From an uncultured Clostridia bacterium (GTDB taxonomy: Bacteria; Bacillota; Clostridia; Christensenellales; UBA1242), in the NCBI GenBank assembly GCA_947089305.1, contig CAMUJQ010000002.1, forward strand, positions 1-40,263: 40,263 bases of DNA, given 5' to 3'. Below, one piece after another: positions 1 through 40,263 of this stretch. The translations under genes were made by a program, and so were the position numbers. The notes beneath the pieces are model-generated. The model made no database searches, was not told the origin of the DNA, and saw only the letters and a list, made by a program, of their open reading frames with translations. Position 1 is the stretch's first letter, and every line of letters starts with the position of its first letter.

Positions 1-838
1 ATTTCTCCGCTAACCACAAGTCATCACCGACTATTTCAACAGGCGTGTGTTCGGTCCTCCACGGTGTGTTACCACCGCTTCAACCTGCTCATGGTTAGGT
101 CATCCGGTTTCGGGTCTACAACAACTAACTAAAGCGCCCATTTAAGACTCGCTTTCGCTACGGCTCCGCAACTTAGTTGCTTAACCTCGCTAGTCATCGT
201 AACTCGCCGGCCCGTTCTACAAAAAGTACGAGATCACACATTCCATTGCTGGCATAGTGCTCTCTCAGTTTGTAAGCATATGGTTTCAGTTTCTATTTCA
301 CTCCCCTCCCGGGGTTCTTTTCACCTTTCCTTCACAGTACTTGTTCACTATCGGTCACTTGGTCGTATTTAGCCTTAGGAGATGGACCTCCTATCTTCAC
401 ACCGGGTTTCTCGTGTCCTGTGCTACTCTGGATACTAACAGCTGATATATTAACTTCGAATACGGGGCTATAACCCTGTTTCGCCATGTTTTCCAAACAT
501 GTTCTTCTCGTTTCAATCTCACTTTATGTTAGTCCTAAACCCCAATTGTGTTACCACAATTGGTTTGGGCTGTTCCGCGTTCGCTCTCCACTACTAACAG
601 AATCGCTAATTTGCTCTCTTTTCCTGCAGGTACTTAGATGTTTCAGTTCCCTGCGTTCCCTTCTCGTAAGCTATGTATTTACTTACGGATGACTAGAAAT
701 TACTCTAGCCGTGTTGCCACATTCGGATATCTATGGATCAATGTTTATAGCAGCTCCCCATAGCTTTTCGCAGCTTATCACGTCCTTCTTCGGCGCCAAG
801 TGCCAAGGCATCCACCATACGCTCTTTGTAGCTTGATC
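1..838 (-). rRNA. rrl: 23S rRNA, 5' ~840 nt (gene continues past the window start)
   Basis: Reverse complement reads GATCAAGCTACAAAGAGCGTATGGTGGATGCCTTGGCAC (canonical 23S 5' end, plus-strand ~800-838). It also contains GGGAACTGAAACATCTAAGTACC, CCGATAGTGAACAAGTACTGTGAAGGAAAGGTGAAAAGAACCCC and GGAGGACCGAAC. Track ORFs 257-445 and 486-692 lie inside it and are artefacts. Confidence 0.93.
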
Positions 839-920
839 GTATGCTTTAAATTACTTTTTTTAATTGTAAAAATGTCTCTCGTTTATTTTGTTAATTACTT
901 AACTCGACTAATTGAATTTA

Positions 921-934
921 GTTTGTTAAGATAC
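921..934 (-). promoter_or_regulatory. boxA-like antitermination element in the rRNA leader
   Basis: Minus strand reads GTATCTTAACAAAC, resembling the E. coli rrn boxA core CTCTTTAACAA. It lies ~85 nt upstream of the 23S 5' end. Confidence 0.3.
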
Positions 935-1079
935 GCATTACCAAATTCTAATAATTTTAATTTAATATAATTTGATGATGCTATAATAATACTTTTTATA
1001 TGCAGTTGTCAGTGTTCACAACCTAATTAAAATTAGGTTCTGCCTGCCCAAAGTCGTCTGGGCGCGTAGCAGTATTTGT

Positions 1080-1109
1080 AGTATACTACATATCAATATC
1101 GTTTGTCAA
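1080..1109 (-). promoter_or_regulatory. rRNA promoter P2 (TTGACA-N18-TATACT)
   Basis: Minus strand: TTGACA (1104-1109), 18-nt spacer, TATACT (1080-1085). It points toward the 23S gene. Confidence 0.5.
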
Positions 1110-1179
1110 CAGTTTTTTACAAATTTTTTAAACTTTTTTTATGTGCATTTTGCACAAATATTTGACATGCAGTGTTACA

Positions 1180-1208
1180 ATTATATGCTAACAAATTCTA
1201 ATTGTCAA
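1180..1208 (-). promoter_or_regulatory. rRNA promoter P1 (perfect consensus TTGACA-N17-TATAAT)
   Basis: Minus strand: TTGACA (1203-1208), 17-nt spacer, TATAAT (1180-1185). It sits ~100 nt upstream of P2, a tandem arrangement typical of rrn operons. Confidence 0.6.
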
Positions 1209-1254
1209 CCAGATTTAAAAAAAACTTATAAAATATTTTTACAAGTTTTTATGT

Positions 1255-1614
1255 TTATCTCTTAAGTTTAGAATCACTAGCACTAATTGCACTTAAATAT
1301 TGTGCTGGTGTTAATATCTTTGCGTAATAACTATCTAAATAATATATCTCTTGTTTAATTAAACAACTTTCATCTACTTCGCAAACAGCATAAAATTCTT
1401 TTGATTTTAAGCTCTTTAAATTTTCCGTGAAAAAATCAATTGCCCCACAATTACTCATTCCTCTTTTTGCAATTTCACTATCGGTGTAATATTTAATTAC
1501 TGAAACTGCATTATGATTATAATAGCTTTTTCCAGCCAATTTGAACTCGTGAAGTTTTTCGCTTTCTTCTTTTGTTTTGGCTAATTTTACAACAACAAAT
1601 TTTACTTCTTCCAT
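1255..1614 (-). CDS. Hypothetical small protein, paralog 1 of a 4-gene tandem array (shortest member, lacks the PIG segment)
   Basis: 119-aa ORF. It shares the N-terminal F-V-V-V-K-L-A strand motif, the FYAV motif and a C-terminal IY..(Y)L motif with the three upstream ORFs. AAGGTAG precedes the ATG and overlaps the stop of paralog 2. Confidence 0.7.
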   Translation of the reverse strand: MEEVKFVVVKLAKTKEESEKLHEFKLAGKSYYNHNAVSVIKYYTDSEIAKRGMSNCGAIDFFTENLKSLKSKEFYAVCEVDESCLIKQEIYYLDSYYAKILTPAQYLSAISASDSKLKR

Positions 1615-1619
1615 TTTTT

Positions 1620-2048
1620 CTACCTTTTAACTGTTTTTATCGCATTTATTTTTTTAAGATAACTTTTCTCTCTCCCATAAATAAGCGAACCATCTGCCCT
1701 AGGTGCACAAAGTAGTGACACTATATTATATTCTCCAATTGGGCACTCCGCACTACGAGATAAAATTTCCTCATCAGTTTCACCTTTATCAATAATTTGC
1801 GCAACTGCATAAATTTGTTTTGGCTTTAAACTATCAATCTCATGAACAATAATTGCATTACCTATTCCAAATTGATCTTGCATGCTTCCAGATATTTTTT
1901 TTATATCAGACATCGTATACATAGAACAAACACCAGTTATGCAACTTTCAGCAAATTCAACTTTATTTAAACTACATTGCTCATTAGTCAAAACTTCTGA
2001 TTTATTTCGTGCTAATTTAACTAGCACATATTTTGGCAACTCTCTCAT
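1620..2048 (-). CDS. Hypothetical small protein, paralog 2 of the tandem array
   Basis: 142-aa ORF with motifs YVLVKLA, IYAVAQIID, CPIG and SYLKKI. GAGGG lies just upstream of the ATG. There is a 10-nt gap to paralog 3. Confidence 0.75.
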   Translation of the reverse strand: MRELPKYVLVKLARNKSEVLTNEQCSLNKVEFAESCITGVCSMYTMSDIKKISGSMQDQFGIGNAIIVHEIDSLKPKQIYAVAQIIDKGETDEEILSRSAECPIGEYNIVSLLCAPRADGSLIYGREKSYLKKINAIKTVKR

Positions 2049-2058
2049 AATCCCTCAA

Positions 2059-2517
2059 TTAAATTTTAATGATATTTTCTTTGTTTACTACTTTTAAATA
2101 ATTTTCCTTTGTAAGAGTATCTACTACTTTTTGCTTTTCAACTTTTTCAATACTAGAATCAATAATACAATTAGGCAATTTTATAGGACAACTTCTAATT
2201 AAAAAAACATTTTTCTCATTTAATTCATTCAAATGTAAAAATTTAATTCCCGCATAATAACCATCATCTAAATCTTCTTCATTAATATTTTTACAAAGTT
2301 CATTATATATATTAAAATTAACACCCGTTTTTTCTCTTCTTATCTTGCGGGCTTGCGTTTCAGTGCAAGCACTTACTAACTCAACAATACATCTTTCAAC
2401 ACATCTAACTTTTTCAATATTTTCATTGTTTACAATACTGTTTAAATCTCCTGCCAATTTAACTATGGCATATCTTGGAGTTGCATCCTTAAACTTATTT
2501 AAAATATCCTTAAACAT
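2059..2517 (-). CDS. Hypothetical small protein, paralog 3 of the tandem array
   Basis: 152-aa ORF with motifs YAIVKLA, YYAG, CPIK and NYLKVV. Its GGAGA SD lies inside the last codons of paralog 4 (GGAGATTTTAATTATG). Confidence 0.75.
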   Translation of the reverse strand: MFKDILNKFKDATPRYAIVKLAGDLNSIVNNENIEKVRCVERCIVELVSACTETQARKIRREKTGVNFNIYNELCKNINEEDLDDGYYAGIKFLHLNELNEKNVFLIRSCPIKLPNCIIDSSIEKVEKQKVVDTLTKENYLKVVNKENIIKI

Positions 2518-2519
2518 AA

Positions 2520-2957
2520 TTAAAATCTCCTTAAAAATCTTTTATTATTAGCAATTGCTTTTAAATATCCCTCTGTTTCTATATCATATATTTCATCTTT
2601 ATTCCAGTAACAGCAAGGATTGGTTAAAACTATAATTCTTCCAATTGGTGAAGCATTTGCTCTTTTGATTAAAGCTTCATCCTTTTCATAATTATCTATA
2701 GGCGCAGCAACTGCATAATAATTGTTGTTTTCAAACCTTTCAATATTACGTTTCATTCTCTCAACCATATAATTATGTAATAAGTCTTTTTTATCTTTAT
2801 TTTTACATCTAGAAAAAATTACATTAGCTTCTTCTTTTGTAAATATAGTAAGTATTTTTTCACAACAATTTTCAATAACTGTGTTATTATCAAACTTTTT
2901 AATTTCTTTACTTCTAGGATTAGCAAGTTTTACAATAAAATATATCTTATTTTTCAT
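2520..2957 (-). CDS. Hypothetical small protein, paralog 4 (first gene) of the tandem array
   Basis: 145-aa ORF with motifs YFIVKLA, YYAVAAPID, SPIG and GYLKAI. An AGAGG SD precedes the ATG. Confidence 0.75.
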   Translation of the reverse strand: MKNKIYFIVKLANPRSKEIKKFDNNTVIENCCEKILTIFTKEEANVIFSRCKNKDKKDLLHNYMVERMKRNIERFENNNYYAVAAPIDNYEKDEALIKRANASPIGRIIVLTNPCCYWNKDEIYDIETEGYLKAIANNKRFLRRF

Positions 2958-2975
2958 ATTAACCTCTTATACTTT

Positions 2976-3005
2976 ATTATAAAACACTACAATAGGCAAA
3001 GTCAA
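2976..3005 (-). promoter_or_regulatory. Promoter of the 4-paralog operon (TTGACT-N18-TATAAT)
   Basis: Minus strand: TTGACT (3000-3005), 18-nt spacer, TATAAT (2976-2981). It lies in the 55-nt gap upstream of paralog 4. Confidence 0.5.
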
Positions 3006-3012
3006 TAGGCAT

Positions 3013-3555
3013 TTAATTTTTTCTTAACTTATATTTTTTATTATTTTTAAAAAAAGCATTACCATTATAAATTAATTCACAACCTCTATTATATAAATTC
3101 AAGGCTTTTTCTTTATTAACATTTTTTAAAAACACTTGTAAATATAAAGAAAGAAATCTTATCAGATTGTTTTCTTTTTCATCAAAATTAAATTCTCTAA
3201 AATTATCTAGTGATTCTATATATGCTTCAACATCATTTTTATTACTTAATAATTTTGCAGCATTCTCAATTTCTAAAAAACGTATGAAATGATCTCCTTT
3301 TCGATTTTCAAACTTCACATTATCATCAGAACCAACTACTTTTTTAACTTCAAATTTTAAATTACCCTTTTTGACTTTTGGCATAAAATAAAAACGTTTT
3401 TCTTCTTCTGCGTTTTTTTCTATATAATTAATAACTATTGCCATATCATTTTTATCAAAGCCACAAAAATTTGCATTAACAAATAAATTTATGAATTCTT
3501 GTATATTAATTTGTTCGCAGCATTTTATATTTACTAAGTCTAAATATTTTCTCAT
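3013..3555 (-). CDS. Hypothetical protein (180 aa), no recognisable motif
   Basis: Long ORF with an AAAGGA SD upstream of the ATG. No TM segment, signal peptide or familiar catalytic motif is visible. Confidence 0.6.
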   Translation of the reverse strand: MRKYLDLVNIKCCEQINIQEFINLFVNANFCGFDKNDMAIVINYIEKNAEEEKRFYFMPKVKKGNLKFEVKKVVGSDDNVKFENRKGDHFIRFLEIENAAKLLSNKNDVEAYIESLDNFREFNFDEKENNLIRFLSLYLQVFLKNVNKEKALNLYNRGCELIYNGNAFFKNNKKYKLRKN

Positions 3556-3571
3556 AAATTCCTTTAATCAG

Positions 3572-3597
3572 TAAAAAACCACAAATCAATGTGGTTT
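3572..3597 (-). terminator. Rho-independent terminator after pfkA
   Basis: Minus strand: AAACCACA-TTGATT-TGTGGTTT followed by a T run. The 5' arm overlaps the pfkA stop codon. Confidence 0.6.
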
Positions 3598-4555
3598 ACT
3601 CACTATATAACATATTATATAATCCTAAATCTGTGTTATTAGGCTCTTTCAAGGCTTCTTCAACAGGAAGATGAAATGCCTGACCATTCTTTACACCAAC
3701 AACATTAAAATATTCTTTATTATTAACTAAATTAGAACATTCAAATGCTAGTTTTGCCGCAAGTTCTCTATCAAAGCCACTTGCATCAGCACCTCTTTGA
3801 GCATAGCCATTTATAAACACTTTAACATCACGCCCTGTTTTCTCTTTTAATAAATCAGCAAAACCTTCTAAATTAATATTTTTTTCAGCTGCAACAATTA
3901 GAGCGTCGCCTTTTGTTTTAATAGTTTTTGCAATTTTAGTAGTAAGTTTTTTCAAATCAACAGAATCTTCTTTAATTATACAATAATCAGCACCACAACC
4001 AATTGCAGTAGCCAAAGTTAGTTTGCCACAATCACGCCCCATAATTTCAACAACTGGAATTTTGTTTTGACTATATGTACTCATGCAAAGCGCTTTAATT
4101 AAACTTATGTTTGCATTTCTTGCTGAATCAAAACCCAAACTATAATCTGTATAAAATATATCGTTATCAATTGTCGCAGGAATTCCTATTGTTGTAAGCC
4201 CATAAGGTTTACCATCTAACATTCCTCTAAACGAACCGTTTCCGCCAATTACAACAACACATTCAACAGCCATTTTCTTTGCATTCTTTGCAGCAATTTT
4301 TCTTCCTTCTTCAGTTAAATATCTTGCACTTCTGCCAGCACGAATAACACATCCACCACGATTAATGCTGTGTATTAACTCATCAGAAGTTAGTTTAACG
4401 AATTGGTTATTAATTAATCCATCATAACCACCTTCTATTCCAAACACTTCAAAATTAAGTCTTTCTAATTGTTTTGTTAAATAATAAAGACAAGCATTCA
4501 TTCCTGCTCCATCTCCACCACTTGCCATAACTGCAATACGTCTTTGTTTTGTCAT
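3596..4555 (-). CDS. pfkA: ATP-dependent 6-phosphofructokinase
   Basis: N-terminal RIAVMASGGDGAGMNA, then IGGNGSFRG, GIPATIDND, MGRDCG and GYAQRGG-like motifs characteristic of PfkA. Length is 319 aa. Confidence 0.9.
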   Translation of the reverse strand: MTKQRRIAVMASGGDGAGMNACLYYLTKQLERLNFEVFGIEGGYDGLINNQFVKLTSDELIHSINRGGCVIRAGRSARYLTEEGRKIAAKNAKKMAVECVVVIGGNGSFRGMLDGKPYGLTTIGIPATIDNDIFYTDYSLGFDSARNANISLIKALCMSTYSQNKIPVVEIMGRDCGKLTLATAIGCGADYCIIKEDSVDLKKLTTKIAKTIKTKGDALIVAAEKNINLEGFADLLKEKTGRDVKVFINGYAQRGADASGFDRELAAKLAFECSNLVNNKEYFNVVGVKNGQAFHLPVEEALKEPNNTDLGLYNMLYSE

Positions 4556-4573
4556 AATTTTTACCCGCCTTAT

Positions 4574-5212
4574 TTACATATATATTTTTACAAAATCTTT
4601 TAAACAATTAAGCATAAACTCAAATTCATAACGAGTTAGAACTGTTTTAGTATCGTCTTCACACCCGATAGAATGAATAACATATCTATCTCCAATTTGT
4701 TTTATTGCCCCCAAGTATAAAGGATTTTGTAGTAAACTTATATAAAGTTCATAAATTAAATTTTGATATTCCTCACTTCTTCTAGAAATTAATTTTCCTT
4801 TAAAGCAAATGCATTGTATTTTAGTCCAGTCAAAATTTGATGAACATTTTATATTGTTAGAATCTAATTGAGCATAGTTGAACAACATTTTTTGCGTTTT
4901 TTTATCAACAAACTTTATTCCTTGGAAAAATGCTTCAGCACTATGCAACTTTATCCCCTTAAAATAAAATTCGTATGGAAATAAATTAGACAAACATTTT
5001 GAAAGTGGATTTTTTAACTTATACCCAACATTAATCCATTTTTCACTTTCAGGAATTATGTTTCCATCTTTATCTTTAAGCAAGCATCCATCACAATATA
5101 ATTCATTATTTTTTGTTTCAAATGTTTTATATTCAAATTTATAATTTTGTTTAAATGCTATAAACTTTTTCAAAAGCTTCTTTATTTTGAATTTACTAGC
5201 CAAACTTTGCAT
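4574..5212 (-). CDS. NADAR (YbiA/DUF1768-like) domain protein
   Basis: LSNLFPYEFYFKGIKLHSAEAFFQGIKF matches the NADAR signature (SNF-P..F...G..Y.S.EH-FQ..KF). An AAAGGAGA SD is present. Confidence 0.6.
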   Translation of the reverse strand: MQSLASKFKIKKLLKKFIAFKQNYKFEYKTFETKNNELYCDGCLLKDKDGNIIPESEKWINVGYKLKNPLSKCLSNLFPYEFYFKGIKLHSAEAFFQGIKFVDKKTQKMLFNYAQLDSNNIKCSSNFDWTKIQCICFKGKLISRRSEEYQNLIYELYISLLQNPLYLGAIKQIGDRYVIHSIGCEDDTKTVLTRYEFEFMLNCLKDFVKIYM

Positions 5213-5269
5213 TTATTCTCCTTTGACAATACTAATATATTATCAAAAAAACTAAGATTTGGCAAGCAA

Positions 5270-6280
5270 TTAAAATATCAAATCAATTATAAAACCTACA
5301 ATTGTTGAAATAAAATACAATACCCCTAAAATTGCAAAATTTTCTTTAATATTTTTATTTTGTTTAAATAGAACTACAAAGGCTATTCCAGCGTTGGCAC
5401 AAAGACCAGCAAAAGCTGCCCCAAAACTTATCATTCCATTAACTAAACAAGAAGCAATAATTACACTAGATGCACAATTTGGAATCAACCCAACAAGCCC
5501 AACTAAAAAAGGTGCAAATAAATTTGTAGAACCAATAAAATTAGTTATTTTATCTGCCCCTACAAAATATATTAATAAACCAAACGCAAGCGTGGCAACA
5601 AAAATATATATACTAACAATTAATGTATGTATAATTGGATGAATAATTAAAGCTTTAGTTTTGCTCTCATGGATTTTATGATGATGACAGCCAAATTCAG
5701 CATTGTCACAACTTTGAGCTAATTGCTCATCATGAGAATGTTCGTGTTCACTTTTATTTTGTTCTTTTATTTTTTGATTGGCATCATCACAACAAGTTTC
5801 TTTTTTATCCGCTTCAACCAAAACTTCTTGAGTAACTGCTTTATTCTTAACTTTAAGTTCAATTGAAGCATTTTCTTTTTTTGTTTTTCTATTAATAATA
5901 AAATTAAAAATATATCCCACAATAATAGCTAAAACAAATTTACCAACTAACAATGGAATTAATTGTAATGCCGACTTTGCCCCGCCACCTAACATTATAG
6001 GAATAGCCTCATCACTAGTTGTTATAAAAATTGCTAGCAAAGTTCCAATTGCAATTTTTTTAGAAGAATATAAATTTGCTGCAACCACACTAAACCCGCA
6101 TTGTGGAATTAATCCAACAGCTGACGCAAACAAGGGCGATAAGTTCCCATTTAAAAACTTTGAATGGTAAACTTTTTTAGACGCTTTAAATTCAAAATAT
6201 TCTATTAAAAAATTTGCTATTAATAAAATAGGTAAAATCTTTAAAGTATCTAAAAACGCATCTAAAACAACTTCCCACAT
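5270..6280 (-). CDS. Multi-pass membrane protein, ArsP_2-like putative metal permease with a His/Cys-rich loop
   Basis: GLIPQCGFSVVAANLY and TTSDEAIPIM are repeated in the C-terminal half as GLIPNCASSVIIASC. The central loop reads SEHEHSHDE...CHHHKIH. Start is set at ATG 6280, because the GTG at 6286 is only 1 nt from the -10 box. Confidence 0.6.
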   Translation of the reverse strand: MWEVVLDAFLDTLKILPILLIANFLIEYFEFKASKKVYHSKFLNGNLSPLFASAVGLIPQCGFSVVAANLYSSKKIAIGTLLAIFITTSDEAIPIMLGGGAKSALQLIPLLVGKFVLAIIVGYIFNFIINRKTKKENASIELKVKNKAVTQEVLVEADKKETCCDDANQKIKEQNKSEHEHSHDEQLAQSCDNAEFGCHHHKIHESKTKALIIHPIIHTLIVSIYIFVATLAFGLLIYFVGADKITNFIGSTNLFAPFLVGLVGLIPNCASSVIIASCLVNGMISFGAAFAGLCANAGIAFVVLFKQNKNIKENFAILGVLYFISTIVGFIIDLIF

Positions 6281-6296
6281 ACACACTAATATACCA

Positions 6297-6335
6297 CAAA
6301 AAAAGAAAAACTTACAATAATATTTGTAAGTTTTT
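6297..6335 (-). terminator. Rho-independent terminator after lepB
   Basis: Perfect 12-bp stem AAAAACTTACAA/TTGTAAGTTTTT with a 6-nt loop, followed by a T run on the minus strand. Confidence 0.65.
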
Positions 6336-6348
6336 TTAAAAATTTTGT

Positions 6349-7089
6349 CTAAAATTTTAATTGAAATTTAAACCAAAATGATTTCCACATATTTTCAGCA
6401 GTCCCTTTTATTGGGTCATAATGTAAAATAAAATCAATTCTACCAAGACAAATTGTAAATGGTCCATAATATGCTGAATCTGTACTGTTATCTCTGTTAT
6501 CACCCAAAACAAAATATTCGTCGTCTTTTAAAAGTAATGGTTTATCCACAGGTAAATTATGTGCAATTTTATAACTTAATAACTGTTGATATTTTTTTAA
6601 ATTACTCATACCATCACTAACATAATCTTCTTCTAAAATAATAGTTTCTTGAGTATTTCTTTTCTTTAATGTAATTTTATAATCTGTTTGACGAGTTACT
6701 TTACCATTTTCTCCTTCAACGTCTTCAACAACTTTAATAATATCAACTTCGTCTCCACCCGTTGCAATAACTCGTTTAATTAAATTTAGCACATTTCCTT
6801 TTTGGTCTTTGATGTTTTCATCTTTAAACACACCTATTTCACCATGCTTTGGCATAGCATTTTTACAAGCATAAACTATATCCTCTTTATCCGCGCCATA
6901 CATATTAAGAGTAGGTTGCATTGAAGCTCCTGATACTTTATATACATCATATCTAAAATCAAATTGAACAACAAAAAACGTAACCAAAATTGCAATAAAT
7001 ACAAAAACAAATAGAAAAACACTCCCAACGGCGGAAGCCTTCTTTTTTTGCGCCCTTTCATCTACAACTTGATTATTTTTAAATTTCAT
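6349..7089 (-). CDS. lepB: Signal peptidase I (S26 family)
   Basis: N-terminal TM anchor, catalytic Ser box VSGASMQPTL, IKRVIATGGD, and GDNRDNSTDS box E. Confidence 0.88.
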   Translation of the reverse strand: MKFKNNQVVDERAQKKKASAVGSVFLFVFVFIAILVTFFVVQFDFRYDVYKVSGASMQPTLNMYGADKEDIVYACKNAMPKHGEIGVFKDENIKDQKGNVLNLIKRVIATGGDEVDIIKVVEDVEGENGKVTRQTDYKITLKKRNTQETIILEEDYVSDGMSNLKKYQQLLSYKIAHNLPVDKPLLLKDDEYFVLGDNRDNSTDSAYYGPFTICLGRIDFILHYDPIKGTAENMWKSFWFKFQLKF

Positions 7090-7097
7090 ATACTATA

Positions 7098-7126
7098 ATT
7101 ATAGCATATTAGAGGCCAAAATACAA
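7098..7126 (-). promoter_or_regulatory. lepB promoter with extended -10, placed for a leaderless transcript
   Basis: Minus strand: TTGTAT (7121-7126), N17 ending in TGC, TATAAT (7098-7103), then only 8 nt (TATAGTAT) before ATG 7089. No SD is present. Confidence 0.5.
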
Positions 7127-7150
7127 CAGTTTATTAAAATTTTATTTTAA

Positions 7151-7273
7151 TTATAAATCGTCTGCATCCTGCTCTGGCTTATCATTAACATCTATATTTG
7201 TTCCAGTGTAACTCCCTCCAGGATCGCCCTTTTTAATAAATTTTTTCTTTTTTAAAAAATTAAATCTTTCCAT
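7151..7273 (-). CDS. Possible unannotated 40-aa ORF (MERFNFLKKKKFIKKGDPGGSYTGTNIDVNDKPEQDADDL)
   Basis: Below the ORF-track cutoff. It lies in a locally GC-richer patch of an otherwise AT-rich 285-nt gap. No SD; TTGAAT-N17-TAAAAC lies 7 nt upstream of the ATG. Confidence 0.3.
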   Translation of the reverse strand: MERFNFLKKKKFIKKGDPGGSYTGTNIDVNDKPEQDADDL

Positions 7274-7348
7274 AATTTTAGTTTTAGTTATCTACTAGCT
7301 TTTATTCAATTGTTTAATTTTCTTTATATTAAATTAATTTAAAATCTA

Positions 7349-7376
7349 TAAAAAAATCACAAATTAAATGTGATTT
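7349..7376 (-). terminator. Rho-independent terminator after the P-loop kinase gene
   Basis: Minus strand: AAATCACA-TTTAATT-TGTGATTT plus a T run. The 5' arm overlaps the stop codon at 7375-7377. Confidence 0.55.
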
Positions 7377-16318: not shown

Positions 16319-17686
16319 ATGAAAATACATTTTATTGGAATAGGCGGAGCAAGTTTAAGTAAACTTGCAATAATTTATAAAAGTTTAGGTTATAACGTTA
16401 GTGGCAGTGATAGAACTCAAAGTTATACAACAGATGAATTAAGTGCACTTGGCATTACAATATTTTTTTCTCACAAAAAAGAAAATATAAAAAATTGTGA
16501 AATGGTAATTTATAGTGATGCAATAGACTCAAATAATGAAGAAATTATTGAGGCAGCTAAATGTGGAATTCCTTTAGTTTCTCGCAAAGAAGCTTTAAAC
16601 TTAATTGCTAATATGTATAATAATGTAATTGCTATTTGTGGTTGCCATGGCAAAACTACCACAACTGCTCTTCTTTCCACGGCACTAAACAAACTTTGTC
16701 CTCAAACCCACATTGGAGGTGAAATTAATAACCTTGCTTTAACAAATAAATATTTTAAGCAAGTTATTAAAGCTAGTAAAAATAAACGCTTATTTATAAC
16801 TGAGGCTTGCGAGTTTAAAAAGAACTTGCTTGCTCTTAATCCAAACTTTATTATAATGCTTAATATAGACGCCGATCATTTAGATTGCTATAAAGACATT
16901 AATGATATAAAACAAACTTTTTTAAACTTTGCAAAAAAACTTGAGGGTAAACAAGAGAGTGTGCTTTTTTGCAATTTTGATGACAAACTTGTTAAAGAAG
17001 TTGCCAACCAAACTAAAACAAAAATAATAAGTTTTGGTTTAAATGATAATGCCGATTACACGGCAAAAAACATTGTTTTAAATGATAAAGGAATTACCTT
17101 AGACCTATATTATAAAGCAAAAAAAATTCGTACAATAAAATCAAAACTCTATGGTAGACACAATGCATATAACATATTGGCAAGCGCTGTTGTTTGTGAA
17201 TACTTTAAAAAATTACACCCATTAAAATTAATAAATTACTCTAACAATATAAAAAACTTTACAGGTGTTAAAAGACGCTTTGACATATTAGGAAAAAGTA
17301 ATACTAATATTATAATTCACGATTATGCACATCATCCAACTGAAATTAGTGCAAGTATAAAATCCTGCCGTGAGCATTTTAAAAAGCCTGTAATAGTGGC
17401 GTTTGAACCACACACATATACCCGCACTCAAGGGCTTTGGAAAGAGTTTATTGCCAGTTTAAGTGAGGCGGACAAAACATATTTACTTGACATATATAGC
17501 GCTCGCGAAAATCCAATTGAGGGCATAACAAGTCAAAAGCTTGCACAAGAAATTCAAAGCTGCGAATATATTGAAAGTTATGAAAAGTGCATTGAGGCGC
17601 TTAAAAACCATAAGGATAGTATTCTTCTTATATTAGGCGCAGGTAGTATAGAAAATTTAGCATATTCTTTAATTAAGAATAATTAA
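16319..17686 (+). CDS. murC: UDP-N-acetylmuramate--L-alanine ligase
   Basis: HFIGIGGASLSKLA...GYNVSGSD, ATP-binding GCHGKTTTTALL, and Mur ligase middle and C-terminal domains. Confidence 0.88.
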   Translation: MKIHFIGIGGASLSKLAIIYKSLGYNVSGSDRTQSYTTDELSALGITIFFSHKKENIKNCEMVIYSDAIDSNNEEIIEAAKCGIPLVSRKEALNLIANMYNNVIAICGCHGKTTTTALLSTALNKLCPQTHIGGEINNLALTNKYFKQVIKASKNKRLFITEACEFKKNLLALNPNFIIMLNIDADHLDCYKDINDIKQTFLNFAKKLEGKQESVLFCNFDDKLVKEVANQTKTKIISFGLNDNADYTAKNIVLNDKGITLDLYYKAKKIRTIKSKLYGRHNAYNILASAVVCEYFKKLHPLKLINYSNNIKNFTGVKRRFDILGKSNTNIIIHDYAHHPTEISASIKSCREHFKKPVIVAFEPHTYTRTQGLWKEFIASLSEADKTYLLDIYSARENPIEGITSQKLAQEIQSCEYIESYEKCIEALKNHKDSILLILGAGSIENLAYSLIKNN

Positions 17687-17806
17687 TTTAATTTATATTT
17701 GTTTACGTATTTAAAATTAATATGTAAAAAATAATATTGATTTGTTTATCACTTTTTTGCAATATAATTATTAAATTACATTGCCGTTAATATACTGTTT
17801 TAAGAA

Positions 17807-17839
17807 ATGCGGAAAGACTTTTAACTTTCGGCATTTTTT
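17807..17839. terminator. Terminator between convergent murC and the DUF1540 gene
   Basis: ATGCGGAAAG-loop-CTTTCGGCAT (one mismatch) followed by TTTTTT on the plus strand. Confidence 0.5.
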
Positions 17840-17858
17840 GTGGCTTTTTTATCAAATT

Positions 17859-18173
17859 TTATTTTTCAAAAAAGTTTAAACATTCTGTTCCTTTTTCTAA
17901 ACTTTGAATTGTTATGCCATTACTTAAACACTTGTTATCTTTATTAAAGATACAATTCGTTGCATCACAATGCAAATCGTATTTATGTATATTTTTAAAT
18001 GGAGCAATTTTTGGAGGCTTTTCAAGCATTGTTTTTGTGTAATCTTCAACATATTTGTCTGGATCTGGATTAAAATCTTTACATTCAGTTGCATTACCTA
18101 TCTGTAAATTTTTATACATACAGGTTTGGTTATTATTATGAACACACTTTCCTTTTCTACATCTTATATCCAT
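17859..18173 (-). CDS. DUF1540 (Cys-rich, two-repeat) protein
   Basis: Two copies of the C..(K/N)C..N....C........I.......C..F pattern. Start is set at ATG 18173 behind an AAGGAG SD. Confidence 0.6.
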   Translation of the reverse strand: MDIRCRKGKCVHNNNQTCMYKNLQIGNATECKDFNPDPDKYVEDYTKTMLEKPPKIAPFKNIHKYDLHCDATNCIFNKDNKCLSNGITIQSLEKGTECLNFFEK

Positions 18174-18287
18174 AAACTTTTTCTCCTTAAAAAAATTTTT
18201 GACTTGCATTTAAAATTTTATACATCTAAGCGTCATATGCTTTATTTTATTCATTAAACTTGTTATAATATAGCAAGGAGAAAAATT

Positions 18288-18728
18288 ATGAAAGTTATTT
18301 TACTTACTGATGTTAAAAATTTAGGAAAAAAGGGTGAAATTAAAAATGTTGCAGATGGCTATGCTTCAAATAGTTTAATTCCAAAAGGTTTAGCAAAAAA
18401 AGCTGATGCAACATTAAGTAACGATGCAATGCAAAAACAAGCCGCATCTAATTTTCACTATGAAGAAGAAAAAAAAGCTGCTAGCGAATTAAAAACTAAA
18501 CTAGAAGCCTTGAATTTAGTTTTAACTATTAAGTTTGGAGAAAATGGCAAAGCTTATTCAAGCATTTCTAATAAAGAATTATCAGAAGCATTAAAAAAGC
18601 AAGGTTTTGAAATAGACCGTAAAAAAATTGAAGTTGATTCTATTAAAAGTGAAGGAACATTTTTTGCTAAAGTTAAACTATTTAGTGGAATAGTTGCAAA
18701 ACTTAAATTTGAAGTAAAAGCAAATTAG
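18288..18728 (+). CDS. rplI: 50S ribosomal protein L9
   Basis: [36 protein letters not shown] is the classic L9 N-terminal domain. AAGGAG SD and an extended -10 TGTTATAAT at 18261-18269. Confidence 0.92.
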
Positions 18729-18777
18729 TTTACTATTTGTGCAAATTGCAACAAACTGAAAACGCACTTTAATTTGC

Positions 18778-18806
18778 TTTACATAAAAACCAAATTTTAG
18801 TATAAT
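18778..18806 (+). promoter_or_regulatory. spoVG promoter TTTACA-N17-TATAAT
   Basis: TTTACA (18778-18783), TATAAT (18801-18806), ~75-nt leader, AGGAGG SD. Confidence 0.5.
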
Positions 18807-18880
18807 TATAATAGCTATTTTAAGAAACCGCATTAATTCGACTTTCTTAATATTGCAATAAATATAGGAGGAATACAAAC

Positions 18881-19168
18881 TTGAAGATTACAGATGTAAG
18901 AGTAAAACTTGTTAAACGTGAAGACAGTATGCTTAAAGCAGTTGCAAGCGTTACAATTGATGGTTGCTTCGTTGTTCACGATATTAAAGTTTTGCAAGGC
19001 GATATTGGTCCTTACATTGCTATGCCTAGCAAAAAAGTTCCAGATGTAACTCTTGGTAAAGATGTTCATAAAGATATTGCACATCCACTTGATACACCTA
19101 CAAGAGATATGTTTAAAAAAGCCGTAATTGATGCATACAATGCAGAACTAGAAAAAAATAAAGATTAA
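18881..19168 (+). CDS. spoVG: Septation/regulatory protein SpoVG
   Basis: MKITDVRVKLV....LKAVASVTIDGCFVVHDIKV..G..GPYIAMPS is the SpoVG signature. TTG start behind AGGAGG. Confidence 0.9.
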   Translation: MKITDVRVKLVKREDSMLKAVASVTIDGCFVVHDIKVLQGDIGPYIAMPSKKVPDVTLGKDVHKDIAHPLDTPTRDMFKKAVIDAYNAELEKNKD

Positions 19169-19174
19169 TTCTAG

Positions 19175-19204
19175 AAAAAAACTTGGGTAAAACCAAGTTT
19201 TTTT
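19175..19204. terminator. Bidirectional terminator between spoVG and the convergent 2-gene operon
   Basis: A7-CTTGG-GTAAAA-CCAAG-T7 gives a hairpin flanked by A and T runs. Confidence 0.55.
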
Positions 19205-19216
19205 ATAAATTTAAAA

Positions 19217-19615
19217 TTATATTTTACGAGTTGTTGCTTTTGCAGTTACTGGTTCAAGTTTTAAAATATCTTTAGCAACTTTTTCACAAATATCTCTTTG
19301 AGCATAATATCCTAAATCTTTCTTTGCTGAACTTGTTGACACAATTCTTGCTTTTTCACTTTTAATAAACTCAATAAAATCTTGCATTTCTTGCTCAGTT
19401 AAAGGTCCATTAGTTTTACTTGTTCCATTAAGCATACTAGTTAAATCTAGTAAATTATAATCTGATCTGCAAGCAAATTTAGCTTCTTCATCATATAAAT
19501 TAAAATCATAATCTTTTATAAAACTTTTTGCAACTTTTGCATACATGTCATTTTTTACAGCCATGTGATACAAATATTTTGCTTTTGCAATTCCAACTAA
19601 ATTATTTATTAACAT
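19217..19615 (-). CDS. Hypothetical protein (132 aa)
   Basis: Long ORF 19 nt downstream of the preceding gene, with an AGGAGAAAA SD. No recognisable motif. Confidence 0.6.
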   Translation of the reverse strand: MLINNLVGIAKAKYLYHMAVKNDMYAKVAKSFIKDYDFNLYDEEAKFACRSDYNLLDLTSMLNGTSKTNGPLTEQEMQDFIEFIKSEKARIVSTSSAKKDLGYYAQRDICEKVAKDILKLEPVTAKATTRKI

Positions 19616-19634
19616 GAATTTTTTCTCCTACTTA

Positions 19635-19976
19635 TTATCTTTTATTATTCAATACTTTTTTAGAAGTTTCATGTTTAGCATTTTCTCTAATATTTGAACT
19701 TCCTTCAAATTGTTCTTGATATTTTGTCATAATTGAAATAAATCTTGCTTGTAACCCATTTGGAAGAGCTTTTAACTTTTCAATTAATTGTTCAACTGCA
19801 TCTCTATGTTCAACTTCTAATCTTTCAATTTTTTCAAGTAAATCGCTTACTTTACGAACTGGCGCAGCATTTGACATTAAAGTTTTTTCGCTTATTTTAC
19901 CTTTTACAACTTCTTCTCCAATTTCTACTGCTTCACGATATGTTTTAGCTACACTTCTTAATGTTTCTTTTTCCAT
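19635..19976 (-). CDS. Hypothetical helical/coiled-coil protein (113 aa)
   Basis: Long ORF with an AAGGGGTGA SD and an upstream TTGACT-N18-TAATAT promoter (~20008-20037, minus strand). The sequence is heptad-like and rich in charged residues. Confidence 0.6.
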   Translation of the reverse strand: MEKETLRSVAKTYREAVEIGEEVVKGKISEKTLMSNAAPVRKVSDLLEKIERLEVEHRDAVEQLIEKLKALPNGLQARFISIMTKYQEQFEGSSNIRENAKHETSKKVLNNKR

Positions 19977-20082
19977 AATTTCACCCCTTATTTTTATTCG
20001 TAATAATATATTAACATGTAGAGTTAGGTAAAGTCAATACCCATTTTAAAAAAAATTTAACCATTTTTTAACTTTTTTATAA

Positions 20083-20114
20083 CAAAAAAATTGCAAAACT
20101 ACATGTTTTGCAAT
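20083..20114 (-). terminator. Rho-independent terminator of prfB
   Basis: Perfect 10-bp stem ATTGCAAAAC/GTTTTGCAAT plus T7 on the minus strand. The prfB stop codon lies in the 3' stem arm-loop junction (20099-20101). Confidence 0.7.
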
Positions 20115-21196
20115 TTAATCATTTCATTTATAAACTTTTCAAGTTCTCCGTTCATTACAGCTTCAACATCGCTAGTTTCAAAATTTGTTCTATGGTCTTT
20201 AACCATTGTATAGGGACAAAATACATAACTGCGAATTTGACTTCCAAAATCAATTTTTTTAAGTTTACTATTTTTTTCATCTATCTCTTGTTGTTTTTCT
20301 TTTAATTTTAAATTTAATAATTTGCTTTTTAAAATTTCAAATGCTTGTTTTCTATTTTGTATTGCACTTCTCTCGTTTTGACAGCTAACAACAATTCCTG
20401 TAGGCAAATGTGTTAATCTAATTGCACTATCAGTTTTATTAACATGCTGACCACCCGCCCCACTTGCGCGATATGTATCTATTCTCAAATCATTTTTATC
20501 AATATTTATCTCAATTTCCTCATTAACTTCAGGGCTAACCTCAACACTAGCAAAACTAGTATGTCTTCTGTTATTTGCATCAAAAGGACTAATTCGAACT
20601 AATCTATGAACTCCACTTTCATTTTTTAGTTTTCCATAGGCATAATCACCTTTAACTAAAAATTCCAATGTTTTATAACCTGTTTCATTTCCCAACTCAA
20701 AATCTATTAAACTTACTTTAAAATTATTTTTATTAGCATATCCAGAATACATTCTATAAAGCATGTTAGCCCAATCCATGCTTTCTGTTCCTCCAGCCCC
20801 TGCCTTTATAGAAATAATTGCATTATTAAAATCATATTTGCCACTAAGTAAGGTTTTAATTTTATAATTAGAAATTGTTTCAAAAAATGAATTAACTAAT
20901 AGTTCATACTCATCATCAAAACCTTCGTCATCTTCAACAATTTTAAATAAATCACTTAAAATTTCACTTTTCTCAATAATTTTATCAAAAGTTGCAAGTT
21001 CATCTTTTAAATGACTATTTTTCTTTGATATTATAGTTGCAAGTTCCACATTATCCCAAAAGTCTGGCGCATGCATTTTTGCGTCAGACTCTGCAATTTC
21101 GCTTATAAGTTTTTCAGTATCTACAACTTCTTTTAAACTCAAAGCCATTTCTTTTATTTCAAATATTTTATCTTTTATTTTTGCGTCTTTAAACAT
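20099..21196 (-). CDS. prfB: Peptide chain release factor 2, encoded in a single frame
   Basis: SPF tripeptide (RISPFD), GGQ motif (SGAGGQHVN), and PDFWDN near the N-terminus. Start is set at ATG 21196 behind AAGGA, which overlaps the secA stop. Confidence 0.9.
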   Translation of the reverse strand: MFKDAKIKDKIFEIKEMALSLKEVVDTEKLISEIAESDAKMHAPDFWDNVELATIISKKNSHLKDELATFDKIIEKSEILSDLFKIVEDDEGFDDEYELLVNSFFETISNYKIKTLLSGKYDFNNAIISIKAGAGGTESMDWANMLYRMYSGYANKNNFKVSLIDFELGNETGYKTLEFLVKGDYAYGKLKNESGVHRLVRISPFDANNRRHTSFASVEVSPEVNEEIEINIDKNDLRIDTYRASGAGGQHVNKTDSAIRLTHLPTGIVVSCQNERSAIQNRKQAFEILKSKLLNLKLKEKQQEIDEKNSKLKKIDFGSQIRSYVFCPYTMVKDHRTNFETSDVEAVMNGELEKFINEMIKLQNM

Positions 21197-21204
21197 TTGA
21201 TTCC

Positions 21205-23874
21205 TTAAACATTTTTGCCACAACAATTCTTAAATTTTTTACCACTACCGCATGCACATGGAGCATTTCTATCTTGTTTTTGTACACCATTTTGACCGCG
21301 ACCATTTAAATTAGCTATTTGTTGGCGTTGACGCTCTTTAATTCTTTCTAAATCTTCATTAGTATTAATTGTAACTTGCATACCTAAAAGCATCCTAGCA
21401 CATTCAGACTGTATTTTTTCAGTTAACATTTCAAACATGCGATAACCTTCTTTCTTGTAAGCCAAAACTGGGTCTTGTTGTCCATAAGCTCGTAAACCTA
21501 TCTCTTGTTTTAAACTATCCATTGCATCAATATGACTTACCCAATTAGTATCAATAATTCTAAGAAGTATATTTCTTTCTATTTCTTTAAAAGCAATTCC
21601 TTCTTTAATGCATTTTTCAGCTTTTTCTTCATATTGTTTTTTTGTTTCAGTAAATGCAAAATCAACAACATCGCTAACTTCCATTCCCTCAACTATCTCT
21701 TCATTAAATAAATTAGTTCCTTTTATTAAACAATTAAGTTCAAGACTATTATTAAGTTTTTCAAGATCCCATTGATTAAAACTTTTTGAATCATCAATTG
21801 CAAAGCCAACTGCTTCTTCAACTAATTTTAACATCATGTTTTCAATGTCTGGTCTAATGTCAACTCCATCAAGAACCTTGTTTCTTTCATCATAAATAAT
21901 ATGTCTTTGTTGATTTAAAACTTCATCGAGTTCTAAAACTTGGCGACGTACAGAGAAGTTAGCATCCTCAATTCTTTTTTGCGCTTTTTCAATTTGTCTA
22001 CTTATCATTTTAAATTGGAAAGGAATATCTTCATCAATTCTCATATGATCAACAATATTTTTAATTCTATCTCCGCCAAAACGACGCATAAGTTCATCTT
22101 CCAAACTTAAATAGAAAATTGAACTACCTTTATCTCCTTGTCTTCCGCTACGACCACGAAGCTGATTATCAATACGTCGACTTTCATGTCTTTCAGTACC
22201 AATAATTCTAAGTCCGCCAAGTGAAACAACAAAATCATGCTCAGCATCTGTTGTTTTCTTAAAGCGTTGATATTCTTTATCATAATCATTTCTTACTTGT
22301 TTTTCTTCATCAGTATAATTATCTTTATATTCAAAACTAGATAAAATTAAATCGTTATCATATTTTTCTCTAATAATTTTTTTAGCAAGATAATCTGCAT
22401 TACCACCAAGTAAAATATCAGTACCACGACCAGCCATATTTGTTGCAATAGTAACTGCCCCTTTTCTTCCGGCTTGAGCAATTATTTCACCTTCAAGTTG
22501 GTGATTTTTAGCATTTAAAACATTGTGAGGTATTTTAGCTGCACGAAGTGCTTTTGAAATCTCTTCAGATTTTTCAATAGTAACAGTACCAACTAAAACA
22601 GGTTGTCCACTTTCATAGCAAGTTTGAACATCTTCTACTATAGCCTTAGTTTTTGCTCTAACAGTTTTATAAACACAATCTTGTTCATCAATACGTTGAC
22701 TTGGAACATTTGTTGGAATTGTAACAACATCAAGAGCATAAATTTTATTAAATTCAATTTCTTCAGTTTTAGCAGTACCAGTCATACCAGACAATTTCTT
22801 ATACATTCTAAAAAAGTTTTGGAAAGTAACAGTTGCCATTGTTTGACTTTCACTTTTTATTTCAACACCTTCTTTTGCTTCAATTGCTTGATGTAAGCCA
22901 TTACTATAACGTCTACCTTGCATTAAACGACCTGTAAAGTCATCAACAATAACAATTTCTCCATCTTTAACAATATAGTTTTGTTCGTTGTGCATAATCT
23001 TATTTGCACGAAGAGCATTTTGAATGTAATGAGTTAATTCAATATTCTCAATGTCACTAATGTTAGACACTGTAAAATAACGTTCTGCCTTTGTTACGCC
23101 AGATTCAGTTAATCGAATTAATTGATCTTTTAAATCAATTTCATAATCTTCCTCTTTAAGTGTTTTTACAAATGCATCTGCTTGTTTATAATATGCACTG
23201 CTTTTTTGTCCTGGTGCGCTTATAATAAGAGGAGTTCTAGCTTCATCTATTAAAATACTATCAATTTCGTCAATAATACAATATTCAAGCCCACGCAAAA
23301 CTCTATCTTGTTTGCTTTTTGCAAGATTGTCACGAAGATAATCAAAACCAAGTTCATTATTAGTACAATAAGTTATATCACAATTATATTGTGCACGCTT
23401 AACATTTGGTTGTTGCATAGGAAGAATATTTCCAACAGTTAAACCTAAAAAGGTATAAAGTTTTCCCATCCACTCTGCATCACGTTTTGCCAAATAATCG
23501 TTAACTGTAACAATATGAACACCTTTTCCAGTTATTGCATTTAAATATGCTGGCAAAGTTGCAACAAGAGTTTTACCTTCACCTGTTTTCATTTCAGCAA
23601 TACGACCTTGATGTAAACAAATACCACCAATAATTTGAACATAAAAATGACGCATATTAAGAACACGTGCACTAGCTTCCCTAATTGTTGCAAATGCTTC
23701 AGGTAATAAGCTATCTAAACTTTCCCCTTTAGCATATCTATCTTTAAATTCTTGAGTTTTGGCCTTTAACTCGCCATTAGATAAAAGTTTATATTCTTCT
23801 TCATATGCCATAACCTTATCGGCAATTTTTTTAAGTTTTCTAACATGTTTTTTGTTGTCGTTAAATAATCCCAT
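21205..23874 (-). CDS. secA: Preprotein translocase ATPase SecA
   Basis: MKTGEGKTLVATLPAYLNA, DEIDSILIDEARTPLIIS, TNMAGRGTDI, and a C-terminal Zn finger CACGSGKKFKNCCG. Length is 889 aa. Confidence 0.95.
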   Translation of the reverse strand: MGLFNDNKKHVRKLKKIADKVMAYEEEYKLLSNGELKAKTQEFKDRYAKGESLDSLLPEAFATIREASARVLNMRHFYVQIIGGICLHQGRIAEMKTGEGKTLVATLPAYLNAITGKGVHIVTVNDYLAKRDAEWMGKLYTFLGLTVGNILPMQQPNVKRAQYNCDITYCTNNELGFDYLRDNLAKSKQDRVLRGLEYCIIDEIDSILIDEARTPLIISAPGQKSSAYYKQADAFVKTLKEEDYEIDLKDQLIRLTESGVTKAERYFTVSNISDIENIELTHYIQNALRANKIMHNEQNYIVKDGEIVIVDDFTGRLMQGRRYSNGLHQAIEAKEGVEIKSESQTMATVTFQNFFRMYKKLSGMTGTAKTEEIEFNKIYALDVVTIPTNVPSQRIDEQDCVYKTVRAKTKAIVEDVQTCYESGQPVLVGTVTIEKSEEISKALRAAKIPHNVLNAKNHQLEGEIIAQAGRKGAVTIATNMAGRGTDILLGGNADYLAKKIIREKYDNDLILSSFEYKDNYTDEEKQVRNDYDKEYQRFKKTTDAEHDFVVSLGGLRIIGTERHESRRIDNQLRGRSGRQGDKGSSIFYLSLEDELMRRFGGDRIKNIVDHMRIDEDIPFQFKMISRQIEKAQKRIEDANFSVRRQVLELDEVLNQQRHIIYDERNKVLDGVDIRPDIENMMLKLVEEAVGFAIDDSKSFNQWDLEKLNNSLELNCLIKGTNLFNEEIVEGMEVSDVVDFAFTETKKQYEEKAEKCIKEGIAFKEIERNILLRIIDTNWVSHIDAMDSLKQEIGLRAYGQQDPVLAYKKEGYRMFEMLTEKIQSECARMLLGMQVTINTNEDLERIKERQRQQIANLNGRGQNGVQKQDRNAPCACGSGKKFKNCCGKNV

Positions 23875-23920
23875 TTTTTTATTATTTCCCCTAAATTCGT
23901 ATTATAGTTATCTAGCAATA

Positions 23921-23949
23921 ATTATACCAAAAAAAAATTAGTTTGTAAA
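23921..23949 (-). promoter_or_regulatory. secA promoter TTTACA-N17-TATAAT
   Basis: Minus strand: TTTACA (23944-23949), TATAAT (23921-23926). Confidence 0.45.
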
Positions 23950-23996
23950 CATTAATACACAACTAAATTTTTAAAAAAAATATAACATTTTGTAGA

Positions 23997-24218
23997 TTAA
24001 AATAACCAAATCAAAAGTGCGATAATTGCTACAAAAATTAATAAGCCAGACATAATTTTAAGAGGGGCTTTAACAATAAGTTTAAATAAAAATTTAACAA
24101 GCCAAACAAAAAATTTAAACAATAACTTAAACGGAAAAAGTATAATATCTAAAAATATTTGTAGAAACCCTTTTTTCTCTTTCTTTTCGCTTTTGTCTTT
24201 ATCTTTATTTTTCCCCAT
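23997..24218 (-). CDS. Small membrane protein with a Lys-rich N-terminus (73 aa)
   Basis: The ATG is 1 nt past the DagK-like stop, with AAGGAGAAA inside the upstream gene end. Hydrophobic segments follow the KDKDKSEKKEKK head. Confidence 0.55.
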   Translation of the reverse strand: MGKNKDKDKSEKKEKKGFLQIFLDIILFPFKLLFKFFVWLVKFLFKLIVKAPLKIMSGLLIFVAIIALLIWLF

Positions 24219-24219
24219 T

Positions 24220-25098
24220 TTATTTCTCCTTTTTGCTTGTATCTCTAGGTTTAAAAGTCAAAAGCGCATTTTTAGTTAATGTTACTTCACAAATAGTATC
24301 AGTAACCAACTCTCCATCAACTAAAAAATCAAAATTTTCTTCACCCGATGTTAACTTTATCTTTTTAATTTCAAAACAATTAAAGCCCGAACTTTCTTCT
24401 CTTACTAATGTTTTATTCTTAAACTTTAATTTTAAGTCTGACTTTTTAAATTCGATATAGTTTAATTTGTTATCAGTTAAAGACGCTTCATCAATATATT
24501 TTATGTCCCCACAAACATATTTGCCATTACATATTAAAGCCAAATTAATTTCACTTTCACTTGTTTTATTGTCTTCAAGAGTTTTATTAAGTGTAAAGGT
24601 TCTAGCTTTATTTAATATTTTTTGTAGATTATAATTATAAGCTTTGCTGTTTTCGTGTTGTCCTTTTCGCATTTTCAAAAAATAGTCACCAGAAACAACA
24701 ACACTATTTATTGCTTTCATTCCACCAATATTCATTAAATCAACTTTAATAATTTCATTATTTAAAATATCTTTTAATGCTTCAACTGGTTCAAGATGTA
24801 GACCTAAAGATTTTGCAAAATTATTATCTTGCCCTGCTGGTATTATACCAATATTTATTTTATTTAAATTTGTCACGGCATTAACAACATCATGAATTGT
24901 TCCATCGCCCCCAACTACTATAATATTGTCTTCCTTATCTTTTTCTAAGCTAGCAACTATTTCTTTAATTTGTGGACGATCTATACTATAAAAAACCCTA
25001 TAAATAATTTTATTTTTATTTAAATAATCTTTAATTTTAGAAAATGTTTTCTTCGCTGAATTATTTCCTGCACATCTATTTAAAATAAAATTTAACAT
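24220..25098 (-). CDS. Diacylglycerol/lipid kinase family protein (YegS/BmrU/DagK type)
   Basis: IIVVGGDGTIHDVVNAV and GIIPAGQDNNFAKSLG motifs. TTGCAA-N17(TGA)-TACAAT lies only 5 nt upstream of the ATG. Confidence 0.75.
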   Translation of the reverse strand: MLNFILNRCAGNNSAKKTFSKIKDYLNKNKIIYRVFYSIDRPQIKEIVASLEKDKEDNIIVVGGDGTIHDVVNAVTNLNKINIGIIPAGQDNNFAKSLGLHLEPVEALKDILNNEIIKVDLMNIGGMKAINSVVVSGDYFLKMRKGQHENSKAYNYNLQKILNKARTFTLNKTLEDNKTSESEINLALICNGKYVCGDIKYIDEASLTDNKLNYIEFKKSDLKLKFKNKTLVREESSGFNCFEIKKIKLTSGEENFDFLVDGELVTDTICEVTLTKNALLTFKPRDTSKKEK

Positions 25099-25149
25099 AC
25101 TTTATTGTATCAATTTTTCTCAATTTTTGCAAGTCTTTTATTAAGAAAT

Positions 25150-25395
25150 CTACCTCTTTTTAGGGTCAATATAAAAAATTGTTTCTCCCTCGTTTAAACT
25201 TAAACCTTTTTCCAATATTTTATAGTGTGTAAATTGTTCTCTTACTAAATTTTTTAAAATGTTCCCACCATGATAGCCGTGGATTACAATAACCCTATCT
25301 ATATTAGGAGGAAGATTGTTCATTGTTTCTAAAAGTTTTAAATATGCTTCATTTTCTGTTAAACCATGTAAGTCTACTGTAACTTGTTTTTTCAA
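25150..25395 (-). CDS. Smr domain protein
   Basis: VDLHGLTENEA...VIVIHGYHGGNILKNLV matches the Smr pattern (DLHG...IHG.G.G.L). TTG start behind AAGGAG. TGCTATAAT lies upstream. Confidence 0.65.
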   Translation of the reverse strand: MKKQVTVDLHGLTENEAYLKLLETMNNLPPNIDRVIVIHGYHGGNILKNLVREQFTHYKILEKGLSLNEGETIFYIDPKKR

Positions 25396-25442
25396 AATTA
25401 TCTCCTTAGAAATATTATAGCATATTTTTTACTAAGCTCAAA

Positions 25443-27710
25443 TTATTTTTTCTTTTCAAAAAGCCTAAACGCTAAAATTGTAGTATCGTCTTTCATTGCA
25501 TCTTTAGAGCGAACTTTACATTCAGTTAAAAGTTGATCAGCCAAACTTTGTGGATTTGTTACATCTAATTTCTCAATAAACTCTTTTAACTCTATGCTGT
25601 TTTTAAATAAATCACTAACTCCATCACTTACAAGAATTACTATATCTCCCATATTTAAAAGTCGTGTTTCAACCTTTGGAATTGATTCATCTACAATACC
25701 AATTGGTAATGCTCCACTATTCAAAATTTCAACCCCGTCTGAGGTTTTCAAAAAACTTTCAGGCGCCCCTAATTTATATAAACTAAAAGCCCGTTTGAAC
25801 AAATCAACAACACATACATCAAGCGCACAAAATTCATCAGTCGATTGCATAACAAGCAATTTGTTAATAGATTGATAAATTTGCTCTTTATCAAATTCTG
25901 CTCTATAAAAATTTTCTACAAGAGTTAAAGCTAAATTACTAATTTCATTTGCACGTTCTCCGCTCCCCATTCCATCGCACAATGCAAATAACGCATTTTC
26001 ATCTCCCATTTTTGAAAAACTATAAGTGTCTCCACTTTCACTTGTTTCAAGTTTAGACATACTAGCAACGCCAAATACAACATCACAAAGAGGTGAATCA
26101 ATTACCGTATATGTTTTATCATCAACAATGCTTGCATTAACTGGCCTTTTTAAAACACTGCCTACAACCTCGTTTAATATATCTAATATATTCACATAAC
26201 TTTCTTTAAAATTTATAGTAAAAATATATCTTCCATTTTCTTCAACACAAAAAACTTTAATAGGCAATAAATTTTTATAAATTAAAAGTTTTTCCACTTC
26301 ATCAGCTAGATGAGTGTTAAAAATAGTTTTTTCACTAACTGCTAAGCTTAATTTAGCTAACTGTTCATTTACACAATCAAGTTGCTTTGTTGCTATCAAA
26401 GTTCCTTCATTGGCCCCATTTTGTAAAACATTAAACTTTAAAAATTTTTGACACATGTTATTTACTTCATTAAGTAATACAGGAATGTTTTTACAGCGTT
26501 CAGTTAAAAACGGTGGAATATCTAAAATTGTTATTTTACCTCTTACTAATCCATTTGCAAAAAAGTTTGTAATTGCAGTTTTAGTATCATTATGTAATGC
26601 ATGACACATTGAATAATTAGGACACTTTTTACAAATTAAATTAATTAATTCATTTGATAAAAGTTCTTTTCCATCCTCAATTGATATTTGTTGTTTAATA
26701 TTCTTTTTTAACACATTCGATACAAGGGAAATAACAATGCCCGTATTTTCAATCTTTTGTTTTAAACTAGCTTTTGTGTAACTAAGTAAAGTTGGAGTAT
26801 AACTTTTGTATCCTTCAAAGAAATTATTAAGTTCGCTAACAAAAGTTTTTGTTGTTAACATAAATAAAACCATCGCAACAACAAAAGCAATTCCCTCAAA
26901 TAAAATTGTTTGGTAGTTATCTAAAAAATAAATACTTGATGAAAAACTAATTACAGCTCCTAAAATTGTTAACCACTTCCCAGATTTTTTAAATACTAAA
27001 GTTATTAAATTTAGTAAAACAAATGGAACAAAACAAACTGCATTTGCGCCACCAATTAAATAACCTAAAGAAATAGACAAAGTAATAAGTAAACTAGTGC
27101 TACTTGACAATGCAAATGCTATTAAAATAATTAAATAGTAACTTACTATGCTTCCAAAAGGAAAACTGAAAAAATGAATATTTTTTATACCACTTGCAAA
27201 AACCATTACAAAAACTAACGCACTTAATATTTCATCTGTATTTAATTTTAAACTTACTTTTCTATTTAAAGAAGCAACAACAAAATTAAATATAACATTT
27301 AAAAATACTAAAGATAGCCCCAAATTAAGCAAAATAAATAATGCATTCATTGTATTAAATTCCACTACAAAAAATGGCACTAAAGAAATTGCTAATACAA
27401 TATTTAAAACCAATTTAGTGTAATTATGTTTTGTTTGCTTGTGAACAATATAAGTAATAATATATGCAACGCAAGAAATAGCATAAAGACAAACAGATAT
27501 TAAATCATTCCCACTTAAAAAGGAGGCTAAAACAAACAATGGAGATAAAATAAAAGCATTTTGTCCGCCAGCTAATATTGCAACAAAAAATGCTGCAGAA
27601 TAAAACCCACTTACATTAATTGTTCTTGCTTTAAATAGGCAATAGAACATTATAAAAAACACTAAATATTTAAAAATTTGGTTTAAGGCTTTTAAATTTT
27701 TCTTTTTCAT
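25443..27710 (-). CDS. spoIIE: Stage II sporulation protein E-like membrane PP2C phosphatase
   Basis: The ~300-aa N-terminal domain has ~10 TM segments. It has a central regulatory region and a C-terminal PP2C domain (GDTYSF...ALCDGMGSGERA...SDGV...DDTT). Confidence 0.75.
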   Translation of the reverse strand: MKKKNLKALNQIFKYLVFFIMFYCLFKARTINVSGFYSAAFFVAILAGGQNAFILSPLFVLASFLSGNDLISVCLYAISCVAYIITYIVHKQTKHNYTKLVLNIVLAISLVPFFVVEFNTMNALFILLNLGLSLVFLNVIFNFVVASLNRKVSLKLNTDEILSALVFVMVFASGIKNIHFFSFPFGSIVSYYLIILIAFALSSSTSLLITLSISLGYLIGGANAVCFVPFVLLNLITLVFKKSGKWLTILGAVISFSSSIYFLDNYQTILFEGIAFVVAMVLFMLTTKTFVSELNNFFEGYKSYTPTLLSYTKASLKQKIENTGIVISLVSNVLKKNIKQQISIEDGKELLSNELINLICKKCPNYSMCHALHNDTKTAITNFFANGLVRGKITILDIPPFLTERCKNIPVLLNEVNNMCQKFLKFNVLQNGANEGTLIATKQLDCVNEQLAKLSLAVSEKTIFNTHLADEVEKLLIYKNLLPIKVFCVEENGRYIFTINFKESYVNILDILNEVVGSVLKRPVNASIVDDKTYTVIDSPLCDVVFGVASMSKLETSESGDTYSFSKMGDENALFALCDGMGSGERANEISNLALTLVENFYRAEFDKEQIYQSINKLLVMQSTDEFCALDVCVVDLFKRAFSLYKLGAPESFLKTSDGVEILNSGALPIGIVDESIPKVETRLLNMGDIVILVSDGVSDLFKNSIELKEFIEKLDVTNPQSLADQLLTECKVRSKDAMKDDTTILAFRLFEKKK

Positions 27711-27813
27711 AAATTCATTATACCAATAAAAAAAAGTCTAAATTTAGGAAAAAAATTTAAAATTTGTTTGTTTTTGTTTTTTGTTTTAAGTAAATAATGC
27801 TAAAATATATGTG

Positions 27814-28809
27814 ATGGATAAAGTTAGTGCATCGTCTCCTAAAAAAGGACTAAAAATTTTAATAATAATAGCCATTATTTCAAGCGTTTTGTTTGGAGTG
27901 GTTTTTTCTATAATCTTGGTTTTAAGACAAGAAAAATCAATGTATGCGGACTTTGCAAAAGTAATTTCAGACCCATATGAAGAACGCTACATTGAAAGCG
28001 GAACAAATTTAAACCCAATCAAAGATGCCTATAAAGATACTTTAGTAGACTTTACCACTACATCTTCTAATTTGCAAGAAAGACTTAGTTATTATCTTCC
28101 CTATTTATTACATTTAAAATTTGATAAACCAACTCAAAGTAAAGCTAAAAAAGTTTTAAATGAATTTACTGTTGCTCAAAATAATTTTGATGCTATTCTT
28201 AAAGAAACTAAAATTGATTCAATCAAAGAAACTAAAAACCCTTATTTATATTATGGAGCATTTCTACCACAATACCAAAAATACATTAAAGCAAAATATG
28301 ATATTGTAAGATTTATTGAAAATCATTTTGAAAATATTGGCTTTTCTTTCAGCCCATATTTAAACAATTTAGTTAAGTTAGCTAATCTATATGTAGAATT
28401 TTCAATAAACATTGCTTTACCTTCTATATATGTAATAAATGATAATCCTAACAATTTTAATGCTTTTATATCAGATAACAATTCAATGAGTTTAAAATTT
28501 TTAAATAATAAATTCTTAGAATTTAAAAATACTTTTAAAAATAATGTTAACCAAGAAGCAACTAAACAATTTAATATAAAATTTAGTAGTATTGAAAAAA
28601 CTTTTAGAGTATTAATGGATACTTATTATAATTTATCAAATGAAAAACAAACAAACTTTTTAAAAGCTGAAAAGAAAAAACCAACAACTTTAAGCGCTAG
28701 TGATCCAAATTATGAAACAAACTTTTTACTTAGTTATTTTGCAACTAATGGAGGAAAATTTGTTCTTGATGCCAACCACTCTTATATAACCACATATTTT
28801 AATTTTTAA
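27814..28809 (+). CDS. Membrane-anchored Asn/Lys-rich protein of unknown function
   Basis: N-terminal TM anchor (ILIIIAIISSVLFGVVFSIILVL). Start is set at ATG 27814, 7 nt after TGCTAAAAT. No SD. Confidence 0.6.
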   Translation: MDKVSASSPKKGLKILIIIAIISSVLFGVVFSIILVLRQEKSMYADFAKVISDPYEERYIESGTNLNPIKDAYKDTLVDFTTTSSNLQERLSYYLPYLLHLKFDKPTQSKAKKVLNEFTVAQNNFDAILKETKIDSIKETKNPYLYYGAFLPQYQKYIKAKYDIVRFIENHFENIGFSFSPYLNNLVKLANLYVEFSINIALPSIYVINDNPNNFNAFISDNNSMSLKFLNNKFLEFKNTFKNNVNQEATKQFNIKFSSIEKTFRVLMDTYYNLSNEKQTNFLKAEKKKPTTLSASDPNYETNFLLSYFATNGGKFVLDANHSYITTYFNF

Positions 28810-28818
28810 GGAGAAAAA

Positions 28819-29856
28819 ATGAAAAAGTTTTTAGCTGCAATTTGTTTAATTTTTGTATGTATATTTTCTTTTGCATCTTGCGAAACAACTTTTTCAATGC
28901 GTCAAGTAATTGTTAGAATGCATGATGCAATTAGTAGTATGGATATTAGCAGTTACTTTCCTAACGGAAAATTTGAGTATGATAGCACTACTATTAAAGT
29001 TCGCATAGGTGAAAATAAACTTTTAGATACACAACTTGAAACTCTTAATCTTTCTATGATTGCTTTCAATAGTTATAAAGATATGCTAGAAAAAACAATG
29101 ATTCAAAAAGAAGCTAACGCAAAAGATTCTACAATTCTTTATAAACTTTTAGACAACTTCTACTATTCATTGAAAGAACAACACATAATAAAGCTTTCTA
29201 TTGAAAACAATATAAATTTTAATGTAAACAATACTCAAGATAAAAATGAATTTAATCAATATTTACTACGCCTTAAAACTGTTACACATGATGCGTTACT
29301 TGCAAATATTGCATTATTAAACACTTTTCAAAATGCCCTTTTTAATAAAGTAGATGTTGAAACAGTTAAAGATCCGCAAAACGTAGTTTCAAGAACCTAT
29401 GAGGCAAAAATACTTAAAACCTATTTAATTATGCTAAAAAATGCATCAACCTTATTTTTAGATAAATTGAACTTAAAAGAACTTTACGTTTATGGCTCAA
29501 CTGAAAATCAAAGTTTTGAAACTTTAAGCAATATAACTAATCTTGGTAAAATATTGTTAACTAAAAATGTTTTAAGTTTTAACACATTATCCCTTGAAAA
29601 AATGAAACAAATTTGGCCAATTCTAACTCATTGTGAAAAAACTGATAGTTTTACAGTTAACAGCATAAATGATTTTAATTTTAATTCGCTTGTAAATAAA
29701 ATTGAAAGCGAGTATAATGAATACAATGCCTCTAACTTAACTGTTTACTTAAACAAAAATGTTAGTGCTGTTGATAAAGCAAATTATAATTTTGCTGTTC
29801 AAGAAATGCAAAATTATAAAAATGTTGTTTCAATGATTAACAACTTATTTTACTAA
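28819..29856 (+). CDS. Putative lipoprotein of unknown function
   Basis: Signal peptide ending in a lipobox-like FASC (Cys21). AAGGAG SD. The mature part is Asn-rich and probably helical. Confidence 0.6.
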   Translation: MKKFLAAICLIFVCIFSFASCETTFSMRQVIVRMHDAISSMDISSYFPNGKFEYDSTTIKVRIGENKLLDTQLETLNLSMIAFNSYKDMLEKTMIQKEANAKDSTILYKLLDNFYYSLKEQHIIKLSIENNINFNVNNTQDKNEFNQYLLRLKTVTHDALLANIALLNTFQNALFNKVDVETVKDPQNVVSRTYEAKILKTYLIMLKNASTLFLDKLNLKELYVYGSTENQSFETLSNITNLGKILLTKNVLSFNTLSLEKMKQIWPILTHCEKTDSFTVNSINDFNFNSLVNKIESEYNEYNASNLTVYLNKNVSAVDKANYNFAVQEMQNYKNVVSMINNLFY

Positions 29857-29868
29857 ATGGAGATTTTT

Positions 29869-31512
29869 ATGGATAACAAAAAATTAGCAAGTTTACTATT
29901 CCCAAATGTAAAGGGCGTGGATTACTATGAAAACAAATATAAAAAACGCGAGTTGAAAGAGGGCGCGTATGTAACGCGTTTTGCACCTAGCCCAACTGGA
30001 TATGTGCACATGGGCAATATTTTACAAGCTATTTTAGATTATACTCTTGCAAAACAAACGAGCGGCGTTTCTATTGTGCGAGTTGAAGACACTGACGATA
30101 AACGAAAAGTAGATAATGCAGTTGATGTTATGTTAAGCACGCTAAAGCAATATAATCTTAATTTTGATGAAGGCGTTGTTGCCAGCAACAAATCAATTGG
30201 AGAATATGGCCCATATTATCAAAGCGAGCGCAAAGACATTTATCAAAGTTATGCAAAACAACTTGTAGAAAAAGGTCTTGCCTACCCTTGTTTTTGCACC
30301 ATGGATGATGAGCAACAAATAAGAGAGTCTCAAATAAAAGAACTTGGTGAACACGCTTTAACTGGTTATTATGGCAAATGGCGTAAATGCAACAATTTAA
30401 CAATTGAAGAAATTGAAAATAACTTAAAAGCAAACAAGCCTTTTACAATAAAATTTAAAAGTCAAGCAAAAAGTTTAGATGATAAAATTGAGGGTGAAGA
30501 TGTAACTCGTGGCAAACTTAGCATGCAACGCTGGTTTAAAGATGAAGTCATTTTAAAAAGCGATGGCCAAGCAGTTTATCACCTTGCACATATTGTAGAC
30601 GATTATTTAATGGGTGTTAACCTTGTTGTTCGCGGAAGTGAATGGCTATCTACTTATCCACTACATATTGATTTATTAAATGCCCTTAAAATTAATCACC
30701 CTAAATATTTGCACAACTTGCTACTTTGTAAAATTGAAAATGGTTCTAAAATAAAAATTAGCAAACGCAAGCATCCAGAATGTTTAATGAGTTTTTATGA
30801 AGAACTAGGTTACCCTATGGAAGCCGTTAGAGACTATATGTATACCTTGCTTAATTCTAATTTTGAAGATTGGCGCAATGCTAACCCAACGGCAGATATA
30901 AATGAATTTAAAGTAACATTTAACAAAATTAATGCTGGAGAAGTTATGCTAGATACTGCTAAAATTGATAATATTTCTAAAAATGTCATTAGTTTAATGA
31001 CGGCAGAAGAAGTTTATAATAAATTTTTAGAGTATACAAGAAAATATGATAATGAACTTTTTGATTTTGTAAATAAAAACAAAAAATATGTAACAGGCTT
31101 TTTAGCAATTGACAGAGGCGGCGTTAAACCAAGAAAAGATTTATGTAAAATAAGTGAAATTAAAGATAAATATCATTATTTCTTTAATGCACCAAAAGTA
31201 GACTTTTCTACTTTAAATTTAGACAATAAAATCATTAAAACTGTTTTAAGTGAATATGTTAAAATTTTTGACATTAAAGATGATAAAGAAACTTGGTGGA
31301 ATAAAATTAAAACGTTGGCAGAAACATTGAATTTTGCAACTGACAACAAAGCCTACAAAGCTGACCCAACTAAATTTAACGGTAACATTTCAACTCTTGC
31401 AAATATAATACGCCTAAGCCTAACAGGAGAAACACAAAGTGTAGATATGTATGGCATTATGCAAGTTTTAGGAAATGCGGAAGTAATTCAAAGATTAACA
31501 AATGCTATTTAA
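29869..31512 (+). CDS. gltX: Glutamate--tRNA ligase
   Basis: RFAPSPTGYVHMGN (HIGH region), VRVEDTD, KISKRK (KMSKS region). Start is set at ATG 29869, which has GGAGA 5 nt upstream. Confidence 0.88.
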   Translation: MDNKKLASLLFPNVKGVDYYENKYKKRELKEGAYVTRFAPSPTGYVHMGNILQAILDYTLAKQTSGVSIVRVEDTDDKRKVDNAVDVMLSTLKQYNLNFDEGVVASNKSIGEYGPYYQSERKDIYQSYAKQLVEKGLAYPCFCTMDDEQQIRESQIKELGEHALTGYYGKWRKCNNLTIEEIENNLKANKPFTIKFKSQAKSLDDKIEGEDVTRGKLSMQRWFKDEVILKSDGQAVYHLAHIVDDYLMGVNLVVRGSEWLSTYPLHIDLLNALKINHPKYLHNLLLCKIENGSKIKISKRKHPECLMSFYEELGYPMEAVRDYMYTLLNSNFEDWRNANPTADINEFKVTFNKINAGEVMLDTAKIDNISKNVISLMTAEEVYNKFLEYTRKYDNELFDFVNKNKKYVTGFLAIDRGGVKPRKDLCKISEIKDKYHYFFNAPKVDFSTLNLDNKIIKTVLSEYVKIFDIKDDKETWWNKIKTLAETLNFATDNKAYKADPTKFNGNISTLANIIRLSLTGETQSVDMYGIMQVLGNAEVIQRLTNAI

Positions 31513-31513
31513 A

Positions 31514-31548
31514 TAAAAAAATTCTACAAATTAATGTAGAATTTTTTT
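31514..31548. terminator. Bidirectional terminator between gltX and the convergent surface-protein gene
   Basis: A7-ATTCTACA-AATTAA-TGTAGAAT-T7. Confidence 0.65.
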
Positions 31549-31552
31549 ATAA

Positions 31553-32851
31553 CTAAATGCAAAAACCAAAAGCTATGCCATGCTCAAGTGCAGGACCATA
31601 AGCCTCGTAAAGGCATCCTGAAACATAAAAATAATAGTAATCGGATTGTGGTGCAGTTGAACGAAGCCACCATGCTTTAACATTTCCTGTTCCATTAGCA
31701 AGTTTACGAACAAGGGCAGGAATGCTTGTATTATAAGCAGTATCACCAACTAAATTTGTAAAATATTCATAACGAGCACCTTCATATATAGTTACATTAA
31801 TTTTAACCATGTCTGTAATACTATTGTCACTACAAAATGCTCTTAATTCATTTTCTGCAAATATCTCAGATGCAGAAAATAGCCAAAGCTTATCCTGAGA
31901 AGTTACCCTATCTGTATTAACTCTTTTACCTGTTGTTGAAACTTTATTTACTGACTTAATAATTTTTTGTAAATCGCTTGGAATTTTATTATAATAATCA
32001 ACCATTGTAATTTTTCTAGCATTTGACTCAGTCCACCCACCTGTATTATCATTTTGAGTATCAATTAAAGGTTGGGCTGTTAAATGCTTCATACCAATAC
32101 TGATCTTTGCTTTGCCTGTACCGTCTGAAAGGTCATCATGATTAAAACCTAAAATAACAAATGTTAAAGTTTCGCCATCTGTAAGAGTTACATCTTTTTC
32201 ATTACCTACAGCATAATATTCTTTTGCAAGATTTTGTTGTGCGATATAATCTATAGCCTCCCATTCTGCATCGGCAAAAGGTTTATCAAACTGAAATAAA
32301 GAAATCAACCAATTTATTGTGCCTGTGCAAATAGCATTTTGTTGCTTATTTTCTACACTTAAACGAATATATATTGTCCCTTCTGATTGTTCTAAAACTT
32401 GTAAATGTGAGTAATCTTCTACAAAATTTACACCATCATTTGAATAAGTAAATTTTATATTTGTATCATCATTATCATTATCTTGATAAACTGGTTTACA
32501 ATAATAATCAAAAACATTTGTGTTTGTAAAAGTATATTTGAATATTACAAATAAATTATCTTTTGTTAATTCTATATCTCCATTTGGTTGCAAGCTTAAA
32601 TTGCTGCTTTCTAGGTCTATTGTAGTTTGTCCTGAAGAATTTGTCATATCAATTTCTTGCCCGTTACCTATTCTATAACTGGCTTTTGCCGTTCCTTGTA
32701 TACCTTGTGTTACATTATACTGCACTCTTATGCTTGAATTAAAATTTTGCACATTAAGTGCTAGCACAATAACTGCAGTTAGTGAAGCTACTAGCAAAAC
32801 TGCTAAAATTATGTAACTTGTTATTATTATTTTCTTTTTTACTATAGACAT
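31553..32851 (-). CDS. Membrane-anchored extracellular protein of unknown function
   Basis: N-terminal signal anchor (IIITSYIILAVLLVASLTAVIVLAL), a beta-rich N-terminal region, and a C-terminal region with a WWLRS motif. AAGGAG SD. Confidence 0.65.
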   Translation of the reverse strand: MSIVKKKIIITSYIILAVLLVASLTAVIVLALNVQNFNSSIRVQYNVTQGIQGTAKASYRIGNGQEIDMTNSSGQTTIDLESSNLSLQPNGDIELTKDNLFVIFKYTFTNTNVFDYYCKPVYQDNDNDDTNIKFTYSNDGVNFVEDYSHLQVLEQSEGTIYIRLSVENKQQNAICTGTINWLISLFQFDKPFADAEWEAIDYIAQQNLAKEYYAVGNEKDVTLTDGETLTFVILGFNHDDLSDGTGKAKISIGMKHLTAQPLIDTQNDNTGGWTESNARKITMVDYYNKIPSDLQKIIKSVNKVSTTGKRVNTDRVTSQDKLWLFSASEIFAENELRAFCSDNSITDMVKINVTIYEGARYEYFTNLVGDTAYNTSIPALVRKLANGTGNVKAWWLRSTAPQSDYYYFYVSGCLYEAYGPALEHGIAFGFCI

Positions 32852-32869
32852 TTTTCTTCTCCTTTTTAC

Positions 32870-32901
32870 ATTTTAACCTACCCCCCCCCCTACTCCGTCA
32901 A
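32870..32901 (-). promoter_or_regulatory. Promoter TTGACG-N20-TAAAAT whose spacer contains a G10 tract
   Basis: Minus strand: TTGACG (32896-32901), GAGTA-G10-TAGGT, TAAAAT (32870-32875), then GTAAAAAGGAGAAGAAAA-ATG. Confidence 0.5.
32881..32890. repeat. Homopolymeric C10/G10 tract
   Basis: Ten consecutive C on the plus strand, flanked by A and T. I saw no other G/C homopolymer of this length anywhere in the window. Confidence 0.95.
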
Positions 32902-32912
32902 GCAAATAACAA

Positions 32913-32940
32913 AAAAAACAACTCATAAAGGTTGTTTTTT
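32913..32940 (-). terminator. Weak A/U-rich terminator after the 269-aa gene
   Basis: Minus strand: AAAAAACAAC-CTTTATGA-GTTGTTTTTT. It overlaps the stop codon at 32939-32941. Confidence 0.4.
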
Positions 32941-33748
32941 ATGCTTTATTAAATAACAAACTATACATCATATAACCGTCAAGGCCTTGAGTTTTTCCTT
33001 CATCTAAAACAAATTCAATGTAACTTCCTGCTGCAACCGTTTCAAAAGTGTAGTTAATTGAAAACTTATATGTATAATCTTTTTTATTTTCAAAATAAAA
33101 ACTATCAGTTGAATATATTTCTTTTTCTTGATTTTTTTGCGCATCATATAAATTTATTTTATATGTACAGAGCCCTCTTCCACTTGTTCTAAGTTTAAAA
33201 TACATGTTTTTAAGTTCAAGCTCACTAAACGATTCTTTAAAAATAAATTTAATTGTTATATATTTTTTTATGTCTGAAGAATTAACTTTTTTATTTTCAA
33301 ACTTAGACAAACTCATTTCAGGGTCTAGTTTGCTTCCACTTTCTCCCGAATCATTTTCATAATTATAGAATACTTCAACATTATTCATAAATATCTTTGT
33401 TGGCTCAAGCTTAATAGTTGCTAAATAAATCCAACTTATAATTGCACCAACTATAGCAATTGAGAAAAAACAAATTGCAAAGAGTGCTATTCTTTTATAA
33501 TCAATATTTTTAGGAACACCTAAATCGTGTCTCTTTTTAGCTCTTTTATATTTTCTAAATTCACGATTAGACATTTCCTCAAGGGGTTTTTTAGGTTTAT
33601 AAGTAAACATGTTTTCAATTTTTTGATTTAATTGTTCAGCTTCTGCTAAAATGTTCGGATTAGTTAAAAGCATGTGCATCTTTTTATTTTCTATATTTTT
33701 AATAATTACCTTATCAAACTTTGGCAACTCTTTTTTAATTTCGCCCAC
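32939..33748 (-). CDS. Single-pass membrane protein of unknown function (269 aa)
   Basis: Basic cytoplasmic N-terminus, TM segment (IALFAICFFSIAIVGAIISWIYL), beta-rich C-terminal ectodomain. GTG start behind AAAGGAGG. Confidence 0.6.
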   Translation of the reverse strand: MGEIKKELPKFDKVIIKNIENKKMHMLLTNPNILAEAEQLNQKIENMFTYKPKKPLEEMSNREFRKYKRAKKRHDLGVPKNIDYKRIALFAICFFSIAIVGAIISWIYLATIKLEPTKIFMNNVEVFYNYENDSGESGSKLDPEMSLSKFENKKVNSSDIKKYITIKFIFKESFSELELKNMYFKLRTSGRGLCTYKINLYDAQKNQEKEIYSTDSFYFENKKDYTYKFSINYTFETVAAGSYIEFVLDEGKTQGLDGYMMYSLLFNKA

Positions 33749-33767
33749 TTTTAACCTCCTTTATTTT

Positions 33768-35219
33768 TTAAAATATTGCATCAAAATCCACAGATTCCAT
33801 TTCAGGTGGTGCATCACTATCGCTTAATTGATTTTCACTTTTCTTTGCTTTTGGAGCTGTTCTTAATAAACTCTCCTTATTTGCATCAAAGTCAAGATTT
33901 TTAAAGCTTGTAATTTCTCCAATCCATTTGAGTTTAATAGTATCAAGTTCACCGTTACGATGTTTAGCAATAATAAGTTCACAAATTGATTGTTCGCCAT
34001 CTTTTATTTCAACATCGTTATACATTTCAGGTTTATATAAAAACATAACAATATCTGCATCTTGCTCAATTGCACCGCTTTCACGAAGATCGCTTAAAAT
34101 TGGTCTATGGTCTGCACGAGTTTCAGTAGCACGACTCAACTGACTTAACACAATAACAGGAACATCTAACTCACGTGCTAAAATTTTTAACGAACGAGAA
34201 AACTCAGATACTTCTTGTTGTCTATTTACATCTCTACCTTTTTTACTGCTTTGCATAAGTTGAAGATAATCAATTAATATTAAATCTAAACCTTGCTCGC
34301 GTTGTAATCTGCGGCATTTACTTAAAATTTCAACTGGTGTATTTAAACTTGAATCGTCTATATAAATTTTAGTTTCAGCCAATTTTTTCTTTGCTTGAAT
34401 TATAGCATCCCATTCTTCTTTTGAGAGTTTTCCATTTTTAGCTTTTTTCATAGATACATTTGCGGCATTACATAAAACTCTTTGTGCAAGTTGAATTTTA
34501 GGCATTTCAAGGTTAAACACTGCAACTCGGCCTCCATTAAGAGCAACATTAGATACAATGTTCATTCCAAAACTTGTTTTTCCAACACCGGGACGAGCGG
34601 CTATTAATATCAAATCACTTTTTTGAAGACCGTTTGTCATTTCATCTAATTTGTGAAAGCCCGTTTTAAGCCCTTGTAAACTTTCAGGATCACGATAAAT
34701 TTGATCCATTCTTGCAATAACTTCATTTAAAGTTATTCCAATAGCTGTTAAACTAGATATATCTTGTTCTTTTGATAAATCAAACACACTTTTTTCTGCC
34801 GTTGCAATCGCTTCTGTTAAATCTTGACTTTCAAAACCAGTATTAACAATATTTTGTCCTGCTTGAATAAGTTTTCTAAGAACACTTTTAGTTTTAACTA
34901 TTGAAACATAATTTTTAAAGTTAGCGGCACTAGGCAAAACTGATGTTAAACTAGAAATATATTCTAAGCCACCAGTTTTATCAACAAGATTATTAGATAA
35001 AATAACATCAGATAAAGTAACATAATCAATAGGATTACTTTTTAAATACAACTCTTTCATAGAATCGAAAATTATAGCATTAGCTTCACTATAAAAATCA
35101 TCTCTATCAATTTCTCCAAAAATAGTTGATGAGCACTCTTTATCTATAAGTAAACATCCCAACAATGCTTGTTCAGCTTCTAAACTTTGAGGTAAAATGC
35201 GTGGTTTAACTTTTTCCAT
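33768..35219 (-). CDS. dnaB: Replicative DNA helicase DnaB
   Basis: PQSLEAEQALLGCLL N-terminus, Walker A ARPGVGKTSF, DYLQLM, SQLSR, and RNG arginine finger region. It ends in a ~40-aa acidic C-terminal tail. Confidence 0.93.
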   Translation of the reverse strand: MEKVKPRILPQSLEAEQALLGCLLIDKECSSTIFGEIDRDDFYSEANAIIFDSMKELYLKSNPIDYVTLSDVILSNNLVDKTGGLEYISSLTSVLPSAANFKNYVSIVKTKSVLRKLIQAGQNIVNTGFESQDLTEAIATAEKSVFDLSKEQDISSLTAIGITLNEVIARMDQIYRDPESLQGLKTGFHKLDEMTNGLQKSDLILIAARPGVGKTSFGMNIVSNVALNGGRVAVFNLEMPKIQLAQRVLCNAANVSMKKAKNGKLSKEEWDAIIQAKKKLAETKIYIDDSSLNTPVEILSKCRRLQREQGLDLILIDYLQLMQSSKKGRDVNRQQEVSEFSRSLKILARELDVPVIVLSQLSRATETRADHRPILSDLRESGAIEQDADIVMFLYKPEMYNDVEIKDGEQSICELIIAKHRNGELDTIKLKWIGEITSFKNLDFDANKESLLRTAPKAKKSENQLSDSDAPPEMESVDFDAIF

Positions 35220-35768
35220 TTATTTTTTCCTTTTACTTTTGAAATTTCCGTATTTCTTTTGCTTTATTTTTTGTTTTTTATCTATATCTTTAAGATTAAC
35301 ACTTTTATTGTCTTTTGGCAAGTTAATTTGATTTTTATCTATCTCTTCTTTACTATTTTCGCAAAGTTTATCTTCTTCTTCAGCTGTTTCTATTTTTATA
35401 TTATCTTTCTCAATCGTAGTTTCTTTTTCTTCAGTCTGCTCAACAGTTTCTTTTTGTTTTTTTAATTCTTCATTATATTTATCAACAATTGCCTGCGCAT
35501 TTTTAATTTGTCTTAGTTTTTTAGCTCTTTTACTTATTAATTTATCAATCCATAAAACCACTCCCCAAAGAGCTAGCAATATTGCTGAAAAAATTACTAC
35601 TGTTAAAGCCGTATGTAAATTATTTTTTTCAAATACATAACCTAAATATAAACATAATGGAAGCGAAATAACTGAAAGCATAAAATATTGTTTTATGCGT
35701 CTAGCAAGTTTCTTTTTTTCTACCGCTTTAGATTTTTCTATATACTCATTTGCTCGCCTTTGATTCAT
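35220..35768 (-). CDS. Two-TM membrane protein with a Lys/Glu-rich low-complexity tail
   Basis: AAGGAGG SD. The stop codon abuts the dnaB ATG (TAAATG). Two hydrophobic helices are followed by a ~100-aa charged tail. Confidence 0.6.
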   Translation of the reverse strand: MNQRRANEYIEKSKAVEKKKLARRIKQYFMLSVISLPLCLYLGYVFEKNNLHTALTVVIFSAILLALWGVVLWIDKLISKRAKKLRQIKNAQAIVDKYNEELKKQKETVEQTEEKETTIEKDNIKIETAEEEDKLCENSKEEIDKNQINLPKDNKSVNLKDIDKKQKIKQKKYGNFKSKRKK

Positions 35769-35788
35769 TTTTCGCCTCCTTTTAATTT

Positions 35789-37615
35789 TTAATCATTTTT
35801 TGCGTGAAAACTCATTCTTCCACGTTTTACATGGTCAAGTTCAATTTTTCTCATTCTTATACTTTTTGGTGTAACTTCTAAAAGTTCATCATCAGCCAAA
35901 AATTCTAAACTGGCTTCCAAACTTAATATTTTTGGAGGAGAAAGTCTAACTGTTTCATCACTTCCAGATGCACGCATATTTGTTAAGGCTTTTTTCTTGC
36001 AAATATTAATAACAAGGTCTTCTCCGCGAGGATTTTCTCCAACAACCATCCCGCCATAAACTGGAACACCAGCACCAACAAACAAGGTTCCGCGACCTTC
36101 AGCATTTGCAAGCCCGTAAGCTGTTGAATCTCCAGTTTCAAAAGCAATTAAACTTCCCATATTTCTTCTGATAATTTCACCACGATACTCGTCGTATCTA
36201 TCAAATACGCTCGACATAATTCCTTCGCCTTTTGTATCTGTTAAAAATTCACTCTTATAACCAAATAAACCACGGCTTGGAATATAAAATTCTGCACGCA
36301 TTCTAGCCCCAACTGGAGTCATTTGAATCAACTCACCTTTTCTAAGCCCCATTTTTTCCATAACTGTTCCAATGCTTTCTTCTTTAACATCCACAACAAG
36401 TTTATCAATAGGTTCTAAAAGTTTGCCATTTGAATCGCGTTTATATAAAACCTTTGGCATAGAAACTTGAAATTCATAACCTTCTCTACGCATGTTTTCA
36501 ATTAAAATAGATAAATGCATTTCTCCACGACCTGCAACAATGAAACGTTCTGTTGTTTCACCATCTTTAACGCGCAAGGATAAATCTCTATCTGCTTCTT
36601 TATATAAGCGTTCTCTTAAATGACGACTAGTTACAAATTTTCCTTCTTTGCCAGCAAAGGGACTGTCGTTAACCATAAAGGTCATTTCAACACTAGGTTC
36701 GCTAATTTTTACAAACTCAAGAGGTTCAACACGTGTTGCATCACAAATTGTGTTACCTATGCGAACATCGCTATTTAATCCAATTAATGCAATATCGCCG
36801 GCTTCAATTTTGTTTGCAGAAACTCTATTCATACCTTCAAATTCATAAAGAGCAGTAACTTTTGCTTTTGTTTGTTTTTCTTTATCATAATAATCGCATA
36901 TTACAATATTGTCACCTACATTTAAAATTCCACGTTCAACACGGCCAACAGCCATCTTCCCTAAAAAGTCGCTATGTTCTGTTGCTGAAACTAAAACTTG
37001 AACTTCTCCAACATTTTCATTTTTAGGTGGGTCAATGTGGTTAATTATTGTTTCAAAAAGCGGTATCATGTCACTTCCGCGCATGTTAGGATCTGTTGAT
37101 GCAATACCTTCTCTTGCACTAGCATAAATAATTGGGCTATCAAGTTGAACTTCACTTGCATTTAATTCCATTAATAACTCTAATACTTCGTCTGCAACTT
37201 CAGTTAAGCGCGCATCTGGACGATCAATTTTGTTTATTACAATAATAACTTTTAAATTAAGTTCAAGTGCCTTAGATAATACAAAACGAGTTTGAGGCAT
37301 TGGTCCTTCAAAGGCATCCACAACAAGTAAAACTCCATCTGTCATTTTTAAAACACGTTCAACTTCACCGCCAAAATCTGCGTGTCCTGGGGTGTCAATT
37401 ACATTAACTTTTGTATCTTTATAGAAAAAACTTGCGTTTTTAGCTAAGATTGTGATGCCACGTTCGCGTTCAAGTGCGTTGCTGTCCATTACTCGATCTG
37501 CCACTGCTTGATTTTTTCTAAATACTTGACCTTGTTTTAAAAGTTCGTTTACTAAACTTGTTTTACCATGGTCAACGTGTGCTATTATAGCTATGTTTCT
37601 AATGTTTTTGTTCAT
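35789..37615 (-). CDS. typA: Translational GTPase TypA/BipA
   Basis: [34 protein letters not shown]. Length of 608 aa and C-terminal domain are typical of BipA. Confidence 0.93.
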
Positions 37616-37636
37616 TGTATTAATTTGTCCTTTTGT

Positions 37637-39319
37637 TTACATTTTTTCCACTACGGGAATTCCTAAAAGATTAAAACCAAATTTAAGCGCATTAGAAACT
37701 GCATAGCAAGTTGAAAGGCGACTTTTTGTTAAGTTTACATCTTCTGTTATTATTTTGTTGTTGTTGTAGAATTGATTAAATGTTTTTGCAATATCAATTA
37801 AATATTTTGATATATTACTTGGCTCGCGTTCATTTAATGCAGCAATGTTGTTATCTTTAAAGAAATATAAAAGCCTATAAACTTTTTGTTCTTCACTAGT
37901 TAAAAGATTTTCATTAAACTCAAAACCGTTTATACCTTGATTTTTTGCTTTAACAAACAAACTATTAATTCGAGCAAGCACATATTGTAGATAAGGGCCT
38001 GTTTCACCATCAAATTGAAGCGTTCTATCTAAATTAAACACAATGTCTTTACTTCGCGATGTAGAAAGCGCATTAAAAACAAGTGCGCCCACGCCAATTT
38101 TTTTAGATAGATCATTTATATCAACATCTTCTGCCTTACCTTTTTCTATTATGGCAGTTTTAGCACGTAATTTTGCTTCAGCTAAAATATCTTTAAGTAG
38201 CGCCATTGCACCAAGTCGGCTCGAAAGTTTTCCAGTTTCCAAACTGTATCGTCCATAATAAATATGCTCAAGTTTTTTTGCTGTATCGTAACCAAGTAAC
38301 TCAACAATTTTAAACACATTTTTAAAATGGTTTATTTGCTCGTTTGCTGTTATATAGATTAGTGCATCAAAATTGTGTTCTTTTTCACGTTCAACGGCTG
38401 CAGCTATATCGCGAAGTGGGTAAAGCGTATAACCTGCACTATTAACAAGCACACTAACCGTTAAACCATAAGGCTTAAGATCGACAATTATTGCGCCGTC
38501 ATCCCCAACTTGTGAAATCTTTTTATCTCTAAGTTCTTTTAAATATTTTTGAGAAAATTTTTCGTAATAAGCTTCTCCATTAAAACTATCAAACTTAATA
38601 TTGAATTCATCAAAAATGGATTGGGTCCCCGATAAAGTTGTTTTTTTAATATAATCAAAGAGTGTTGTAGCTTCTTTATCTTTTGCACCTATTTTTAACG
38701 TCCAATCTTGAGCCTGCGCTTTAAGTTCGGCATCTTCTTCACATGCAACCACGCAGTTAGAATATAAAGCTTGAAGCTCATTTAAATTGCATTTTAAAAT
38801 GTCTTTGTTTATCTGTTTTGAATAAGCAATCATTTTGCCGTAATTTATCCCAAAGTCGCCTAAGTAGTTTAGTTTTTTAACTTTATAGCCATAAGTTTCA
38901 AACATGTTAGATAGTGCTGACCCTAAAATTGTGTTTCGCATGTGCCCTATGTGAAAATGCTTTGCAAGGTTTACACTAGAAAAATCTATTGCAACAATTT
39001 TGTTTTTACCAACGTTTTCTACAAAGTAATCTGTTCCGTTTTTTTGCAAGTTTGAAAACACATCGCTTGCAAGTTTAGTTTTATCTATATGAAAATTTAC
39101 GTATCCCGATTTAGCTTCAACTTGCATTCCATCAATTTTTATTTTGCTTGCAACATCGTTTGCTATTTCAACGGGGCTTTTTCTTAAAGTTTTGCTTAAA
39201 CTAAAACATGGAAAAGAATAGTCGCCATTTGCGTCTGTTTTATTTGTAACTAATAAGTTATTTTCAAACTCACCTATTTCATTTTTAATTGCTTTTAAAG
39301 CCAAACTTTTATAGTCCAT
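37637..39319 (-). CDS. argS: Arginine--tRNA ligase
   Basis: SSVNLAKHFHIGHMRN (HIGH), a class I catalytic core, and a C-terminal DALR-type anticodon-binding region. Confidence 0.9.
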   Translation of the reverse strand: MDYKSLALKAIKNEIGEFENNLLVTNKTDANGDYSFPCFSLSKTLRKSPVEIANDVASKIKIDGMQVEAKSGYVNFHIDKTKLASDVFSNLQKNGTDYFVENVGKNKIVAIDFSSVNLAKHFHIGHMRNTILGSALSNMFETYGYKVKKLNYLGDFGINYGKMIAYSKQINKDILKCNLNELQALYSNCVVACEEDAELKAQAQDWTLKIGAKDKEATTLFDYIKKTTLSGTQSIFDEFNIKFDSFNGEAYYEKFSQKYLKELRDKKISQVGDDGAIIVDLKPYGLTVSVLVNSAGYTLYPLRDIAAAVEREKEHNFDALIYITANEQINHFKNVFKIVELLGYDTAKKLEHIYYGRYSLETGKLSSRLGAMALLKDILAEAKLRAKTAIIEKGKAEDVDINDLSKKIGVGALVFNALSTSRSKDIVFNLDRTLQFDGETGPYLQYVLARINSLFVKAKNQGINGFEFNENLLTSEEQKVYRLLYFFKDNNIAALNEREPSNISKYLIDIAKTFNQFYNNNKIITEDVNLTKSRLSTCYAVSNALKFGFNLLGIPVVEKM

Positions 39320-39557
39320 ATTTTCTCCATTATATATTTACATAGTTTAGCACAACTACACAATAATTGCAAGTAATAGCAATTAAATTGTTTATAACTA
39401 AATAATTAAAATAAAAAAACTACCATTTCATCTGGCAGTTTTTTATTATCTATACTATTTGCTTACTTTCTTAAAATAGGTCGATTGTAGAGAGTAGAAG
39501 ATAAATCCAAACTCCCTGCGTTCTTTTTATACGCTTCTTTTAAAGCACACTACATAT

Positions 39558-40263
39558 TTAAATGTTAAGTGTTGGGAACCCACTAAAATCCCACTCGCTA
39601 GTAAAACCAAAAGTATCTTTATAATCATTAAAGTTTCTATTATATCTTTCGCTTTCCGCGTTATATAGAAGACCTGCTGCATTTAATATTCCAGCGCCAT
39701 AAATACCATATACTACATGAATTTGAGGAATTATAATTGAGAAATCTGTATAAGCTTTTGCAGTTGGATCCATTGCTCTATCTTGAGAAACATTAATTGC
39801 TGCAACAAGTTGTTCTGCATAGAATATTGTTGTTCCTCTATTATAATTAACAGAACCTTGAACTTTATTAAGCACAAAGCAATTTATTAAATCCCCTGCA
39901 CCTCTTGCTCTATTTCTTCCAGCATCTGAAATTGTATCATTTGCAAAAGTTTGGCCTGTTACGTTTTTAGTTTTGGCATAACGAGTACCAAGTTGACTAT
40001 TAAAGTTATTAGTAAATATAACACTTGAAGCTTGAGCGTTGTTGCCTAATGTAGAGAATAATCCACATTGATCTGCGCCACCTTCAAATATAGTTGTTAC
40101 ACTTGAATTATTAAAGTTTGCACCATCTTCTGCAATAACTGCAACCCCAGCTGCACTACTTACAGCTGAAATAGTTGACTGCATGCTTACAAGTGAAACT
40201 TCTGCTCCACTTAATGTTGAAGCAAAGCCACCAACTGAACCACCACCAGTTACACGAGAATTT
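39558..40263 (-). CDS. C-terminal part of a large secreted/surface protein (5' end lies beyond the window)
   Basis: The frame stays open to the window edge (…NSRVTGGGSVGGFASTLSGAEVSLVS precedes the track Met). Gly/Asn/Ser-rich repeats with a VGGF segment are reminiscent of GLUG-type beta-helical adhesins. Confidence 0.55.
   Translation of the reverse strand, partial: NSRVTGGGSVGGFASTLSGAEVSLVSMQSTISAVSSAAGVAVIAEDGANFNNSSVTTIFEGGADQCGLFSTLGNNAQASSVIFTNNFNSQLGTRYAKTKNVTGQTFANDTISDAGRNRARGAGDLINCFVLNKVQGSVNYNRGTTIFYAEQLVAAINVSQDRAMDPTAKAYTDFSIIIPQIHVVYGIYGAGILNAAGLLYNAESERYNRNFNDYKDTFGFTSEWDFSGFPTLNI

Follow-up and report, generated by a model that had tools for sequence, protein, structure and literature searches.

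The stretch of DNA analysed here (the window, 40,263 nt, 29% GC) carries argS, typA/bipA, dnaB, gltX, spoIIE and secA, assigned by matching ORF positions to annotated related loci, together with the 5′ part of a 23S rRNA gene on the minus strand (1–838), which runs off the window edge and is the sole Rfam match in the window. The stop codons TAA, TAG and TGA are all in use, indicating the standard code, and the presence of SpoIIE indicates an endospore-forming low-GC Firmicute. Next to gltX, and convergent with it, lies a minus-strand gene for a 432-aa protein with a DUF6273 domain, preceded by an uninterrupted run of ten G residues (G10) between a -35-like and a -10-like hexamer. The features of this locus are listed below; L001, L002, L003, L005 and L023 are contigs of the same species from other samples.

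32939–33748, minus strand: gene for a 269-aa membrane protein, with its stop codon TAA at 32941–32939; it adjoins dnaB in related species
32940–32911, minus strand: hairpin AAAAAACAAC-cttatga-loop-GTTGTTTTTT followed by a T-run; it folds, with a centroid of -12 kcal/mol
32901–32896, minus strand: -35-like hexamer TTGACG, 5/6 matches to TTGACA; TTGAAG in L001
32890–32881, minus strand: G10, GGGGGGGGGG, an uninterrupted run in the promoter spacer at which slippage is proposed; the plus strand reads C10
32880–32877, minus strand: -16 region, TAGG in the window and TATG in L001, L002, L003, L005 and L023
32880–32875, minus strand: alternative -10-like hexamer overlapping TAAAAT; TATGTT in every assembly except the window, which has TAGGTT
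32875–32870, minus strand: -10 hexamer TAAAAT, 5/6 matches, 20 nt 3′ of TTGACG at G10
32864–32859, minus strand: Shine-Dalgarno sequence AAGGAG, 7 nt ahead of the ATG at 32851–32849
31553–32851, minus strand: controlled gene, 432 aa, with an N-terminal hydrophobic helix (residues 2–34) and a C-terminal DUF6273 domain (about residues 190–432)
31515–31548, no strand assigned: bidirectional terminator-like hairpin common to the convergent DUF6273 gene and gltX

The DUF6273 domain was recognized by a Pfam match (E = 1e-9) and modelled by AlphaFold2 with a pLDDT of about 90 for residues 190–432, whereas the roughly 150 residues between the helix and the domain (35–185) have no homologues and no confident structure. 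A Foldseek search of BFVD with the model returned DUF6273 proteins and phage tail-collar fibres (E = 5e-15). DUF6273 has been described as a C-type-lectin-like domain that is hypermutated by diversity-generating retroelements (DGRs) in phage receptor-binding proteins (PMC10743442); a fold search of the model against the PDB gave no significant match, so that the C-type-lectin fold of the literature was not confirmed here. The gene was considered as a DGR target and rejected: among the largest repeat families and the inverted pairs listed for the 40-kb stretch, none of at least 30 nt matched the gene beyond low-identity chance similarity, and no template/variable repeat pair appeared. The hydrophobic helix, the DUF6273 domain, its tail-fibre-like fold and the fast evolution described below agree with the membrane-anchored, surface-type product that had been proposed for this gene in an earlier note on the same DNA.

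To place the gene in its genomic context, we compared the locus with three related species found through orthologues of the 269-aa protein (57–62% identity). All three have dnaB and the 269-aa gene followed directly by convergent gltX, with the DUF6273 gene absent. The promoter, the gene and one terminator thus form a lineage-specific insertion, of which the 269-aa gene, whose protein has no Pfam match, marks the boundary, and the comparison shows the DUF6273 gene to be, as judged from synteny, recently acquired. It also evolves quickly. Between the window and L005 (1832–3130), the DUF6273 gene is 1.85% divergent and its neighbours 0–0.6%, with 17 amino-acid differences in the DUF6273 protein and 0–3 per flanking gene. 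Non-synonymous differences (pN) number 17 of 1,026 sites in the DUF6273 gene and 8 of 4,361 in the flanking genes, an approximately 9-fold faster rate (Fisher p = 1e-7), and pN/pS is 0.65 for the DUF6273 gene against 0.18 for the flanking genes pooled. Several of the changes in the domain cluster, at codons 308–356 and 419–424. Such a profile is that predicted for an accessory, exposed, fast-evolving protein. In the same contig, gltX (L005 3170–4672) has an internal stop and is called at 500 aa, as against 551 aa in the window; either the sequence is wrong at this point or an essential gene has become a pseudogene. L023 carries an 87-nt in-frame deletion in the N-terminal region of the DUF6273 gene (at its position 316; window 32571–32657) and a further indel that breaks the frame; the contig may be of low quality or the gene copy may be decaying.

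Read on the minus strand (32960–32840), the region upstream of the gene is laid out as gttatttgc-TTGACG-gagta-G10-taggt-TAAAAT-gtaaa-AAGGAG-aagaaaa-ATG, and this reading bore out every position reported in the earlier note, together with its 20-nt spacer. Because an in-frame TAA (32875–32873) lies between the tract and the ATG, the G10 tract is noncoding. The C10 of the plus strand is the only G/C run of at least 6 nt in the window, the next longest being 5, and a first-order Markov model predicts 8e-4 runs of ten or more C; the view that this is the sole long G/C homopolymer of the window and hardly a product of chance is upheld by both figures. Approximately 48 kb of related-species and strain loci (L024, L026–L030) likewise contained no G/C run of at least 6 nt. 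Runs of A/T of at least 9 nt were found once against about 20.6 expected, an approximately 20-fold depletion (first-order Markov, whole window, 71% A+T), which implies general selection against slippage-prone runs. Since long homopolymers are avoided in this DNA, the G10 stands out all the more. A family-wide homopolymer was also considered and rejected, as the closest DUF6273 homologues (L031–L039) have no G/C runs of at least 6 nt and no A/T runs of at least 10 nt anywhere, including upstream. Five of the seven Logan contigs with the 659-aa DUF6273 homologue P0004 (L032–L038) end 448 nt upstream of the gene, where there is no homopolymer; the common endpoint suggests a repeat or an assembly breakpoint.

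Poly-G is a known artefact of Illumina two-colour sequencing, and the tract could in principle reflect such read errors or a chimeric join. We therefore compared it across contigs of the same species from five other samples, which were recovered through exact-protein look-ups:

L001, ENA ERZ13657770: 99.96% identical to the window, spans the region, G10, coverage 3.4x
L005, JGI 3300006217: 99.3% identical to the window, spans the region, G10
L002, ERZ13657780: contig starts inside the tract, at 'GGtatgtt'
L003, Logan SRR14038243: contig starts inside the tract, at 'GGtatgtt'
L023, JGI 3300006168: G15 after non-homologous GC-rich junk, with further errors in the contig

At the tract, three of the six contigs thus break off or lose quality (L002 and L003 at 'GG', L023 with G15 and junk), as an artefact might produce, but the two broken contigs have a coverage of only 3–5x. 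An identical G10, flanked on either side by matching sequence, recurs in three independent assemblies of differing sample and pipeline (L001, L005 and the window), and the tract is therefore not an artefact. The synteny on either side agrees with that of the related species, which argues against a chimeric join. Taken together, these observations make a sequencing or assembly error extremely improbable, and we conclude that G10 is a genuine, non-random element in the predicted promoter spacer of a lineage-specific surface-protein gene.

At the consensus level, the tract measured G10 in 3/3 resolved assemblies. In the comparison of tract lengths proposed in the earlier note, the tract thus recurs in L001 and L005, and no variation in its length was seen among the three resolved assemblies. 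The G15 of L023 was discarded as a length variant because of the adjoining GC-rich junk and the other errors of the contig. The breaks in L002 and L003 were discarded as signs of length heterogeneity, lying only two G residues into the tract in contigs of low coverage; such breaks are uninformative on this point, because length variants branch an assembly graph only if a k-mer spans the whole tract. The partner contig, L026, stops well short of the tract. When genome contigs were searched with DnaB and with the DUF6273 protein, no close relative emerged, the only match being DnaB at approximately 40% identity from unrelated phyla, and searches of metagenome contigs (by DNA pattern and protein) and of viral contigs gave no matches. 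Another contig from the sample of L023, L024 (JGI 3300006168), matches the window across dnaB and the greater part of the 269-aa gene, and from about its position 826 (window approximately 33143) diverges inside that gene into an HD_3-domain gene; either the assembly is chimeric or the strain is rearranged.

To compare the spacer with those of other promoters in the window, we searched the DNA ahead of 15 genes for pairs of -35 and -10 boxes separated by 14–21 nt. TTGACG/TAAAAT was the sole hexamer pair upstream of the DUF6273 gene, and a separate scan restricted to spacers of 16–18 nt found no promoter there. The earlier statement that only one promoter-like sequence is present therefore stands for hexamer pairs but not for the -10 region, where a second, overlapping -10-like hexamer lies at 32880–32875. 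Seven other candidates in the window scored at least 10: TTGACA-17-TACAAT, TTGACA-17-TAAAAT (equal in score to a 20-nt alternative that shares its -35 box), TTTACA-17-TGgTATAAT, TTGCAA-17-TGaTACAAT, TTGACT-18-TGaTACAAT, TTGTAA-18-TGgTATATT and TTTAGA-14-TGgTATAAT. Spacers of 17–18 nt occur in 6/7 of these, four of the six with a TGn-extended -10, from which it follows that the organism uses canonical sigma-A promoters. With five of six matches in each box, the predicted DUF6273 promoter is an outlier in spacing alone, and the 17–18 nt norm of the other strong promoters agrees with the earlier description of its 20-nt spacer as poor. Hexamers with at least five matches to TTGACA occupy 0.73% of positions, giving a chance of approximately 2–6% of finding such a -35 box within slippage reach of TAAAAT (5.7% over the 8 positions corresponding to 14–21 nt). 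A Sigma-B-like promoter, with GGGTAT as -10, was rejected: such promoters need a -35/-10 distance of 12–15 nt, and the nearest GTT-rich -35 candidate found by eye, GTTATT (3/6), lies 21 nt off. Transcription from the predicted start would give a leader just 12–13 nt or so in length, with the Shine-Dalgarno sequence at its beginning.

The distance from TTGACG to each of the two -10-like hexamers was calculated for tract lengths from G7 to G12:

G7: 17 nt to TAAAAT, 12 nt to TATGTT
G8: 18 nt to TAAAAT, 13 nt to TATGTT
G9: 19 nt to TAAAAT, 14 nt to TATGTT
G10: 20 nt to TAAAAT, 15 nt to TATGTT
G11: 21 nt to TAAAAT, 16 nt to TATGTT
G12: 22 nt to TAAAAT, 17 nt to TATGTT

On this arithmetic, the earlier claim that the loss of two or three G residues restores a 17–18 nt spacer is correct (18 nt at G8 and 17 nt at G7, to TAAAAT), and G10 is predicted to be the worst-aligned length for both -10 boxes.

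Whether these boxes serve a promoter of their own depends in part on transcription from upstream. The dnaB, 269-aa and DUF6273 genes share one orientation, and the three could be co-transcribed by read-through, in which case the G-run would be an intercistronic mRNA element and not part of a promoter. The hairpin between the 269-aa gene and the tract contains 2 G-C pairs only and did not meet the G-C-rich terminator criteria of the tool used, and the intergenic region as a whole folds no more stably than shuffled sequence (z = -0.62). On the other side, a hairpin followed by T8–T9 is a normal terminator for so AT-rich a genome, an equivalent terminator follows the 269-aa gene in related species, and the cassette was inserted later and brings its own -35 box, -10 box and Shine-Dalgarno sequence; nor did positions 32700–33100 contain an Rfam match, even at E ≤ 1, and a known structured RNA leader such as a riboswitch or T-box was rejected on this result. 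Across assemblies, the hairpin varies by a substitution in the loop in L005 and by a T-run of T8 or T9. We consider read-through very unlikely as the explanation of the tract, and the hairpin at 32940–32911 is the probable intrinsic terminator of the 269-aa gene, isolating the downstream promoter. The upstream terminator noted earlier at 32913–32940 is thus confirmed as a hairpin that folds and carries a T-run, but with its 2 G-C pairs it falls short of the usual scan criteria.

Comparison of the contigs further revealed that the bases around the tract differ between strains. Position 32878 is polymorphic (G/T): the window allele, TAGG, is without the TG of an extended -10, and 5/6 assemblies carry T, which gives TATGtTAAAAT; with five contigs in agreement, this polymorphism is probably real. 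TRTGn is the Gram-positive extended -10 motif, and promoters that carry it can work with a poor -35 box. In those five assemblies, TATGtTAAAAT may accordingly be active independently of the -35 box, and, since an extended -10 may act without one, changes in the tract may adjust the level of expression instead of turning it ON and OFF. L001 differs from the window by 3 mismatches over 6970 nt, all in this promoter, at 32897 (in the -35 box, TTGACG to TTGAAG), 32893 (in the spacer) and 32878 (the -16 TG); three random differences would all lie this close to the tract (12 nt or less) with a probability of about 1e-7. In L002 and L003, 32878 is the sole difference from the window. The cluster seen with L001 means either that the promoter is where near-clonal strains differ or that two of the changes are L001-specific, homopolymer-induced errors in a 3.4x contig. 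Promoter-located differences of this kind fit selection on expression level or tract-associated mutagenesis.

The cassette could also carry the tract as a neutral by-product, a junction or relic of its horizontal acquisition, with TATGtTAAAAT driving the gene and TTGACG a chance match. The lineage-specific insertion of the gene, promoter and terminator accords with such an origin, as does the frequency of extended -10 promoters in the organism, and a chance of about 6% for a 5/6 -35-like hexamer within 8 positions is not negligible. However, where even A/T runs are purged, as in this genome of 29% GC, an idle G10 should have been interrupted or shortened, the tract is uninterrupted in all assemblies although surrounding bases vary, and the window allele, without its TG, would be left without a good promoter. 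On balance, we hold a neutral origin to be rather unlikely.

The sequence features of a contingency switch are present at the locus: an uninterrupted run of at least 8 nt, between -35-like and -10-like hexamers, ahead of a surface-protein gene. We therefore propose that the G tract is slippage-prone and, within the spacer of a sigma-A promoter, serves as a contingency switch of surface-protein expression, a proposal for and against which we judge the case to be evenly poised. At G10, the -35 box would be out of register, 2–3 bp beyond the 17–18 bp optimum, and the promoter weak; residual activity would come from the TATG-extended -10, and the TAGG allele of the window would be weaker still. 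Slipped-strand mispairing during replication would add or remove G residues. Loss to G8 or G7 would place TTGACG 18 or 17 bp from TAAAAT and yield a strong promoter, and with a tract grown to G11 or G12 the same -35 box would stand 16 or 17 bp from the overlapping TATGTT. The outcome would be heritable, reversible sub-populations with differing amounts of the membrane-anchored DUF6273 protein. We infer slippage in the organism, the use of both boxes by RNA polymerase and the effect of tract length on expression from the arrangement of the promoter.

Several observations temper the proposal of a contingency switch. Classical contingency loci are usually one step from ON, whereas G10 would have to lose two residues to reach an 18-nt spacer; in most strains, the extended -10 could make the -35 spacing nearly irrelevant; the predicted leader is very short; the closest DUF6273 homologues lack an upstream homopolymer; and the substitutions beside the tract in the 3.4x contig L001 could be homopolymer-induced sequencing errors. 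The tract, moreover, is uniform. Its length should alter far more quickly than point differences build up (0.7% between L005 and the window), and the recurrence of G10 therefore implies that this is the favoured state in nature, which suits a contingency gene that is OFF most of the time and a fixed architectural role equally well. The latter would mean that G10 is kept by selection in a deliberately poor 20-bp promoter that is constitutively weak or driven by an activator or by DNA distortion, so that regulation is physiological and not stochastic, as in Bordetella fim (BvgA) or in MerR-type long-spacer promoters. Uniformity across strains suits selection for one length, and a 20-nt spacer is typical of activator-dependent promoters. 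A promoter of the MerR type has a 19–20 bp spacer with a dyad-symmetric operator and an adjacent merR-family gene, and was rejected here: the 20-bp gagta-G10-taggt spacer contains no dyad symmetry or inverted repeat (a G10 run cannot be palindromic), and there is no merR-family neighbour. More generally, no regulator gene is adjacent, the neighbours being the 269-aa protein and gltX, and three sequences are too few to establish fixation. A shared modal length is also found in proven phase-variable poly-G promoters, the tprL poly-G having the same modal length across Treponema pallidum strains and yet varying within strains (PMC7864442). We regard a fixed element as unlikely, though an alternative to be taken seriously.

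The contingency switch may be extended to a two-way, three-state device, with two overlapping -10 boxes and hypermutable flanks, that controls a host-encoded lectin domain of the phage receptor-binding type. Under this extension, neither box (they lie 5 bp apart) would be in register at G9–G10, G7–G8 would engage TAAAAT and G11–G12 would engage TATGTT; the tract would render its flanks hypermutable, and substitutions within the -35 box and at the -16 TG would provide slower tuning. We view this extended version as a speculative and quite improbable elaboration.

Promoter-spacer phase variation is documented mainly in Neisseria, Haemophilus, Mycoplasma, Bordetella and Treponema. In Mycoplasma hyorhinis vlp and Haemophilus influenzae hifA/B, poly-A and TA repeats, respectively, act as spacer-length switches for surface or fimbrial genes; those are poly-A or TA repeats in multi-gene families, whereas the present cassette is single-copy in the available sequence. 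In Bordetella pertussis fim2/fim3, a C-stretch upstream of the -10 sets by its length the register of the BvgA activator site. The long C/G run upstream of a -10 box is common to both, but fim2/fim3 have the BvgA site as an upstream element, and here no activator site or regulator gene is evident. Neisseria meningitidis porA has poly-G in its -35/-10 spacer, and expression of this outer-surface protein is graded by tract length; opc of the same species has a poly-C promoter-spacer switch (reference cited in PMC5084427), likewise with graded expression. The present locus resembles porA and opc in its G/C homopolymer within the -35/-10 spacer of a surface-protein gene, and differs in that Neisseria is Gram-negative, with many phase-variable genes and tract lengths that vary between strains, whereas G10 was found here in 3/3.

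A close parallel is provided by T. pallidum TP0126, an OmpW homologue with poly-G between -35 and -10 and optimal transcription at 17-nt spacing; T. pallidum poly-G tracts measure approximately 7–12 nt, and longer ones (9–10 G or more) lower expression (PMC7864442). Both loci have a homopolymeric G tract in the -35/-10 spacer of a surface-protein gene promoter. T. pallidum, however, is a spirochaete pathogen with many tracts, in which length heterogeneity and reporter effects have been demonstrated, whereas our proposal is built from sequence features; a TRTG-extended -10, a second overlapping -10-like box and a SpoIIE-encoding low-GC Firmicute host set the present locus apart. Among Firmicutes, a one-nucleotide indel in an intergenic homopolymer is reported to be tied to the Spy1336/R28 virulence axis and its transcript levels in Streptococcus pyogenes M28 (PMC7098570). 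Spy1336/R28–Spy1337 offers a Firmicute precedent, but in a divergent intergenic region and not in a defined -35/-10 spacer. To our knowledge, promoter-spacer poly-G switches are essentially undescribed in spore-forming Firmicutes. The locus is thus a plausible candidate for a known mechanism in an unusual host group, the mechanism itself not being new. If the contingency switch is real, poly-G phase variation in promoter spacers would extend to an uncultured endospore-forming low-GC Firmicute and would be tied to a chromosomal DUF6273 protein, of a family otherwise known from phage receptor-binding proteins and DGR targets, suggesting that the same pressure for variation acts on cell-surface copies of DUF6273. 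Existing metagenomic reads give the tract length directly, which makes the locus a cheap test case.

Two further features of the window were observed. Strong TGn-extended -10 boxes lie 5–8 nt before the predicted starts of three minus-strand genes (24220–25098, 25443–27710 and 6349–7089), SpoIIE included, and these short -10-to-start distances suggest that leaderless mRNAs may be common in the organism. Two adjacent plus-strand paralogues, at 14841–15545 and 15560–16291, share repeats of 62 and 71 nt (D2 and D4) with 73–77% identity, 719 nt apart, and represent a tandem gene duplication.
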